A DNA stretch of 64,000 nucleotides from Treponema sp. (GTDB lineage Bacteria; Spirochaetota; Spirochaetia; Treponematales; Treponemataceae). The stretch spans positions 11,596 to 75,595 of the forward strand of contig JAZLGN010000039.1 in the NCBI GenBank assembly GCA_045616325.1. Direction: 5' to 3'. The notes beneath the pieces were generated by a model, which saw only the letters and a list, made by a program, of their open reading frames with translations, searched no databases and was not told the origin of the DNA. Within the stretch, counting starts at the first letter, position 1. Each line of letters begins with the position of its first letter. Made by a program: the position numbers and the translations under genes. Shown one piece after another: positions 1-64,000 of this stretch.

Positions 1-4
1 ATCC

Positions 5-433
5 ATGACAGTTGTTTACTATATTTTGGCAGCCCTTGCTTTTGCATTGATGATATGGCTTCTCAATTTTTATGTTAAGTATAAGGAACGTCAGGAATCA
101 AACCAGGTGTCCCTGAAAAAGAGGAGGGAATATGCCGCGAAGCATGGGCTTTTGGTAAACTGTCCCCTGTGCAGCACCCCCCTCATGCCAGGGGAAGATC
201 TTGTGAGCCGCGTCTACAGGCCGATGAATGTTCCCGACCAGCTGTGCACGATAAACGGATGCCCAGCCTGCTACCCGAATCCTCTTGAAGGTGTAAAAAG
301 AGTTTGTCCCGTGTGCCACAAGGAAGTCCCCCTTAAGGAAGGTCATCTTGTGGCAAGGCTTTTCAACAAGCCCGACGGAAAGAAACACGTCATAGTTACT
401 GGATGCACCGAGTGTTCTAAAGGTGTAAAATAA
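5..433 (+). CDS. Membrane-anchored protein with two tandem CxxC...GCxxC Zn-ribbon repeats (hypothetical)
   Basis: N-terminal hydrophobic helix (aa 3-24); CPLC, GCPAC, CPVC and GCTEC motifs; internal duplication of aa 53-89 and 101-137. Confidence 0.75.
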   Translation: MTVVYYILAALAFALMIWLLNFYVKYKERQESNQVSLKKRREYAAKHGLLVNCPLCSTPLMPGEDLVSRVYRPMNVPDQLCTINGCPACYPNPLEGVKRVCPVCHKEVPLKEGHLVARLFNKPDGKKHVIVTGCTECSKGVK

Positions 434-452
434 GAGGCCAGTTTTCGAAAGA

Positions 453-1391
453 TTACCGCTTTCCCTTGTCGTAGGGAATGCCTTCCGCCTTTGGAGCCCT
501 GGATTTCTTTGAGGTAAATGCAAGGACAATCAGGGAGATGATGTAAGGCAGCATCTTGTAGACATCGCCAGGCACAAGGTGAATCAGTGCGTCAAAGGCA
601 GTGTATGTATCTGCAATGGCACGGAACACGCCGAACAAAAGTGCGCTTGCAGCAATCCTCAAGGGGTTCCACTGGCCAAAGATCATTACGGCCAGTGCAA
701 GGAATCCCGCACCTGCAACGCCATACTGGAAGTCCCACTGGGAATTTGAAACCGTAACATAGATTACGCCACCGATTCCACCGCAGAAACCGGAAATCAG
801 GACACCTGCATATCTCATCCTGTAAACATTGATTCCCACGCTGTCTGCAGCCTGCGGATGTTCACCACATGCCATAAGCCGTAGTCCAAAGCGCGTCCTG
901 TAAAGCACCAGGAATGCAAGTGCAACAAGAATCAGTGTAAGCACCATGTAGATGTTGAATTCAACGCCAAGAGCCTTAATAAGGAAAACCTTGCGGGTTT
1001 CAATGTAGTCCAGTATGGCACTGGGGTTGACTCCCTGGGTCCTGCTGTTGTTGAATGACTTTACGATGACCGTAGCTCCTGCAGTGGCCAGCATGTTCAT
1101 TGCGGTTCCAACAAGGGTCTGGTCTGCCTTGAAGTTGATGGCAGAAACGGCAAGCAGCAGTGAATAGATCATTCCAAAGGCAATGCTGGTCAAAATCGTC
1201 AGGAGTATTATGGCAAGTGGCGGTGCAGAAGGTGGAATCAGGGTCAGTACAAAGACTCCTCCCAGGGCGCCCATTACCATGATACCTTCAAGTCCCAGGT
1301 TTATGACGCCGCTTCTCTCGCTGAACATTCCACCGTATGCAACAAAAATCAAAACCGATGCGTATATTAGTGTATATTGAATCAATAGCAT
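453..1391 (-). CDS. Nucleoside/simple-sugar ABC transporter permease (BMP-associated, NupC/YufQ-like)
   Basis: GGMFSERSGVINLGLEG and RFGLRLMACGEHPQAADSVGI motifs; multiple TM helices. Confidence 0.93.
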   Translation of the reverse strand: MLLIQYTLIYASVLIFVAYGGMFSERSGVINLGLEGIMVMGALGGVFVLTLIPPSAPPLAIILLTILTSIAFGMIYSLLLAVSAINFKADQTLVGTAMNMLATAGATVIVKSFNNSRTQGVNPSAILDYIETRKVFLIKALGVEFNIYMVLTLILVALAFLVLYRTRFGLRLMACGEHPQAADSVGINVYRMRYAGVLISGFCGGIGGVIYVTVSNSQWDFQYGVAGAGFLALAVMIFGQWNPLRIAASALLFGVFRAIADTYTAFDALIHLVPGDVYKMLPYIISLIVLAFTSKKSRAPKAEGIPYDKGKR

Positions 1392-1397
1392 TTTTGC

Positions 1398-2507
1398 CTA
1401 CTCCTTGCCTTCACTTACTTTCGAAATCCTTTCCACAATGGTGCCAATGCGGTTCTTAAAGATGAACATGAAGGCACAGCTGTAGATGATTATGGAAGAA
1501 ATCAGGTCTGCAATCTGTGGGTTGTAGTATTTTGTGTCGATGAAACTTCCGCCCTGGGTAATGTGCTGGATAAAGTAACCGGCAAAGATTGCTCCGATGG
1601 GGTTAAGTTCCCCAAGGAAGGCTACGGCAATTCCGTTGAATCCCATTCCCGGAACTACGGAAGAAGTCTTCCATGGCTGGATGTCCGTAAGGTAAAAAAG
1701 GGAAGCACCAAGTCCTGCGATGGCTCCGCTTACTGCCATTGTAAGGATTATGTTCTTCCTGTCTTTCATTCCGGCGTATTTTGCTGCGTCCTTGTTAAGT
1801 CCCGTTGCCCTGAGTTCGTAGCCGATGATGGTTTTTGTCAAGAGTATGTTCACCAAGATGGCAACAAGTATGGTAAGTGGAATTGCAACTGAAACGTATT
1901 CGTTGTCGTGGAAAAATTTTCCAAGCCCCAGGGTTGGCAGCAGTGAATGGGGTGAAACTGATCCGATGGAAAAGGTTTCCGACTTTGTAATGTTCATGAC
2001 AGTTTCCCGGCTCATGAGGATGTTTACAAAGTATAGGCCAATCCAGTTTAGCATGATTCCCGCTATGACTTCGTTAACGTTGCAGAAGGCCTTTAAAAGT
2101 CCTGCAAGGGAAGCCCACAATGCTGCGGCAAGCACTGCAAGAAGGATGCACATGATCCATGGCAGGTGCCAGGCAAGGGCAGCCCAAAGGGAAATTCCAA
2201 TTCCGATGGTATACTGGCCCGCAATTCCAATGTTGAAAAGGCCTGACTTGTATGCAAAGAGAACCCCAATGGCGCACAGAATCAGTGGAACGGATTTTAC
2301 CAGTGTCTGCCCAAGATAATAGAGTTTTTTGCCCTTGTTCCTGTAGTACATGAAGTTCTTCAGGATAACGCTTATGGCTTTCGGGGCATGTTCCGCATTG
2401 ATTATAAGAAGAATTACAAAGCCGATCAAAATGCCTACGAGGGCACATAGAAGGGCAGAAAGGATGGAACGGAATGCCGGTGTATTGCAGATGTTCTTCT
2501 TGTTCAT
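1398..2507 (-). CDS. Nucleoside/simple-sugar ABC transporter permease (NupB/YufP-like)
   Basis: SGLFNIGIAGQ and GYELRATGLNKDAAKYAG motifs; start trimmed to MNKKNIC, 1 nt after the ATPase stop. Confidence 0.92.
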   Translation of the reverse strand: MNKKNICNTPAFRSILSALLCALVGILIGFVILLIINAEHAPKAISVILKNFMYYRNKGKKLYYLGQTLVKSVPLILCAIGVLFAYKSGLFNIGIAGQYTIGIGISLWAALAWHLPWIMCILLAVLAAALWASLAGLLKAFCNVNEVIAGIMLNWIGLYFVNILMSRETVMNITKSETFSIGSVSPHSLLPTLGLGKFFHDNEYVSVAIPLTILVAILVNILLTKTIIGYELRATGLNKDAAKYAGMKDRKNIILTMAVSGAIAGLGASLFYLTDIQPWKTSSVVPGMGFNGIAVAFLGELNPIGAIFAGYFIQHITQGGSFIDTKYYNPQIADLISSIIIYSCAFMFIFKNRIGTIVERISKVSEGKE

Positions 2508-2508
2508 T

Positions 2509-4062
2509 TTAGTCCTCCACCTTGATTTCCTGGCGTTTTGCACCAGCCATGTAAAGTCCAAGTTCTTCCGGGGTCGTAGCCTTTGGGTCCAGTTCCCCAA
2601 CAATTTCTCCCTGGTGCATGACAAGAATCCTGTCGCTAAGGCTCATGACTTCATCAAGCTCGTATGAAACCAGAAGGACGGCCTTGCCCTGGTCGCGGTC
2701 TTCGATGATTGCCTTGTGCAGGTATTCAATGGCGCCAACATCAAGGCCGCGGGTAGGCTGGACGGCTATCAGAAGCTTGTGGCTTTTGTTAAGTTCGCGG
2801 GCTGCGATGGCCTTCTGCTGGTTTCCACCAGACATGGCGCGGCAAACTGTTTTCCCGCCCTGTCCGCTTCGCACGTCGTACTTTTCAATGAGTTCCTCGC
2901 CGTACTTTGAAACTTCCCCAGACTTGATGAAAAACTTATTCTGGAATTTGTCTTCCCAATATCGCTGCAGAACAAGATTCTGATCAAGAGTGTAGTCAAG
3001 AACAAGACCATGCTTGTGCCTGTCTTCCGGAATGTGGCTCATGCCTGCCATGGATTTTTCACGGATCAAATTTTTAGTTATATCAACTCCATCAAGAAGA
3101 ATCGATGTCCGTTTGTCCGTAAACACAAGTGGAGATAGTCCCGTAAGTCCCGAAATGAATTCCGACTGCCCGTTGCCGTCAATTCCTGCGATGCATACGA
3201 TTTCCCCGGCGCGGACCTTCATGCTCACGTCCTTTACTCCAAGGGAATCGTGCATGCGGCTCTTTACATTCATGTGATTGATTTCAAGAATCGTCTTGCC
3301 AGGAACGGCTGGCCTTTTGTCAACCACAAACTGAACGTCACGGCCGACCATCATCCTGCTTAGTTCTTCTTTTGTTGTGCCCTTGATGTCAACGGTTCCA
3401 ATGTACTTGCCCTTTCGCAAAACCGAGCATCTGCTGGCAACTGCCATGATTTCATTAAGCTTGTGGGTAATGAAGAGGATGGACTTTCCTTCGGCAGCAA
3501 GATTTTTCATGATCTGCATAAGTTCTTCTATTTCCTGGGGAGTCAGTACTGCAGTCGGCTCGTCAAAAATCAGGATTTCATTGTCGCGGTAAAGCATCTT
3601 CAGGATTTCAACGCGCTGCTGCATTCCCACAGTAAGGTCTTCAATCTTTGATTCAGGCGTAACAAAAAGCCCGTAGTGCTTGCTCAATTCCACGACTTTT
3701 TTGCATGCAGACTTTCGGTCAAGGAATGGTCCCTTAGTGGTTTCGCTTCCAAGAATGATGTTGTCCAGGACCGTGAAGTTTTCCACAAGCTTAAAGTGCT
3801 GGTGAACCATTCCAATGCCCAGTGCCGTGGCGTCATTTGGATTGCCAATGAGGACCTTCTTTCCGTTCTTCCGGATTTCACCTTCTTCCGGCTGGTAAAG
3901 GCCAAAGAGAACGCTCATGAGCGTAGATTTTCCGGCACCGTTTTCTCCAAGGAGGGCATGGATTTCTCCCTTGCGCAGCTGCAGCGTAATGCTGTCGTTG
4001 GCAATGATTCCAGGAAACCGTTTGGTAATGTTCAGCATTTCAATGATGTATTCTTCACTCAT
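2509..4062 (-). CDS. ABC transporter ATP-binding protein with two ABC domains (NupA/YufO-like)
   Basis: Walker A GENGAGKST, ILIFDEPT, second-domain signature MSGGNQQK and QPTRGLDVGA. Confidence 0.96.
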   Translation of the reverse strand: MSEEYIIEMLNITKRFPGIIANDSITLQLRKGEIHALLGENGAGKSTLMSVLFGLYQPEEGEIRKNGKKVLIGNPNDATALGIGMVHQHFKLVENFTVLDNIILGSETTKGPFLDRKSACKKVVELSKHYGLFVTPESKIEDLTVGMQQRVEILKMLYRDNEILIFDEPTAVLTPQEIEELMQIMKNLAAEGKSILFITHKLNEIMAVASRCSVLRKGKYIGTVDIKGTTKEELSRMMVGRDVQFVVDKRPAVPGKTILEINHMNVKSRMHDSLGVKDVSMKVRAGEIVCIAGIDGNGQSEFISGLTGLSPLVFTDKRTSILLDGVDITKNLIREKSMAGMSHIPEDRHKHGLVLDYTLDQNLVLQRYWEDKFQNKFFIKSGEVSKYGEELIEKYDVRSGQGGKTVCRAMSGGNQQKAIAARELNKSHKLLIAVQPTRGLDVGAIEYLHKAIIEDRDQGKAVLLVSYELDEVMSLSDRILVMHQGEIVGELDPKATTPEELGLYMAGAKRQEIKVED

Positions 4063-4101
4063 AAAACACCTGTCTTTAAATTAAGGAAATTCTTTTCCCT
4101 C

Positions 4102-4110
4102 ATTGTATCA
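4102..4110 (-). promoter_or_regulatory. Extended -10 promoter for the ABC membrane/ATPase genes
   Basis: Minus-strand TGaTACAAT about 40 nt upstream of the ATG at 4062; no good -35. Confidence 0.5.
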
Positions 4111-4150
4111 TAAAGGGCACCAGTAAAAAAACACTTTTTTTAGATGGCAT

Positions 4151-4202
4151 AAAAAAAAGCCGAATCCTGCAGTGCAAGAATTCATGCATTGCAAAATTCG
4201 GC
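4151..4202 (-). terminator. Rho-independent terminator after the BMP gene
   Basis: GCCGAAT...ATTCGGC long hairpin followed on the minus strand by 8 U. Confidence 0.75.
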
Positions 4203-4297
4203 CATAATTTCTGGCGGGTCAGCCAGGCCTCTTGGAACTTCCCGTGGAACAACTTCCCGGAACCCGGCAAATCTCCAGGTATTCAGATGCCTAAAAA

Positions 4298-5413
4298 CTA
4301 TTTGATGTTAGGATACTTGTTAACCTTGATTGAAACTGCAGGATCCTTGTCGATGGCGTTAGAAACCTTTGTCTTTCCTGAGTATACGTCGGCAACCATC
4401 TTCTTGTAGTCTGAAACCTTAAAGTTCTTCATAGCCCAAGTCTCTGTTGGAAGGCCAACATAGTTTGCGTTGAGGTCTGTTCCAGACACGAGTCCGAGGG
4501 AAGAAACCTTGCCTGCGTAGTCAGCTGCAAATGATCCGTCCTGGATGGAAGCAAGACATGCATATACTGTTGCACCCAATCCCTTCATTGCAGAAGTTAC
4601 GTGCATTCCGGCTTCGTAGCTGTTGATCTGTGCCGTCTGGTCAACGTCAACACCGATAACCTTTCCGTGAACCTTGGCTGCTGCGTCGCATGCAGAAGTC
4701 CAGATTCCGCCGCCACATGCAAATACAACTTCAACACCGCGGTTCTTGTACCAACCGTCCATTGTTGCAGTGATTGTCTGGTCACCGTAGAACTGTCCGC
4801 CGTAAACGTATTCAACTGTAACCTGGTCTGCAATGTTAAGTTCCTCGGCTGCCTTGTTGGCTCCCTGAACAAAACCGTAGCCATAGCGGATAACGGCAGG
4901 AACAGCCATGCCGCCAAGGAATCCAAGGTGGCGGTATCCTTCCTTAACTGCTGCATAACCGGCAAAGTAGCCAGGAATTTCTTCAGCATAAACTGCGCAG
5001 AAAACGTTGGAAGGAAGCTTTGCTCCACCCAGGTCAAATTCGCTGATGTCAAGGCCGATGAACTTTGCGTCGTCATAGTCCTTTGCAACCTTTACGATTG
5101 CTTCACCAAAAAGGAATCCTGGAAGAACGATTACATTGTAACCGTCCTGGTATGCTGCGTCGATTGAAGCAACACGGTCTGCAGTAGAATCGCCTGCAGG
5201 CTTGTAGTACTGGAAGTCCAGCCTGTTTGCTTCTGCATAAGACTTGCATGCCTGGTAAGTTGTCTGGTTGAACGACTGGTCCGTAATGTCTCCAGAGTCG
5301 GTAACCATTGCAATCTTGATTGCAGGCTTCTTTTCAGCCTTCTTGGCCTTAGCTGCAAACACTGAAGTGCAAGCCAAGGCAGCCATCATTGCCACAAGAA
5401 TAATCTTTTTCAT
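4298..5413 (-). CDS. BMP-family (PnrA/TmpC-like) nucleoside ABC substrate-binding protein
   Basis: TDSGDITDQSFNQ, GFLGG, GGGIW and IGVDVDQ motifs; signal peptide ends VFA (SPase I-like, no clear lipobox). Confidence 0.93.
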   Translation of the reverse strand: MKKIILVAMMAALACTSVFAAKAKKAEKKPAIKIAMVTDSGDITDQSFNQTTYQACKSYAEANRLDFQYYKPAGDSTADRVASIDAAYQDGYNVIVLPGFLFGEAIVKVAKDYDDAKFIGLDISEFDLGGAKLPSNVFCAVYAEEIPGYFAGYAAVKEGYRHLGFLGGMAVPAVIRYGYGFVQGANKAAEELNIADQVTVEYVYGGQFYGDQTITATMDGWYKNRGVEVVFACGGGIWTSACDAAAKVHGKVIGVDVDQTAQINSYEAGMHVTSAMKGLGATVYACLASIQDGSFAADYAGKVSSLGLVSGTDLNANYVGLPTETWAMKNFKVSDYKKMVADVYSGKTKVSNAIDKDPAVSIKVNKYPNIK

Positions 5414-5439
5414 TTGTAATCCTCCATGAAAGATTCCTC

Positions 5440-5468
5440 ATTATAGAACATTATGGCATTGGTGGCAA
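5440..5468 (-). promoter_or_regulatory. Sigma70 promoter of the BMP gene
   Basis: TTGCCA-17-TATAAT on the minus strand; GGAGG SD before the ATG. Confidence 0.75.
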
Positions 5469-5553
5469 AGGCCAGTCCCCTGGATGACCCTCAAAAAGGC
5501 CATGGTTGGCCTAAAAAGCATGCAATTTTTTTCAGAAAAAATGTTTTTTTTGC

Positions 5554-5580
5554 TAAAGTCCAGTTTTCCAAGTCCGACAA
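5554..5580 (+). promoter_or_regulatory. Sigma28 (FliA) promoter of flaB
   Basis: TAAAGTCC-N11-TCCGACAA matches the consensus TAAAGTTT-N11-GCCGATAA. Confidence 0.85.
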
Positions 5581-5671
5581 TAAAAATATAGGGTGGTATA
5601 CCCAAGAAGGGGGAGCATGCCGGGTGAAAGCATGCTTGTAACTCTAGTACCTTGATCATAGGAGATAAATT

Positions 5672-6532
5672 ATGGTTATCAATCACAACATGAGTGCAAT
5701 GTTTGCACAGCGCGCAGGTGGAATCACTGAGCTCAACAATCAGAAGAACATGGAAAAGCTTTCTTCTGGTATGAAGATCAACCGCGCAGGTGACGATGCT
5801 TCAGGACTTGCAGTTTCTGAAAAGATGCGTGCACAGATTCGCGGTTTGAATCAGGCATCAACAAATGCAAAGAATGGTATTTCTTTCATCCAGACAACAG
5901 AAGGATACCTCCAGGAAACATCTGACATCGTTCAGCGCATCCGCGAACTTGCAGTACAGTCATCGAACGGTATCTACACAGACGAAGACCGCATGCAGAT
6001 CCAGGTTGAAGTATCTTCTCTCATCGCAGAAGTTGACCGCATCGCTTCAACAGCACAGTTCAACGGCATGAACATGCTTACAGGACGTTTCGCTCGCTCA
6101 ACAGGTGAAAACAGCGTAACAGCTTCTATGTGGCTCCACATTGGTGCAAACATGGACCAGAGAACACAGGTATACATTGGAACAATGTCTGCTGCAGCTC
6201 TTGGACTCCGCAATGTTGGAACAGAAGAAATCATGACTCTCGAATCTCCAGATGATGCAAACCGCGCAATTGGAACACTCGATGAAGCCCTCAAGAAGAT
6301 CAACAAGCAGCGTGCAGACCTTGGTGCATACCAGAACCGCCTCGAAAAGACAGTTGTAGGTCTTGATGTTGGTGCAGAAAACCTCCAGGCATCTGAATCA
6401 CGCATCCGCGATACAGACATGGCTAAGGAAATGGTTGACTTCACAAAGAACCAGGTTCTCTCTCAGGCTGGAACAGCTATGCTTGCTCAGGCAAACCAGT
6501 CTTCACAGAGCGTTCTTTCACTCCTCCAGTAG
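5672..6532 (+). CDS. flaB: Periplasmic flagellar filament core protein FlaB (flagellin)
   Basis: [35 protein letters not shown] and C-terminal [13 protein letters not shown]...LSLL; 286 aa, typical of spirochaete FlaB. Confidence 0.98.
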
Positions 6533-6596
6533 TCTTGAATGGGGCCAGTCCCCGTTCTTGCGGCTATTTGCTGCGGGATGAAACCAATCGTTACAG

Positions 6597-6625
6597 GCAC
6601 TTCCGGACAGGGAGTGCTTTTTTTT
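6597..6625 (+). terminator. Rho-independent terminator of flaB
   Basis: GCACTTCC-GGACA-GGGAGTGC followed by 8 T. Confidence 0.85.
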
Positions 6626-6626
6626 G

Positions 6627-6860
6627 TGCCCGGTCATTTTCTGGAGGGTTCTGCGCCGGCTGCCGCCGCCGCAGACCAGGCTTTCCGCAATTCCGCTTCC
6701 GCTCCATCCTCCTCGTCCGCTCCTCATCCCCTTCATCAACAACTCATTTTTCCATTCACACGTTATCCTTCAGGTTCCGCTTAATTCCACGGGAATCCCG
6801 CTCCCTGCGGTGGACGCCTCCGGCGTTGCTCCAATCCTTACCCCGGGACTGTTCAGAATC
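6627..6860. repeat. GC-rich intergenic palindromic element, copy A
   Basis: Shares CAGGCTTTCCG (6677-6687) and CAATCCTT (6832-6839) with the reverse complement of 41883-42057, and CTCCCTGCGGT (6801-6811) with 10727-10737. Confidence 0.5.
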
Positions 6861-6945
6861 AGGCCTGCTGCATCGCATCAATTCCACCCATGGTCTGTAT
6901 CGAATATTATTGTAGAATCTCAAAAAAAATTGATATAAAAAGTGT

Positions 6946-6974
6946 TTGCACCACGGTCGATTAGACTATATAAT
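6946..6974 (+). promoter_or_regulatory. Sigma70 promoter of the AraC gene
   Basis: TTGCAC-17-TATAAT; ATG 9 nt after the -10 box. Confidence 0.75.
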
Positions 6975-6983
6975 TTAAGGATT

Positions 6984-7787
6984 ATGAAGATCAATTTTGC
7001 CGGTGCCTTTTACCGCAAACCCGAACAGTCCGGATTCAGGATCAAGTTTGTGGAAGGTACAAAAGAATGGGTTCTCCTTCATTTTTACACTCCCATGGTC
7101 ATAACATTGGGGGACAAGAGGATTGAAACCCAGGCAAATGCGTGCATCCTCTATCAGCCCGGGACTCCGCAGATTTATTGGGGACGGGATGGTGACTTTG
7201 AAAACGACTACATCAGGTTTTATCCGGAAGACGCATCATTCTTTAACGATTTCCAGATTCCCTTTGACGAAGTGTTCTATGTCACGGACGACGACATCAT
7301 ACGCCGCGAGATGCAGGACATAACCTACTTCCTTACGGAACGGTGGGAAAACCACGACCACGAACTGCTGGACCGCCTCTGCAAGGTCATGTCAAACCTT
7401 CAGGTAAACAGGCTGTTCCCAACCCAAAAGACAAAGCGCGAAAGCGAGACCCGCTACAGGCTCAACCAGCTCAGGAAGGAAGTTCAGGCTCGCCCGGAAG
7501 AATGGACCGTTGACCTTATGGCGGACAGTTTTTTTCTTACAAGATCCCATTTTTCCGTTCTATATAAAAAGACCTTCGGGGTCACTCCCCAGGCGGACAT
7601 ACATTTCTTCCTGAACGAAAAGGCACTGCGCCTTCTTAACACGACGGACCTTACGGTCCAGGAAATTTCCCAGCAGTGCGGTTACAACGAATGCGAGAAT
7701 TTCATCCGTGCCTTCAGGAAGGCAAATTCAATCTCGCCCTTGCAGTACCGGAAGAAGCTGGAAAACCCGGGGGAATTCCGTCAATAA
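6984..7787 (+). CDS. AraC-family transcriptional regulator
   Basis: N-terminal cupin-like domain; C-terminal double HTH (SRSHFSVLYKKTFG...ISQQCGYNECENFIRAFRK...SPLQYRK); start trimmed to MKINF. Confidence 0.93.
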   Translation: MKINFAGAFYRKPEQSGFRIKFVEGTKEWVLLHFYTPMVITLGDKRIETQANACILYQPGTPQIYWGRDGDFENDYIRFYPEDASFFNDFQIPFDEVFYVTDDDIIRREMQDITYFLTERWENHDHELLDRLCKVMSNLQVNRLFPTQKTKRESETRYRLNQLRKEVQARPEEWTVDLMADSFFLTRSHFSVLYKKTFGVTPQADIHFFLNEKALRLLNTTDLTVQEISQQCGYNECENFIRAFRKANSISPLQYRKKLENPGEFRQ

Positions 7788-7815
7788 AAAAACTGCCCCT
7801 TAATAGGGGCAGCTT
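7786..7815. terminator. Terminator between convergent AraC and slyD genes
   Basis: CTGCCCCT-TAAT-AGGGGCAG with an A7 run on the left (U-tract on the minus strand). Confidence 0.8.
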
Positions 7816-7848
7816 GAATAAATTTAAAGCCTATCTGTACAGGTCAAA

Positions 7849-8427
7849 TCAGTTGTGACAGCCGCATCCGCCGCTTTCACCGCAACTGCATTCACCATCA
7901 CCGCCGCAGTTGCAGTCGCCACCGCATTCTCCGCCACAACCGCCGCCGCATCCTCCGCAGCCGCCACCGCAACCGTGGGAAGGATTGAGTTCTTCTTCCG
8001 TAGCGTCGCGCACTTCAACGATTTCCACGTCAAAGTTAAGGCGAACACCTGCAAGCTCATGGTTTCCGTCTACAGTCACCTTGTCGTCTTCAACCTTGAC
8101 AACACGCACGATGATTGGTCCGCCTGCAGTCATGGCCTGGAAAGCCATACCGATTTCAATTGGCATGTCGGTCTCAAAGTTTGACCGTGGAACTTCAGAA
8201 ATAAGGTCTTCCCTCTTTTCCCCGTAACCGTCAATCGGTTCAAGAACTGCGTGGAGAGTGTCTCCCGGATTCTTTCCGTTAATCTGTTCCTCAAGCTTTG
8301 GAAGAAGGTAACCGCGTCCCTGTACATAGCCAAGGGGTTCCTTTCCAACTGAAGAATCGATGACCGTTCCCTCGTCGTTCTTGAGGGTGTAGTGAATGCT
8401 TACGTATTTGTCCTTTTCTACTGTCAT
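7849..8427 (-). CDS. slyD: FKBP-type peptidyl-prolyl isomerase SlyD with Cys/Gly-rich tail
   Basis: VSIHYTL, PLGYVQG, VDGNHELAGVRLNFDVEIVEVRDAT; metal-binding tail. Confidence 0.95.
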   Translation of the reverse strand: MTVEKDKYVSIHYTLKNDEGTVIDSSVGKEPLGYVQGRGYLLPKLEEQINGKNPGDTLHAVLEPIDGYGEKREDLISEVPRSNFETDMPIEIGMAFQAMTAGGPIIVRVVKVEDDKVTVDGNHELAGVRLNFDVEIVEVRDATEEELNPSHGCGGGCGGCGGGCGGECGGDCNCGGDGECSCGESGGCGCHN

Positions 8428-8439
8428 GTCCTTTTTCCT

Positions 8440-8703
8440 TTACTGCTCAACTGCAGCCGTCTCGTCTGCATCCTGAACTACTTCCGTAATTTCAGGGCAG
8501 ATTTCCTTAAGGTAGCGCTCGATGCCCATCTTAAGCGTCATTGTTGCCATTGGGCATGATCCGCAGGCACCTGTCAGCTTAAGGTGAACCTTGTTCTCTT
8601 CATCGATGCAGATGAATTCCATATCTCCGCCGTCGGCATTCAGCTGCGGCCTGAAGGCTTCCAGAGTCTCTTTTACCTTTGCAAGGAGTTCTTCACTTAC
8701 CAT
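8440..8703 (-). CDS. NifU/NfuA C-terminal-domain Fe-S carrier protein
   Basis: RPQLNADGGD and LTGACGSCPMATMTLKMGIE motifs; start set at MVSEE after the GAGAGG SD. Confidence 0.9.
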   Translation of the reverse strand: MVSEELLAKVKETLEAFRPQLNADGGDMEFICIDEENKVHLKLTGACGSCPMATMTLKMGIERYLKEICPEITEVVQDADETAAVEQ

Positions 8704-8887
8704 ATAATCCTCTCTCATATCCATCCATAGTAAGGCCGGTGGAATAAAACAACTCCAGCCCTCATAGAAAGATATAAAATTATGACCTAAAGATGCAACA
8801 ATTTACTATAAATAAACGTAAAATTCTATAGCGTTCGGCTGCCGTCTGCCGGCTTGTGTCGGCCTGCCGGGCCTACATCATGCCATG

Positions 8888-10618
8888 TCAGCCCATCTTC
8901 TCAAGCCTTGACTTAAGCTCAAGAATCCGCGTGTGCAGGTAATGGTCTGCCGTATACTTTTCCATGACGCCGCATGCAACATGGTCGTCATCAACAATGG
9001 CCATGGTTTCCGTGTCATGCTCGGAAAACTGCCTGTACACGTCCGGCAGCAGGTCTCCAGGGCGGCATGTGCATTTCGGGGCTTCCATAATGTCCATGGC
9101 AAGAAGGGATTCTGCCATTTCCCCGATCATCAGGGTTTCCTTAAGGTGCTCAAGGGTGATCATGCCCACAAGCTTTCTGTCACCCGGAGAGATGACGGCA
9201 AAGGACTGGTGGTGATGGGACTCAAAATTCTCAAGGATGGACTTGATGTCGTCGGTTTCGCTGACGATGGCATGGCTTTCACTGCTGCAGATGATTTCCT
9301 TGCCCCATGTAACGTCGGAAACCCTGGTGGTCTTAAGTATGTCTTCCTCCGTAACGTTAAGGCCAACCTCACCGGCCATGGTAACGCCGTGCTTTACGCA
9401 GACAGGCCCAAGAAGCTGGACGATAAAGGTGGTAGCCGTAATTATGAGGATTATCTGCGGCCCGATGGAATCGGCAAAGTCGTTGCTGGCTGCAATGCTC
9501 AAGCCGATGGCAACACCGGCTTGGCTCAGGAGGCACCAGGGCAGGAATTTCCTGACGGTGTCGGGGGCTCCGGTCAGTCTAGCTCCAAGTCGGGCTCCAA
9601 TGGACTTTCCCATGGTTCTTCCTGCAACGTATGTAATGGCAAGAAGACCAAGAACCGGGGTAACAACCCAGATGTTAAGCTTTGCGCCGACAAGGACAAA
9701 GAACAGGACGTAAACCGGGGGAGTAAATTTTTCAACAAGGGAAAAGATGGGCCTGGTCTTTGATGGTGCAAAGTTCACCATGAAAAATCCCAGGGACATG
9801 GCGGCAAGAATGTTGTCCAGGTCAAGGATTGTGCACACGCCGGTGCAAAGCAGCAGCCCCCCAAGGCCAAAGGAAAGAACTCGGCCCTCATCCTGCATCA
9901 GGTTCTTGACCACAAAGGAAACAAGGGCGCCAAAAATACCACCTGCAATGATGGAACCAAAAATGTCCCTGGCAATGTTCACAAGCTGGGAAGCAAAGGA
10001 AACGCTCTGTCCTCCAAGAAGGGGAGAAACCAGGGTGCTTGCAATGGCATAAAGGATAAGGGCAACGGCATCATCCATGGCAACAATGCCAAGGATTGTG
10101 GTGGTAAGGGGACCGCGTGTCCTGTATTCCTTAAGCACGTCGGTGGTGGCAGCCGGGGCCGTGGCGGAACAGATGGCGCCAAGAAGAAGACCAAAGGAAA
10201 TGGCAACCTTCACGTTCTTCATGAAGGCGTAAGAAATCAGGGTCACAAGGCCGCCCACAACAAAGAATGGAACGATGGACTCGCCCAGGAGAATGCCGAT
10301 GAATTGCCTGCCGTATTTCCTGATCACGTCGATCTTAAGTTCCGCACCAATCAGAAAGCCGATGAGGGACAGGGCAATGGTATTCACCGGGTTGAGGGCC
10401 ATGATGGTTTCTGGGCGCATGACCTGGAAGCCGGAAGAACCGATGAGTATGCCGATGACAATGTAGCCTACGACCTGCGGAATGTGAAGCTTCTGGAAAA
10501 GCCTGCCGCCAATGGCACCGCAAAACATGATGATGCCCAGCATAAGGACAAGCTGCGTACCTTGAAGAGAAGAAAAGTGCATGTACTGTGGAAGCACCTG
10601 TGCAAAAGGATCGTTCAT
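8888..10618 (-). CDS. Cation:proton antiporter (CPA2-like) with C-terminal CBS pair
   Basis: PQVVGYIVIGILIG, LIGFLIGAEL, ATAPAAT, AMDDAVAL, LSQAGVAIGL; soluble C-terminal CBS-like repeats. Confidence 0.9.
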   Translation of the reverse strand: MNDPFAQVLPQYMHFSSLQGTQLVLMLGIIMFCGAIGGRLFQKLHIPQVVGYIVIGILIGSSGFQVMRPETIMALNPVNTIALSLIGFLIGAELKIDVIRKYGRQFIGILLGESIVPFFVVGGLVTLISYAFMKNVKVAISFGLLLGAICSATAPAATTDVLKEYRTRGPLTTTILGIVAMDDAVALILYAIASTLVSPLLGGQSVSFASQLVNIARDIFGSIIAGGIFGALVSFVVKNLMQDEGRVLSFGLGGLLLCTGVCTILDLDNILAAMSLGFFMVNFAPSKTRPIFSLVEKFTPPVYVLFFVLVGAKLNIWVVTPVLGLLAITYVAGRTMGKSIGARLGARLTGAPDTVRKFLPWCLLSQAGVAIGLSIAASNDFADSIGPQIILIITATTFIVQLLGPVCVKHGVTMAGEVGLNVTEEDILKTTRVSDVTWGKEIICSSESHAIVSETDDIKSILENFESHHHQSFAVISPGDRKLVGMITLEHLKETLMIGEMAESLLAMDIMEAPKCTCRPGDLLPDVYRQFSEHDTETMAIVDDDHVACGVMEKYTADHYLHTRILELKSRLEKMG

Positions 10619-10681
10619 AAATCTGCCTCAGGAATTAAAATGACCGGCCAAAAGCAAAGTGAAGGCCAGAAGAATGCTTCA

Positions 10682-10710
10682 AGTATACTGAGGTGCATGC
10701 ATAAATTCAA
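10682..10710 (-). promoter_or_regulatory. Sigma70 promoter of the antiporter
   Basis: TTGAAT-17-TATACT on the minus strand. Confidence 0.7.
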
Positions 10711-10716
10711 ATTCAT

Positions 10717-10920
10717 GGGCGTTCCCCTCCCTGCGGTCGGGTCGGCGAGCTTCAGACTGCGCCTTCGGCTCCGATGCTTTCGCATTTGGCCGTTGGCCAA
10801 TCTTCCGCATGCCTAACGCAGGCCAGCCAAAAAAACACTCACGCCGGGAACCATGCCGGACTCCGCTATTTAAAGCCTATTTGTATTGGACTCCCTTCGG
10901 TCGCCGGCGCCCCACTGTCC
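10717..10920. repeat. GC-rich intergenic palindromic element, copy B
   Basis: GGGCGTTCCCC-TCCCTGCGGTC-GGGTCGG has the same layout as the start of copy C (reverse strand); CTCCCTGCGGT shared with copy A. Confidence 0.45.
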
Positions 10921-10936
10921 TCCTAAAAATGTCTAT

Positions 10937-10964
10937 TGTCATCCTGAACTTGATTCAGGATCTC
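10937..10964 (+). repeat. REP-like TGTC-tagged palindrome
   Basis: TGTC-ATCCTGAA-CTTGA-TTCAGGAT-CTC. Confidence 0.7.
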
Positions 10965-11035
10965 TCACAGAAAACATTGTCCATGCTCCCGGGCAAAACA
11001 GTACCCAAACACAAACCCACTTACCACTGGAAAAA

Positions 11036-11064
11036 TTGATTTTTCCGGCCATAATGTGTATATT
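11036..11064 (+). promoter_or_regulatory. Sigma70 promoter of cysE (leaderless geometry)
   Basis: TTGATT-17-TATATT ending 7 nt before the ATG at 11072; no SD. Confidence 0.65.
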
Positions 11065-11071
11065 CATTTTC

Positions 11072-11923
11072 ATGGAAACAATCGACAATGCAGTGGACCG
11101 CATCCTTAAGTCTTACGAGGAGCATGGCGGAATAAACCTTGAAGAAAACACCAACTTTCCCAACAGGGAAAACGTCATTACGGTTCTCAGGGACCTTCAG
11201 TACCTTATTTTCCCGGGATTCCGTGTGGCGGAGGAAATAGATTCCGTAACCCTTAAATTCGTCACCGGAGAAAGGGTCAACAGGATCATTGCCATGCTTT
11301 CCAGGGAAATAAAAAAGGCCCTTGCCTATGTTGTAAAGTCGGACAAGGTGGAAAATTCCCACTGCTTTAAGCTCGCGGAACGTACTGCCATTGCCCTCAT
11401 AGAAGAAATCCCTGAGATCAGGAGAAAGGTCGGCCTGGACGTACAGGCTGCCTTTGAAGGGGATCCTGCCGCCCATTCAGCAGACGAGGTAATCGTATCC
11501 TACCCGGGCCTTGAAGCCATAACCGTATACCGCCTGGCACACTTTCTCTGTGCAAACGGGGTTCCGGTAATTCCCCGCATCATGAGCGAATATGCCCACA
11601 GCCGCACCGGAATCGACATAAACCCTGGGGCTACCATAGGCGAAAGATTCTTCATTGACCACGGAACAGGCGTCGTAATTGGCGAAAGCTGCAACATTGG
11701 CAACAACGTCAAGATTTACCAGGGTGTAACCCTCGGCGCCCTCAGCGTAAAAAAGGAGCTCATGGACAAAAAACGGCATCCTACTATAGAAGATGATGTA
11801 ACCATTTATGCCAATGCAACGATTCTTGGTGGAAACACCGTCATAGGCCGGGGAAGCATCATCGGCGGAAACACCTGGGTCACAAAGTCGGTTCCCCCGG
11901 GAACAACCTATTACAACCAGTAG
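11072..11923 (+). CDS. cysE: Serine O-acetyltransferase (CysE/EpsC type)
   Basis: GDPAA, SYPG, HSRTGIDINPGATIG, FIDHGTGVVIGE, IYQGVTLG, KRHPT; hexapeptide repeats. Confidence 0.95.
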   Translation: METIDNAVDRILKSYEEHGGINLEENTNFPNRENVITVLRDLQYLIFPGFRVAEEIDSVTLKFVTGERVNRIIAMLSREIKKALAYVVKSDKVENSHCFKLAERTAIALIEEIPEIRRKVGLDVQAAFEGDPAAHSADEVIVSYPGLEAITVYRLAHFLCANGVPVIPRIMSEYAHSRTGIDINPGATIGERFFIDHGTGVVIGESCNIGNNVKIYQGVTLGALSVKKELMDKKRHPTIEDDVTIYANATILGGNTVIGRGSIIGGNTWVTKSVPPGTTYYNQ

Positions 11924-12068
11924 CCTTCAGCCTGCAGCTCAGCTTCACCGGTGGCATGGCATTTGTGATGCCGCTTCTGTTACGGCACTAGGCTGCAAAT
12001 TTTAGGAACTGTATATGAAAATTCAGTAGAATTTTCTGCAAATTCCACTGAATTTGTCGGTTCATCGA

Positions 12069-12097
12069 TTGACACATTCAGCCATTTCATATATATT
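12069..12097 (+). promoter_or_regulatory. Sigma70 promoter of the tRNA-Thr-rpmG-secE-nusG unit
   Basis: TTGACA-17-TATATT preceded by phased AATT tracts. Confidence 0.85.
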
Positions 12098-12140
12098 TTC
12101 TAAACATTTATTTTGCACGGGAAAAGTGTACACCCGTATC

Positions 12141-12213
12141 GCTCTTATAGCTCAGTCGGTAGAGCACATCGTTGGTAACGATGAGGTCAGCGGTCCGATT
12201 CCGCTTGAGAGCT
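12141..12213 (+). tRNA. tRNA-Thr (GGT)
   Basis: Cloverleaf GCTCTTA/TGAGAGC, anticodon arm CATCG-TTGGTAA-CGATG; T-loop TCCGATT; no encoded CCA. Confidence 0.95.
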
Positions 12214-12243
12214 ATAGAGATAAAAAAATACAGGAGATTAAAT

Positions 12244-12420
12244 ATGGGCAGCAAGAAAAAGACAGCCGTAGAAATCATCGCATTGCAGTGTACTGATTGC
12301 AAACGCAAGAATTACACAACATACAAAAACCGCAAGAATATCACTGGAAAGCTTGAAAAGAATAAGTATTGTCCATGGTGCCGCAAGGAAATCCTTCACA
12401 AGGAATGCAAGGCTAAATAA
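12244..12420 (+). CDS. rpmG: 50S ribosomal protein L33 (Zn-binding form)
   Basis: CTDC...NYTTYKNRKN...LEKNKYCPWC; start at the ATG after the GGAG SD. Confidence 0.97.
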   Translation: MGSKKKTAVEIIALQCTDCKRKNYTTYKNRKNITGKLEKNKYCPWCRKEILHKECKAK

Positions 12421-12466
12421 TTTTCCAAGAGCGTAAAGTTCCTGAAACATGGAACTTGACATATTT

Positions 12467-12539
12467 AGGTCAGTAGCTCAGTTGGTAGAGTCCCGGTCTC
12501 CAAAACCGGTTGTCGCGGGTTCGAGTCCTGCCTGGCCTG
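12467..12539 (+). tRNA. tRNA-Trp (CCA)
   Basis: AGGTCAG/CTGGCCT acceptor, CCGGT-CTCCAAA-ACCGG anticodon arm, GGTTCGAGTCC T-arm. Confidence 0.96.
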
Positions 12540-12566
12540 TTACCATTCAAAATATAGAGGATGAAA

Positions 12567-12746
12567 ATGAAAAAATTGGTTCAGTTTTTTAGAGAATGTG
12601 CCGGAGAGCTTAGAAAGGTTGTATGGCCAACAAGGGCTGATGTCCTCTCTTCTACTAAAGTAGTTTTCATCTCAACAATTGTTGTTGCTGCAGTTCTTGG
12701 TCTTCTTGACTGGTTGTTTACAGAAGGCCTTCGTCTCGTATTCTAG
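12567..12746 (+). CDS. secE: Preprotein translocase subunit SecE
   Basis: ELRKVVWPT motif plus a single TM helix; lies before nusG. Confidence 0.96.
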   Translation: MKKLVQFFRECAGELRKVVWPTRADVLSSTKVVFISTIVVAAVLGLLDWLFTEGLRLVF

Positions 12747-12761
12747 TTCCGGGGAACCTTT

Positions 12762-13319
12762 ATGGCAAGAAGCTGGTATATCATTCATGTTTACACAGGT
12801 TATGAACAGAAGATTTTCCGCACTCTCAATGAGATGATTGCAGAAGGTCAGATTGATTCATCAGTTCTTATTCAGGTAAAAATCCCAACAGAAGAAGTTG
12901 TAGAAGTTCGCAACAACAAGAAGCATGTACGCAATTCACTCCTTCTTCCTGGCTATGTAATGGCAGAACTTGACCTTCCACAGATTGGCTGGAAGAATGT
13001 CTGCTCTCAGATCCGCAGGATTCAGGGTGTTACAGGCTTCGTAGGAACAAAGCCAAATGAAAAGCCCCGTCCAATTTCCCCGGATGAAGCAAAGAGAATG
13101 CTTCTTGCTGCCGGCGAAATCAAGGGAGAAAAGGCAGTTCGCATCAAGCAGAGCTACGATGTGGGCGACAATGTAAAGATTACAGACGGTCCATTTGCAA
13201 CATTCAGCGGTGTGATCGAAGAAGTAAATGCAGAAAGGAACAAGCTGCGCGTTAACGTTCAGATTTTCGGACGTGCAACACCGGTTGAAGTTGACGTTCT
13301 GCAAGTTGAAAAGATATAA
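12762..13319 (+). CDS. nusG: Transcription termination/antitermination factor NusG
   Basis: WYIIHVYTGYE, LPGYV, GVTGFVG; KOW motif GPFATFSG...IFGRATPVE. Confidence 0.98.
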   Translation: MARSWYIIHVYTGYEQKIFRTLNEMIAEGQIDSSVLIQVKIPTEEVVEVRNNKKHVRNSLLLPGYVMAELDLPQIGWKNVCSQIRRIQGVTGFVGTKPNEKPRPISPDEAKRMLLAAGEIKGEKAVRIKQSYDVGDNVKITDGPFATFSGVIEEVNAERNKLRVNVQIFGRATPVEVDVLQVEKI

Positions 13320-13441
13320 ATTCGATGCCAGGCCTGCTTGATTCATTTGCAGGCTTTTGTTGTTATAAGGCCCTCCTTGTAACGGCGCTGTTCTTTGAAA
13401 GATTTGAACGGCTGATTCTTTCGGCTGTTTTTTTCTTATAT

Positions 13442-13518
13442 TTGGGAGAAGTGCAAGTCCGTTGGACAAAGGCATTTCGCTAGGACAAGCCCTTTTTCGG
13501 GGCGAATCCACACCAATT
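13442..13518 (+). promoter_or_regulatory. Putative L1-binding autoregulatory leader of rplK
   Basis: TTGGGAG...CCACACCAA closing stem with internal hairpins just upstream of the rplK SD; L1 sites commonly precede rplK. Confidence 0.35.
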
Positions 13519-13534
13519 CTTAAGGAGCTATACT

Positions 13535-13966
13535 ATGGCTACAAAAAAGGTACAGACTTACATCAAGTTACAGTGCCCAGCAGGCGCTGCTACTCCTGCA
13601 CCTCCAATTGGACCAGCTCTCGGACCTCATGGTGTTCCTGCACCAAAATTCGTTCAGGAATTCAATGACCGCACAAAGAGCATGGAAAAGGGACTCATCA
13701 TCCCGGTTGTTATCACTGTCTACACAGACAAGTCTTTCACATTCATCCTCAAGACACCACCTGCACCTGTTCTCATCAAGAAAGCAGCAGGCATTCAGAA
13801 GGGTGCCGGAAATCCTCTCCGCGACAAGGTTGGAAAGATTTCACAGAAGGCTCTCGAAGACATCGCAAAGCAGAAGATGCCAGATCTTAATGCTAACGAT
13901 CTCGAAGCAGCTAAAAAAATCATCGCTGGTACTGCACGCAGTATGGGCGTAGAGGTGGAGGCTTAA
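13535..13966 (+). CDS. rplK: 50S ribosomal protein L11
   Basis: [31 protein letters not shown]. Confidence 0.99.
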
Positions 13967-13967
13967 C

Positions 13968-14651
13968 ATGAAACACGGAAAGAAGTACATGGAGTCGCTC
14001 AAGAAGTACGACCCATCTAAGGTTTATGGTGTTCCAGAAGCATGCCAGATTGTAAAGGACATTCACTTTGCAAAGTTTGATGAAACTGTAGAACTTTCAG
14101 TTACACTCAAGCTCGAAAAGAACCAGACTGTTCGTGATACACTCGTATTTCCACATCAGTTCACAGCTGAAAAGCGTGTTCTCGTATTCTGTAAGGAAGA
14201 CCGCGTAAAGGAAGCACTTGATGCAGGTGCAACATATGCAGGTTCAACAGAATATCTTGACAAGGTAAAGGGCGGCTGGCTCGACTTCGATGTTGCAGTT
14301 GCTACACCTGACATGATGAAGGACGTTGGTCGTCTTGGTATGGTACTTGGCCGCAAGGGTCTCATGCCAAACCCAAAGACAGGAACTGTTACACCTAACA
14401 TTGCAGAAGCAGTAGCTGAACTCAAGAAGGGTCGTACAGAATTCCGCGCTGACAAGACAGGTGTTGTTCACATTCCAGTTGGAAAGGTATCTATGGATGC
14501 TAAGGATACGGCTGAAAACGTAACAACATTCCTTGCTGAACTTAACCGCAAGAAGCCACAGGATGCTAAGGCAGGTTTCGTACGTTCAGTTTCCCTCAGT
14601 TCTTCTATGGGACCTGGCGTTTGGGTTGAATTCAAGGAGGATGCAGAATAA
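13968..14651 (+). CDS. rplA: 50S ribosomal protein L1
   Basis: AKFDETVE, DVAVATPDMM, LGRKGLMPNPKTGTVT. Confidence 0.99.
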   Translation: MKHGKKYMESLKKYDPSKVYGVPEACQIVKDIHFAKFDETVELSVTLKLEKNQTVRDTLVFPHQFTAEKRVLVFCKEDRVKEALDAGATYAGSTEYLDKVKGGWLDFDVAVATPDMMKDVGRLGMVLGRKGLMPNPKTGTVTPNIAEAVAELKKGRTEFRADKTGVVHIPVGKVSMDAKDTAENVTTFLAELNRKKPQDAKAGFVRSVSLSSSMGPGVWVEFKEDAE

Positions 14652-15232
14652 TGGCTATCATGGCAAAAAAACTCCAGCCAGCTAAGACAGCTGCTATCGA
14701 AGAAGCAAAGAAAGTTCTTGGTGAATACAACGACTTCATCTTCGTTGAATACCGTGGACTTACTGTTGAACAGATTACAAAGCTCCGCAAGTCACTCCGC
14801 GAAAAGAACGCATCTTTCAAGGTTATCAAGAATAACTTTGCCCGCGTTGCTTTCGATGAAATGAAGAATGACCAGGTTGCACAGTATCTTTCAGGACCAA
14901 CAGCTATTGCTATGATCAAGGAAGATGCAAACGAATCTGCAAAGATTCTCTTTGACTTCGCAAAAGATGCTCCTGCACTCGTAGTAAAGGGCGCATGGGT
15001 AGAAAACGAACTTTATGATGCTGCCAAGATCGAAGCTTTCTCAAAGCTCCCTGGAAAGAAGCAGCTCATCGCTATGCTTATGTCTGCTATCAATGGACCA
15101 GCACGCAAACTCGCAGGTACATTGCAGGCATACGTTGAAAAGTTGGAAAAGGAAGGTGGCGCAGCTCCAGCAGCTGAAGCAGCACCAGCTGAAACTCCAG
15201 CTCCAGCAGCAGAAGCACCTGCAGCTGAATAA
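14651..15232 (+). CDS. rplJ: 50S ribosomal protein L10 with Ala/Pro/Glu tail
   Basis: EYRGLTV, KVIKN, LSGPTA, SKLPGKKQL; overlaps the rplA stop (TAATG). Confidence 0.98.
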   Translation: MAIMAKKLQPAKTAAIEEAKKVLGEYNDFIFVEYRGLTVEQITKLRKSLREKNASFKVIKNNFARVAFDEMKNDQVAQYLSGPTAIAMIKEDANESAKILFDFAKDAPALVVKGAWVENELYDAAKIEAFSKLPGKKQLIAMLMSAINGPARKLAGTLQAYVEKLEKEGGAAPAAEAAPAETPAPAAEAPAAE

Positions 15233-15395
15233 GCCTAGGCTTATGGCCGGGAAACCGGTATACAAATACTGCAGTTAGGCTTCAATGTGCTGATTACTAT
15301 CTGCAGGAAATAAAACGGTATGCAGAACTTAGGAAACTGTAGGTTTTCTTCTGCAACCACAAACAAGGTCATTAAATGACAAAAGGAAGACAATT

Positions 15396-15770
15396 ATGGC
15401 ACTTTCAAACGACGAAATCCTCGAAGCAATCGCAAACATGACAGTTCAGCAGGCTGCTGACCTCGTAAAGGCAATGGAAGAAAAGTTCGGTGTATCTGCA
15501 GCAGCTCCAGTAGCAGTAGCAGCAGGTCCAGCAGCTGCAGCAGCTGAAGAACAGACAGAATTCACAGTTACTCTTGAAGGTCTTGCTGACCCATCAAAGA
15601 AGATGGACGTTATCAAGGCAGTTAAGGCAGCTGCAGGTCTCGACCTCAAGGCAGCTATGGCTGCAGTTACAGGTGCTCCATCTGTACTCAAGGAAAACGT
15701 ATCTAAGGCTGATGCTGACAAGATGATCGCTGACATCACAGCAGCTGGTGGTAAGGTTTCAAAGAAATAA
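15396..15770 (+). CDS. rplL: 50S ribosomal protein L7/L12
   Basis: LVKAMEEKFGVSAAAPVAVA hinge, EEQTEFTV; C-terminal domain divergent. Confidence 0.97.
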   Translation: MALSNDEILEAIANMTVQQAADLVKAMEEKFGVSAAAPVAVAAGPAAAAAEEQTEFTVTLEGLADPSKKMDVIKAVKAAAGLDLKAAMAAVTGAPSVLKENVSKADADKMIADITAAGGKVSKK

Positions 15771-16094
15771 TTAGGGACATTCCTGGGAACTACGGTTTTC
15801 GGGGGCCTTAAGAACGGGAATGCGCCAGTCGTGTTTCCACATGATGAACCGGTTGCAGATGGATGTACAACAGATGCGGCCGCTTCATCCTCAAGATTGC
15901 AGGACCTCTTGCAGGTCAAGTGTAATTATAGCTTCAGGGAAATGTCAAAATTTCTCTGAGGCTTTTGTCGTCAAAAGACATTTTTAGGGAAGGGGAGACT
16001 TCCTTTCAAGGGTTACGGATCTCGTGCTGAGTAAAGTTTTTGCTTGTAGCGGTTCTGTTTCACCAGGTTCTCCACAAACATTAAGAGGTAGTTA

Positions 16095-19000
16095 ATGTTC
16101 GCCAAGAGCAAAAAGATTGTTCGCCAGTACATCGGAAAAGACATCCAGGACTTCATGGAACTTCCGAATCTCATTGACATTCAGCTTTCTTCTTATGAAG
16201 AATTTATCCAGAGAGACAGAATCAACAAGGGCGAAACCCTTTTGAACCAGGGACTTCAGGAAGTATTCACTTCTACATTCCCAATCGAAAGCCCACAGGG
16301 CGACATGGTTCTTGAATTTGATCACTATGAACTTAATTACGAAGGCATCAAATTCAGTGAACAGGATGCAAAAAGAAAAGGACAGTCATATACAGTTCCG
16401 CTTAGAGCCCTGATCAGGCTTAACTTCAAGGAAAGCGGAATGTTCTTTGAAAAAGACATATACATGGGAGAAATCCCGCTTATGACAGACCGCGGTACAT
16501 TCATCATCAATGGTGCAGAACGCGTTGTCGTAAGCCAGATTCACCGTTCGCCTGGAGTTATTTTCCAGCGTGAAAAGGGTGTTCTTTCAAGCCGCATCAT
16601 CCCTTACCGCGGATCATGGCTTGAATTTGAAATTGACCAGAAAAAGGACCTTATTTTCGCAAAGATTGACCGCAAGAAGAAAATCCTCGGTACAATTTTC
16701 CTTCGTGCATTGGGATATTCTACTCGTGAAGAAATCATCAAGTGTTTCTACCTCACAGAAGATGTTAAGATTCCTTCAGATGCAGAAAAGAGGGAAGAGC
16801 TTGCAGGAAAAGTTCTTGCAAAGGCTGTTATCCTTACTGATTCGGAAACAGGCGAGGAAAAGAAGCTCTTCCGTGCAGGTGACAAGCTTCATCCGCATGA
16901 TCTTGATGACCTCGTTGCAAACAACGTTAAGGAAATCTGCGTAATCAAGTTCAATACAAAGGCAAATCCAAACGACAAGGAAGAAAAGAACCTTTCACTC
17001 GACAGCGAAATGATCGTAAACTGTTTTGAAAGGGAAGAAATCATCTTCTCAAAGGCTGGATCTGCAACTCCAGAAGAACCTACAAAGGAAGAATGCATTT
17101 CCGAAGTTTATACTGTTCTTCAGCCTAACGAACCAATTTCATTTGAGGCAGCTGAAAGGGACCTTACGACAATGTTCTTCAGCATCCGCCGCTATGACCT
17201 TGGCCGTGTAGGTCGCTACAAGCTTAACAAGAAGTTTGGATATGAAAATCCTGTTGAAGACCTTACACTTACAAAGGATGACATCATTCAGACAATGAAG
17301 CACCTCATCGAAGTTTACATCGATGCAGAACTCATTGACGATATCGATCACCTTGGCCGCCGCCGCATCCGTTCAGTTGGAGAACTTCTTACAAACCAGT
17401 TCAAGACTGCATTCTCAAGAATGGAAAGGATTGCAAAGGAAAGGATGAACATCAAGGAAACTGAGACATTGCGCCCTCAGGACCTTATTTCAACAAAGCC
17501 TATTTCTACAGCCTTGCGTGAATTCTTCGGTTCATCACAGCTTTCTCAGTTCATGGATCAGTGTAACCCTCTTGCAGAGCTTACACACAAGCGCCGTCTT
17601 AATGCCCTTGGTCCAGGTGGTCTTTCACGCGACCGCGCAGGTTTCGAAGTTCGTGACGTTCACTACACGCACTATGGACGCATGTGTCCTATCGAAACTC
17701 CTGAAGGTCCAAACATCGGTCTTATCGTTTCACTTGCCATCTTCACAAAGGTTAACGACTACGGATTCCTTGAAGAACCATACCGCAAGGTTGTAAACGG
17801 AAAGGCAACAGACATCGTTGAATATCTTGATCCGGATGACGAAGACAAGTACGCCATCGGTCAGGTTACGGAAGGAATGAAGAAGGACGGTTCATTCCCT
17901 ACAGAATATGTTTCAAGCCGCAAGCAGGGTGACTATACAAGCCGCCTTACACAGGACATTCAGTACATGGACGTTTCTCCACGCCAGGTAATCTCTGTTT
18001 CTGCTTCCCTTGTTCCGTTCCTTGAACATGATGACGCTAACCGTGCCCTCATGGGTTGTAACATGCAGCGTCAGGCAGTTCCGCTTCTTTTCCCTGAGCC
18101 ACCACATGTTGGTACGGGCATGGAACAGAAGACAGCCTACGATTCAGGTGTTCTCACAAAGGCTCGCCGTGCAGGTGAAGTTGTATGGGTTGAATCTGAC
18201 CTCGTTAAGGTTAAGCCAACAGACGGCAAGAAGGGAGAGCTTGATGAATACCAGCTCCTCAAGTACCAGAAGACAAACTCTGATACGGTATGCCACCAGC
18301 GCCCAATCGTTCAGGTTGGAGAAAAGGTTGAAGCAGGTTCGGTAATTGCCGACGGTTCAGCTACATTCAATGGTGAACTTGCCCTTGGTCGCAATATTCT
18401 CGTTGGATTCGTTCCGTGGAATGGATACAACTACGAAGACGCTGTTCTCATCAGCCAGCGCGTAGTTAAGGAAGACATGTATACTTCTGTTCACATCCAC
18501 GAATTTGAAACAGAAATCCGTGAGACAAAGCTCGGTCCTGAGCGCATTACACGCGATGTTCCAAATACATCTGAAAAGTCGTTGGATAACCTCGATGCAG
18601 AAGGAATCATTCGCGTAGGCGCAAAGGTTCGCTCTGGAGACATTCTTGTTGGTAAGGTTACTCCAAAAAATGAAACAGAAACAACTCCAGAATTCAAGCT
18701 CTTGAATTCCATCTTCGGTGAAAAGGCAAGGGAAGTACGCGATTCTTCTCTCAAGCTGCCACACGGAAGCCAGGGTGTCGTAATTGACATTCAGCGCCTT
18801 AAGAGGTCTGAAGGTGATGAACTCCAGCCTGGTGTTGATGAAAAGGTAAAGGTTATCATTGCCGACAAGCGTAAGCTGGTAGTTGGTGACAAGATGGCCG
18901 GTCGCCACGGAAACAAGGGTGTTGTTGCACGCATTCTCCCTGTAGAAGACATGCCATACCTTGAAGACGGTACACCGCTTGATGTCTGTCTTAACCCTCT

Positions 19001-19652
19001 TGGTGTTCCTTCTCGTATGAACATCGGTCAGGTTATGGAAAACGAACTTGGTATTGCAGGACACATTCTCAACGAATGGTATTCTTCACCTGCATTCCAG
19101 ACACCAAGCCAGGAACAGATTGCAGAAAAGCTGGTTGAAGCAGGTCTTTCTCCAGACTGTAAGCAGATTGTTCATGACGGTCTTACTGGTGAACCATTCC
19201 TCAATCCAATCTTCGTTGGATGCACTTACTTCATGAAGCTGCACCACTTGGTTGACGATAAGATGCATGCCCGTTCAACAGGTCCATACTCACTTGTTAC
19301 ACAGCAGCCTCTCGGTGGTAAGGCACAGTTTGGTGGCCAGCGTCTTGGTGAAATGGAAGTTTGGGCACTTGAAGCTTACGGTGCATCAAATACACTCCAG
19401 GAAATGATGACAATCAAGTCCGATGACATGAACGGCCGTTCAAAGGTTTATGAATCAATCGTTAAGGGTGAACCAACTGCACCAATCGGTGTACCGGAAT
19501 CATTCAACGTTATGGTTCAGGAACTTCGCGGTCTTGCCTTGGACTTTACTATTTATGATGACAAGGGTAAGCAGATTGCCCTTACAGAACGTGACCAGGA
19601 ACTTATCGATAAGGTAGGTGCCGGTTTTGACAAGGAGAACGAAAATGCGTGA
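16095..19652 (+). CDS. rpoB: RNA polymerase beta subunit
   Basis: [57 protein letters not shown]. Confidence 0.99.
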
Positions 19653-22600
19653 TATCCAGGATTTTACAAGTCTTAAAATTAAGCTTGCCTCACCAGAAAA
19701 CATCCGTTCATGGTCTTATGGCGAAGTAAAAAAGCCGGAAACAATCAACTATCGTACTCTTCGTCCGGAGAGGGACGGTCTTTTCTGTGAACGTATTTTC
19801 GGTACAACAAAGGAATGGGAATGTTACTGCGGTAAGTTCAAGAGCATCCGTTACAAGGGTGTTGTCTGTGACCGCTGTGGTGTTGAAGTTACTCATTTCA
19901 AGGTTCGCCGTGAACGCACCGGTCACATTGATCTTGCAGCTCCGGTAAGCCACATCTGGTACTATCACTCGGTTCCAAGCCGCATGGGTCTTCTTCTTGA
20001 CCTTCCGGTGGCAGCATTGCGTTCAATTCTCTACTATGAAAAGTACATCGTAATTGATCCTCAGGAAACTGACCTCAAGAAGAACCAGCTTCTTACGGAA
20101 GATGAATTCAACGAGGCACAGGAACGCTTCTCCGGTTCATTTACTGCAGGAATGGGTGCAGAAGCAATCAAGGCACTTCTTGAAAACATTGACCTTGATG
20201 CTCTTTCTGCAGAACTCCGTGCAAGGATGATTGAAAAGGGATCAAAGAGCGACAAGCGCCTCCTCAAGAGAATCGAAATCGTTGAAAATTTCCGTTCTTC
20301 AGGAAACAAGGCATCATGGATGGTTCTCGATGTAATTCCTGTAATTCCACCGGATCTTCGTCCAATGGTTCAGCTTGATGGTGGAAGATTTGCCACATCT
20401 GACCTTAATGACCTTTACCGCCGCGTTATCAACAGAAACAACCGTCTCAAGAAGCTTCAGAGCCTTTCAGCTCCGGACATTATTATCCGCAACGAAAAGC
20501 GCATGCTTCAGGAAGCCGTGGATTCACTCTTTGATAACTCAAAGCGCAAGCAGAAGGTTCTCAAGGGACAGGCAAACCGTCCTCTCAAGTCTATTTCCGA
20601 CATGCTCAAGGGTAAGCAGGGTCGTTTCCGCCAGAACCTCCTTGGTAAGCGCGTTGACTATTCAGGCCGTTCGGTAATCGTTGTTGGTCCGGAACTCAAG
20701 CTCTGGCAGTGTGGTCTTCCAGAAAAGATGGCCCTCGAACTCTTCAAGCCTTTCATCATGAAGAAGCTTGTTGACAAGGGAATCGTATTCAACATTAAGA
20801 AGGCAAGAACTCTCGTTGAACAGGAATCAACGGAAGTTTTCAATATCCTTGATGAAGTTGTTCGCGAGCATCCGGTTATGCTTAACCGTGCCCCTACTCT
20901 TCACCGCCTCGGTATCCAGGCTTTTGAACCTGTACTTGTTCCAGGAAAGGCCCTCAAGCTTCATCCTCTTGCATGTAAGGCTTTCAATGCCGACTTCGAC
21001 GGTGACCAGATGGCCATTCACGTGCCTCTTACTCAGGCAGCCCAGATGGAATGCTGGACATTGATGCTTTCTGCACGCAACCTTCTTGACCCTGCTAACG
21101 GTAACACAATCGTTGCTCCTTCACAGGACATGGTTCTCGGTATCTATTACATGACATCGATTAAGCCAAATGCAAAGGGTACGGGAAAATTCTTCTCTTC
21201 TGCAGATGAAGTTCGTCTCGCAGCCTCAAGCGGAGCAATCGAATGGCAGGCAGAAATCAAGGTTCACAAGAACATCGTAAACAAGTGCGTTAACGGTGAC
21301 AAGGATCCGGAAGAAAAGTACCTCCTTACATCCGCAGGCCGTCTTGCTTTCAACGAAGCAATGCCTGATGAAGTAGACTTCTATAATGAACAGCTTGGTG
21401 ACAAGGGTCTCAAGAAGATGATCGAGCGTGTTTACCACAACGACCAGACTTCAGACAAGAGAATCAAGGCTCTTATCGAAGAAAAGTATCAGGTTACACA
21501 GCTTGATGCAGAAACCCTCGACAAGATTATGGAAGATTCTTCTGTAAAGGCTCAGATTAACAAGATTTTCAACAGGGAAACACCTATTGAAGATTACAAG
21601 CTCAGGAAGATTCTCCCTGGCCTTTATGCAATCGACCGCGGCTGGCTTACAATCCAGATGCTCGATGCCATCAAGGCTACAGGTTACAAGAATGCTACAT
21701 TCTACGGTGCAACCCTTTCCATGGATGATATTCTCGTTCCGGAAGAAAAGAAGGAAATGGTTGCAGAAGCAAATGCTGAAGTAGAAAAGATCGTAAAGCA
21801 GAACAAAGCCGGTATCATTTCCGATGATGAACGCTATAACAGGTCCGTTGGTGTTTGGGAAAAGACAAATGAAAAGCTTACGGAACTCATGTACGAAAAG
21901 ATGGGAAAGGATAAGGATGGCTTTAACACCATCTATATGATGGCCATCTCTGGTGCCCGCGGTAGTAAGAAGCAGATTTCTCAGCTTGCCGCCATGCGTG
22001 GTCTTATGCAGAAGCCTAACGGTGCCATCATTGAACTTCCTATTCGTGCAAACTTTAAGGAAGGTCTTTCGGTTATCGAATACTTCATCTCAACAAACGG
22101 TGCACGTAAGGGTCTTTCAGATACAGCCCTTAAGACAGCCGACGCAGGTTACATGACACGCCGTCTTGTAGATGTTGCACAGGATGTTGTAGTTAATGAA
22201 GAAGACTGCGGTACAATCAACGGTATTGACTACAGGGCAATCAAGGAAGGTGATGAAGTTAAGGTTCCTCTTGCAAAGAGAATTGCAGGACACTATCCAA
22301 TTGAACGCGTCATCGACCCAGTTTCTGGTGAACTCCTCTGTGACGTTAACCAGTACATCGACGAAGCCCTTGCAGAAAAGATTGACAAGGCTGGTGTAGA
22401 AAAGGTTAAGCTCCGCACAGTTCTTACCTGTGAAAGCAAGCATGGTATCTGCGTAAAGTGTTACGGTAAGGACCTTGCACGCAACAAGATCGTAGAAATT
22501 GGTGAAGCAGTGGGAACCATTGCAGCCCAGTCAATCGGTCAGCCTGGTACACAGCTTACACTCCGTACATTCCATACTGGTGGTGCTGCTGAATCAAGCC

Positions 22601-24132
22601 AGAGGGATAACCACATTGCAATGAACTACGATGTATTCATCCAGAGCCTGGAAGGAACTCACGTAGAAAAGAAGAACGGCGACTGGCTCTTTACACGTCG
22701 TGGTTCAATGGTTGTTACAAAGCTCTTTAACACATACACAATCGATTCAGGAGATGAAGTTGTTGTAGCTGACGGTGCACGTGTTCGCAAGGACAATGTA
22801 ATCCTCAAGCACAAGGGCCAGGAAGTTCTTGCATCTGATGCAGGTAGAATCATCATCAGGGACAAGACAATTTTCCTCACAAGCAATGACCAGAAGATTG
22901 AAGTTTCCAACGGTTCAACAATCTACGCAAAGTATGTAAATGCAGAATGCGTTGCAAAGGCTGGTGAAGCTGTAGGTGAATTTGACCCTTACAACGAACC
23001 AATCATCGCAGAACAGACTGGTTACATTCACTATGATGACATCATCGAAGGCGTAACATTGGACGTTAAGACAGACCTTCTCACAGGTATTGTTGAACGC
23101 CGCATTTCTGACCTTCACCTTGACGTTAAGCAGCCACGTATCGTTATTTCTGATGAAGACGGTAACGAACTCGGTTCATACCACATGCCTGTTAATGCAG
23201 TTCTCAGCAACGACATTAAGGATACTGGAAAGGTAGAAGCCGGTACAACAATTGCCAAGATGGCAAAGGAAGCTGCAAAGGCTAACGATATTACTCTCGG
23301 TCTTCCACGCGTTTCTGAACTTTTCGAAGCTCGCAAGCCAAAGAATCCTGCAGTGATCGCACAGATTTCCGGTATCGTTAAGTTCGGCAAGATCGTAAAG
23401 GGTAAGCGCACGATCATCATTGAAGATGAATACCACAATGAATTCACCCATCTTGTTCCGATGGTTAAGCGCCTTCTTGTCCGTGATGGAGACAAGGTGG
23501 AAGCAGGTGAAAAGCTTTGTGACGGTTCAGTAGATGCACATGATGTACTTGCCGTCCTTGGCGAAGACAGACTCCAGAACTTCCTTATGGATGAAATCCA
23601 GTCTGTTTACCGTGCACAGGGTGTAGACATTAACGACAAGCATATCGGTACAATCATCCGCCAGATGCTTAAGAAGGTTGAAGTAATCGATGTAGGTGAT
23701 ACAAGGTTCATTTACGGCCAGCAGGTTGACAAGTACATTTTCCGCGAAGAAAACGAAAGGATCATTGCAGAAGGTGGACAGCCGGCAGTTGCACGCCCAA
23801 TGTTCCAGGGTATTACAAAGGCAGCTCTTGCAGCAGACTCTTTCATTTCGGCATGTTCATTCCAGGAAACGACACGCGTTCTTACAAATGCAGCAATCGA
23901 AGGAAAGATCGACCACTTGCGCGGCCTTAAGGAAAACATCATCATCGGTCACAGAATCCCAGCCGGTAGCGGTATCCGTCAGTATAACAATGTAAAGCTT
24001 TCGGATGATTCAACAACAGACCTTGATGCAAAGATGAAGGAAATCCTTGAGCAGCGCATGCTTGAACTCAGGGAACAGGAAGCAATGAGCGGCCAGAACG
24101 CAATCATTGATTCTTCATCTGACGAAGACTGA
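19645..24132 (+). CDS. rpoC: RNA polymerase beta' subunit (about 1495 aa, with lineage insertion)
   Basis: NADFDGD catalytic motif, Zn-finger CYCG...[16 protein letters not shown]; start at MRDIQ overlapping rpoB. Confidence 0.99.
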
Positions 24133-24143
24133 TGAAAACCCCG

Positions 24144-24255
24144 GAATTCTGATGAATTTAGTGATATTTTCTGAAGAATTCCGGAATTCATGAGGAATTC
24201 GTGAAGAATTTAGCGGAATTCATTGAATTCATATTGACCGGGATTTAATGAATTC
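24144..24255. repeat. Phased array of GAATTC/GAATTT hexamers upstream of and within the rpsL promoter
   Basis: GAATTC at 24144, 24176, 24184, 24195, 24216, 24225, 24250; GAATTT at 24154, 24206. Confidence 0.9.
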
Positions 24256-24263
24256 TGTATAAT
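24234..24263 (+). promoter_or_regulatory. Sigma70 promoter of rpsL-rpsG
   Basis: TTGACC-18-TATAAT, 62 nt before the rpsL ATG. Confidence 0.75.
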
Positions 24264-24325
24264 TTTCAAACTTGTTTAGTTATTATTTTTGGGAGTGCTG
24301 CCCAATTAAAATAGGAGTATAGGCG

Positions 24326-24700
24326 ATGCCTACAATTAATCAGTTAATTCGTAAAGGTCGTCAGTCATCTGCAAAAAGAACTAAGGCTCCAGCCCTTCAG
24401 TCGTGCCCACAGAAGCGTGGCGTTTGCACTCGCGTTATGACAATGACACCTAAGAAACCAAACTCGGCTCTTCGTAAGATTGCTCGTGTTCGCTTGAGCA
24501 ATGGTATTGAAGTAACAGCTTACATCCCAGGTATTGGACACAACCTTCAGGAACACTCAGTTGTTCTCGTTCGTGGTGGTCGTGTTAAGGACCTTCCTGG
24601 TGTTCGCTATCACATTATTCGTGGTACAAAGGATACACTCGGTGTAGACGGTCGTAAGCGTGCTCGTTCAAAGTACGGTGCTAAAAAGCCAAAGGCATAA
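24326..24700 (+). CDS. rpsL: 30S ribosomal protein S12
   Basis: [28 protein letters not shown]. Confidence 0.99.
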
Positions 24701-24716
24701 TAAGAGGAGCTAGACT

Positions 24717-25187
24717 ATGGGAAGACATAAGAAATCAGTTAACCGTCCGGTTATGCCAGATGAAAGATATAACAGCGTAGTAATTTCTAAGTTCGTATGC
24801 CGCATGATGCTCGACGGAAAGAAAGCTATCTGCCAGAGAGTTATCTATGAAGCTCTCGACAAGCTCAAGGCAAAGACAGACAAGGACCCACTTGAAGTAT
24901 TCCTCAAGGCCCTTGACAATGTTAAGCCAATGGTAGAAGTTAAGTCTCGTCGTGTTGGTGGTGCAACATACCAGGTACCTATCGAAATCCGTGAAACACG
25001 CCGTGAAGCTCTCGGAATGAGATGGATGATCAATGCAGCTCGTGCTCGCAATGGTCACGGTATGGCAGAGACTCTTGCTGCAGAAATTTTTGATGCATTC
25101 AACAACACAGGTTCTGCATACAAGAAGAAGGAAGATACACACAAGATGGCAGAAGCAAACAAGGCTTTTGCACACTACCGCTGGTAG
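24717..25187 (+). CDS. rpsG: 30S ribosomal protein S7
   Basis: EVKSRRVGGATYQVP, HKMAEANKAFAHYRW. Confidence 0.99.
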   Translation: MGRHKKSVNRPVMPDERYNSVVISKFVCRMMLDGKKAICQRVIYEALDKLKAKTDKDPLEVFLKALDNVKPMVEVKSRRVGGATYQVPIEIRETRREALGMRWMINAARARNGHGMAETLAAEIFDAFNNTGSAYKKKEDTHKMAEANKAFAHYRW

Positions 25188-25206
25188 AAGAATCTTTCTT
25201 CAATAT

Positions 25207-25240
25207 AACGTCCTTCAGTTCTGGAGGGCGTTTTTTTATT
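25207..25240 (+). terminator. Rho-independent terminator after rpsG
   Basis: AACGTCCTTC...GGAGGGCGTT hairpin followed by a T-run. Confidence 0.85.
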
Positions 25241-25340
25241 CTTCTTGAATCAAATTGTTTACTATTAAATGTAATGTTTTCATACAAATTATAGTTAACT
25301 GCAGGCAAGGTATTTTCTTTCATGAAATGGCATTTCCCTC

Positions 25341-25369
25341 TTGAACAAAGTTTCAATAAGTAGTATAAA
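25341..25369 (+). promoter_or_regulatory. Sigma70 promoter upstream of the long tuf leader
   Basis: TTGAAC-17-TATAAA; predicted TSS near 25376. Confidence 0.7.
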
Positions 25370-25376
25370 TTATCAA

Positions 25377-25705
25377 CTGTATTACGCTCATATTGGGCGT
25401 GTTGTGTCTACACACAGGGTTGTTTGAGAAGTCAGACGGACGGCCTAATGACTGTCCGGTAAGAATCGTAAAGTTAATCGAAAGATTTTCAGATTGTTAC
25501 ACCCGAATACAGGAAGGATGCAGTTTGCATTCCTTGAAAAAAACGAGATGTTCGGTGCTTCTGACGTGGTTTACCTTCGGTAATCACAGGCTCCAGGATG
25601 CCAGACCGGTTGTCTCGCGCAGATGATGTTAGGTGGTATCGGCCAACTGCTTCGAATAGATGAAACAGAACATGGTTAGTTGTCCGTTCAATCTAGAATC
25701 GTCTC
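25377..25705 (+). ncRNA. Putative large structured RNA (tuf leader or independent ncRNA), family unknown
   Basis: Nested stems found by eye, including a long-range closing helix 25377-25383/25506-25512 and a 12-of-13-bp helix 25544-25556/25605-25617, several G-U pairs and a GAAA tetraloop; no credible ORF. Confidence 0.5.
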
Positions 25706-25836
25706 ATTAGTTTGGAAAAGTGTGATTGCGAAAGTATTGTTGCCTTTTAGGTGCGATATTTTCTGGCTTAAAGTGCAACACATAAAAATAATTTTTAATA
25801 TGCCGCAGAATTTAACTGTAAGGCAAGGAGAAAATC

Positions 25837-27024
25837 ATGGCAAAGGAAGAGTTCAACAGAACAAAACCTCACATGAACGTTGGTACTATCGGTCACGTTG
25901 ACCATGGTAAGACAACACTTTCAGCAGCTATCACTTCATACTGTGCAAAGAAGTATGGTGATAAGGTTCTCAAGTACGACGAAATCGATAACGCTCCAGA
26001 AGAAAAGGAACGTGGTATCACAATCAACTCTCGTCACCTTGAATATCAGTCAGACAAGAGACACTATGCTCACATCGACTGTCCAGGACATGCTGACTAC
26101 ATCAAGAACATGATTACTGGTGCTGCTCAGATGGATGGTTCTATCCTCGTTGTTTCTGCTCCAGACTCAGTTATGCCACAGACAAAGGAACACCTTCTTC
26201 TTGCTCGCCAGGTAGGTGTACCAAAGATCATCGTATTCCTTAACAAGGTTGACCTCGTTGACGATCCAGACATGCTCATGCTCGTTGTTGATGATGTTAC
26301 AGAAACAATCAAGAAGTACGGATTCTCAGAAGAAACACCAATCATCCAGGGTTCAGCATTCAAGGCTCTTGCTGACGGTGCAACTGCAGATGATACAAAG
26401 TGCATCGAAGAACTCCTTGCTGCAATGGATACATGGTTCGATGATCCAGTTCGCGATGATCAGAAGCCATTCCTTATGCCAATCGAAGACATCTTCACAA
26501 TCACAGGTCGTGGTACAGTAGTTACTGGACGTATCGAACGTGGTGTTGTACACATGGGTGATGCAGTACAGATCGTTGGTATCCGCCCAACACAGGATAC
26601 AACAGTTACTGGTATCGAAATGTTCAACAAGACACTTAACGAAGGTATGGCTGGTGATAACGCTGGTATCCTCCTCCGTGGTGTTGAAAAGAAGGATGTA
26701 ATCCGTGGTCAGGTTCTTGCTGCTCCAAAGTCAATCAATCCACACACAAAGTTCGTTGCTCAGATCTACGTTCTTTCAGAAAAGGAAGGTGGACGCAACA
26801 AGCCATTCCGCACAGGTTACCGCCCACAGTTCTACTTCAGAACAACAGATATCACTGGTGAAGTTCAGCTCGCTGATGCATCAGCAATGGTTATGCCTGG
26901 TGACAACGTAGAAATCACAGGTGAACTTATTCATCCAATCGCTATGGACGAAGGTCTTAAGCTTGCTATCCGTGAAGGCGGTCGTACAATCGCTTCTGGT
27001 CAGGTTACAAAGATTATCGAATAG
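25837..27024 (+). CDS. tuf: Elongation factor Tu
   Basis: [39 protein letters not shown]. Confidence 0.99.
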
Positions 27025-27089
27025 TTTTTGATGGAATGACGCAGGCGGGTTTAGTTCTGCTTGTGTCATTCATCTGGGAGAATAAAAAG

Positions 27090-27398
27090 ATGGCAAACGC
27101 AAAGATTCGCGTTAAACTTCGTGCTTTTGACGTAGCTCTTATTGATCAGAGCGCAAAAGACATCGTGCAGCAGGTTCAGAAGGCAGGCGCTAAGGTTTCA
27201 GGACCAATCCCCCTTCCAACAAGAATCAACAAGGTTACAGTACTTCGTTCAGTTTTCGTAAACAAGAAGTCACGTGAACAGTTCGAAATGAGAACTCACA
27301 AGCGCCTTATTGACATTTTTGAACCAAGTCCAGAAGTTATGGATTCATTGATGAAGCTTGAACTTCCTGCAGGTGTAGATGTAGAAATTAAGCAGTAA
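27090..27398 (+). CDS. rpsJ: 30S ribosomal protein S10
   Basis: [31 protein letters not shown]; start trimmed to MANAK. Confidence 0.99.
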
Positions 27399-27472
27399 TT
27401 CTTACTGTATAATTAAAAAAGCAGGTACGGTTCCATAGGATCGGAATGGCGGCCTAAGATTAGGAGATTCAG

Positions 27473-28108
27473 ATGAAAGGTCTGATAGCAAAAAAAGTAG
27501 GAATGACACAGGTATTCGACGAAAACGGAAATCTGACACCAGTAACCGTGATCCGCGTTGAACCAAATACCGTTGTTTCTATTAAGACAAAGGAAAAGTG
27601 CGATTACGATGCTGTAGTTCTCGGACTCGGCGAACTTAAGGCAAACAAGGTTTCTAAGCCTTATGCAAAGCAGTTTTCTGAAGATGTAACACCAAAGCGC
27701 ATTCTTAAGGAATTCCGCGACTTTGACGGTGAAGTTAAGGTCGGAGACAAGATTGGTGTTGAATTATTTAATGGAATTCGTTTCATCGATGTAACTGCAA
27801 CCTCTAAGGGTAAAGGTTTCCAGGGTGTAATGAAGAGATGGGGTTTCCATGGTGGACGCGCAACTCACGGTTCAAAGTTCCACAGAGAAGCCGGTGGTAC
27901 AGGATGTTGTACAACACCAGGACACACACTTAAGAACATTAAGATGCCTGGTCGTATGGGTTCTGACCGCGTTACAGTACAGAATCTCAAGGTTGTAAAA
28001 ATTGACCCTGAGCTCAATGTTTTGATGATTAAGGGTGCAGTTCCTGGCGTAAAGGACGGTACACTCATCGTTAAAGCTGCAGTAAAGAAGATGAAGATCG
28101 GAGAATAG
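27473..28108 (+). CDS. rplC: 50S ribosomal protein L3
   Basis: KVGMTQVF, SKGKGFQGVMKRWGF, KMPGRMG. Confidence 0.99.
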   Translation: MKGLIAKKVGMTQVFDENGNLTPVTVIRVEPNTVVSIKTKEKCDYDAVVLGLGELKANKVSKPYAKQFSEDVTPKRILKEFRDFDGEVKVGDKIGVELFNGIRFIDVTATSKGKGFQGVMKRWGFHGGRATHGSKFHREAGGTGCCTTPGHTLKNIKMPGRMGSDRVTVQNLKVVKIDPELNVLMIKGAVPGVKDGTLIVKAAVKKMKIGE

Positions 28109-28109
28109 T

Positions 28110-28748
28110 ATGGAAAAGAAAGTCTATTCAATCGATGGTAAAGAACTCAGAACAATCAATCTTGATGACAAAGTTTTCGGACTTGATATTAATGAACCAG
28201 TTATCTATTATGCCATCACTAACGAATTAGCAAATAAACGCGTTGGTACAGCATGTACAAAGACTCGCGCAGAAGTTCATGGTTCAAATGCAAAGCCTTA
28301 CAAGCAGAAGGGAACAGGTAATGCACGTCGTGGTGACAAGAAGTCTCCAGTAATGGTAGGTGGAGGTACAATCTTTGGACCAAAGCCACGCGACTACAGC
28401 TACTCAATTCCAAAGGCAGAAAAGCGTCTTGCAATGAAGACTATCCTCTCTCTCAGAGCTCAGAGCGATATTCTTACAGTTGTTGAAGATTTCACTGTTG
28501 AAAGTGGAAAGACAAAGGATCTCGTAAAGATTCTCAACAACTTTGCAAAGGACACACGCACAGTTATTCTTCTTAAGGATGATGATGCAAAGATTAAGCT
28601 TGCAGGAAGAAACATTCCAAACCTTTCATTCCTGTCATACAATCGTCTTCGTGCACACGATCTTTTCTACGCTAGAAAGATCATCATGCTTGAAAGCGCA
28701 GCAAAGAACCTTTCTGAATTCTACGGAAATGAAAAGGAGGCTAAATAA
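28110..28748 (+). CDS. rplD: 50S ribosomal protein L4
   Basis: TKTRAEV, KQKGTGNARRG, GGGTIFGPKPRDY. Confidence 0.99.
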   Translation: MEKKVYSIDGKELRTINLDDKVFGLDINEPVIYYAITNELANKRVGTACTKTRAEVHGSNAKPYKQKGTGNARRGDKKSPVMVGGGTIFGPKPRDYSYSIPKAEKRLAMKTILSLRAQSDILTVVEDFTVESGKTKDLVKILNNFAKDTRTVILLKDDDAKIKLAGRNIPNLSFLSYNRLRAHDLFYARKIIMLESAAKNLSEFYGNEKEAK

Positions 28749-29032
28749 TGACATTCGAAGATGTACTTATTAGACCAGTTCTTTCTGAAAAGGCAACAGC
28801 ACTTCGCGAGCAGAATAAATACACATTTATCGTAGCTCCAGCTGCAACAAAGATTCAGATTAAAGAAGCAGTTCGCAAGCTTTTTAACGTTAAAGTTGAA
28901 GACTGTACAACACTCAATGTACAGGGAAAGGTAAAGAGACTTCGTGGAAAGCCTGGTAGAACAGCCAGCTACAAGAAAGCAATCGTAAAGCTTGCACCTG
29001 GCGAAACAATTAAGGTATTCGAAGGTGTTTAA
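28748..29032 (+). CDS. rplW: 50S ribosomal protein L23
   Basis: RPVLSEKA, ATKIQIKEAV, YKKAIVKL. Confidence 0.99.
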   Translation: MTFEDVLIRPVLSEKATALREQNKYTFIVAPAATKIQIKEAVRKLFNVKVEDCTTLNVQGKVKRLRGKPGRTASYKKAIVKLAPGETIKVFEGV

Positions 29033-29060
29033 TCCTTCGGATAAGAAATAGGGGAAACAT

Positions 29061-29885
29061 ATGGCTCTTAAGATATTTAAGCCTTATTCAAAAGGTACTC
29101 GTGGTCGTGTAGACTTAGTACGTACTGAATTGACAGCCGACAAGCCCGAAAAAAGCCTTACAAGCGGACGCAAATCAAATGGCGGTCGCGGACAGGGTGG
29201 ACGTATTTCTGTACGTCACCAGGGTGGCGGTCACAAGAGAAAGTACCGTGAAATTGACTTCAGACGTGATAAGCACGGTATTCCTGGAACAGTTAAGACA
29301 ATTGAATACGATCCATTCCGCAGTGCAGACATCGCTCTCATTGCTTATGCAGATGGTGAAAAGCGTTATATCATCGCTCCAAAGACACTTTCTGTAGGTC
29401 AGAAGATTATGTCTGGTGAAAATGCAGCTCCAACAGTTGGAAATGCACTTCCACTTTCTGTAATTCCAGTAGGTTTTACTGTTCATAACATTGAACTTAC
29501 ACTTGGTCGTGGTGGTCAGCTTGTTCGCTCTGCAGGTACTGGTGCCCTCGTAGCCGGTAAGGACGGAGAATACGTAACAATTAAGCTTCCATCAGGCGAA
29601 CTTCGCCGTGTAAACGGAAAGTGCTACGCAACAATCGGTATTGTTGGTAACGAAGATCGCATGAATACAAAGCTTGGAAAAGCAGGTCGCAACAGATGGC
29701 GTGGTGTTCGTCCAACAGTTCGTGGTATGGCCATGAACCCAGTAGATCATCCGCTTGGTGGTGGTGAAGGTGCAGGAAAAGGACATCTTCCTGTTACTCC
29801 TTGGGGACAGCCTTGTCGTGGATACAAGACACGCAACAAGCGCAAGACTTCAAGTCGCTTCATTATCAGCCGTCGCAAGAAGTAG
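29061..29885 (+). CDS. rplB: 50S ribosomal protein L2
   Basis: [39 protein letters not shown]. Confidence 0.99.
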
Positions 29886-29899
29886 GATAGGAGTTAATC

Positions 29900-30181
29900 G
29901 TGTCAAGATCAGTTAAGAAAGGACCTTTTGTAGAAAAATCACTCTACAAGAAGGTTTTGGAAATGAACAAATCATCAGCAGCTGATAAGAAAATGATTAA
30001 AACTTATTCTCGCTGTTCGACAATTATTCCTGAAATGGTTGGAAACACTATTTCAGTTCACAATGGAAAGTCATGGATTCCTGTTTATGTTACAGAAAAC
30101 CTCGTAGGCCACAAGCTTGGAGAATTTGCTGCAACAAGAACATTCAAGGGTCACAGTGGCGACAAAGCTGCAAATAAATAA
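29900..30181 (+). CDS. rpsS: 30S ribosomal protein S19
   Basis: [25 protein letters not shown]; GTG start. Confidence 0.99.
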
Positions 30182-30195
30182 GGGAGTGTGACATT

Positions 30196-30552
30196 ATGGC
30201 AGAAATTAAAGGCTATGTAGCCACAACAAAATTCCTTATTGCATCACCTACTAAAGTTCGTCCTGTAGCTAATGTAATCAAGGCAATGCCTTGCACAAAG
30301 GCACTTGCAACTCTTGAAGTAATGCCACAGAAGGGTGCAAAGCTTATCAATGGTACACTTAAGTCAGCCATTGCTAATGCACTTAACAAGAATAAAGAAC
30401 TCGACGAAGATATGCTCTACGTTAAAGAGATCCGCATCGATGAAGGTCCAAGACTCAAGAGAGTTTGGTTCCGTGGTCGTGGACGTGCAGATCAGCTTCT
30501 TAAGCGCATGTGCCATATTACTGTTGTAGTTGATGAAAAGGCGGGAAAATAA
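30196..30552 (+). CDS. rplV: 50S ribosomal protein L22
   Basis: [32 protein letters not shown]. Confidence 0.99.
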
Positions 30553-30553
30553 G

Positions 30554-31297
30554 ATGGGTCAGAAAGTTAATCCTATTGGTTTACGTCTTGGTGTAAACAA
30601 AACATGGCAGTCAAGATGGTATGCAGATTACCGTGATTATGCAGATCTTTTCCTTGAAGATATGAAAATCCGTCAGTTGGTTGGAAGTCTTCCAGAATGC
30701 AAGAATGCAGATATCGCAGAAATTGAAATTGTACGTCACCCACAGCGTGTTACAATCGTAATTCACACAGCACGTCCTGGTGTTATCATCGGTGTTAAGG
30801 GTGCAACAATTGAAAAGATCAGTGCAGACATCCAGAAGCAGCTTACAAAGAAAGTTGTAATTAAGATCAAGGAAATCAAGCGTCCTGAAATCAATGCTTC
30901 TCTCATCGCACAGAACGTTGGTCGTCAGCTTGCTGGCCGCGGTTCTTTCCGCAAGGCTCTCAAGCAGTCTGCTTCTAACGCAATGAAGGGCGGAGCTCAG
31001 GGTATCAAGATTCGTATTTCTGGTCGTATCGGTGGTGCTGATATGACACGTTCAGAAGAAATCAAGGAAGGACGTGTTCCACTTCATACTCTCCGTGCAG
31101 ACATTGACTACGGTACATTTGAAGCTCTTACAACTTATGGTAAGATCGGTATCAAAGTTTGGGTGTACAATGGCATGAACTATGGTCACGAACAGAAAGA
31201 AGATGCAGGTGATATCGTTAAGAGACCTCGCCGCTCAAATGACCGCAGATCATCTCGTGCTCCAAAAGCAGAGGGAGGAAAAGTAGAAAATGCTTAG
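30554..31297 (+). CDS. rpsC: 30S ribosomal protein S3
   Basis: [34 protein letters not shown]. Confidence 0.99.
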
Positions 31298-31706
31298 TCC
31301 TAAAAGAGTTGCACACCGCAAAGTACAGCGCGGTCGTCCAAAGGGAAATGCAACACGCGACAATTATGTAGACTTTGGTGAAGTTGCTCTCGTAGCAATG
31401 GAACCAGTTTGGCTCAGTGCAAAGCACATTGAAGCTGCTCGTGTTGCCATCAACCGTTGTATTAACCGCCAGGGTCAGATGTGGACACGTGTGTTCCCTG
31501 ATAAGCCTGTTTCAAAGAAGCCTGCTGATACTCGCATGGGTAAGGGTAAGGGCGCTCCTGAATTCTGGGCTGCAGTTATCAAACCTGGTATGATCTTGTT
31601 TGAAGTAGGTGGAGTTGACAAGAAACTAGCCGAAAAGGCAATGGGACTTGCAGCTAGCAAACTTCCAATTAAAACAAAAGTGGCATTCCGCCCAACTATA
31701 GACTAG
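31290..31706 (+). CDS. rplP: 50S ribosomal protein L16
   Basis: MLSPKR, IEAARVA, FPDKPV, RMGKGKG. Confidence 0.99.
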
Positions 31707-31716
31707 GAGTAAGAAA

Positions 31717-31959
31717 ATGGCAAAAAACAAGAAGAATGACTTGAAAAACCTTTCTTATGACGAAATGGTTGCAAAGCTGAATGAACTTAAAAAGCAGTAT
31801 ATGGACCTTCGCTTTCAGAGCGTTTTGGGACATGTAGAAAATCCAATGCAGAAACGTGCAATTCGCCGCGACATCGCTCGCTTGAACACGTTTATTCACC
31901 AGCAGGATCTTGAAAAATTCAGAGCTGCTGCCGCTGAATCAATTGCTGCAAAAAACTAG
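31717..31959 (+). CDS. rpmC: 50S ribosomal protein L29
   Basis: ELKKQYMDLRFQ, IRRDIARLNT; position between rplP and rpsQ. Confidence 0.97.
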   Translation: MAKNKKNDLKNLSYDEMVAKLNELKKQYMDLRFQSVLGHVENPMQKRAIRRDIARLNTFIHQQDLEKFRAAAAESIAAKN

Positions 31960-31969
31960 GAGCTGACCC

Positions 31970-32242
31970 GTGGAAGAACAGAATGTACAGACAAAAGGTA
32001 CAAAGCGTTCATTTGTAGGTATCGTCACTAGCGACAAGATGGACAAAACTATCGTTGTTTCTATCGACACAAAGAAGATGGACCGCCTTTATAAGAAATA
32101 TGTTACACGGACCAAGAAGTGCAAGGCTCACGATGAAAAGAACGAAGCTCACGAAGGAGACACAGTTCGCATTGTAGAGTGCAGTCCGATCAGCAAAGAC
32201 AAGTGCTGGCGTCTCGATGCAATCATCGAGAGAGCTAAATAA
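31970..32242 (+). CDS. rpsQ: 30S ribosomal protein S17
   Basis: SDKMDKTIVV, AHDE, GDTVRIVECSPISKDK. Confidence 0.99.
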   Translation: MEEQNVQTKGTKRSFVGIVTSDKMDKTIVVSIDTKKMDRLYKKYVTRTKKCKAHDEKNEAHEGDTVRIVECSPISKDKCWRLDAIIERAK

Positions 32243-32260
32243 GCGAGGAGTAAAAAGATT

Positions 32261-32629
32261 ATGCTTCAGATGCAGTCAAAATTGGTTGTTGCCGATAACT
32301 CCGGAGCTAAATTAGTTCAGTGCATTAAGGTATTGGGTGGATCACACCGCCGTTATGCAGGTATTGGTGACGTTGTTGTGGTAGCTGTTAAGGAAGCAAT
32401 TCCAACATCTACAATTAAGGAAGGATCGGTTCAGAAGGCAGTAATCGTACGCGTAGCAAAGGAATACCGCCGTCCTGATGGAACTTACATCCGCTTTGAT
32501 GATAATGCATGCGTAATCATCGATGCAGACAAGAACCCTAAGGGAAAACGTATTTTTGGACCAGTAGCTCGTGAGCTTCGTGATAAGGACTTTATGAAGA
32601 TCGTATCACTCGCTCCGGAAGTAATCTAA
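32261..32629 (+). CDS. rplN: 50S ribosomal protein L14
   Basis: [29 protein letters not shown]. Confidence 0.99.
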
Positions 32630-32639
32630 GAGGTTATCC

Positions 32640-32963
32640 ATGGAAAAGAAATACAGAATCCGTAGAGATGACAATGTTGAAGTTCTTGCTGGAAAGGACA
32701 AGGGAAAGCGTGGAACAATCGTTCGTGTATTCGAAAAGAATGGCAAGGGACGTGTAATTGTTTCTGGCTGCAACCTTGTAAAGAAGGCAATTAAGAGAAA
32801 GTCACAGCAGGATGCAGGCGGAATCGCTGAAGTAGAAGCACCTCTTGATATTTCGAATGTAGGGATCGTATGTAAAAAGTGCGGTCGTCCAGTAAGAATT
32901 GGAATTAAACTTGACGGTGACAAGAAAGTTCGCGTTTGCCGCAAGTGTGGAGAAACACTGTAA
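32640..32963 (+). CDS. rplX: 50S ribosomal protein L24 (with C-terminal CxxC-CxxC)
   Basis: KOW motif [21 protein letters not shown]...CRKC. Confidence 0.99.
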
Positions 32964-33514
32964 TGGAAAATTACGTACCACGGCTTAAGAAAGTCTATAA
33001 GGAAAAAATCGCTCCAGAGCTCTTTAAGGAACTTGGATACACATCTACAATGCAGATTCCAGCAATTAAGAAGATTGTTGTAAGCATGGGTGTTGGCGAA
33101 GCTCTCACGAATAAGAAACTTCTTGATGCTGCAGTTACAGATCTCACTCAGATTACCGGTCAGAAGGCTGTTAAAACAAGAGCTAAGAAAAGTATTGCAA
33201 ACTTCAAACTTCGTGAAGGCAATGAAGTAGGTGCTATGGTAACACTTCGTGGAAACATCATGTATGAATTCCTCGATCGTCTTATTAACGTAGCACTTCC
33301 TCGTGTTAAGGATTTCCGCGGAATCAAGTCAACAGGATTTGACGGACACGGAAACTTCTCTCTTGGTATTACTGAACAGATTATCTTCCCGGAAATCGAC
33401 TTTGATAAGATTGTTAAGATTGCCGGTATGAACATCAGTATTGTAACAAGCGCACGTACAGATAACGAAGCACGCGCACTTCTTACAAAGTTCAATATGC
33501 CTTTTAGAAAGTAA
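32963..33514 (+). CDS. rplE: 50S ribosomal protein L5
   Basis: [34 protein letters not shown]. Confidence 0.99.
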
Positions 33515-33524
33515 GGAATAGTTC

Positions 33525-33710
33525 ATGGCTAAGAAATCAATGATTATCAAAGCAAACCGTACACCTAAGTACAGCACACGCCGTTACAACAGATGTAAGA
33601 TTTGTGGTCGTCCACACGGATATTTGCGCAAGTTCAAGATTTGTCGTATCTGCTTCCGCAAATTGGCAAGTGAAGGCCTTCTTCCAGGCGTCACAAAATC
33701 ATCTTGGTAG
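33525..33710 (+). CDS. rpsN: 30S ribosomal protein S14 type Z (Zn-binding)
   Basis: [10 protein letters not shown]...ICRICFR...GVTKSSW; 61 aa. Confidence 0.99.
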
Positions 33711-33728
33711 AGACAGGAGAATAGAAAT

Positions 33729-34130
33729 ATGGCAGCTTCAGACCCAATCGCAGACATGCTTGCAAAAGTTCAGAATGCAGCAAAAGCAGGTCATGAAAAT
33801 GTAGAAGTTCCTGCTTCTAAGATGAAAATGGAAATCGTGAAGATCCTTAAGAATGAAGGATACATCAAGAATTTCAAGAAAGTGCAGGACAAGAATACAC
33901 ACAGTGTAATTAAGATCGTATTGAAGTATGATGATAACAACAATTCTGTAATCCACGGAATGAAGAAGATCTCTACTCCAGGTCGTCGTGTATATTCGGG
34001 ATACAAGGAATTACCACGCGTTTATAACGGATATGGTACATTGATCGTTTCAACATCAAGCGGTGTTACAACTGGCAAGAAGGCATCTGAAAAGATGGTT
34101 GGCGGCGAGTTGATCTGCACAGTATGGTAA
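33729..34130 (+). CDS. rpsH: 30S ribosomal protein S8
   Basis: [34 protein letters not shown]. Confidence 0.99.
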
Positions 34131-34142
34131 TAGGGGGAAAGT

Positions 34143-34697
34143 ATGGCATCTAAGATCGGAAAACTTCCTGTTGCTATTCCTGCAGGAGTAACTGTAACTG
34201 TTGCTGATGGCGTTGTAACTGTAAAGGGACCTAAGGGTGAACTTAAGCAGGATTACAATGACCTCGTAACTGTTGAAGTAAAGGGAGCAGAAGTAATTGT
34301 AAATCCTGCTCCAAAGACAAAGGCTGAAACAAAGGCTGCAAGTGCAGCACACGGCCTTTATCGTAACCTTATCAACAACATGGTTATCGGTGTTACAAAG
34401 GGATATTCAAAGACTTTGGTTCTTACAGGTACTGGTTATGGTGCTGAACCAAACGGTAACAAGATTGTTATGAAGCTTGGATATTCTAATGAGTTCATTG
34501 TAATGATTCCTGAAGGACTTTCTGTTGAAAAGTCAAAGGACGGAAAGATTACAATCTCTGGTATCGATAAGCAGAAGGTTGGCGAATTCAGCGCACAGGT
34601 TCGTAAATTGAGAGGCCCAGAACCATATAAGGGTAAGGGTATTCGCTATGACGACGAAGTTATCAGACGTAAAGTCGGAAAAACTGGTGTAAAATAA
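34143..34697 (+). CDS. rplF: 50S ribosomal protein L6
   Basis: SKIGKLPV, VKGPKG, RGPEPYKGKGIRY. Confidence 0.99.
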   Translation: MASKIGKLPVAIPAGVTVTVADGVVTVKGPKGELKQDYNDLVTVEVKGAEVIVNPAPKTKAETKAASAAHGLYRNLINNMVIGVTKGYSKTLVLTGTGYGAEPNGNKIVMKLGYSNEFIVMIPEGLSVEKSKDGKITISGIDKQKVGEFSAQVRKLRGPEPYKGKGIRYDDEVIRRKVGKTGVK

Positions 34698-34708
34698 GGT
34701 GATTTGAA

Positions 34709-35071
34709 ATGGTTAGAAAACTTACTGATAAACAGAGAAAACGCCTGCACAGAAAGATTCACATTCGTAAGTCAGTTTACGGAACTGCAGAACGCCCTCG
34801 CTTGACAGTGTTCAAGTCAGGACGCAACCTTTATGCACAGGTTATCAACGATGATGAAGGCAAGACTCTTGCTGCCATCTCGACTTTGGAAAAAGATTTT
34901 ATTGCACTTAAGGCTAATGTTGAAAGTGCAACAAAACTTGGTGAAGCTTTGGGTTCACGCCTTAAGGAAAAGAATATTACTACTGTAGTATTCGACCGCA
35001 ATGGTTATCTTTATCATGGTGTTGTTAAGGCCCTTGCTGACGCTACCCGCGCTGCCGGGATTGTATTCTAG
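34709..35071 (+). CDS. rplR: 50S ribosomal protein L18
   Basis: [26 protein letters not shown]. Confidence 0.99.
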
Positions 35072-35079
35072 GAGAGGCT

Positions 35080-35592
35080 ATGGAACACCAGAAAAATTTT
35101 GATAGAAAGCCTGCTGAAGAATTCGTAGAAAAGCTTGTTAAGCTTAACCGCACTGCAAAGACTGTAAAAGGTGGACGCAGGATGTCTTTCTCTGCACTTA
35201 CTGTTGTAGGTGACAGAAAGGGACGCATCGGTTTCGGATTTGGAAAGGCCAATGATGTTACTGAAGCAATCAGAAAGAGTCTTGACAAGGCTAAGTCTAG
35301 CCTTATCACTCTTCCAATGAAGAACGGTACTATCCCTCACGACATGATCGGAAAGTACAAGAGCTCAGAAGTTCTTCTTAAGCCTGCATGTCCTGGTACT
35401 GGTATTATCGCTGGTGGTGCAGTTCGTGCAGTTATGGATGCAGCTGGTATCACAGATGTTATCTCTAAGTCACAGGGTTCACGCACAGCAGTTAACGTTG
35501 TACGTGCTACATTTGATGCAGCAATGCAGCTTATGGATGCTAAGGCTGTTGCTCAGGCTCGTGGTAAGTCAATCAACGATTTGTGGGGTTAA
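35080..35592 (+). CDS. rpsE: 30S ribosomal protein S5
   Basis: [23 protein letters not shown]. Confidence 0.99.
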
Positions 35593-35594
35593 TT

Positions 35595-35774
35595 ATGGCA
35601 AAGATTCGTATTACTCTCGTAAAAAGCGTTATTGGACAGAAGCCTGCTAAGAGAGCAACTGTAAAGGCTCTTGGTCTTGGTAAGATCAGTTCATCTGTAG
35701 AAAAGGAAGCAAACGACTCTATCAAGGGAATGGTTGCTTCTATTGCACACCTTGTAAAAGTAGAGGAGATCTAA
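35595..35774 (+). CDS. rpmD: 50S ribosomal protein L30
   Basis: [28 protein letters not shown]. Confidence 0.98.
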
Positions 35775-35775
35775 A

Positions 35776-36258
35776 ATGGCAGAAATGAACGAATTTGAAT
35801 TGCATGCTCCTCGTGGTGCAAACAAGAATCCTAAGCGTGTTGGTCGTGGTTCTTCTTCTGGTCTCGGTTCAACAGCCGGTAAGGGTAACAAGGGTCAGCA
35901 GTCACGCTCAGGTTCAGCTGTACCATACGTAGGATTCGAAGGTGGACAGATGCCTCTTTTCAGGCGCATCGCTCGCCGCGGATTCTCTAACGCTCGCTTC
36001 ATGAAGGATTTCGCTGTTGTAAATCTTTGTGATCTCGAAGCTAAGTTTGCAGATGGGGAAACAGTAAACGCTGAATCTCTCAAGGCAAAGGGCCTCGTAG
36101 GAAAGGTTGTAGACGGTGTTAAGATTCTTGGTGATGGTGACGTTACAAAGAAGCTCTCTGTAGAAGTTGCTAAGATTTCTGCTTCTGCAAAGGAAAAGAT
36201 TGAAAAAGCTGGCGGATCAGTAAAAATTATTGAAAAAACAGCTAAAGAAACAAAGTAA
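35776..36258 (+). CDS. rplO: 50S ribosomal protein L15
   Basis: RVGRGSSSG, GKGNKGQQSR, FEGGQMPL, SAKEKIEKAGG. Confidence 0.99.
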   Translation: MAEMNEFELHAPRGANKNPKRVGRGSSSGLGSTAGKGNKGQQSRSGSAVPYVGFEGGQMPLFRRIARRGFSNARFMKDFAVVNLCDLEAKFADGETVNAESLKAKGLVGKVVDGVKILGDGDVTKKLSVEVAKISASAKEKIEKAGGSVKIIEKTAKETK

Positions 36259-36274
36259 AAGTTGGAGTGACTAA

Positions 36275-37609
36275 ATGGCAAACAATCCAGTTGTAAATAT
36301 GTTCAAGGTAAAGGATTTGCGTTCAAAGCTTCTTTTTACGTTGCTCATTCTCGCTGTAGTTCGCTTCGGAAGTATTCTCACAATTCCGGGGATCAATGCC
36401 ACTTTACTTCTGCAGTACTTTGACAGTTTGGCTAGTGGTGCAGAAAGTGCGTTTGCCAGTTACATGGACTTTTTTGCGGGTGGAGCCTTTGAAAGATTCT
36501 CTGTATTCATGCTTGGTGTAATGCCATACATCTCAACACAGATTATCCTTCAGCTCGCCCTTGTTATCTTCCCGTCTTTGAAAAGAGTTGCTCAGGAAGA
36601 TGGAGGACAGCAGAAAATTCAGAGTTGGACAAGGGTTGGTACAATTTTTGTTTGTATCTTCCAGTCTATCGCTCTTACAGTTTATGCTTCCTCTATCAAC
36701 CAGCAGGTTCCGGGTGCGATAATCTTTGAAAATAAAGTCTATTTTAATCTTCTTGCCATCCTTACAGTAACAACAGGTTCCATGATTACTGTTTGGCTCG
36801 GTGACCAGATTACTGCTCACGGTATTGGACAGGGTATCTCAATGATCATCTTTGCCGGTATCGTCGCACGTCTTCCAAGTGCAGTATATGAATTGGTTAA
36901 AAGCGTTCAGAACGGAGACATCAACGTTGTATTCGTTGTTGTTGCATTGTTCCTGTTCCTTGTAATCATCGGTCTTGTTGTTTTTGAACAGTCTGGTGTT
37001 CGCAAGATTTCTGTACACTATGCAAAGCGCGTTGTAGGACGCAAAATGTATGGCGGACAGAGTACATACATTCCGTTCAAGATCAATCCGTCGGGAGTTA
37101 TTCCTATCATCTTTGCTTCAGCATTCCTTACATTCCCGCTCCAGATTGCAAACAGCCTTTCAACCAAGGCAACATGGTTAAGCAAGGTTGCTACCATTTT
37201 GAACCCACTTGGTTTTTGGTATAATTTCATTGAAGTTTTGTTGATTATTTTCTTTGCATACTTCTACACACAGGTAACCCTGAACCCCATTGAGATTGCA
37301 AAAAATATCCGTGAAAACGGCGGTTCCATTCCTGGAATCAGAACTGACAAAACTGAGGAATATCTTCAGAAGGTTTTGAACCGTCTGATCCTTCCTGGTT
37401 CATTGTATCTTGCAGCAATTGCTCTGCTGCCTACAATCATTCAGATTCTTTTCAAGTTCCCTGCATCAATTTCTATGTTGATGGGTGGTACTTCGCTCTT
37501 GATTCTGGTTGGTGTTGACATTGACACAATGTCTCAGGTTGAAGCTCTTCTTAAGATGCACCATCACGATGGTCTTACAAAGAAGGGATTAAAAACACGT
37601 GGTCTCTAA
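36275..37609 (+). CDS. secY: Preprotein translocase subunit SecY
   Basis: LGVMPYIS, WLGDQIT..GIGQG.S, IPFKINPSGVIPIIFA, GGSIPGIR, GGTSLLI. Confidence 0.99.
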   Translation: MANNPVVNMFKVKDLRSKLLFTLLILAVVRFGSILTIPGINATLLLQYFDSLASGAESAFASYMDFFAGGAFERFSVFMLGVMPYISTQIILQLALVIFPSLKRVAQEDGGQQKIQSWTRVGTIFVCIFQSIALTVYASSINQQVPGAIIFENKVYFNLLAILTVTTGSMITVWLGDQITAHGIGQGISMIIFAGIVARLPSAVYELVKSVQNGDINVVFVVVALFLFLVIIGLVVFEQSGVRKISVHYAKRVVGRKMYGGQSTYIPFKINPSGVIPIIFASAFLTFPLQIANSLSTKATWLSKVATILNPLGFWYNFIEVLLIIFFAYFYTQVTLNPIEIAKNIRENGGSIPGIRTDKTEEYLQKVLNRLILPGSLYLAAIALLPTIIQILFKFPASISMLMGGTSLLILVGVDIDTMSQVEALLKMHHHDGLTKKGLKTRGL

Positions 37610-37767
37610 AAGAGATTTCATGTTTGGACTAGATTAAATATTGAGAATTTGTTATAGTATTGCACCGTTGTTTTTTAACAGCGGTGTTGTCAGATTGTAA
37701 TTCATGGTGATAGTTTCACTTCGAATTGCCATGATCTGACAGTAACATGTTTTCCAAGGGGACTTTT

Positions 37768-37881
37768 ATGAAAGTACGAACTAGCGTAAAGCCCATCTGC
37801 GACAAATGTAAGGTAATCAAGAGAAACGGCATTGTCCGCATTATCTGTGAAAACCCAAAGCACAAGCAGAGACAGGGTTGA
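37768..37881 (+). CDS. rpmJ: 50S ribosomal protein L36 (Zn-binding)
   Basis: Translated by hand: [37 protein letters not shown]; too short for the ORF track. Confidence 0.98.
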
Positions 37882-37891
37882 GGAGTAACTG

Positions 37892-38260
37892 ATGGCACGT
37901 ATTGCAGGAGTTGATCTCCCGAACAAGCATGTCAATATTGCATTGACATATGTATATGGAATTGGCCGCTCATCAGCAAACAAGATTTGTGAAGCTACAA
38001 AGGTAAATCCTGATGTTCTTTTGAACGAACTTTCAGAAGACGATCTTAACAAGCTCCGCAAGTACATTGATGAAAACTTTAAGACTGAAGGACGTCTCCG
38101 TTCAGAAATCGGTCTTAATATCAAGCGCCTTATGGATATCGGTAGCTACCGTGGTCTTCGCCACCGCAAGGGACTTCCTTGCCGTGGACAGCGTACACGC
38201 ACTAATTCTCGCACACGCAAGGGTAAGAAGAAGACCGTTGCTAACAAGAAGAAGGCATAA
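37892..38260 (+). CDS. rpsM: 30S ribosomal protein S13
   Basis: [31 protein letters not shown]. Confidence 0.99.
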
Positions 38261-38274
38261 GCGGGGGTTAATCG

Positions 38275-38661
38275 ATGGCAGTAACAACAAGTAAGAAGAG
38301 AAAAGAAAAAAAGAGTGTATTTGAAGGAAATGTCTACATTCAGGCAACTTTCAATAACACTATTGTTACAATCACTGATCTTAGAGGAAACGCAATTTCT
38401 TGGGCTTCTTCTGGTGGTCTTGGATTCCGCGGAGCAAAGAAATCTACTCCATTTGCAGCACAGTCTGTAGCAGAAACTGCAGTACAGCGCGCAGCAAGCT
38501 ATGGTCTTCGTGAAGTACACGTATTCGTAAAGGGACCTGGAATGGGACGTGAAAACGCCATCCGTATCCTTGGTACTCTTGGATTGAAGGTAAAGTCAAT
38601 TTCTGATGTTACACCAATTCCACACAACGGATGCCGCCCACGCAAGACACGCCGTATGTAG
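38275..38661 (+). CDS. rpsK: 30S ribosomal protein S11
   Basis: [29 protein letters not shown]. Confidence 0.99.
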
Positions 38662-38753
38662 TTTGAAAGCCGGCAGATTCTGCTGGTTTTGATTAACAGA
38701 AAAGCCCGGATAGCTGCATGTCATCTTTCCGGGTAACAATTAAGGAGTTCAGA

Positions 38754-39800
38754 TTGGCTCGCAAAAATCTGCTTAAGGGTTTTAAACAACCAAAGGGAAT
38801 TACATTTGAACACATCGAAAACAATCCGAATTACGGAAAGTTTACAGCATTTCCTTTTGAACCTGGATTTGGTACAACGGTAGGTAACACACTTCGCCGC
38901 GTACTCCTTTCTTCGATTCAAGGTTATGCCATTTCTTCAGTTCGTATTAGCTCATACGATGCTGATGGTGTTCCACATGTTATTTCCAGTGAATTTGAAA
39001 CAATCCCGAATATCTCTGAAGATACTCTGGAAGTTTTGAACAGCTTGAAACAGATTCGCTTGCGTCTGCCGCGGGATGTTGAACAGGACAGTTTCACTTT
39101 CGAATTTAAGGGACCTGGAACTGTAAAAAGTGACGATCTTGCAAAAGAAGGTCAGCTTGAAATCATGACTAAGGGTCTTGAGATCTTTACAATGATGGAA
39201 GGTGCTCATCTGGAAATCGAATTCCAGGTTGACCTTGGAAGAGGATACGTTTCTGCAGATGTAAATGAACACTACATTGAAATTGTTGGTACAATTGCAA
39301 TGGACTGTATCTTTACTCCTGTACCAAAGGTTAAATATTCTATTGAACCTTGTCGCGTAGGTCAGCGCAATGATTATGACAAATTGATTCTTGAGATTTG
39401 GACGGACGGTTCCATCACTCCGGAAGATGCTCTTGCTGAAGCAGCAAAAATTGCAAAGGATTATTTTGCAATCTTCGTTAACTTCAATGAAAGCGATTAT
39501 CCTACGACAGTAGGACCGGATGAAGGCGACGAAAAAGTTAAGGAATTCCTTAAGCGTCCAGTTGAAGAACTTGAACTTACAGTTCGCAGTTCTAACTGTC
39601 TTAAGAATGCAAACATTAAGAATATCGGTGAATTGACAAGAAAGACCGAAGATGAACTTACAAAAACAAGAAACTTCGGTAAAAAGAGCCTTGAAGAAAT
39701 CAAGACAAAACTTGCAGATCTTGGCTTGGCACTTGGCATGACTGATTTTAGTCACTTAAAAGACGTTTATTTAGGTAAACAGAAGGACACAGAAGAATGA
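38754..39800 (+). CDS. rpoA: RNA polymerase alpha subunit
   Basis: [48 protein letters not shown]; TTG start after the AAGGAG SD. Confidence 0.98.
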
Positions 39801-40195
39801 ACCACAAAACTGGATTTAATCCGCTTTCACGTACAACAGCACACCGCCGTGCAATGTCACGCAACATGGTAACTTCTCTCTTCAGATATGAAAGAATTAC
39901 TACAACAGAACCAAAGGCTAAAGAAGTACGTAAAGCTGCAGAAAAATTGATTACACGTGCAAAGGTTGACAGTGTACACAACAGAAGAATTGCTGCAAAG
40001 TACATTTCTGATAACAAGATTCTGAAGAAGCTTTTCGAAGAAATCGGCCCTCGCATGAAGGATCGCAATGGCGGTTATACTCGCATTCTCAAGATGGGAT
40101 TCCGTCAGGGTGATGCAGCAGAAACTGTTATTTTCGAATTGGTAGACTACAAGTTACCAGAAGCTGAAGATTCAACTGAATCTAAAAAGGCTTAA
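39797..40195 (+). CDS. rplQ: 50S ribosomal protein L17
   Basis: [31 protein letters not shown]. Confidence 0.99.
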
Positions 40196-40211
40196 GCAAA
40201 AGGAGTAGGCA

Positions 40212-40454
40212 ATGTCAAAAGCACATCGTGGAACTGGAATCCGTAAGGAAGCAAATCATGGACGTGGGACATGTCCAGTATGCAATAAGTCTGGCGTAAA
40301 GGTACTTTACGATCAGGAAGTAGACGGAAAGAAAGTAAAGATTTGCAAGGTTTGTAAAGCTGCTCTTAAGAACAAGGCACAGAAAGATGCAAGACTTGCT
40401 AAGAAGGCCGCTGCAGCTGAAGCACCAGCAGCAGAAGCACCAGCAGAAGCATAA
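40212..40454 (+). CDS. Small basic Zn-ribbon protein, last gene of the r-protein operon (candidate ribosomal protein)
   Basis: AAGGAG SD, 16 nt after the rplQ stop; CPVC-20-CKVC; 18 K/R vs 5 D/E in aa 1-65; followed by the operon terminator. Confidence 0.85.
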   Translation: MSKAHRGTGIRKEANHGRGTCPVCNKSGVKVLYDQEVDGKKVKICKVCKAALKNKAQKDARLAKKAAAAEAPAAEAPAEA

Positions 40455-40476
40455 GATTATATCTTAGCTATGCTCA

Positions 40477-40510
40477 AGCCGCTCTTTGTATAAGGGCGGC
40501 TGTATTTTTT
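40477..40510 (+). terminator. Terminator of the S10-spc-alpha transcription unit
   Basis: AGCCGCTCTT-TGTAT-AAGGGCGGCT followed by GTATTTTTT. Confidence 0.8.
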
Positions 40511-40657
40511 TAAATTCATTGTGAAAGAGCCGGAATGTGAATTTGTAATTAAAGGCAATAGGTGTGGTTCGTGAGCATAAAATGCCATGGGATTTCTTTA
40601 CACTTATGTTAATTTTTATTAAAATGTCGGCAAAACAGTAATTAATAGGAGAATACT

Positions 40658-41794
40658 ATGAAATTTTCAAGAGTATTTACTTCAGGAGTTATGGCTCTTG
40701 CTGCAGCCCTTTCATTTGCTGCAGCTCCAAAGGGAGTTAAGATTGGTGGTGTAGCACCTCTTTCTGGCGCTGTAGCTGTATACGGTGCAGAATGCAAGAA
40801 GGGTATTGATCTTGCTGTAGAAGAAATCAACGCAGCAGGCGGTGTTCTTGGCCAGCAGATTACATTCGTATGTGAAGATGATGAAGGTGATGCAGCAAAG
40901 TCTGTTAATGCATTCACAAAGCTCTGCACAAGGGACAGGGTTCGCATCGTTGTTGGTTCACTTACATCTGGATGTACACTTGCAATTACCCAGCAGGCTC
41001 AGGCAAGAAAGGTTCTTCAGATTGCACCTGCTGCAACAGCTGTAAACATCACTGATGCAGGTAACTATATTTTCAGAACTTGTTTCATTGACCCATTCCA
41101 GGGACGCGTTGGCGGTAAGTTTGCTGCTGCAAACCTTGGATGCAAGAATGCTGCAATTCTCTATGACATTGGAAACGACTATTCAGCAGGCCTTGCAGAA
41201 AACTTTGAAAATGAATTCAAGGCCCAGGGTGGAACAATCGTTTCAAAGCAGTCTTACGGAACTGGAGACAAGGACTTTAACGCACAGCTTACAAAAATCA
41301 AGGCTGCCAACCCGGATGTAGTATACCTTCCAGATTACTACGGAACAGTTGCCCTTATTGCAAAGCAGCTTCGTGCACAGGGAATCAACACACCAATCAT
41401 CGGTGCTGATGGATGGGACGGACTTACGGAAAATGCAGGTGATGAAGTTCTTAACGGATACTATTCAAACCACTATGCAGAAGATTCAACAAGCCCAGCC
41501 GTACAGAAGTTTGTTAAGTCTTTCAAGGCAAAGTACAACAAGGCTCCTAATTCATTTGCAGCCCTCGGTTATGACTCAATTTACATGATCAAGGATGCAA
41601 TGGAAAAGGCAGGAACTACAACTGATGTTGTTAAGATTCGCGATGCTTATGAAAAGACAAACGGTGACTACGTAACAGGTCACATCGTGTTTGATGCAAA
41701 GCGCAACCCAATCAAGTCTGCAGTTATGATCAAGCTTGTAAAGGATGGAAGCAAGCTTTCTACAGCATACGCAGCTACAGTTGATATCCGCTAA
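40658..41794 (+). CDS. livJ: Branched-chain amino acid ABC substrate-binding protein (LivJ/LivK family)
   Basis: PLSGAVAVYG, EEINAAGGVLG, EDDEGD, NYIFRTCFID, DFNAQLTKIK, ALGYD. Confidence 0.93.
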   Translation: MKFSRVFTSGVMALAAALSFAAAPKGVKIGGVAPLSGAVAVYGAECKKGIDLAVEEINAAGGVLGQQITFVCEDDEGDAAKSVNAFTKLCTRDRVRIVVGSLTSGCTLAITQQAQARKVLQIAPAATAVNITDAGNYIFRTCFIDPFQGRVGGKFAAANLGCKNAAILYDIGNDYSAGLAENFENEFKAQGGTIVSKQSYGTGDKDFNAQLTKIKAANPDVVYLPDYYGTVALIAKQLRAQGINTPIIGADGWDGLTENAGDEVLNGYYSNHYAEDSTSPAVQKFVKSFKAKYNKAPNSFAALGYDSIYMIKDAMEKAGTTTDVVKIRDAYEKTNGDYVTGHIVFDAKRNPIKSAVMIKLVKDGSKLSTAYAATVDIR

Positions 41795-41802
41795 TTGATT
41801 TT

Positions 41803-41831
41803 GAGATTCCGGGTCGGTGCCCGGAATGACA
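41803..41831 (-). repeat. REP-like TGTC-tagged palindrome (second copy, different stem)
   Basis: Minus strand TGTC-ATTCCGGG-CACCGA-CCCGGAAT-CTC. Confidence 0.7.
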
Positions 41832-41844
41832 GTTATTTTGAACA

Positions 41845-41882
41845 AAGGGGTTCATTCCGTATGGGAGTGGACCCTTTTTTTT
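41845..41882 (+). terminator. Terminator after livJ
   Basis: GGGTTCATTCC-GTAT-GGGAGTGGACCC followed by a T8 run. Confidence 0.85.
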
Positions 41883-42057
41883 GTGTCGTGGAGTGCGGGA
41901 GGGAAAAACTGCGGTTTCCTTTGGGAGCGCTAACCGCGGGAAGGATTGTAGGACCTTTAGTCCTGGAGCTTGCGGAAGGATGAGCCGCGGTAGACGGCGA
42001 AGTCCGGAAAGCCTGACCCCATGGCAGCTGGGCTGCCATGGGGGGCCGCCCTTACTT
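41883..42057. repeat. GC-rich intergenic palindromic element, copy C (inverted relative to A)
   Basis: Contains the CCCCATGGCAGC-TGG-GCTGCCATGGGG hairpin, CGGAAAGCCTG (42005-42015) and AAGGATTG (41941-41948). Confidence 0.5.
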
Positions 42058-42071
42058 TAGACATTAGAAAA

Positions 42072-42100
42072 TTGATAAAAATTCAGTTTTCCTGTATAAT
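42072..42100 (+). promoter_or_regulatory. Sigma70 promoter of livHMGF
   Basis: TTGATA-17-TATAAT. Confidence 0.8.
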
Positions 42101-42146
42101 TAAATGCTTTTGTTTAATTTTGGCACTTTAAATTTTGGAGGATACT

Positions 42147-43037
42147 GTGGATACTTTTTTGAAGCAGTTTGTCAACGGTCTTTCCCTTGGTAGCATTTAC
42201 GCGCTGATTGCCCTTGGCTACACTATGGTTTATGGAATTGTAAAGCTCATTAACTTTGCACATGGCGATGTTATGATGGTTGGTGCCTTTACCGGCTACT
42301 TTATCCTTACATGGCTTGGTGCAAATCCCTTTGGTTTGGTTATGGCTTTTATCGGTGCCATGGTTGTCTGTGCACTCCTGAGCCTGGTCATTGAGCGTCT
42401 TGCATACAGACCCCTGAGGAATGCCCCCCGTCTTAATTCCCTGATTACGGCCATTGCCGTGGAACTGATCCTGCAGAATGCCATGCGCGTCATTCCTTTT
42501 GTTGGCCCGAATCCGCGCCAGTTTCCTACCATGGAGACAAAGATGCTTTCTCTTGGCATTCTGAGTTTTTCCAATATTCAGCTTATCGTGATTATTTCTT
42601 CTGCAGTGCTGATGCTTATTCTGAACTATATCATTAACTATACCAAGACTGGCCGTGCCATGAGGGCTGTCAGCTATGACATGGGTGCTGCAAGTCTGAT
42701 GGGCGTTAACGTTAACAGGATTATTGCCATCACTTTTGTTATCGGTTCGGTTCTTGCAGGGGCTGGCGGTGTTCTTTATGCTACGGCCTACCCACAGGTT
42801 GACCCTTTCATGGGATACATTCCGGGCCTTAAGGCTTTTGTTGCAGCGGTTCTTGGTGGAATCGGCAGCGTGCCTGGTGCCATGGTGGGTGGTGTCATTC
42901 TTGGCATTGTTGAGACCATGACCAAGGCATACATTTCTTCGCAGTATGCAGATGCAATTTCCTATTCCATCCTGATATTGATTCTTCTTGTTAAGCCGGC
43001 GGGACTTCTTGGTAAGAAGACCGTGGTTAAGGTGTGA
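42147..43037 (+). CDS. livH: Branched-chain amino acid ABC permease LivH
   Basis: NGLSLGSIYALIALGYTMVYG, INFAHG, TKTGRAMRA, KAFVAAVLGGIGS; GTG start after GGAGG. Confidence 0.97.
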   Translation: MDTFLKQFVNGLSLGSIYALIALGYTMVYGIVKLINFAHGDVMMVGAFTGYFILTWLGANPFGLVMAFIGAMVVCALLSLVIERLAYRPLRNAPRLNSLITAIAVELILQNAMRVIPFVGPNPRQFPTMETKMLSLGILSFSNIQLIVIISSAVLMLILNYIINYTKTGRAMRAVSYDMGAASLMGVNVNRIIAITFVIGSVLAGAGGVLYATAYPQVDPFMGYIPGLKAFVAAVLGGIGSVPGAMVGGVILGIVETMTKAYISSQYADAISYSILILILLVKPAGLLGKKTVVKV

Positions 43038-43045
43038 GGTGCCCC

Positions 43046-44095
43046 ATGAAAGATAAGTTTTTAAGAAACAGCATGATTCTTCTGGCAATCGCACTTTTTG
43101 TAGTGATTGTCCCCGGTCTATTGATGGACCTTATGATTTTTGAGGACGCCGACGGTTATCAGGTTCCCCTCATTGATGCCTATACGGCACAGGTTATTAC
43201 ACTTGGTGGCGTCAATGCCATCATGGCCCTGAGCGTTAACATGATCTGCGGAATTACGGGACAGCTTTCCCTTGGGCAGGCCGGGTTCCAGGCAATTGGT
43301 GCATATTCAGTCATTCTTCTTTCTACAAGCTGCCATATTCCCCTTCCGGTCAGCATCATTCTTGGCGGTCTTGTTGCAGCCTTCTTTGGTTTCCTTATTG
43401 GCTTTCCGACACTGAAACTTGAAGGTGACTATCTTGCCATCGTTACCCTGGCTTTTGGTGAAATCATCAGGATTGTCCTGATTAACCTGAAGTCGATTAC
43501 AGGTGGTCCAAACGGAATGCAGTTTACGACAGTGTTTACTACTTCCCTTGACCATGGCCCAATGATTTCCTACGTTTCGATTATCGGTACCCTGGTTCTT
43601 ATTGTTGTCCTCATGCAGAATTTCTTGCGCTCTACCTATGGACGTGCAATTCTTGCAGTGCGCGAGGATGAAGTTGCGGCCAACAGCAGTGGTGTTGGAG
43701 TCTTTAAGTATAAGATGACGGGCTTTGTCATCGCTTCCTTTGTTGCAGGTATTGCCGGCGCCCTTTATGCTCCTTTCATCGGGTTCATCAAGCCGGATCT
43801 TGCTTCCTTTAACAATTCCATCAACGACCTGATTTTTGTTGTTCTTGGTGGAATGGGTAGCGTTACAGGCGGTATTGTTGCAGCCTTTGTCCTTACGATT
43901 CTTCAGGAAGTATTGAGGTTCCTCCAGGACTACAGGCTTTTGATTTACCCTGTAATCCTGATTTTTGTAATGCTCTTTAGGCCCCAGGGGCTTTTGGGTA
44001 CAAAGGAACTTAGCTTTATCAAGGTTTACGACGGCATTCCAGGCCTTGTCAGAAAAATCCTTAAAAAGAACGTTAAGAAAGGGGAGGCAGAATAA
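43046..44095 (+). CDS. livM: Branched-chain amino acid ABC permease LivM
   Basis: GQLSLGQAGF, LEGDYLAIVTLAFGEI, YGRAILAVREDE, RPQGLLG. Confidence 0.97.
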   Translation: MKDKFLRNSMILLAIALFVVIVPGLLMDLMIFEDADGYQVPLIDAYTAQVITLGGVNAIMALSVNMICGITGQLSLGQAGFQAIGAYSVILLSTSCHIPLPVSIILGGLVAAFFGFLIGFPTLKLEGDYLAIVTLAFGEIIRIVLINLKSITGGPNGMQFTTVFTTSLDHGPMISYVSIIGTLVLIVVLMQNFLRSTYGRAILAVREDEVAANSSGVGVFKYKMTGFVIASFVAGIAGALYAPFIGFIKPDLASFNNSINDLIFVVLGGMGSVTGGIVAAFVLTILQEVLRFLQDYRLLIYPVILIFVMLFRPQGLLGTKELSFIKVYDGIPGLVRKILKKNVKKGEAE

Positions 44096-44886
44096 TGGAA
44101 AACAAAAAGGAACTGCTTCTTCGTGCAAAAGACATTTCCATCGTGTTTGGAGGCCTTAGGGCTGTAAGCGACTTTAACCTTGAGCTTTATGAAGGAGAAC
44201 TCATTGGCCTTATCGGTCCAAACGGAGCCGGCAAGACGACTGTGTTCAACATGCTTTCCGGCGTGTATAAGCCTACGGAAGGAACAATTACCTTTGTAGA
44301 CCGTAACGGAAACCTGCTGGTGGCAAGCGGTAAGACTCCTGCCGATCTGAACAGGATGGGAATTGCCCGTACTTTCCAGAACATCCGCCTGTTTAGCAAT
44401 CTTACGGTTGCGGAAAACATAAAGATTGCCCTTCACCAGGTGAGGGGAGTAAGTCCCATTGATGTTCTTTTCAGGACAAAGAAATTCCGTAATGATGAAG
44501 TTGCCATGCAGACAAAGACTGAGCACCTGCTTTCCCTGTTCCACATGGAAGGAAAGATCAACGAAACGGCAAAAAACCTGCCTTACGGTGAACAGAGAAA
44601 GCTTGAAATCTGCCGTGCCCTTGCTTCCGGGCCAAAGCTTCTTTTGCTTGATGAACCGGCTGCAGGCATGAACGAGCAGGAAACCCACGAGCTTATGGAA
44701 ATGATCGCCTTCATCAGGAAGGAATTCAACCTTACGGTTCTCCTTATTGAACACGACATGAAGCTTGTCATGGGAATCTGCGAGCGTCTTCTCGTCCTGA
44801 ATTATGGCCGTGTCATTGCAGAGGGAAAGCCTGAAGAAATCCGCAGTAATGAAGAAGTCGTCAAGGCTTATCTTGGTAACAATTAG
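44095..44886 (+). CDS. livG: ABC ATPase LivG
   Basis: FGGLRAV, GPNGAGKTT, ARTFQNIRLF, LPYGEQRKLEI, LLDEPAAG. Confidence 0.97.
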   Translation: MENKKELLLRAKDISIVFGGLRAVSDFNLELYEGELIGLIGPNGAGKTTVFNMLSGVYKPTEGTITFVDRNGNLLVASGKTPADLNRMGIARTFQNIRLFSNLTVAENIKIALHQVRGVSPIDVLFRTKKFRNDEVAMQTKTEHLLSLFHMEGKINETAKNLPYGEQRKLEICRALASGPKLLLLDEPAAGMNEQETHELMEMIAFIRKEFNLTVLLIEHDMKLVMGICERLLVLNYGRVIAEGKPEEIRSNEEVVKAYLGNN

Positions 44887-44899
44887 GAGGGCGTGAAAA

Positions 44900-45610
44900 A
44901 TGGCAATGCTTGAAGTAAAGGATCTTGTGGTTTCTTACGGTGCTATCAATGCCCTTAAGGGAATTTCATTTTCTGTTGAACAAGGGGAAGTTGTTACTCT
45001 CATCGGTTCCAATGGTGCAGGAAAGACGACAACCCTTCATTCCGTAAGCAACCTGATCAAGAAGGTTGGCGGTTCAATTTGCTTTGAAGGTGAGGACATT
45101 ACGACTGTCGGTGCAGATAAAATCGTAAGCCGTGGCCTTATTCAGGTTCCGGAGGGACGCCGCGTTTTTGCAAACATGACTGTACGTGAAAACATCGAGA
45201 TGGGTGCCTTTCTGAGAAAGGATAAGGAACAGATAAAGAAGGACATGGATTGGTGCTACGAGCTTTTTCCGCGACTTAAGGAACGCCTTGGGCAGCTGGC
45301 AGGAACCCTGTCTGGTGGAGAGCAGCAGATGCTTGCCATGGCACGTGCCCTCATGTCTAAGCCAAGGCTCCTTTTGCTTGATGAACCGAGCATGGGACTG
45401 GCACCGATTCTTGTTGATGAGATCTTTAACATCATCAGGAAAATTTCCAGCGCAGGCACGACGATTCTTCTTGTTGAACAGAATGCATACAAGGCCCTTG
45501 CAATTGCGAACCATGCATATGTCCTTGAAACAGGTTCGATTTCAAAAAGGTGGGATGCAAAGGAACTTATGAATGATGAAACGGTCAAGAAGGCATATCT
45601 TGGCGGCTGA
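44900..45610 (+). CDS. livF: ABC ATPase LivF
   Basis: GSNGAGKTT, VPEGRRVF, LSGGEQQMLAMARALM, AYLGG. Confidence 0.97.
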   Translation: MAMLEVKDLVVSYGAINALKGISFSVEQGEVVTLIGSNGAGKTTTLHSVSNLIKKVGGSICFEGEDITTVGADKIVSRGLIQVPEGRRVFANMTVRENIEMGAFLRKDKEQIKKDMDWCYELFPRLKERLGQLAGTLSGGEQQMLAMARALMSKPRLLLLDEPSMGLAPILVDEIFNIIRKISSAGTTILLVEQNAYKALAIANHAYVLETGSISKRWDAKELMNDETVKKAYLGG

Positions 45611-45613
45611 AAT

Positions 45614-45642
45614 TTGTTGAATTGCAAATTCAGTGTTATAAT
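45614..45642 (+). promoter_or_regulatory. Sigma70 promoter of the CBS-ACT gene
   Basis: TTGTTG-17-TATAAT with extended TG. Confidence 0.65.
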
Positions 45643-45685
45643 AAAGGCATGGAGACCCAGAGAATGGTTTTCCGTGCCTTTTTTT
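45643..45685 (+). terminator. Terminator of the liv operon, overlapping the downstream TSS
   Basis: AAAGGCATGGAGACC...GGTTTTCCGTGCCTTT followed by T's. Confidence 0.8.
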
Positions 45686-45710
45686 ATTTGCAGTTTCATG
45701 GAGGTAAGAT

Positions 45711-46355
45711 ATGCTGGTTAAAGATGTCATGAGTTCAAATCCCGTAGTGGTAGGACCTGAAGCTTCTGTTCTTGAAGCAAAGGAAATGATGAAGAAAAAC
45801 AAGGTGAACATTCTTCCCGTAGTTGATAAGAGAGGAATGCTTGCAGGCATCCTGAGCAAGGGTGACCTGGAAAAGGCTAGCCCAAGTGAAGCCACGACAC
45901 TGGACATGTTTGAGCTTGGATACCTTTTGAGCAAGCTGTCCGTTGAAAAGACCATGGTCAAGAACGTTAAGACTACGACGGAAAACCAGACTGTTGAGGA
46001 AACGGCTCGCTTGATGAAGGATTATGGAATCTCCTGTCTGCCCGTGGTGAATAACAACGTTCTTGTGGGGCTTGTAACCCAGTCGGATCTGTTTTCCTGC
46101 TTCATTGACATGTTCAGCACCAAGTCTGCAGGAATAAGGGCAGTTGCAGTCTGTGATGAAAAGCCAGGCGTTCTTGCAGGAATCGTTGCAGCCATTGCAG
46201 AAAAGAATGCAAACATTGTTTCTGTTGTAACCAATGATGTTGAGGATTCTTCTCGGAAGAAGATTACGCTTAAGGTTGAAAAACTTTCCATCGATGAGCT
46301 TAAGACAATCCTGGAAAATCATGGCGGCCTGGTGGAAGACATAAGAAGCGTCTGA
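45711..46355 (+). CDS. CBS-pair plus ACT domain protein (AcuB-like)
   Basis: VKDVMSSNP, LPVVD..G.LAGILS, LPVVNNNVLVGLVT; ACT motif DEKPGVLAGIV. Confidence 0.9.
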   Translation: MLVKDVMSSNPVVVGPEASVLEAKEMMKKNKVNILPVVDKRGMLAGILSKGDLEKASPSEATTLDMFELGYLLSKLSVEKTMVKNVKTTTENQTVEETARLMKDYGISCLPVVNNNVLVGLVTQSDLFSCFIDMFSTKSAGIRAVAVCDEKPGVLAGIVAAIAEKNANIVSVVTNDVEDSSRKKITLKVEKLSIDELKTILENHGGLVEDIRSV

Positions 46356-46359
46356 GCAT

Positions 46360-46388
46360 TTGACCAAATGAATGATTTCTGATACAGT
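46360..46388 (+). promoter_or_regulatory. Sigma70 promoter of tRNA-Ala
   Basis: TTGACC-17-TACAGT with extended TG. Confidence 0.75.
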
Positions 46389-46400
46389 AAGGGGGTAATC

Positions 46401-46474
46401 GGGGGTGTAGCTCACCTGGCTAGAGCGCTAGCATGGCATGCTAGAGGTAACGGGTTCAAGTCCCGTCATCTCCA
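46401..46474 (+). tRNA. tRNA-Ala (GGC)
   Basis: GGGGGTG/CATCTCC acceptor with G3-U70, anticodon arm CTAGC-ATGGCAT-GCTAG (A32-U38), GGTTCAAGTCC. Confidence 0.96.
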
Positions 46475-46476
46475 AT

Positions 46477-47025
46477 ATGTTAAAGACAATAAGACCGGAA
46501 GCACTTGCAGACAATCCGTTCAAGATGATCGGCAAAGACTGGATGCTTGTAACTGCCTGCACCACAAAGGAAAGCGAAGACGGTTCTATCATTACAGGTC
46601 GTCCAAACACAATGACCGCCAGCTGGGGTGGTGTTGGAATCATGTGGAACAAGCCTGTTGCCACAATCTACCTTAGGCCTTCAAGATACACAAAGGAAAT
46701 CATTGATCAGTCGGAAACTTTTTCCCTGAGCGTACTCCCTGAAAAATTCAGGACGGCCTTGGATTATTGCGGTTCCCATTCCGGACGCGATGAAGATAAG
46801 TTCCAGAAGGCGAAGCTTGATGTTGAATACATGAACAATACTCCATGGATCAAGCAGGCTCGCGTTGTTCTTTTCTGCAGGAAGATTTATGCACAGGAAA
46901 TCGATCCCTACGGATTTGCTGATGAAAAGGTCTGCAACCAGAATTACAAGAAGGATGACTTCCATACAATGTATATTGCGGAGATTACAAAGGTTCTTGT
47001 AGAATCCAGGGACATCAAGAAGTAA
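46477..47025 (+). CDS. Flavin reductase-like FMN-binding protein
   Basis: PFKMIGKDWMLVTA, NTMTASWGG.G.MW.KP, RPSRYT, FCRKIYAQ, HTMYIAEI; ATG 2 nt after the tRNA. Confidence 0.9.
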   Translation: MLKTIRPEALADNPFKMIGKDWMLVTACTTKESEDGSIITGRPNTMTASWGGVGIMWNKPVATIYLRPSRYTKEIIDQSETFSLSVLPEKFRTALDYCGSHSGRDEDKFQKAKLDVEYMNNTPWIKQARVVLFCRKIYAQEIDPYGFADEKVCNQNYKKDDFHTMYIAEITKVLVESRDIKK

Positions 47026-47092
47026 GCATTCTGATTTTGCTGCATGAACAGATGATGCAGCTTATAGGCTGAAGTTTTTAGTTCAGCATGAA

Positions 47093-47145
47093 AAAAGCCA
47101 GGCATTCCTGAAGGGCTTTATGCTCCAAGGTTAACCTGGCTTTAT
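47093..47145. terminator. Probable terminator hairpin between convergent genes
   Basis: AAAGCCAGG...CCTGGCTTT with an A-run on the left; two smaller hairpins upstream. Confidence 0.55.
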
Positions 47146-47148
47146 CTT

Positions 47149-47721
47149 TTAGCGCTGGATTGTTGCGTCGTGAATCTTTTTGCTCATCTCGTCGCCGCAC
47201 ATGATCCTGATGAGTTCCATGGCAAACTGCTCTGCACAGCCGGCACCACGAGAAGTTACGAGGTTTCCGTCGGTTACAAAAGGAACGTCCTTTACGTGGG
47301 TTGATTCATGGCCGCTGGATTCAGCTTCCATGCCGGGATAGCAGGTCCATTTTTTTCCATCCAGAACTTTTGTCTTTGAAAGAACTACGGCCGGGGCTGC
47401 ACAGATGGCAGCTACAAGTTTCCCTTCTGCATTCATTCTGTCTATGAGGGAAAGGGCCTGGGTGCACCTGCTTATGTTTTCTGATCCAAGGCTACCACCT
47501 GGAACAAACACAGCATCAGGAAGTTCCGAGCATGCGGAAAGGTATGTTTCAAGGGTCATGTCAGCGATGACCGGAATGTTGTGTCCGCCTTCAACGGTTC
47601 TAGCTTGGGTGGCAGTTGCCACTGTCGTTACCTTGATTCCGGCGCGGCGAAGGTAGTCTACGGGAGTAAGTGCTTCCACTTCTTCAAATCCATTGGCAAG
47701 GAAAACAAGTATGTCTTTCAT
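47149..47721 (-). CDS. DJ-1/PfpI family protein (YajL/ThiJ-like)
   Basis: LANGFEEVEA, DYLRRAGI, FVPGG, AAICAAP, CYPG, VTSRGAG; start MKDIL after GGAGG. Confidence 0.95.
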   Translation of the reverse strand: MKDILVFLANGFEEVEALTPVDYLRRAGIKVTTVATATQARTVEGGHNIPVIADMTLETYLSACSELPDAVFVPGGSLGSENISRCTQALSLIDRMNAEGKLVAAICAAPAVVLSKTKVLDGKKWTCYPGMEAESSGHESTHVKDVPFVTDGNLVTSRGAGCAEQFAMELIRIMCGDEMSKKIHDATIQR

Positions 47722-47807
47722 AATTCCTCCAGAAAAATGGTAATCGGTCCCATAATGGGGATCCAATATTGAGGCATCACTAAAAATTGCAATTTTTAGA
47801 GACTCCA

Positions 47808-47836
47808 TTGAAATTATACAAGGAAAGTCGTATTAT
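47808..47836 (+). promoter_or_regulatory. Sigma70 promoter of the regulator-kinase-PHP operon (leaderless geometry)
   Basis: TTGAAA-17-TATTAT ending 7 nt before the ATG at 47844. Confidence 0.65.
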
Positions 47837-47843
47837 TTACAGT

Positions 47844-49079
47844 ATGAAATCGGTTCTTCTTATCGACGGTTCTTCACTTTTTAAGGATTTTCTCCATGAT
47901 AAATTCTCTACGGAGCAGGTGACCCTGGAATATGCATCGAACAGGGAAGCCTATACGAAAATGCTTTCCGTAATGCCGGACTTGATAATCATCGAGCTTC
48001 AGGACAACCAGATTTCTGAGATTGATTCCCTTCTTGAAAAAAAGCATCGTGATCCAAATGCAAGGAAGATTCCTGTTTTCATGACGGGTCCTTCCCTTGA
48101 TCGACTGATCATTTCGCGCTTTGTTGAATTCGGTGTCGTCAAGTTCTTTACCAAGCCGATAAAATTTGAAGTGTTCTTTGAGTCCCTCGGAAAAGTTCTT
48201 GCAACTCCATTCTTCATGGATTCAACGCCCTGCATCCTTGACCTTCACTTGAACGGAAGCATCATCTTTGTTGAAATTGCACAGGGCCTTAACAGGGAAA
48301 AGCTCATGCTGCTCAAGTACAGGCTTTCCGAGATCATTACAAAGTACAGGATCAATGTTCCCAAAGTCATCCTCATGCTTACCAACCTTGAGCTTTCCTT
48401 TGTTGACGGTTCCAACCTGGAGCTGCTGCTTAACAACATTACGGCCGGCGGAAAGGTTGCAAATAAATTCGTCAAGATTCTTTCCTTTGATGAATTTGTA
48501 AAGCAGCTGGTAAAGGGACATCCTGAATACCACGGCATGACCGTTTCCCAGAACCTGCAGTACGTAATTTCTTCCCTCATGAACCAGGATGCAGATTTTG
48601 CTTCCAACGAATTTATCTACGATAACATTCTCAATGCTGACCGGCCAACGGATGATACGGCCCTGGGATTTTCTGCACCAAGAAATTCCAGCATAGAGGA
48701 ATCCAATGCACCAAAGAAGATTGCAATCATTGACGATGATGTTGTAATCAGGAAGCTTCTTGAGAATACATTCAGCCAGTCAAGTTTTGAGACTGTCCTT
48801 TATGCCAATGCAACGGACTTTATCAATGCAGTGAATGACGGAAAGGAATACGACCTTCTGATTCTTGACCTGTACCTGCCGGACATGGACGGAATTACGG
48901 TATTGAATTCCCTGAAACACAAGAATTACAATGCCCCGATTCTTGTTTATTCAAAGGCAGCTGCAAAGGAATTTGTCGTTCAGTGCCTGACCCTTGGGGC
49001 AAAGGCATATCTTGTTAAGCCGCAGAAGCCGGATGTCATTAAGGCAAAGGCGCTGGAAATAATCAATTCGTCAAGATAG
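47844..49079 (+). CDS. Atypical response regulator: pseudo-REC, STAS-like middle domain, canonical REC
   Basis: N-terminal IDGSS/DLIIIEL (phospho-Asp replaced by Glu); C-terminal IIDDD, LLILDLYLPDMDG, YLVKP. Confidence 0.85.
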   Translation: MKSVLLIDGSSLFKDFLHDKFSTEQVTLEYASNREAYTKMLSVMPDLIIIELQDNQISEIDSLLEKKHRDPNARKIPVFMTGPSLDRLIISRFVEFGVVKFFTKPIKFEVFFESLGKVLATPFFMDSTPCILDLHLNGSIIFVEIAQGLNREKLMLLKYRLSEIITKYRINVPKVILMLTNLELSFVDGSNLELLLNNITAGGKVANKFVKILSFDEFVKQLVKGHPEYHGMTVSQNLQYVISSLMNQDADFASNEFIYDNILNADRPTDDTALGFSAPRNSSIEESNAPKKIAIIDDDVVIRKLLENTFSQSSFETVLYANATDFINAVNDGKEYDLLILDLYLPDMDGITVLNSLKHKNYNAPILVYSKAAAKEFVVQCLTLGAKAYLVKPQKPDVIKAKALEIINSSR

Positions 49080-49097
49080 TTTTTTTGAGGTGCGAGT

Positions 49098-51062
49098 GTG
49101 AGTTCTTCTCCAGTTGAAGTAGGCAGCCGTTTTATTGCAAGCACGATGCACGAGGTAAGGACACCTCTTCAGACAATCATTGGTACCCTTGAACTTTTGG
49201 AGGACACGAAACTTACGAAAGAACAGAGGGAATACATTCACCAGATTTCCTTTAGTGCAAACGCACTTCTTGGCCTTGCCAACGACGTCCTGGATTTTAC
49301 GAAAATTTCTTCCAGCCACTTTAAGCTGGAAATTGCTCCCTTTAACCTTATTGAACTTGCGGAACGGGTTGTTGACCTTGTTACCGTTGAGTCATTTACA
49401 AGGGGCCTTGAGATAGTTACGGACATTGATTACAGCATTCCCCGGCTTGTTTCCGGTGATGCAAAGCGCGTCCAGCAGATAATCCTGAATCTTGTGAAGA
49501 ATGCGGTCAAGTTTACGGAAAAGGGATTCATTTACGTCCGCATTTCCCTGAGGCAGAATACCATTCTTTTTGAAATCATCGACAGCGGTATTGGGGTTCC
49601 CGAGGACAAGAAGGAACTGATCTTTTCCGATTACTATCAGGTTGATTCTTCTTCCGTAAGGAAATCCGGGGGAACGGGTCTTGGCCTTTCCATCTCCAAG
49701 AATCTTGTTGACGTAATGAAGGGCAGGATAGGGGTTCTTTCCAATCCAAGCGGCGGATCGAATTTCTGGTTTACAATTCCATTGGTTAGTGAATCTGCCA
49801 CTGAAGCTGACTTCAATAGTGAGGCTCCAAAATTTACGGTTCCTGAAAATACGCGGGTTCTTGTAGTTGACGATAATGTGCTTTCCCTTAAGTCCTTTAG
49901 GAAAAAGCTTGAGTTTTACGGCATCAGGAACATCATCTGCGTTGACAGTGGCGAAAAGGCTCTTGACGCCATCCAGAAGGCAAGGAATGAAGGATTTCCT
50001 ATATCCATGGTGTTTACGGACATGGGCATGTTCCCAATGGATGGATGGCGTTTTGCCTCTGAAGTGCGTTCCCTTGAGCATGGCAGGGACATAAAGATGT
50101 ACATGCTCGTGCCGGAAGGACAGCTGCGTCAGGATGCCAAGATGAAGATGCTTGACTGGTTTGACGGATACATATACAAGCCCGTAAAGCAGAAGATGCT
50201 TGTTGAAGTTCTTTGCGAGATTTTCAATTCAGATAGTGGAATGGAAGAAGTCAACCTTCAGCCAATGGCAGTTGTGGAGACTGAAAAAATTGCCCAGGGC
50301 CTTAACATTCTTGTAGCCGAAGATACAAAGGTCAATCAGCTTCTGCTTGAAAAATTCCTGGATAAGTTTGGTGCTAATGTTTATCTTGCTGATAACGGCC
50401 AGATGGTCATGGATCAGGTTAAGGAGCATCCGGACATTGACCTGATTTTCATGGACATTTTCATGCCCATCAAGAGCGGTATTGACGCCACAGTGGAACT
50501 TCGCAACAACGGATACAAGGGAATCATTGTTGCATGTACGGCCAACAATGACCAGGATGACTTTGACATGTACAAGCAGGTAGGCATGAATGACATTATC
50601 GTAAAGCCATTCAAGAGGTCCACCATTCGGGAAGTTCTTGAAAAATGGGGAACAGTCCTTATCGTGCCTGATGCCAAGAACATCATCAACCTTTCCTACA
50701 TTGAGAACCAGTCCAGTGAAGTCTGGAACATTGACGACTTTATGGACACCACAGGAAACAATGTTGAATTTGCCATTTCCCTCATGGACGAATACATGGA
50801 ACAGTCCAAGTCCCTTATGGAACGCCTGAAGGAAGAACTTAAGAATCCTCAGCCCGACATAGAAAAGGTCAAGCTTTACACCCACACCATGAAGGGTTCC
50901 AGTGCCAGCGTAAGTGCCGTAAGGTTTGCAGAACTTGGTCGCCAGATGAACGATGCTGCGAAGGCCGGGGATCTTACGACACTGGAGTCGGCTCGCATCA
51001 ACTACGAAATTGACTTCATTTCATTCATTAACATTGTGGAAAACTGGAAGAATACAATATGA
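49098..51062 (+). CDS. Cytoplasmic hybrid histidine kinase HisKA-HATPase-REC-REC-Hpt without a sensor domain
   Basis: MHEVRTPL, NLVKNAVKFT, DSGIG, GTGLGLSI, two receivers (FTDMGM, FMDIFMP), Hpt HTMKGSS; GTG start. Confidence 0.93.
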   Translation: MSSSPVEVGSRFIASTMHEVRTPLQTIIGTLELLEDTKLTKEQREYIHQISFSANALLGLANDVLDFTKISSSHFKLEIAPFNLIELAERVVDLVTVESFTRGLEIVTDIDYSIPRLVSGDAKRVQQIILNLVKNAVKFTEKGFIYVRISLRQNTILFEIIDSGIGVPEDKKELIFSDYYQVDSSSVRKSGGTGLGLSISKNLVDVMKGRIGVLSNPSGGSNFWFTIPLVSESATEADFNSEAPKFTVPENTRVLVVDDNVLSLKSFRKKLEFYGIRNIICVDSGEKALDAIQKARNEGFPISMVFTDMGMFPMDGWRFASEVRSLEHGRDIKMYMLVPEGQLRQDAKMKMLDWFDGYIYKPVKQKMLVEVLCEIFNSDSGMEEVNLQPMAVVETEKIAQGLNILVAEDTKVNQLLLEKFLDKFGANVYLADNGQMVMDQVKEHPDIDLIFMDIFMPIKSGIDATVELRNNGYKGIIVACTANNDQDDFDMYKQVGMNDIIVKPFKRSTIREVLEKWGTVLIVPDAKNIINLSYIENQSSEVWNIDDFMDTTGNNVEFAISLMDEYMEQSKSLMERLKEELKNPQPDIEKVKLYTHTMKGSSASVSAVRFAELGRQMNDAAKAGDLTTLESARINYEIDFISFINIVENWKNTI

Positions 51063-51895
51063 TCAAGACAAATTATCATACTCACTGTGAATTCTGTGAC
51101 GGAAAGAATACTGCGCAGGAAATGATAGGAACTGCGGTTGAAAAGGGGTTTGACATCCTTGGATTCAGCAGTCACAGCATGTATCCCTATTCCAGCGACT
51201 GGCATGTTGCATCGAGGGAGCACCTTAAGTATGTTCAGGAGATAAGGTGGCTTTCTCAGGAGAATGCCGACCGCATTAAGGTTTATGCAGGTTTTGAGGC
51301 GGACTATATTCCCGGATTCTGCTGTCCTTCCTTTTCCAACTATGATGAATTCAAGCCGGATTACCTGATCGGTTCCGTGCATTTTGTGTATGGGAACAAG
51401 GGATTTTTTGAGGCAGATGGAAATCCAAAGGTAACTCGTGAAAATATAGATGCATATTTTGGTGGTGACGTGCGTCGTGCAGTCTGCGAGTATTTCTGTC
51501 TTGAAAGGGAAATGCTTGAGAAAGGCAATTTTACCTTCTTGGGCCATCCGGATCTTATCAGGAAGCAGAACATTCATTCAGTACTTTTTGATGAATCGGA
51601 AAGCTGGTACAGGGATGAACTGGTGCTGCTTGCAAAGGCTGTGGCTCGCTCCGGTGTTTGTGCTGAAATTAATACGGGGGGAACCATACGCTACGGCATG
51701 AAGGAACCGTATCCTTCGGTGCAGCTGCTGGAACTTTTTAAGGAGAACAATGTTCCCGTGACCATAAATTCTGATGCCCATAGCGGCGATGGACTTGATG
51801 CCTGGTTTGACAGGGCTGTTGGGTACGTAAAAAAGGCCGGCTACACAGAACTGATGTACTATGAAGACGGCCGTTTGAAGCTTCAGAAAATATGA
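51059..51895 (+). CDS. hisJ: PHP-family histidinol-phosphatase (HisJ-like)
   Basis: NYHTH..FCDG, SSH, GFEAD, GSVH, GHPD, EINT, NSDAH. Confidence 0.85.
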   Translation: MIKTNYHTHCEFCDGKNTAQEMIGTAVEKGFDILGFSSHSMYPYSSDWHVASREHLKYVQEIRWLSQENADRIKVYAGFEADYIPGFCCPSFSNYDEFKPDYLIGSVHFVYGNKGFFEADGNPKVTRENIDAYFGGDVRRAVCEYFCLEREMLEKGNFTFLGHPDLIRKQNIHSVLFDESESWYRDELVLLAKAVARSGVCAEINTGGTIRYGMKEPYPSVQLLELFKENNVPVTINSDAHSGDGLDAWFDRAVGYVKKAGYTELMYYEDGRLKLQKI

Positions 51896-51923
51896 TGACT
51901 GATGAACTGGAGAGTGCCCGGGT

Positions 51924-52280
51924 CTAGCGGTTCTTCCTTTCTTCTGCCATCTGGCAGTTGATGCAGAGAACTGCATAAGGAATTGCCTCAAGCCTTGCTT
52001 CCGGGATTTCCTTTCCGCATCCGAGACAGATTCCGTAGGTGTTGAGCCTGATTCTGTCCATGGCACGGTCAATCATTGTGAGGCGGCGCTGGTCTGCTTC
52101 TCCAAGGGAATTGAGGAGGGTCCTGTCTATAGTATCTGATGCAATGTCGGCGTCGTCACCTGATTCCATTGTTTCGGCAAGTTTTGAATACTGTTCATTG
52201 CGACCCATCAATGAATCGATGATTTCATTGCGTTCTGCAGTGAGCTTTTTCTTCTGCTTGTCTAAAAAATCTTTTTTCAT
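51924..52280 (-). CDS. dksA: DksA (TraR/DksA C4 Zn-finger) transcription factor
   Basis: Coiled-coil tip DxxDxA (DDADIA); YGICLGCG.EIP.ARLEAIP...CINC. Confidence 0.9.
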   Translation of the reverse strand: MKKDFLDKQKKKLTAERNEIIDSLMGRNEQYSKLAETMESGDDADIASDTIDRTLLNSLGEADQRRLTMIDRAMDRIRLNTYGICLGCGKEIPEARLEAIPYAVLCINCQMAEERKNR

Positions 52281-52317
52281 TTTTCATCCTGTTTTAGGCT
52301 GCCTTTGGTTTTTTATG

Positions 52318-52346
52318 TTGACAGCCATATTTTTTTTAGTCATAAT
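52318..52346 (+). promoter_or_regulatory. Sigma70 promoter of infA
   Basis: TTGACA-17-CATAAT. Confidence 0.75.
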
Positions 52347-52392
52347 AGTATACAATATTTTTACATAAAGGCAAACATTTTTTGGAGGAATC

Positions 52393-52614
52393 GTGGCTAA
52401 CAAAGACGAAGCTATCGAAGTTGAAGGTATCGTAAAAGAAGCATTGCCAAATACAATGTTCCGTGTTGAATTGAAGAATGGCCATATCATTCTGGGCCAC
52501 CTCAGCGGCAAGATGAGAAAGCACTACATCAGGATCGTTCCAGGTGACAGTGTAAAAGTTGAACTTTCACCTTATGATCTTAACCGCGGACGCATTATTT
52601 TCCGCGAGCGCTAG
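52393..52614 (+). CDS. infA: Translation initiation factor IF-1
   Basis: [30 protein letters not shown]. Confidence 0.99.
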
Positions 52615-52650
52615 AAAAAAAAGAGGGCTGTTCTTTTGGAACGGCCCTTT
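52615..52650. terminator. Bidirectional terminator between infA and the DnaJ-domain gene
   Basis: GAGGGCTGTTC...GAACGGCCCTT with an A8 run on the left. Confidence 0.75.
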
Positions 52651-52706
52651 GACATTTTAAACACCATGGAAAAATCCGGATGATGCCTTTTTTCCCAGGA
52701 TGCACC

Positions 52707-53249
52707 TTATTTTGTCAGCATCCACTTTAGGCTGCGGTATGCACCCTTGATTCCCTTGATGAAGTAAACAAGGCAGATTATCCAGATAAGCAGGCTGAAT
52801 CGTCCGATGGTGGACATGCCGAACATGCTGAGGAGAATCTGTATGATGCTGTTCCTGAAGTATGGAACTGCCCCGCGACCCCTTGGATTTTCCGTCTGCT
52901 GCGTCGTATAAGTGTAGGTGTAACGGTTTGTTCCGCCGCTTGAATATGCATTCCTGAAGAATTCTTCAAAAGGATCACCGTAGTTGCCATAGGCTCCCGT
53001 TGAACTTTGGTAGTAAGAAGACTGCTGGCTTGAATTGGGGTTGAATCCATAGCTGTCGTACTGGCGGCGCTTTTCGTCATCCCCAAGGATCTGGTAGGCG
53101 TTGTTGATTTCCTTGAATTTTTCCTCGCAGGCCTTGTCCCCGTTGTTGCGGTCCGGATGATACTTGAATGCGAGGTTCCTGTAGGCTTTTTTTATTTCAT
53201 CTTTTGTGGCAGTTTTTTCAACGCCAAGGGTCTTGTATAAGTCTTCCAT
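52707..53249 (-). CDS. J-domain protein with C-terminal membrane segments
   Basis: [31 protein letters not shown]; hydrophobic C-terminus. Confidence 0.9.
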
Positions 53250-53325
53250 GTTCTACACCCTTAAATCTAATAAAAGACCGGGAAAAATGCAAGTTTTGGC
53301 CGATGCAGTTTATAGGGGTTCCTTT

Positions 53326-53886
53326 TTATTTGTTCTTGAGGAGAACCCAGGTTGCTCCGTTGCCGCCGTGGTTTCTGTCCGGATGGCCTGAAGTTCCAAG
53401 GCGCTTGTCCTGCTCGATGAATAGGCGCACCATGGGTCCCAGGACTGGGTCACTTCCGTTGGAATGGATTCCCTTTCCGTGGACGATGAGGATTTTTCTG
53501 CATCCACGGCGCCAGCAGTCGTTGACAAAGGATGTAAGTTGGGTCCAGGCTTCGTCTCGGGTAAGCTGGTGAAGGTCGATGGTTGCATCGGGAGGAATGG
53601 ACTTAAGGTATTCAAGGTTGTTCATGCGCTCGTTTTTTTCCACTTCTTCCTGAACCTTATCCTTATCCACAGTGCCGTACCTGTTGAGCCACATGTCCAT
53701 GGGATTGATGCGGCGGTTCCTTTCCTGTTCCATGATCTGCTCATAGGTATATCCCTGTTTCATGGCAAGCTTTTCTTCCCTTGTGGGAGCATTGGCCTTT
53801 TTGTGGGAAACCTGGGGACCCTTTTTCTGGTTCCTGCTTTTTTTCTGGGAATCGTCCCACTGGTTCAAAATGTCGCCGAAATCCAT
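53326..53886 (-). CDS. Smr/MutS2 C-terminal-domain protein
   Basis: IDLHQLT.DEA, IVHGKG, GGNGATWV; start trimmed to MDFGD. Confidence 0.9.
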   Translation of the reverse strand: MDFGDILNQWDDSQKKSRNQKKGPQVSHKKANAPTREEKLAMKQGYTYEQIMEQERNRRINPMDMWLNRYGTVDKDKVQEEVEKNERMNNLEYLKSIPPDATIDLHQLTRDEAWTQLTSFVNDCWRRGCRKILIVHGKGIHSNGSDPVLGPMVRLFIEQDKRLGTSGHPDRNHGGNGATWVLLKNK

Positions 53887-53891
53887 AATCC

Positions 53892-55289
53892 CTACCTTAT
53901 CAAGTAAACGTTTTGGGTGAGAACCCATCCGTAGCTTTCATTGTATTTTATGTACGACCAGTCGCCTGCATTCTTGATTATGAAGACAACGCTTCCTGCA
54001 GGAATTGTTACGCCTGATGAAATTGTACGTTCCGGTATGGCCCTCATTTCTCCGCCTGAGAAGACGGCCCGCCTTTGGTTTACCTGGGCCATGTATATTC
54101 CGGCCATTACAAGCCCAACGGCAAAGATGGTAGAAAGGATGCCTGCAATGTTGCGCCTGCCTATGACCGCAAAAAATATGAGCAGGGATAGGATGACTGC
54201 CATGGTTACCAGGAGAAGGACCAGGAGGGTTGCGCTTGGTTCGTTCTGGTTGTCCGGGAGCCCCAGTGACTGTTCGGCTGCCTTGCGTTCCCTTGTGGCA
54301 TTGGAAACAAAAGGAAGACTGTGGCGTTCCCTTGTCCTAAGCTGGATGATGTTAAGCACATCCTGGGAAGTGGTGGCTCCATCGTCTCCAGAATTCTTTC
54401 TCACTTCCGTGTCAATGAATGCATAGGCGTAAGGATTTGTCTTTGATTCGGCCTTAGTGGTGACAGGCCGCGGTTCAATCGAGAAAAGGTTCTGTGGAAC
54501 CTTGATTTCTTCCTGGACTCCGCCGTAGGAAACTGCGCTAATGAAAATTTCCGGAAGGTTTGTCCTGCCGGTTTTCAGGGGCTGCCACTCAAACACTGCA
54601 ATGCTCTGTGGCTTGGATGCAAAGGATGTTCCTGCCTCGGATTTTTCCAGCTCGATTTTCTTCACCATCTTGAAAAGGGAATCTTCCGGAATGTTCCAGT
54701 AGATGTCGTTTATGTGAAGTGCGTACTTTATCTTTACGGTGAAGATGATTTTTTCCGAGCATCCGGATTCATGGACGGTTTTTCCAGGTGTTCCCGAATT
54801 GAATTCAGGCCTTGAGTACAGGACTGAAAGTTCAGGATGGATGAAGCGCGGGTTTTCGAAGATTTCTATGGGTTCAAAGGGAATCTGGTAGAATCCGCCG
54901 TCGACTGTAAGGTCAATGGGTCTGATCTTGTACAAGCCGGTCTGCGTAAAGCGCATCCACAGGATGATTCTGGTTCCCGTGACATAGACCTCCCCGGCCT
55001 CCGTGTTCTTCATGATGAGGACAGTTTCTTTTTTTGAAGAGATGAAGCTTACGTTTGGCGGCAGGGAATTTACGGAAATCTGCACGCTGTCAGGAGTTAC
55101 GTTTTCAATCTCGACTGCAAAGGAATTGTCATTGTCCGTAAACAGAGTGTCCTGTGTCTGCCTGAATCTAAGGTTATACATGTAGGACCAGGACAGGGTC
55201 TTTGCGTAAAGGGGAGAAGTTAAGAATATGAGTGAAAGAATCAGTAGTCCCTTGCAGATTTTTCCGATTCCTGTTCCATGCTTTTCCAT
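53892..55289 (-). CDS. BatD-like protein with TM segment and C-terminal SH3 (BatE-like)
   Basis: Signal peptide, beta-rich ectodomain, TM helix, SH3 motif GDWSYIKYNESYGWV; position in the bat operon. Confidence 0.65.
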   Translation of the reverse strand: MEKHGTGIGKICKGLLILSLIFLTSPLYAKTLSWSYMYNLRFRQTQDTLFTDNDNSFAVEIENVTPDSVQISVNSLPPNVSFISSKKETVLIMKNTEAGEVYVTGTRIILWMRFTQTGLYKIRPIDLTVDGGFYQIPFEPIEIFENPRFIHPELSVLYSRPEFNSGTPGKTVHESGCSEKIIFTVKIKYALHINDIYWNIPEDSLFKMVKKIELEKSEAGTSFASKPQSIAVFEWQPLKTGRTNLPEIFISAVSYGGVQEEIKVPQNLFSIEPRPVTTKAESKTNPYAYAFIDTEVRKNSGDDGATTSQDVLNIIQLRTRERHSLPFVSNATRERKAAEQSLGLPDNQNEPSATLLVLLLVTMAVILSLLIFFAVIGRRNIAGILSTIFAVGLVMAGIYMAQVNQRRAVFSGGEMRAIPERTISSGVTIPAGSVVFIIKNAGDWSYIKYNESYGWVLTQNVYLIR

Positions 55290-56842
55290 TGTTTGGTTTC
55301 GCCTTCTTTTATGAGAGAGTAAAGGGCTGATTCAAGGGCCTGTTCTTCCGGGTTTTCCGAAATGGCAGTCAGCTCTCGTGCAGCCTTCTGTGCCTTGGAT
55401 GATTCTTCCCTAAGGGACAGTTCAAGGTTTATTTTTGCATTGATGTTTGTTCCGTCTATGGAAAGTGCGCGCCTGAAGTAGTCTGCTGCATTTTCGTAGT
55501 CTCCGTTCCTGTGGGCAATGATTCCGCAGTTGTAGAGGATGGCAAACCGGATTTTGTCCGGGGAATTTTCATAGATTTCCATGAAGCGCATTACGGCAGC
55601 ATCCGTTTCCCCCTGCTGGAGGTATGTGGTGCCCAGGTTGTAGACAGCATACTGTCTTGTTGACTCGTCACCACGCAAGGCGGAATTTTCTGCAGCTTCA
55701 AGGTAGTAGGCTGTTGCCTGTTGGTATTTTTCCTTGTTCCATTCAAGCTTTCCCTGGAGGATTTTTGCTCCGTCGTTGAACCGTGGGGAACATGAGGTGA
55801 ACATTAGGAGCACCATGGATGCTTGGACCACGGAATGCAGGATCCGTTTTTTTCCGCTCTTGATGTCCAGTTCCCCAAAGACGATTGATGCAAGGTAGAA
55901 AACGATGGCAAGGGTGATGAACAGCGGATATTTTTTTACCGACTGGTTTTCGTATGTGATTACGGTTCCTTCCGTTTCACTGGAAATGGCCTTGAGGATT
56001 CTTGATGCTGAACCAAGTTCCGATGCATCGATGTACTGCACCTGTGACCTGGTGTTCTTTGAGGAAAGGGATGCAATGACTTTTTCCATGTCTGAAGAGC
56101 GGAGGGCTGTCTTTACAACTGATCCGTCGCCTGAAAAAATTTCGCTTTCACGTTCCGAGCCAAAACCGATTACTATGACAGGCATTCCGTATTTTGAGGA
56201 TTCTGCCAGGGCTGACTGAAGTGAGTTGTCGGTTTCCTCGCAGTCGGTAAAAAGCAGGATGCATGAAGCTTCTGCCGACTGTTCCGGGAAGGAAGAGATG
56301 GCAGCCTTGATTCCATTGCCAAGGCTTGAGCCCTTTTGGGTCATGAGCTTTGGTGAAAGGCAGTCGATGAGGCTGTTGACTGACTGCAGGTCTTCCGTAA
56401 GGGGGATTGCAACTACACCGTCACCCTTTGCAAGGACTACGGAAACCTTTGTTCCGTTCATGTGTTCAAGGAGCTCTCTTGCATAACTTGCGCTGGCCTT
56501 GAGCCGTGAGATTCCCCCGGGGGCATCCTTTGCTTCCATGCTGTATGAAATGTCAAAGACCATGGATACTGCGTGGCCGTTTTTCTGCACTGGAATGGAA
56601 TCAGTTCCCCAGGAAATTCCTGCAAGGGCCGCAATGACCATCATTCCGCTCAGGACCCGGAAAAGTGTCTTGAAGAAAAAGCAGATTATGAGCCGGCCTC
56701 CAAGTGCCCCGCTCTTGATGACAAATTTCTTTTCGGAAAGGAGCCTGTGGGTGCGAATGAATTTTATGGAAACGTAGGTTACGGCAAGGAGCAGCGGAAT
56801 CAGCAGGTAGAATATTGCCGGATGTTCAATTGAGATTATCAC
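55241..56842 (-). CDS. batB: BatB-type VWA protein fused to TPR repeats (BatC-like)
   Basis: MIDAS DISYSM, PLTED, FTDCE; TPR motifs YNLGTTY, YNCG, AKINLEL; GTG start overlapping the batA stop. Confidence 0.8.
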   Translation of the reverse strand: MIISIEHPAIFYLLIPLLLAVTYVSIKFIRTHRLLSEKKFVIKSGALGGRLIICFFFKTLFRVLSGMMVIAALAGISWGTDSIPVQKNGHAVSMVFDISYSMEAKDAPGGISRLKASASYARELLEHMNGTKVSVVLAKGDGVVAIPLTEDLQSVNSLIDCLSPKLMTQKGSSLGNGIKAAISSFPEQSAEASCILLFTDCEETDNSLQSALAESSKYGMPVIVIGFGSERESEIFSGDGSVVKTALRSSDMEKVIASLSSKNTRSQVQYIDASELGSASRILKAISSETEGTVITYENQSVKKYPLFITLAIVFYLASIVFGELDIKSGKKRILHSVVQASMVLLMFTSCSPRFNDGAKILQGKLEWNKEKYQQATAYYLEAAENSALRGDESTRQYAVYNLGTTYLQQGETDAAVMRFMEIYENSPDKIRFAILYNCGIIAHRNGDYENAADYFRRALSIDGTNINAKINLELSLREESSKAQKAARELTAISENPEEQALESALYSLIKEGETKQWKSMEQESEKSARDY

Positions 56843-57840
56843 AGTACCTCCAATAGAATGATTCTTCTGATGATCCATGCCAGGATGATGCATATTATGG
56901 CTGCCATGAGAAAATGCCTGTAATAGCACACGGCCTGCTTTTTTACATGGTAGCTTTGGATTACGGTTTCGTTCCTGTTTATCTGGGATAATGCCTGTGA
57001 AAGGGACTGGAGGGATTCAACTTCAAAGAAGAGGCCGTTTCCTTCTGCCGCAGTTTTTGAAAGGCTTGAGGTGTCAAAGTTTGATTCAAGGTAGCCTGAA
57101 TAGAATTTTCCCGTTTTGGGGTCGGTGTATTCCAGTGGAACTGAACCCTTTGTTCCTATTCCGACTACGTAAAGTGAAATGTCCTTTTTGCCTGCAAGGC
57201 GGGCTGCGGTGTATGGATGGATGGTTCCCGCGTTGTTTTCACCGTCCGTAATGAGGACGATGGATTTTTTTGCAGCTGAGATGGATTCAAGATGGTAGAC
57301 TGCAAGGCTGATTCCGTTGCCGATGGCCGTTCCGTCTCCAAGTTCCCCGGCCGTAATGGAGTCAAGTCGCTGGAAGAAAATCTTGCGGTCCATGGTTGGT
57401 GGAATTATGACGGAGGCTGTCTGGGCCATTTCTATGAGGCCAATGTCTGCGCCATCGTTTACTGCAGCAAGGGTGCGGATTGCATTCTTTGAAGATTCAA
57501 GCCTGTTTACGTCTCCGATGTCTTTTGCTGCCATGGAAGGGCTTACGTCCAGGACAAAGAAAATTGTTGCACCGCGTGATGAATAAATTTTCTGCTGGGT
57601 GTGGTGCAGTGGATTTGCCAGAGCCGTTACGAGATTTACATAGAATAGTATGCACAGGACCCGCGTGATTCCCGACAGGATCTTTCGTGGTTTTGTGTTC
57701 CAGATGAAGTTGGCGCCGTTCCAGTCGCTCAGGTTAAGGTCAAAGGATATTCGCGAAAGTAGCCTGAGGTTTCGCATGATGTACAGGATGGGAATAAGGA
57801 GCAGCAGGAGAAATGCTGAAGGGTTTTCAAATTCGAACAT
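56839..57840 (-). CDS. batA: BatA VWA-domain protein
   Basis: FENPSAFLLLLLIP, DVSPSMAA.D, GTAIGNG, ITDGENNAG, VGIG. Confidence 0.88.
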   Translation of the reverse strand: MFEFENPSAFLLLLLIPILYIMRNLRLLSRISFDLNLSDWNGANFIWNTKPRKILSGITRVLCILFYVNLVTALANPLHHTQQKIYSSRGATIFFVLDVSPSMAAKDIGDVNRLESSKNAIRTLAAVNDGADIGLIEMAQTASVIIPPTMDRKIFFQRLDSITAGELGDGTAIGNGISLAVYHLESISAAKKSIVLITDGENNAGTIHPYTAARLAGKKDISLYVVGIGTKGSVPLEYTDPKTGKFYSGYLESNFDTSSLSKTAAEGNGLFFEVESLQSLSQALSQINRNETVIQSYHVKKQAVCYYRHFLMAAIICIILAWIIRRIILLEVL

Positions 57841-58875
57841 TCATTCAACTCCTTTTTCCAGTGTGTTTATTATGGAAACAGTGGATTCAACAATGGCGTT
57901 TTTTTCGCTGTTCAGGAATTTTGTCGCATGGTCTTCTGCAGGCAAAAGTTTGGAATCAATGGATCCTGAGGCAAAGCGTATGTAGTTTGTCCTGATGAAG
58001 TGGGATTCAAGTTTTCCAAGGCATTCATCAATGGTGTCGCTGCAAAGGTTGCCGGTGATGTCCTCAATTTTATCTCGGATTTTCCTGTCAGTTGTGGAAG
58101 CAAAGGAAGTTCCAAATCTGAAGGTAAGGTACTGCCGCATGGCTTGCTGCCATTTTTCTGCAAAGATCTTGTCTTCCGTTTCCTTTTTCAGGAGGGAATT
58201 CAATGCAAACCTTGTCTTCATGGAATTCTTGTGGTAGCTGATCTTCTTCCTGAAATTCCTGAGCCAGCGCAGGATGACCGGAAGCTTTATGAGCACGATG
58301 AACAGGAGTGACAGGAGGCCTGTAGCAAGAAAAAGGAAAAGAAGAAGAACATAGTTTGTCTTTGGAAGAATCAGAGGTTCCTTTGGAGGCCTGAGGGTTG
58401 TGGTGTTAAGCTTTTCCGTCAATGACAGAATTGTCACGTTTTCCAGTGAAATGGGAAAGAGGTTTTCTTCTGCCGTCGTTTCCGGTTTTCCGCCGCGGGC
58501 CAGTATTTTTTCAAGGTAGAAGTTCTTGAATCTTATTGTTCCCGTAGTCCATGGAATGAAGGTTATGCACAGGTTGTAGTTTACGCCGTTACGGATGAGG
58601 ACTGCGCTCTTTAGGTAGCATTCCTGCGGGTTTTCAAGGAAGTCCTGGGTTTCTAGGTTCAGCTGTATGGTTTCGTCCTTTATGAGACTTTGGTCTGCAA
58701 AGGCAAAAATGTCAACCGGATTCCTGAAGGAAAACTGAATCTGTCCGGAGTCGCCGATGAATACGTCGCGTGGAACCATGACCTGCATGGACATTTCCTT
58801 TTCTGGAGATTCTGATTGTGAGAATGCAGAAATTGACAGGGCAAGAAGAAGGGCTGCAAGAAGATTTTTTTTCAT
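57841..58875 (-). CDS. Membrane protein of the MoxR/bat operon (BatD/DUF4381-like)
   Basis: Signal peptide, single TM helix, basic juxtamembrane region; between DUF58 and batA. Confidence 0.6.
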   Translation of the reverse strand: MKKNLLAALLLALSISAFSQSESPEKEMSMQVMVPRDVFIGDSGQIQFSFRNPVDIFAFADQSLIKDETIQLNLETQDFLENPQECYLKSAVLIRNGVNYNLCITFIPWTTGTIRFKNFYLEKILARGGKPETTAEENLFPISLENVTILSLTEKLNTTTLRPPKEPLILPKTNYVLLLFLFLATGLLSLLFIVLIKLPVILRWLRNFRKKISYHKNSMKTRFALNSLLKKETEDKIFAEKWQQAMRQYLTFRFGTSFASTTDRKIRDKIEDITGNLCSDTIDECLGKLESHFIRTNYIRFASGSIDSKLLPAEDHATKFLNSEKNAIVESTVSIINTLEKGVE

Positions 58876-59750
58876 CTTGAATACTGCTCCTTCCTGCTGA
58901 AAAAATTTATGAGGGCCTGGACTGGATCCTGGCTTGTGCTAATGGAAAGTGGAATTCCTCCGTGGCGAAGGCAGTCCCTAGTCCAGTTTTCCGTCCTCTT
59001 GTTAAAGTCGTCGCGCCAGACTTTCTGGAGTTTTTGTGCCGATGTTGGAAGAACGCATTCCCATCCGGTTTCCGGGTCGCGGAATGTTACGGCTCCAACT
59101 TCCGGAAGCTTGTCGTCCATGGGGTCGGTGATCCTAAGGGCTATGACGTCGTTCTTCTGGCAAAGGCGTGCAAAGGGAGTCTGCCAAAGGGAAGTCCTGA
59201 AATCCGATATTACAAAAACAAGGGTGCGTTTTTTCAGCAGCTTTTCGGCACCACGCAGGGCACTGTCCAGGGCTGAACCTGTTGCCTCGGAATCCGCAAT
59301 CCTGTCAAAGTGGGACAGGAGCAGTAGGGCCTGGTTTTTCCCTGCCTTTGGGGAACATGAAAATTCAATCTGGCCGTCAAAAATAACGGCACCTACGGGA
59401 CTTGCATTGTGGAGGGATGCCATGGTGATGAGGGATGCGCAGTCTGATGCTGTTTCTATTCTTGAATGGCGTCCAGAGCCTGTCCTCATGGAAAGGGATT
59501 TGTCTACGATGATGAAAATGTCCAGGTCTCTTTCTTCGTCAAAAACCTTTATGTAAGGCTTTCCCATTCGTGCCGTTACGTTCCAGTCTATGGATCTTAC
59601 GTCATCTCCCCGGAGGTATTCGCGGACTCCATTGAATTCAATTCCCTGGCCGCGGTAAAGGGACTTGAAGGTTCCGCTTTTCATTCCAGTGGCGAGGGAA
59701 AGTGATGACAGATGGAGCAGTGCTGCCCGGCGTGAAGTATTTTTCTTCAT
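58872..59750 (-). CDS. DUF58 protein
   Basis: GQGIEF..VREY..GDDVRSIDWNVTARMG, FVISDF. Confidence 0.95.
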   Translation of the reverse strand: MKKNTSRRAALLHLSSLSLATGMKSGTFKSLYRGQGIEFNGVREYLRGDDVRSIDWNVTARMGKPYIKVFDEERDLDIFIIVDKSLSMRTGSGRHSRIETASDCASLITMASLHNASPVGAVIFDGQIEFSCSPKAGKNQALLLLSHFDRIADSEATGSALDSALRGAEKLLKKRTLVFVISDFRTSLWQTPFARLCQKNDVIALRITDPMDDKLPEVGAVTFRDPETGWECVLPTSAQKLQKVWRDDFNKRTENWTRDCLRHGGIPLSISTSQDPVQALINFFSRKEQYSR

Positions 59751-59771
59751 TATGCGTCCTGAATGAAAATG

Positions 59772-60758
59772 TTACGGGAGCGGCATAAAGTCGATGATCT
59801 TTTCGATGAGATCGTCGGTTGTTACATTGTCTGCCGCAGCTTCATAGTTGAGGACAAGGCGGTGCCTGAGCACTGGTTTTGCTACGGCCTGAATGTCTTC
59901 TGCAAGGACGAAGCTCCTGTTTTCAAAAAGGGCGTGAACCTTGGCACACCTTAGGAGGGCGATTCCTGCACGAGGTGAAGCACCAAAGGAAATGTAGTGC
60001 TGGATGTCGTTCTTTCTTGAAGCCTGTCCGTTCTGTGTCCTTGTGGCGTTTATTATTGAAACAATGTATGCAAGCATCTTGTCATCGGCGGTAACGGCAT
60101 CAACTGCGCTTCGGCATTTTTGCAGGGCAAAGCTTGAGAATACTTTTGCCACCGGAATTTCTTCTGCTTTTCCTTCTGACTTTACAATCTGGATTTCTTC
60201 TTCTGGTGTGGGATATGGAACGATGAGCTTAAGTAGAAAGCGGTCAAGTTCTGCTTCCGGCAGGCTGTATGTTCCTTCCTGTTCGATGGGGTTCTGTGTT
60301 GCGAGAACAAAGAATGGTTCGTTGAGCTTGTATGTATTTTCCCCGATGGTCACCTGGTGTTCTGCCATGGCTTCAAGAAGTGCGGACTGAACCTTGGCTG
60401 GTGCACGGTTGATTTCATCTGCAAGAACGAGGTTTGAGAATACCGGTCCCTTGCGCACGTTGAACCTGCCTGTGGACTGTTCGTAGATGAGGGTTCCGCT
60501 TACGTCTGCCGGAAGAAGGTCCGGGGTAAACTGGATGCGCTTGCATTCAAGTCCTGATATTTCTGCAAAGGTCTTTACTGCAAGGGTTTTTGCAAGTCCA
60601 GGAACGCCTTCAAGAAGTACGTGACCGCCTGCAATAAGTGCCATTATGATTCCGTCAATGACTTCCTTCTGTCCAACAACGCGCTTTGCAACTTCGGTGC
60701 GGCAGTTTTTTATGTAGTTTGAGCATTCTTCAAGTTCTGTCTTTGTAACAACAAGCAT
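59772..60758 (-). CDS. moxR: MoxR-family AAA+ ATPase
   Basis: GVPGLAKT, RIQFTPDLLPAD, ADEINRAPAKVQSALLEAM, ATQNPIEQEGTY.LPEA.LDRF, GASPR. Confidence 0.97.
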   Translation of the reverse strand: MLVVTKTELEECSNYIKNCRTEVAKRVVGQKEVIDGIIMALIAGGHVLLEGVPGLAKTLAVKTFAEISGLECKRIQFTPDLLPADVSGTLIYEQSTGRFNVRKGPVFSNLVLADEINRAPAKVQSALLEAMAEHQVTIGENTYKLNEPFFVLATQNPIEQEGTYSLPEAELDRFLLKLIVPYPTPEEEIQIVKSEGKAEEIPVAKVFSSFALQKCRSAVDAVTADDKMLAYIVSIINATRTQNGQASRKNDIQHYISFGASPRAGIALLRCAKVHALFENRSFVLAEDIQAVAKPVLRHRLVLNYEAAADNVTTDDLIEKIIDFMPLP

Positions 60759-60863
60759 ATCATTCCCCTGTTTTTTTAATGATTTTCTTCTATATTAAAT
60801 TGGGTTTATCCTACCCATTATATTGATATTGGAACTGTTTTTCAAATGTAGGGCTGATGACCT

Positions 60864-61922
60864 TTATTCATCCTGGTAAACTTCGTTGTATGTGTGGAAT
60901 CCGGATTCGATGATGATGTCCTCCATGTTTTCCTTTTTTACGACCTTGGTGTCAAGCATGATGGCCGGTATCGGCGAGTCTCCGTTGTGGATGGTGCTGC
61001 CAGGGGCTACAAGGTTTTCGACCTTTTCACCGGAGGCAATCCTTACGGCATATTGGGCTGCTGTCTGGGCAAGAAGGGTGATGGGCTTGTAGATGGTAAA
61101 GTCCTGGTAGCCGCGCACGATGTTCTGGCAAGCTGCTATGTCTGCATCCTGGCCGCAGATTGGAATGTGCTTTCCGGGGCGGTAGATCTTGAGGACAGAA
61201 AGAACGCTGTCTGCAACGGCATCGTTCCCACAAATGATGGCATCGGGAATTTTTCCGCTTGTCATGATGTCGATCATTTTCTTTTTTGAAAGGTCATAGT
61301 CCCATCCTTCAGTAAAGAAAACTTCGCTGATGATTTTCTTGGGATTTACCAGGGCACTGTAGATTCCGTTCTGGATGAGGGTCATGTTGTAGTCTTCCTG
61401 GGGACCAAGCATAAGGAGCCAGTTTTTTGTTCCGGCGATTTTCTGCATTTCCTGGGCCATCATTTTTCCAACAAGGGTGGAGTTGATGGTTATGTAAAGG
61501 TCAACCTTTGTATTGCGGACGAGGCGGTCGTAGGAGATTACGGGAATGTTCTTTGAGCGGATCTTTTCTATTTCTTCCGTAAGGGATTCGGCGTTTTTTG
61601 GAAGAACCACGATGATGTCCACGTTCCTGTTTGCAAGATACATGAGCTGCCTTTTCTGTTCCTCGATGCTGTTTCCTGCATTCTGTACTATTACATCTGC
61701 ATCGTTGTCGCGAACGCTGGCCATGAAAACATCCAGGTCTCGCTGCCACCGTTCTATTGCAAGGGTGTCGATGGAAAAGCCTACCGTAAGCCTTTTTTCA
61801 GTTTCCTGCGGCTTTGGGGAAGAATATGGTGTCTTTGCCTTTTTCCGGCAGCCTGAAGTCATGAGGATCAGGGCAGTCGTGAACAGTACAGCGGTCAGTT
61901 TTGCAGCTTTGGTTCGGTTCAT
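60864..61922 (-). CDS. Sugar-binding periplasmic protein (XylF-like), probably a sensor partner
   Basis: ERWQRD, IPVISYDRL, GPQEDYN, NDAVA, GQDAD, TIYKPI; start trimmed to MNRTK. Confidence 0.88.
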   Translation of the reverse strand: MNRTKAAKLTAVLFTTALILMTSGCRKKAKTPYSSPKPQETEKRLTVGFSIDTLAIERWQRDLDVFMASVRDNDADVIVQNAGNSIEEQKRQLMYLANRNVDIIVVLPKNAESLTEEIEKIRSKNIPVISYDRLVRNTKVDLYITINSTLVGKMMAQEMQKIAGTKNWLLMLGPQEDYNMTLIQNGIYSALVNPKKIISEVFFTEGWDYDLSKKKMIDIMTSGKIPDAIICGNDAVADSVLSVLKIYRPGKHIPICGQDADIAACQNIVRGYQDFTIYKPITLLAQTAAQYAVRIASGEKVENLVAPGSTIHNGDSPIPAIMLDTKVVKKENMEDIIIESGFHTYNEVYQDE

Positions 61923-61923
61923 T

Positions 61924-63486
61924 TTAGACCTCCGAATTCCTGAAGTCAGAAGGTGAGATGCCAAACTTGTTCTTGAACAGTCGGCTGAAGTAGTTCTGGT
62001 CGTTGTATCCCGTCTGGCCAGTGATTTCCTTGATGGAAAGGTCCGTTTCAAGAAGCATCTGCTTGGCTTTTTCCAGTCTTCTGTCGGTTACGTAGTTGAT
62101 GAAGGTTTCTCCCGTTTCTTCCTTGAAGAGCTTGCTCAGGTAGAAGGAACTTACGCCTGCTGCCTGGGCTGCATCGTCCAGTGAAAAGTTGTTCCTCATG
62201 TTTTCTGCAACAAAGAGGCATGCTTTTTTTATGACAGGGTTTTCCTTGTGTTCCTTTTTTGAGGAGACTGCTGCAGAACATTCGCTCAGGCGGTCGCATA
62301 AAAAATCCCGGATTACGTTTATGTCATTGGTTTCCGAGAGAACTGAGAATGCCGTGTCAAAGCTGCTGCCCTCAAAGGTTTCGTTTATTGACCTGGTGAT
62401 GTTCCGGGCATTTACGAGGAGTTCAAAGACGCTGCTCTTGATCCTGTTGATTTCTATGTTTGCGTTGGTCTGTTCCTTGCAGAAAAGGTCCGACAGAAAC
62501 CTGACTCCTGCTGAATCTCCGATTTTGAGGCGGTTGAAAAGGCGTTCTGCAATTTCCGGAATCTTGTCCTGGCTGCCGGTTTTTTTTACGTTGTCTTCTG
62601 CAAAAAGGAGTTCGCCGTTGGGTGAAGTATTGTTGAGGGCAAAGAGGGCATCATTGTAGCAGACGGTCACGTTCTTGAGTTCGTCACTAAGGCGGCTGAT
62701 TCCTGTGCGTACTCCCTGGCCTATGTTCATGCTGAGGGTCATGTAGATGTTCTTTGCCATGGAATGGAATGTCTCAAGGATGTCGGAATCGGATTCAGAT
62801 TTGTCCACGCAGAAGAAAAGTACCAGGCGGTTTGCCATGAAGGAACCGATGATGCACTTGTATTTTTCCGTCATTAGGTTTCGTATCTTCGTAAGGGTTT
62901 CAAACTGGTTCTTGGAATCTACATGGGGAACTTCGATGCATGCAAAGAAAAAGTTTGTCACCTTCAGGTTGAAGTATTCAAGATAGCTTGAAAGGTCTTC
63001 CTTTTTTTCCGAATTGAAGATGCACGAATAGATGAAGTCGCTTTCTACCATTGGGGAAACTATGTCCAGCTTTTTCTGAAGTTCCGTGTCCTCGCTGTCC
63101 TTTCCGCGGCGGTCATCCACGGAGTTCATTGCGTTGCGGACAGTCTGGATTACGATGTTGCGGTTTACGGGCTTTGTAATGTACTTGTAGGCACCAAGGT
63201 TCATGGCTTCCTGGGCATACTGGAATTTGTCAAAGGCACTGAGCATTATGATGACGGTTTGGGGTTTTAAGTTCAGGATGCAGTTGATGGTTTCAAGTCC
63301 CGTCATTCCTGGCATGTTTATGTCCATGAATATGATGTCGATGTTCTCCTTGCTTACGATCTGAATTGCCTCGCTTCCGGAGAGGGCGGAAAAAAGATTT
63401 ACCTGACCTTCAAAATTCTTCTTGATGATAAACTGGAGTGAGTCGATTACAATCTGTTCGTCGTCGCAAGTTAAAATATTATACAT
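61924..63486 (-). CDS. YesN-type response regulator (REC plus AraC HTH)
   Basis: CDDE, FMDINMPG, YITKP; C-terminal YLSKLFKEETG...GYNDQNYFSRLFK. Confidence 0.95.
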   Translation of the reverse strand: MYNILTCDDEQIVIDSLQFIIKKNFEGQVNLFSALSGSEAIQIVSKENIDIIFMDINMPGMTGLETINCILNLKPQTVIIMLSAFDKFQYAQEAMNLGAYKYITKPVNRNIVIQTVRNAMNSVDDRRGKDSEDTELQKKLDIVSPMVESDFIYSCIFNSEKKEDLSSYLEYFNLKVTNFFFACIEVPHVDSKNQFETLTKIRNLMTEKYKCIIGSFMANRLVLFFCVDKSESDSDILETFHSMAKNIYMTLSMNIGQGVRTGISRLSDELKNVTVCYNDALFALNNTSPNGELLFAEDNVKKTGSQDKIPEIAERLFNRLKIGDSAGVRFLSDLFCKEQTNANIEINRIKSSVFELLVNARNITRSINETFEGSSFDTAFSVLSETNDINVIRDFLCDRLSECSAAVSSKKEHKENPVIKKACLFVAENMRNNFSLDDAAQAAGVSSFYLSKLFKEETGETFINYVTDRRLEKAKQMLLETDLSIKEITGQTGYNDQNYFSRLFKNKFGISPSDFRNSEV

Positions 63487-64000
63487 TTTCCGGTATCCTG
63501 ATTATGAAAGTTGTTCCCTGACCTTCAGGGTTTTCTGTTATGTCAAAAATATCGTCTCTGTGGAAGTAAAGCCTGAGCCGCGAGAAAACGTTTATGAGGC
63601 CGATTCCCGTATGGGTTTCATGGCCTGCTTTTTCCTGCTGGTCATGCACTGTCTGCTGCCTGCTGTCTGCACTTCCACGGCGGGCGCTCTCAAGAATCTG
63701 CTGTCTTGTTTCCCTGTTGAATCCGGTTCCGTTGTCGCTTACGCTGATGTTTACAAAACCGTCGGTTCGCCTTACGGAAAGGGTTACCTTGCCTTTTGCA
63801 TTCTGAAGCCCGTGCTGAATGCAGTTTTCCACCAGGGGCTGCAATGTCATGACAGGAAGTTTTTCTGAATAGAATTCTTCTTCAACGTTCTTCTCGAATT
63901 CCAGCCTCTGCCCGAACCTTACTTTCATGATGTAGACAAAGTTGTCCGTAAGCCCCAGTTCGTCGCTTATGGAAACATCCTGTTGCTGCTGCTGGATGTT
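63479..64000 (-). CDS. YesM/LytS-type sensor histidine kinase, C-terminal part (5' end beyond window)
   Basis: Frame open to the window edge: VSISDEL...YIMKVRF, LQPLVENCIQHG, SDNGTGF, GIGLINV..RL. Confidence 0.92.
   Translation of the reverse strand, partial: NIQQQQQDVSISDELGLTDNFVYIMKVRFGQRLEFEKNVEEEFYSEKLPVMTLQPLVENCIQHGLQNAKGKVTLSVRRTDGFVNISVSDNGTGFNRETRQQILESARRGSADSRQQTVHDQQEKAGHETHTGIGLINVFSRLRLYFHRDDIFDITENPEGQGTTFIIRIPENV

Follow-up and report, generated by a model that had tools for sequence, protein, structure and literature searches.

A transcribed, strongly conserved RNA leader with a BoxA-like element precedes tuf and the S10-spc-alpha genes in Treponema

In this gut Treponema, the ~460 bases before the EF-Tu gene (tuf) form a genuine RNA leader, transcribed, folded, and strongly conserved, which probably controls the amount of translation machinery made. 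We analyzed it within a window of 64,000 nucleotides (contig JAZLGN010000039.1 of assembly GCA_045616325.1), and all coordinates refer to that window. Comparison among species shows that the leader folds into three modules, domain A, core B, and domain C, with purifying selection on their structure. Core B is the ancient module; domains A and C are later additions.

The leader lies between rpsG, which ends at 25187, and the tuf ATG at 25837, and the untranslated stretch from promoter to ATG measures ~460 nt. The order rpsG-[520-714 nt]-tuf is kept genus-wide, as is, in the alignment, a promoter block TTGa-N17-TATAaa (24-50 species), with promoter and spacing both kept in ~50. From the promoter we infer a start site at ~25375-25377. 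The features of the locus are as follows.

25207-25238, + strand: intrinsic terminator of rpsL-rpsG (terminator scan), which sets the leader apart from the upstream operon
25341-25369, + strand: sigma-70-type promoter, TTGAAC (25341-25346), 17-nt spacer, TATAAA (25364-25369), kept across species
25384-25416, + strand: two promoter-proximal hairpins of variable sequence, ACGCTCA/TGGGCGT and TGTGT/ACACA
25417-25504, + strand: domain A, a multi-helix junction (RNAalifold, 45 species)
25417-19 / 25502-04, + strand: domain A P1, GGG/CCC (consensus fold)
25419-25431, + strand: BoxA-like element GUUGUUUGAGAAG, genus consensus GGGUUCUUUGAGA, unpaired in the RNAalifold consensus
25437-43 / 25452-58, + strand: domain A P2 hairpin (consensus fold)
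25459-67 / 25492-500, + strand: domain A P3, well supported (consensus fold)
25476-79 / 25484-87, + strand: domain A P4 (consensus fold)
25467-75 and 25486-92, + strand: nearly invariant internal-loop strands of domain A, CGUAAAGUU and UUUUCAG (alignment)
25514-25535, + strand: hairpin P5, in which 5/5 pairs covary
25536-25588, + strand: linker with a conserved GGGUUUCUGAC-like block (here GGUGCUUCUGAC) and a variable hairpin at 25566-25587
25589-25644, + strand: core B, an irregular hairpin with covariation and the signature CCA-N-ACC ... GAU-N-AGGUGG
within core B, + strand: P1 GGCU/GGCC
within core B, + strand: P2 UGCC/GGUA, then a two-base AG bulge
within core B, + strand: P2b ACC/GGU
within core B, + strand: P3 GUUGUCU/AGAUGAU
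25647-25668, + strand: hairpin B2, CUGCUUC/GAAACAG, with conserved loop letters GAA...AUG
25669-25720, + strand: variable linker with semi-conserved blocks UGUCCGUU (25681-88) and AAUCGUCUC (25696-25704)
25721-25782, + strand: domain C, a three-way junction (45 aligned species)
25721-29 / 25775-82, + strand: domain C closing helix, UGUGA.UGC/GCA.ACACA
25730-36 / 25757-63, + strand: domain C covarying arm, GAAAGUA.../...UAUUUUC
25766-74, + strand: domain C mini-hairpin, GCU-UAA-AGU
25783-25801, + strand: A/U-rich single-stranded linker (from the sequence)
25802-25830, + strand: covarying hairpin (25802-25824) and free Shine-Dalgarno AAGGAG (25825-25830)

Transcription starts at the conserved promoter, ~460 nt before tuf, and the resulting RNA carries both leader and tuf. 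In a T. succinifaciens-like relative (locus L127), zero-mismatch RNA contigs from three true metatranscriptomes (X33, X35, X38) run into tuf; their 5′ ends lie 15-17 nt past the predicted start, or ~37 nt in one run, and none of the contigs covers the spacer from the rpsG terminator to the promoter. A T. denticola-like genus shows the same pattern, with a contig 5′ end ~15 nt past the predicted start at locus L149. For the window itself, four runs of undeclared library type and low depth (X7, X9, X11, X24) give a weak hint. An earlier sequence-only reading of the window had placed the promoter here; it is indeed the conserved one, the RNA contig starts agree with it, and the rpsG terminator, the TTGAAC-17-TATAAA hexamers and the tuf ATG all lie at the expected positions.

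Read depth bears on whether the leader is an RNA in its own right. Depth in X35 was 114.6 over the leader, 128.4 over the 14.5-kb tuf-operon contig, and 52.3 over rpsG, while in isolate transcriptomes of another genus (X51) the leader contig reached 3989, the upstream gene 842, and tuf ~10000, or ~2.5 times the leader. The depth of tuf was above that of the leader in two runs, and leader depth was never above tuf. Because leader depth is at or below tuf depth, this is a co-transcribed 5′ leader of a ribosomal-protein operon and not a discrete, more abundant noncoding RNA; the contigs also continue into tuf, although as contig-level data they could let minor processed species go unnoticed. The ORF map and RNA contigs together give what is expected of a ribosomal-protein leader, a co-transcribed 5′UTR of a ribosomal-protein operon, and they show neither the separate transcript nor the defined 3′ end of stand-alone large noncoding RNAs of the OLE, GOLLD, ROOL, or raiA type. 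A terminator scan of the leader found none before tuf and none conserved.

The decisive evidence for the predicted fold is comparative. Single-sequence folding energy was better than that of shuffles, as the sequence-only reading anticipated, but only modestly and similarly on both strands (z -2.6 on the + strand, -2.9 on the - strand), so it decides nothing. In domain A, 92.7% of cells are paired vs 36-45% with partners slid, there are 272 double-change cells vs 83 in shuffles, and compensatory changes occur in 24/26 pairs (RNAalifold, 45 species). The corresponding paired fractions are 97.6% vs 31-65% for core B plus the next hairpin and 94.2% vs 29-53% for domain C. Covariation among homologues was thus found for domain A, core B, hairpin B2, and domain C, and it supports the proposal of an RNA structure under selection ahead of the tuf-S10-spc-alpha genes.

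The fold that emerges differs in its global arrangement from the one drawn by eye in the sequence-only reading. The local hairpins quoted there (ACGCTCA/TGGGCGT, TGTGT/ACACA, CGGACGG/CTGTCCG, AATC-GAAA-GATT, AAGGATGC/GCATTCCTT, and GTGGTTTACC-TTC-GGTAATCAC) are present in the sequence, but the nesting inside "Domain 1" and "Domain 3" closures is not conserved. The Domain 1 closing helix CTGTATT/AATACAG is not predicted in the genus consensus and, by eye, occurs in the closest relatives only. The Domain 3 closure CGAGATG-T-TCGGT/ACCGG-T-TGTCTCG (25544-25556 / 25605-25617) reaches -15.2 kcal/mol here but carries no species-specific signal, and it competes with the family-wide core-B fold. A suggested GAGATG/CGTCTC switch has the same weak support and is not conserved, and TTGAG/TTCAG, put forward as a nested helix, would cross the well-supported P3 and is possible solely as a pseudoknot. 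"Master regulator", its label for the leader, is interpretive. That reading also overlooked the BoxA-like element, the build-up of the leader from modules of different age, and, close to the ribosome-binding site, the nearly invariant three-way junction.

Other candidate pairings gave no better signal. The block AAUCGUCUC could pair with the 3′ strand of core-B P3; this complementarity exceeds that of shuffles by ~1 SD and shows no species-specific covariation. We rejected an attenuation-type switch among segments 1:2, 2:3, and 3:4, with GAGATG/CGTCTC among the pairings tried: duplex energies beat shuffles by 0.5-1 SD, and strands of one species paired no better than strands taken from different species. 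We likewise discarded a processing stalk of the rRNA kind between the leader and the tuf-rpsJ spacer, long-range pairing there being no better than shuffles.

Domain A occurs in the source genus and in several other genera of Treponemataceae. Ahead of it, other species carry one or two hairpins of unrelated sequence at the position of the 25384-25416 pair, which is where a boxB-like hairpin would stand before the BoxA-like element; the rRNA-operon leaders of the genus likewise have a hairpin before BoxA. Behind it, hairpin P5 has the apex CCGUUGG in most species and GCAGUUUGC in the window, and it is missing from some species.

The BoxA-like strand, unpaired in the fold (GUUGUUUGAGA in the window, GUUCUUUGAGA in the genus consensus), resembles the BoxA of the genome's own rrn leader (UGCUCUUUGACAG / GCUCUUUGACA). 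BoxA of the genus reads GCUGUUUGACA in the rrn leader and UGCUCUUUGAAAA / GCUCUUUGAAA in the 16S-23S spacer, with a core of UNUUUGA across the family, and the tuf-leader strand is identical to these comparators at ~8-9/11 positions. By a rough per-site frequency estimate the short motif would match by chance at ~0.002 per leader; the degenerate 11-mer occurs 36 times in the genome vs ~21 expected, also a rough estimate and not above chance. The element sits early, ~45 nt past the inferred start and after one or two hairpins, in a single-stranded position. Among the 45 species aligned for the genus it is nearly invariant, and T. denticola-like and termite-type leaders have it too. It is altered to GUUCUAUGAGA in one genus and is missing from the T. 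pallidum-like leader and from locus L152. Since the T. pallidum-like leader and some other lineages keep core B without any BoxA-like element, BoxA cannot be the ancestral function. The source genome encodes NusB, NusG, and Rho. Upstream of rplK, both in the window and in close relatives, there is a second arrangement of hairpin, BoxA-like element, and terminator.

Core B is the oldest module, and its distribution ties it to tuf throughout Treponemataceae, including T. pallidum-like and T. denticola-like genomes. A covariance model of core B (R1) matched 22/25 genomes of the genus, plus 26 genomes from 10 other Treponemataceae genera, counting the genera that gave a match, and each of these genomes has a single match. 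The best 30 matches all lie ~190-260 nt before the tuf ATG, whether or not rpsG precedes them. Core B also occurs in at least four other families of class Spirochaetia, and its covariation was seen on 41 sequences from several families; two of the eight weak R1 matches outside Treponemataceae are true rpsG-tuf spacers, and the other six, one of them inside rpsG, were dismissed as false. Hairpin B2 has compensatory changes in 7/8 pairs, with 3-21 double-change sequences per pair, and its conserved AUG opens no conserved ORF by eye. Within core B, CCA-N-ACC could pair with AGGUGG in either of two registers. A possible CsrA site, the GGA in CAGGAUG before core B, is not kept within the genus and was set aside.

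Domain C was detected only in the source genus. Its UUCUGGCUUAAAGUGCA-N-CACAU segment is nearly invariant, and a 23-nt stretch hardly varies across the 45 aligned species, in which the arm shows 14-19 double changes in three pairs. The linker that follows may serve for cleavage by an RNase or belong to a weak internal promoter. At 25773-25801 there is a weak GTGCAA-17-TAATAT, whose -10-like TAATAT is not kept in other species, and a promoter scan called nothing in the linker. The hairpin at 25802-25824 has compensatory changes such as GCCGGAU/AUCCGGC and GUCGGC/GCCGAC, and the tuf Shine-Dalgarno is unpaired in the consensus fold. A strong hairpin stands 3′ of tuf as well (z -6.5).

The leader does not match a catalogued RNA class, which bears out the sequence-only reading. 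Rfam 15 gave no match to 25341-25836 at either the gathering score or E ≤ 10; only terminator-like noise appeared, at the rpsG 3′ end. The gap does not hide a degenerate fusA: with an EF-G query, tblastn at a threshold as loose as E ≤ 10 returned nothing there. Its best match was a full-length EF-G on contig C27, and EF-G-like sequences also turned up on C67 and C50. A hidden small gene was also rejected: when 45 leaders were translated in six frames, the peptides had nothing in common but the translated invariant block, which fell in differing frames. As for rRNA mimicry by core B or any other block, a covariance-model search of a complete rRNA operon of the genus, 16S and 23S included, returned only matches at E ≥ 1.8, and blastn-short of the leader against the operon, a sequence-level comparison, found only chance-level words. 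Each domain is single copy in the source genome, and a near-match on contig C56 looks like chance, so we rejected extra copies or a regulon of the leader.

Compared with rRNA operon antitermination (boxB-boxA-boxC; NusB-S10, NusA, NusG, SuhB, S4), the tuf leader shares the order promoter, hairpin, single-stranded U-rich BoxA-like element, a sequence of that element near those of the genus and genome rrn operons, and a long transcript to read through afterwards. Unlike rrn leaders, it heads a protein-coding operon, its BoxA sits inside a multi-helix junction and is followed by ~400 nt more of conserved structure, it lacks the purine-rich AGGGAAGGAAAG block found after rrn BoxA in the family, and some lineages keep its core without BoxA. 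The Nus complex also chaperones the folding of large RNAs (PMC10931766). On mRNAs, BoxA is found in the E. coli suhB 5′UTR and, putatively, upstream of rpsJ/nusB in gamma-proteobacteria, including positions before rpsJ or before the first gene of the rpsJ-containing operon (Baniulyte et al. 2017, PMC5725501). Like these, the tuf-leader BoxA stands ahead of the NusE (S10) operon, and Nus-factor autoregulation would be possible. The mRNA elements of that study lie within 50 nt of a start codon and block translation, whereas this one precedes tuf by ~410 nt and rpsJ by ~1.7 kb, a distance that makes steric repression of translation unlikely.

The S10 operon leader of E. coli is under autogenous control by L4, through NusA-dependent attenuation and translational repression. 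The Treponema leader is similarly a long structured 5′UTR of the operon for S10, L3, and L4, but it has no sequence or structure homology to its E. coli counterpart and no attenuator hairpin with a U-tract, is ~2.5 times longer, and has tuf as its first gene. Ribosomal-protein feedback is the expected logic for such leaders (PMC10931766). The S10 r-leader of Firmicutes, as named by Eckert & Weinberg 2020 (PMC7247131), likewise stands before the S10 operon as a candidate ribosomal-protein leader, in a phylum outside the Proteobacteria. We rejected homology to it, as R1 matched nothing in seven Firmicutes genomes (a model search); with the Rfam search at the gathering score and E ≤ 10, this leaves no homology to described r-leaders. 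The Firmicutes leader is located between tuf and rpsJ, not before tuf. In having >400 nt, many covarying helices, and invariant junctions, the leader is also like the ornate RNAs OLE, GOLLD, ROOL, raiA, and HEARO, none of which matches it in Rfam. Those RNAs are largely stand-alone transcripts or part of mobile elements, whereas the tuf leader is co-transcribed and restricted to one bacterial family, with core B in at least four others.

Our preferred explanation, which we hold at about even confidence, is a cis-acting 5′ leader of the tuf-rpsJ(S10)-spc-alpha superoperon that combines a NusB-S10 loading site with protein-binding feedback modules. The unpaired BoxA-like strand in the 5′ junction of domain A would be caught by NusB-S10 on leaving RNA polymerase and, with NusG and NusA, would yield a Rho-resistant, processive elongation complex able to cross the long untranslated leader and the ~15-kb operon. 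Because S10 (NusE) is encoded just after tuf, this step could put operon output under feedback. One or more operon products, either a ribosomal protein (such as L4, S10, or L3) or EF-Tu, would bind core B and domain C and thereby tune transcript elongation, stability, or tuf translation; the invariant bulges and junctions that these two modules have between covarying stems are typical of protein-binding sites. The Shine-Dalgarno-adjoining hairpin and the A/U-rich linker would determine where a processed tuf mRNA begins and how stable it is. The leader contains no conserved attenuator terminator and no conserved Shine-Dalgarno-sequestering helix, so its regulatory output is invisible in the sequence. 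Against a need for antitermination, the G-rich, C-poor leader (24.6% G, 17.4% C) is a poor Rho substrate anyway.

That same composition fits a passive leader, whose structure would shield the 5′ region from Rho and RNases and provide processing sites and a 5′ stabilizing hairpin for the highly abundant tuf mRNA, with no specific effector acting as a sensor. The free Shine-Dalgarno directly after a stable hairpin, the linker at 25783-25801, the strong hairpin after tuf, and the ~2.5-fold tuf excess in X51, which fits processing or differential decay, all agree with it. We nonetheless think it rather improbable, as it leaves unexplained 23 consecutive near-invariant unpaired or junction nucleotides in 45 species and the family-wide CCA-N-ACC/AGGUGG invariance; such invariance beside freely covarying stems points to specific recognition. 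Recognition of a small molecule or ion, such as (p)ppGpp, GTP/GDP, Mg2+, or polyamines, by modules that alter elongation or translation would suit the aptamer-like anatomy (covarying stems that differ in length, with conserved junctions and internal loops set among them) and the competing pairings in the window. This riboswitch-like sensor seems quite unlikely, given that no known aptamer matches in Rfam even at E ≤ 10, the leader shows neither a conserved terminator nor conserved Shine-Dalgarno sequestration as an expression platform, the competing pairings lack species-specific covariation, and a ribosomal-protein operon is a context typical of protein-mediated feedback.

The size, ornateness, and selected fold of the leader, with a linker that could be a cleavage site, would also accommodate a dual function, in which all or part of it would be released by cleavage and remain as a stable trans-acting RNA for protein titration or scaffolding. 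The depths of leader vs tuf (114.6 vs 128.4 in X35, 3989 vs ~10000 in X51), the contigs continuous into tuf, the lack of extra copies or target-like complements elsewhere in the genome, and complementarity to the tuf-rpsJ spacer not above shuffles make this very unlikely. It is hardly credible that domain C acts mainly at the DNA level, as a promoter or operator close to tuf. The weak GTGCAA-17-TAATAT and the higher tuf depth in two runs would favor it, but other species do not keep the -10-like hexamer, the promoter scan called nothing at this position, X35 has similar depths over leader and operon, and the arm inside the invariant block covaries as RNA, with its 14-19 double changes in three pairs.

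A bolder form of the preferred explanation, which we consider unlikely, is that the superoperon is transcribed "in rRNA mode", with the leader platform as a ribosome-assembly sensor that sets ~30 translation genes. NusB-S10 loaded at BoxA would then stay on RNA polymerase, and the invariant junctions of core B, domain C, and the CGUAAAG/UUUUCAG loop, ~400 nt in all, would serve as a platform on which several proteins dock, sensing how much free ribosomal protein, EF-Tu, or idle 30S subunit is available. If this were true, core B would be a new RNA-protein recognition module common to all Treponemataceae, including the uncultivable syphilis spirochete.

As described in PMC3616713, the E. coli ribosomal-protein leaders are confined to Gammaproteobacteria, and the balancing of EF-Tu and ribosomal proteins in non-proteobacteria is therefore largely obscure. 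The leader adds a rare bacterial structured RNA of >400 nt to the uncatalogued classes, and its alignments and one covariance model could seed an Rfam family. It would extend the idea of a Nus-factor BoxA acting on mRNAs past the gamma-proteobacterial cases, and it records a clear evolutionary layering in which the BoxA junction and the three-way junction came later than an ancient tuf-linked hairpin. T. denticola and T. succinifaciens grow in culture, and the leader offers a conserved, experimentally approachable control region for ~30 Treponema translation genes.

The tuf leader lies in a 652-nt gap between rpsG and tuf, within a cluster of ribosomal protein and RNA polymerase genes. The closest relatives of its rpsG come from animal-gut metagenome-assembled genomes labelled Treponema or Spirochaetia. 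The genes and leader modules are as follows:

Across the window, + strand: nusG, rplK, rplA, rplJ, rplL, rpoB, rpoC, rpsL and rpsG (rplL and nusG assigned by position)
24717-25187, + strand: rpsG (ORF map)
25417-25504, + strand: domain A (RNAalifold, 45 species)
25589-25644, + strand: core B, a P1-P2-(two-base bulge)-P2b-P3 fold
25647-25668, + strand: hairpin B2, with seven of eight pairs covarying
25721-25782, + strand: domain C, a three-way junction
25802-25824, + strand: pre-SD hairpin, covarying, its 3' end adjoining a free AAGGAG
25837-27024, + strand: tuf, followed by rpsJ, rplC, rplD and the remaining S10-spc-alpha genes

The leader is conserved within the genus. A BLAST search covering 36 other genomes of the genus recovered the region in 28 of them; among 24 genomes representing other genera of the order, it recovered the region in none. 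The distance from the rpsG stop to the tuf start is 520-714 nt (24 loci), and the MAFFT alignment shows a conserved promoter, TTGa-N17-TATAaa, followed by invariant blocks that alternate with variable hairpins. Profile searches covered 78 regions upstream of tuf: in ~50 species, all four elements (promoter, domain A, core B, domain C) keep a near-constant distance to the ATG. The leaders contain no conserved ORF; the only shared "peptide" was rejected as coding, as it is the translation of an invariant nucleotide block in differing frames. Rfam 15 gave no match to the leader: at gathering thresholds, the whole window yielded three tRNAs only, and at E<=10, the sole output for 25150-25900 was terminator-like noise where rpsG ends.

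All sequence elements quoted in the sequence-only reading occur where it had placed them. As a single sequence, the leader folds just ~2.6 SD better than shuffles, and the opposite strand folds equally well. The test thus decides nothing, and comparative evidence decides whether the structure is real. The domain A fold consists of P1 (GGG/CCC), a P2 hairpin, a 9-bp P3 enclosing a P4 hairpin, and a separate P5 hairpin, with compensatory changes at 24 of 26 pairs (RNAalifold, 45 species). Paired cells make up 92.7% of the domain A alignment vs 36-45% when pairing partners are slid, and double-change cells number 272 vs 83 +/- 11 in shuffles. The loop strands flanking P4, CGUAAAGUU and UUUUCAG, are almost invariant. 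For core B (41 sequences, several families), the corresponding values are 86% vs 28-62% slid and 60 vs 24 in shuffles. In domain C, the outer helix and mini-hairpin hardly vary and the long arm covaries freely, while UUCUGGCUUAAAGUGCA-N-CACAU is nearly invariant (45 species). CCGU-containing blocks (CCGUAAAG, an apex CCGUUGG, and UAUCCGUUU) recur in many species, at 25467-25473 and 25681-25688 of the window and in the P5 loop of relatives; a single RNA-binding protein might make repeated contacts with these three blocks.

This consensus differs from the folds drawn by eye. The proposed closure of a first domain by CTGTATT/AATACAG does not appear in the predicted genus consensus and, by eye, recurs in the closest relatives only. 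The closure of a third domain, 25544-56 with 25605-17, is strong in the window (-15.2 kcal/mol) but occupies the 5' strand of core B P3, and so competes with the family-wide fold. A switch through GAGATG/CGTCTC pairing had also been suggested. We assessed it as part of a series of alternative pairings like that of trp (1:2, 2:3, 3:4): duplex energies beat those of shuffles by just 0.5-1 SD, and pairing segments within a species gives no advantage over pairing them across species. An alternative-pairing switch is possible but unproven.

The distribution of core B ties it to tuf. A core B covariance model (R1) was run over 401 genomes of the phylum. Of 25 genomes of the genus, 22 carry a single match; so do 26 genomes belonging to 10 other genera of the family (counting genera that yielded a match), among them a 1.14-Mb complete T. 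pallidum-like genome and 2.7-2.9-Mb complete T. denticola-like genomes. The 30 best matches are all on the tuf strand, ~190-260 nt before its ATG, with or without rpsG upstream. Core B thus belongs to tuf rather than to a "fusA slot", as the locus had been described. The rpsG-tuf gap holds no EF-G remnant, and fusA is located elsewhere in the genome. Outside the family, R1 matches are scattered. R1 is a short model whose E values near 0.01 are unreliable; weaker matches in four further families are true tuf leaders (L151, L152, L155 and L156), and six others were rejected as false. At one locus, L158 (G084:C13), a weak false match falls inside the S7 coding sequence of rpsG (AAACC...AUAGGUGGU, encoding ..KP.VEV.SRR.GG..). 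By eye, the same core, CCAAACC-GAUCRUC...GAUGRKAU-AGGUGG, is present in rpsG-tuf spacers of termite-gut Treponema and Spirochaetaceae genomes; R1 had no match in seven Firmicutes genomes. Domain A is found in several genera of the family, and domain C was detected in this genus only. From these differing distributions, core B is ancient and domains A and C were added later.

The leader is co-transcribed with tuf from the distal promoter, as contig starts and depths indicate. For the window itself, RNA coverage comes only from low-depth runs of unknown library type and gives a weak hint. In one of these (X9), a low-depth contig, 25347-25586, starts ~30 nt before the inferred start and represents either DNA or read-through. 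Coverage is clearer at L127, the locus of a close relative (tuf protein 90% identical), where three declared metatranscriptomes gave zero-mismatch contigs over 1261-1771, 1232-1773 and 1261-1751, with no contig cover from ~1774 to the rpsG 3' end (~2034). The -10 hexamer at 1801-1796 predicts a start at ~1790; two contigs begin 15-17 nt downstream of it and the third ~37 nt, and the contigs extend 50-80 nt into tuf. A fourth run (X29) covers the spacer too, indicating read-through or DNA in the library. In run X35, rpsG has a depth of 52.3 and the leader contig one of 114.6, compared with 128.4 for a contig of 14.5 kb from the tuf operon. In the T. denticola-like genus, an 8.7-kb feline metatranscriptome contig starts 22 nt after the -10 hexamer, and isolate transcriptome depths are 842 for the upstream gene, 3989 for the leader contig and ~10000 for tuf; in these contig-level data, a proximal start or processing may add to tuf abundance. 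Of the proposed large ncRNA or cis-regulator, the structured RNA absent from Rfam stands, but it is part of the tuf transcript and no more abundant than the mRNA.

In core B and domain C, invariant bulges and junctions are set between covarying stems, which looks like the protein-binding sites of ribosomal protein leaders. We found no rRNA mimicry in covariance-model and blastn-short searches against a complete rRNA operon of the genus, no second copy of either module in the genome, and no conserved terminator or Shine-Dalgarno-sequestering helix in the leader. Because of this anatomy and the gene context, we consider autogenous feedback by a protein more likely than a small-molecule riboswitch. 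Downstream, the tuf-rpsJ spacer (27030-27074) folds into a hairpin of very high stability (-27.9 kcal/mol, z -6.5) that lacks a U-tract. This hairpin may serve in processing or stability, or act as a partial barrier setting the ratio of EF-Tu to ribosomal proteins; no pairing between the spacer and the leader was found.

Among the unpaired stretches of domain A, the best conserved is BoxA-like, GGGUUCUUUGAGA (in the window, GUUGUUUGAGA); it follows one or two hairpins and lies ~45 nt downstream of the start site. This layout recurs in rRNA-operon leaders of the genus, as promoter, hairpin and then GCGCUGUUUGACAGGC; the genus 16S-23S spacer BoxA is UGCUCUUUGAAAAU, and the family-wide rrn BoxA core is UNUUUGA. 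The 16S gene was not found in the assembly, so its rRNA operons were apparently lost at contig breaks; contig C34 breaks off within an rRNA-operon leader whose BoxA is UGCUCUUUGACAGUUCAAGGGAAGGAAAG, the first ~100 bases of the contig (- strand) containing a hairpin, UGCUCUUUGACAG and AGGGAAGGAAAGAAG. NusB and Rho are encoded in the genome, and nusG, assigned by position, in the window. Baniulyte et al. (PMC5725501) describe putative BoxA elements in gamma-proteobacteria that precede rpsJ or the first gene of rpsJ-containing operons. According to a review (PMC10931766), NusB-S10 bound to BoxA assembles a complex that resists Rho and also acts as a chaperone for RNA folding. The tuf leader lacks the purine-rich AGGGAAGG(G/A)AA(G) block that follows BoxA by 5-10 nt in most Treponemataceae rRNA-operon leaders examined (L141-L146, L162-L170). 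The BoxA 11-mer pattern is not enriched genome-wide (36 vs ~21 expected, a rough estimate), and neither the T. pallidum-like leader nor that of another family (L152) has the element; in one genus its core carries a U-to-A change. The leader is also G-rich and C-poor, a composition disfavoured by Rho.

A similar arrangement occurs in the nusG-rplK spacer (13358-13437), where a hairpin, BoxA-like GCUGUUCUUUGAAAG and a terminator-like hairpin with a T-run precede the rplK leader. At the corresponding position, two close relatives carry UGAUAUUUGAUAAG or UGAUGUUUGAUAGA and then a hairpin. Another ribosomal protein operon thus seems to have a Nus-type antitermination arrangement. Directly upstream of rplK, 13441-13552 (GGGAGAAGUGCAAGUCCGUUGGACAAAGGC...) is conserved across the genus with no Rfam leader match, and is possibly an uncatalogued L11/L1-operon leader.

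Full-text literature searches turned up no published account of a tuf leader from Treponema or any spirochaete. Term searches did not find it in the main text of a 224-motif survey or of a paper on 20 r-leaders, and in the main text of a human-microbiome motif survey they found only the L7/L12 and L20 candidates for Treponema. Altogether, the analysis confirms a transcribed and conserved RNA, the large composite 5' leader of the tuf-ribosomal protein operon, which is not in Rfam. We class it as an operon leader of the ribosomal protein or Nus type, unusually large and modular, its mechanism being inferred.

Follow-up and report, generated by a model that had tools for sequence, protein, structure and literature searches.

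The locus examined here raises the question of what is encoded by the small ORF that follows rplQ in the ribosomal protein operon of a treponeme. The window (the whole 64,000-nucleotide stretch of Treponema sp. DNA that was analysed) carries an 80-amino-acid ORF on the forward strand at 40212-40454 (MSKAHRGTGIRKEANHGRGTCPVCNKSGVKVLYDQEVDGKKVKICKVCKAALKNKAQKDARLAKKAAAAEAPAAEAPAEA), running from an ATG at 40212 through 80 codons to a TAA stop at 40452-40454. A first-pass annotation, made from the sequence alone, had proposed it to be an unrecognised ribosomal or ribosome-associated protein of the spirochaete lineage. Upstream of the ORF lie, in this order, secY, rpmJ, rpsM, rpsK, rpoA, and rplQ, all six identified by Pfam matches. 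Before secY come the S10 and spc genes, as read off the ORF list by sequence alone, and by the same list rpsD is not in the window's alpha operon. The rplQ start codon and the rpoA stop codon overlap by 4 nt, and a gap of 16 nt separates the end of rplQ at 40195 from the start of the ORF. The elements of the locus are:

39797-40195, + strand: rplQ (bL17), directly upstream of the ORF (Pfam Ribosomal_L17, E 3.5e-39)
40200-40205, + strand: Shine-Dalgarno sequence AAGGAG, 6 nt upstream of the ATG, read directly from the sequence
40212-40454, + strand: TP_0214-family gene, 80 amino acids plus stop (ORF call, PF27208 match of the identical protein, 57% identity to the TP0214 locus, dN/dS 0.12)
40477-40511, + strand: intrinsic terminator, consisting of a 10-bp G+C-rich stem (40477-40501) with a 5-nt loop, then GTATTTTTTT

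The terminator begins 23 nt past the stop codon, with a folding energy of -17.3 kcal/mol (z -2.7). Its stem at 40477-40501 is the single terminator-like site on the + strand within 37600-40900, which places the ORF within the transcription unit of the operon. The description of the site given by the first-pass annotation thus held in all its parts: a strong Shine-Dalgarno sequence, a start 16 nt after rplQ, and a position inside the operon terminator. A metatranscriptome contig from a relative of about 92% identity runs unbroken over 39881-40444, from inside rplQ through the ORF; since most contigs of this kind derive from organisms with 90-95% identity, and DNA carry-over may contribute, they lend co-transcription weak support. 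Being encoded and co-transcribed with ribosomal protein genes is a property that we find in Treponematales and not at the 22 loci that we examined in the other families of this class. A search for structured RNA near the gene found none, the Rfam Alpha_RBS model reaching 20.9 bits at 37870-37924 against a gathering score of 38. On the 3' side of the terminator, a promoter-like site at 40597-40625 is followed by an unrelated branched-chain amino-acid ABC transporter operon.

Codon usage and substitution patterns were examined for the ORF itself. A log-ratio codon score was trained on 27 ribosomal protein genes of the window together with tuf, 28 translation genes in all, with 1488 long ORFs as background. 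The ORF scores 0.146, within the range of the translation genes (0.173 +/- 0.082, leave-one-out) and far from the background mean (-0.33 +/- 0.19); 1.9% of the 1488 background ORFs attain its score, which bears out the earlier remark that it is written in the codon style of the ribosomal protein genes. Across 13 orthologues, dN/dS is about 0.12 for residues 1-53, compared with 0.06 for rplQ, with dS near saturation. This is a genuine gene, and purifying selection acts on it.

The family to which this gene belongs is already catalogued, without an assigned function. Among 5.8 billion proteins we found 426 homologues at E <= 0.01, which with hardly an exception have 70-90 amino acids and, where they carry a name at all, called "hypothetical protein [Treponema sp.]". 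All 120 homologues listed, including a protein identical to the window's ORF, have a precomputed match to PF27208.1, the Pfam family "TP_0214", for which no function is known. The word "unrecognised" therefore has to be withdrawn, as the protein stands in Pfam under PF27208 and publications mention it as an uncharacterised miniprotein. Its description as none of the standard S10, spc, or alpha products stands: it is a conserved basic zinc-ribbon protein, expressed in relatives, from a ribosomal protein operon. In the literature that we searched, we met neither the ribosomal hypothesis, nor kinship with the uL24 ribbon, nor the class-wide single-copy spread, nor the pairing with ksgA in Cloacimonadota, all of which are described below.

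The family name refers to Tp0214 of Treponema pallidum (65 amino acids, WP_010881662.1), the sequence of which is published in the supplement of PMC9200625 and is letter for letter that of the ORF after rplQ in a 1,139,633-bp genome of the same family as the window. The window protein is 57% identical to TP0214 over 58 amino acids and sits in the same order, rpoA-rplQ-ORF. The two also have in common the motif MSKAHRGxGIR...GRG and the hairpin GVK(V/L)LY..E.DGKKVK. Unlike the window protein, TP0214 is 65 amino acids long, has lost three of the four cysteines (CPVTGQ...VSKVG), and has no Ala/Glu/Pro tail. By sequence comparison, the window ORF and T. pallidum TP0214 (TPANIC_0214) are orthologues, and we take TDE0793 of T. 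denticola to be another orthologue from its position after TDE0791 (rpoA) and TDE0792 (rplQ).

We characterized the protein with an alignment of 64 diverse members of the family (alignment A1) and an AlphaFold2 model computed on it (mean pLDDT 82.9), which predicts strands at residues 29-37 and 40-45, a helix at 46-69, and a short structured tail. Four regions can be distinguished:

40212-40271, + strand: N-terminal basic tail, residues 1-20 (MSKAHRGTGIRKEANHGRGT), from alignment A1
40272-40355, + strand: predicted four-Cys zinc-binding core, from the AlphaFold2 model and a match by hhalign (probability 90-92%) to the C-terminal ribbon of uL24
40347-40418, + strand: predicted basic helix, residues 46-69 (KVCKAALKNKAQKDARLAKKAAAA), from the AlphaFold2 model
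40407-40451, + strand: low-complexity acidic Ala/Glu/Pro tail, residues 66-80, from alignment and charge; variable in length and missing in many homologues

The core consists of a C21-x2-C24 knuckle, a beta-hairpin spanning residues 29-45, and C45-x2-C48, where the helix begins, a layout that we read, from the model, as a treble-clef-like zinc ribbon. M1, R6, G7, and K46 are invariant in A1, and conservation reaches 90% or more at K3, R18, G19, C21, and K30. Residues 1-65 carry a net charge of +13, the value that had been estimated from the sequence, and the tail (66-80) carries -3. A comparable Ala/Glu/Pro tail closes ORF 14651-15232, a putative uL10 by its N-terminal sequence, in agreement with the likeness to uL10 that had been noted.

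The cysteines themselves are not universal in the family. Nine of the 64 aligned members, TP0214 included, retain at most one of the four, and these Cys-poor members retain the hairpin sequence GVKLLYE..(I/V)DGK..K(V/I)SK, from which we take zinc to be structural and dispensable. Coexistence of Cys-containing and Cys-less forms is typical of zinc-ribbon ribosomal proteins, as Makarova and colleagues are said to have described in 2001. The recurrent cysteine loss in TP_0214 is a likeness of behaviour to such proteins (bL31, bL33, bL36, uS14, bS18, and the uL24 type) and not of membership, the Pfam models of these same proteins having no match in the ORF.

The closest sequence relative that we found is the C-terminal zinc ribbon of uL24. 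The first-pass annotation had drawn this parallel with the uL24 of the same operon, and the 26-letter ribbon string that it quoted does lie in the window's uL24 ORF at 32640-32963. Single-sequence comparisons give a pairwise E of 8e-4 between this uL24 and the TP_0214 ORF, and of the other spirochaete genomes checked, at least two have the uL24 gene as the best genomic match of the TP_0214 ORF. The Pfam model of the uL24 C-terminal region (PF17136) comes third among the weak matches to the ORF (14.1 bits against a cut-off of 27, E 0.059), and uL24 of Thermus (4v7p and others) appears in the PDB search at E 0.5. Comparing A1 by hhalign with a set of 18 uL24 sequences from spirochaetes, some with the cysteines and some without, we obtained a probability of 90-92% and P 5e-7, with TP_0214 residues 15-52 placed on uL24 residues 72-107 over 35-36 columns; reversed-sequence controls gave P 0.08-0.18, those with one or the other alignment reversed lying at 0.13-0.18. 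Cys-less subsets compared with each other gave P 0.0025 in a similar, overlapping register, whereas Cys-containing against Cys-less subsets gave P 0.14, so that the similarity depends largely on the cysteine columns. Both proteins follow the pattern CPxC-x(3)-[VR]-x(6-8)-[DN]GKK[VI][KR][VI]C-xx-C, and both occur in Cys-containing and Cys-less forms. We regard it as probable, from these alignments, that the TP_0214 ribbon is distantly homologous to the uL24 C-terminal zinc ribbon.

TP_0214 differs from uL24 in lacking the KOW domain (PF00467) and in having an invariant N-terminal tail and a C-terminal helix of its own, both absent from uL24. We rejected the ORF as a uL24 in its own right, on the missing KOW match, the length of only 80 amino acids, and the PF17136 score below its cut-off. 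We likewise rejected TP_0214 as a split-off or replacement ribbon of uL24: the window's uL24 retains its own complete four-Cys ribbon, which makes TP_0214 an extra protein.

Pfam and NCBIfam searches with the ORF returned only sub-threshold zinc-finger matches, and no homologue was found among the 177,635 distinct sequences of the PDB by single sequence or by profile. A Foldseek search of the AlphaFold2 model against the PDB gave nothing better than E 0.6, so that the fold does not identify the protein; the weak best matches were the zinc-binding domain of ClpX/ClpG, HVO_2753, and Lsr2, which are generic protein- or DNA-binding zinc domains. Across Pfam, NCBIfam, and the PDB there was also no confident match to a non-ribosomal family. 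The only spirochaete 70S structure that we found in the literature is that of Borrelia burgdorferi, from a group presumed to be without the gene, so absence from the PDB is uninformative here.

The phylogenetic extent of the family was examined first in the window's order, Treponematales, where TP_0214 is present in 40 of the 41 genomes and in all 30 of the high-quality ones. Within the class, a profile search with A1 gave exactly one copy in 122 of 151 genomes (76 of 90 genera), and the gene is kept in a reduced genome of 1.14 Mb, where the copy is identical to TP0214. Whole spirochaete families are without it, among them a family with genomes of 1.0-1.8 Mb that is presumed from this size to be Borrelia-like (0 of 9 sampled), from which it follows that a spirochaete ribosome can dispense with TP_0214. 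Elsewhere in the phylum, members are sporadic. Homologues outside the spirochaetes, a range that rests on the source names of the matches, occur in Clostridia (Cellulosilyticaceae, Defluviitaleaceae, Vallitalea, Clostridium zeae, and Dethiothermospora), in Longirhabdus, and in Cloacimonadota. They are shorter, at about 50-60 amino acids, and consist of the N-terminal tail and the ribbon only. The restriction to the spirochaete lineage that had been supposed thus does not hold, as homologues extend to Clostridia, a Paenibacillus relative (Longirhabdus), and Cloacimonadota. Such a patchy distribution outside the spirochaetes is unusual for a core ribosomal protein. We also considered whether TP_0214 replaces a missing non-universal ribosomal protein; bS21, the one checked, is present in 150 of the 151 genomes of the class and shows no complementary loss, and this candidate was rejected.

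Gene order is conserved within the order and not beyond it. All 13 loci examined from Treponematales, including that of the TP0214-identical copy, have the order rpoA-rplQ-ORF, so the first-pass annotation was correct that similar genes follow rplQ in other treponemes. As a class-wide rule this synteny fails, with 0 of 22 loci from other families. The neighbours that recur in those families have no connection with translation: a Mur ligase, a PNP_UDP_1 nucleoside phosphorylase, an M48 peptidase, an OmpA-domain protein, and PGA_cap. Further afield, in two different Cloacimonadota loci with differing upstream neighbours, ksgA/RrnaAD follows TP_0214 directly, at a distance of 59-86 nt. On a Defluviitaleaceae contig the gene comes directly behind that for glycyl-tRNA synthetase, separated by 68 nt, and in a Cellulosilyticaceae genome it lies three genes past dbpA. 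The loci of C. zeae, Vallitalea, and Longirhabdus gave no hint of translation-linked neighbours, and in one Vallitalea locus the gene adjoins topoisomerase and MGMT-type DNA-binding genes.

Published expression data are available for T. pallidum and T. denticola. NSAF values are noisy for a 7-kDa protein rich in lysine and arginine. One T. pallidum proteome placed TP0214 first among 557 proteins by NSAF, in a top-50 table that also contains ribosomal proteins such as L34 (Osbak et al., 2016); in a deeper proteome it was not highly abundant (Houston et al., 2023). TPANIC_0214 is higher in culture (310 against 830), alongside rpsO, rpsS, and rpmC (De Lay et al., 2021), and in T. denticola TDE0793 changes 2.22-fold together with rpoA (2.40) and rplQ (2.20) (Sarkar et al., 2014). 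We found no ribosome-fraction proteomics in the literature for any organism carrying TP_0214.

We consider TP_0214 a candidate ribosome-associated protein, structural or tightly bound, and put the probability of this reading at about one half. Several features in combination are those expected of a small rRNA-binding translation protein: the operon in one order, the codons, the near-universal single copy, survival of the gene in a minimal genome, strong constraint on its basic residues, the Cys-containing and Cys-less forms, the uL24-like ribbon, and the ksgA and glyS neighbours. The proposal of the first-pass annotation is supported in part, by operon position, codon usage, ribbon, and the published data on the orthologues (the co-regulation of TDE0793 and the top NSAF rank of TP0214), and is weakened by the order-specific link to rplQ and the conflicting proteomes. 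None of the outcomes that it named as refuting applies outright; lost synteny with rplQ applies only to relatives outside the order. Lineages without TP_0214 and its patchy spread outside the spirochaetes, together with the rplQ link and the proteomes just mentioned, speak against the status of a core ribosomal protein.

TP_0214 is the last cistron of the S10-spc-alpha ribosomal protein transcription unit in Treponematales and, having a strong ribosome-binding site of its own in that operon, is made with the ribosomal proteins, probably in similar amounts. The protein comprises the invariant basic N-terminal tail (MSKxHRGxG...GRG), the four-Cys beta-hairpin ribbon, the basic helix, and, in the window's copy, the acidic Ala/Glu/Pro tail. 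In the mechanism that we propose, zinc, or the hairpin alone in Cys-less members, may hold together a small RNA-binding module, probably related in evolution to the uL24 C-terminal zinc ribbon as judged by profile similarity, and this module and the basic tail may bind rRNA. TP_0214 would then act as a lineage-restricted accessory ribosomal protein or as a tightly bound assembly or maintenance factor. A stronger version, which we offer tentatively and hold to be doubtful, is that TP_0214 is a genuine unnamed ribosomal protein, a free-standing descendant of the uL24 ribbon with an rRNA-penetrating tail, stoichiometric in the ribosomes of most Spirochaetia, including the agent of syphilis, as well as of scattered Clostridia and Cloacimonadota.

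Much of the same evidence can be read differently. TP_0214 could be an abundant general nucleic-acid binder that is not stably bound to the ribosome, such as an RNA chaperone, a nucleoid-associated protein, or a small RNA-polymerase-associated subunit, an alternative that we judge somewhat unlikely and take seriously. The basic charge and zinc ribbon would fit it equally, the gene is the second one after rpoA, and a place behind rpoA-rplQ in one order would merely provide high constitutive expression; outside Treponematales the gene stands alone among unrelated neighbours, in the Vallitalea locus beside genes for DNA-binding proteins, and the weak Foldseek matches are to generic zinc domains. 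Loss from whole lineages would also be easier for an accessory binder. Against this, neither Pfam nor NCBIfam gives a match to a DNA-binding family, the nearest profile relative is a domain of a ribosomal protein, the ksgA and glyS neighbours indicate translation, and the gene is co-regulated with ribosomal protein genes. uL24 nucleates the folding of the 50S subunit and KsgA is a late 30S assembly methyltransferase. A transient ribosome factor, acting in assembly (as a chaperone of an rRNA helix in the manner of uL24, or with KsgA on the 30S subunit) or in hibernation or protection of idle ribosomes, would accommodate the pairing with ksgA in Cloacimonadota, the neighbourhood of dbpA, the patchy spread with dispensability in some lineages, and an abundance that differs between proteomes from different conditions. 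However, constitutive co-transcription and ribosomal-protein-like codons suit a stoichiometric component better, and we found no similarity to known families of hibernation or assembly factors, so we think a transient role unlikely.

Two further readings have little to recommend them. The four cysteine ligands and high expression might indicate a miniprotein for buffering or storing zinc, and since the rpsD product is the usual autoregulator of the alpha operon, an operon without rpsD might employ TP_0214 as its regulator. Both are very unlikely: Cys-less orthologues, TP0214 included, keep all other conserved residues, which argues that zinc binding is not the conserved function, and the sub-threshold Alpha_RBS score offers no leader-like RNA target for a regulator. 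Predictors of antimicrobial peptides rate any short cationic sequence high, ribosomal proteins included. Tp0214 has been flagged as a candidate antimicrobial peptide, with seven of eight predictors positive on size and charge (Houston et al., 2022; PMC9200625). It is highly improbable that TP_0214 is a secreted or released peptide of this kind, as the protein lacks both a signal peptide and a context for export, and its gene lies within a ribosomal protein operon. In spirochaetes, whether free-living or associated with a host, the gene is also near-universal, occurs as one copy, and is held under strong purifying selection.

Small, basic, lineage-restricted ribosomal proteins seen in cryo-EM maps of ribosomes include bS22 and bL37 of Actinobacteria, bTHX of Thermus, and bL38 of Bacteroidia, the gene for which lies downstream of bL28 and bL33 (PMC11851116). 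TP_0214 resembles these four in being small, very basic, confined to certain phyla, and encoded in a ribosomal protein gene context; unlike them it is known from sequence, and it has no sequence similarity to any of them. If it proves to be ribosome-bound, TP_0214 would be a lineage-restricted addition to the inventory of the bacterial ribosome, like bL38, bS22, and bL37. It would also provide a function for a conserved protein of T. pallidum and of oral and gut treponemes, and would bear on ribosome-targeting drugs in treponemes and on the spread of the zinc-ribbon modules of ribosomal proteins. If it is not ribosomal, TP_0214 would still be a near-universal, highly constrained spirochaete miniprotein in need of explanation.

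Some homologues carry the automatic JGI name "ribosome-binding protein aMBF1". The four-Cys spacing of the N-terminal ribbon of archaeal MBF1 (TIGR00270) is similar to that of TP_0214, and the model matches the ORF over profile positions 1-51 with E 0.03. This covers the ribbon only, without the helix-turn-helix, at 14.1 bits against a cut-off of 110. We rejected TP_0214 as an aMBF1 on these grounds, and the name is an annotation artefact.

Cysteine pairs of the zinc-binding type (C+, the Cys-containing form) are found in three ribosomal proteins of the window genome as well as in the TP_0214 protein, the 80-residue product of the ORF that follows rplQ. The three ribosomal proteins are:

window 32640-32963, uL24, C+ type cysteine pairs
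window 33525-33710, uS14, C+ type cysteine pairs
window 37768-37881, bL36, C+ type cysteine pairs

In contrast to the Cys-bearing TP_0214 protein of the window, its T. pallidum orthologue, TP0214, is a Cys-less form. The tail of the window protein is of the same kind as the long low-complexity Ala/Glu/Pro C-terminal tail (…AAPAAEAAPAETPAPAAEAPAAE) encoded by the ORF at 14651-15232, a putative uL10 that we read as such from its N-terminal sequence, without a family check.

At two Cloacimonadota loci, the TP_0214 homologue lies directly upstream of ksgA/RrnaAD, with a gap of 59-86 nt (locus L020/L021, 5001-6019; locus L053, 3001-4031). The genes upstream of this pair differ between the two loci, and TP_0214-ksgA/RrnaAD looks like a conserved gene pair in Cloacimonadota. 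One genome of the same genus as the window carries the TP_0214 gene twice (G021:C104:5825-6052 and G021:C170:22281-22508, 70-71% identity to the query), which could reflect either duplication or mixed strains in the MAG (2% contamination). The query also matched two very long proteins, P0150 (4048 aa, E 3e-11) and P0175 (1614 aa, E 7e-9), in seven stretches each; repeats of a Zn-ribbon-like or low-complexity module are probably present in both.

The alpha-operon part of the window has the order rpsM-rpsK-rpoA-rplQ, with no rpsD (uS4) between rpsK and rpoA (38661-38718). uS4 is as a rule the autoregulator of the alpha operon; its gene must be located elsewhere in the genome. At the rpmJ/rpsM junction, the Rfam Alpha_RBS model gave a match (37870-37924, forward strand; E 0.074) whose 20.9 bits fall below the gathering threshold of 38. 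The mechanically called rpmJ ORF spans 44 aa (37747-37881) and matches Ribosomal_L36 from residue 8; translation probably begins at the ATG at position 37768 instead (MKVRTSVK...).

In the ABC transporter operon downstream, the gene for the periplasmic binding protein (Peripla_BP_6, 40658-41794) has a codon score of 0.145 on the log-ratio scale trained on 27 r-protein genes of the window plus tuf. This is level with the r-protein genes, and the gene is probably very highly expressed.
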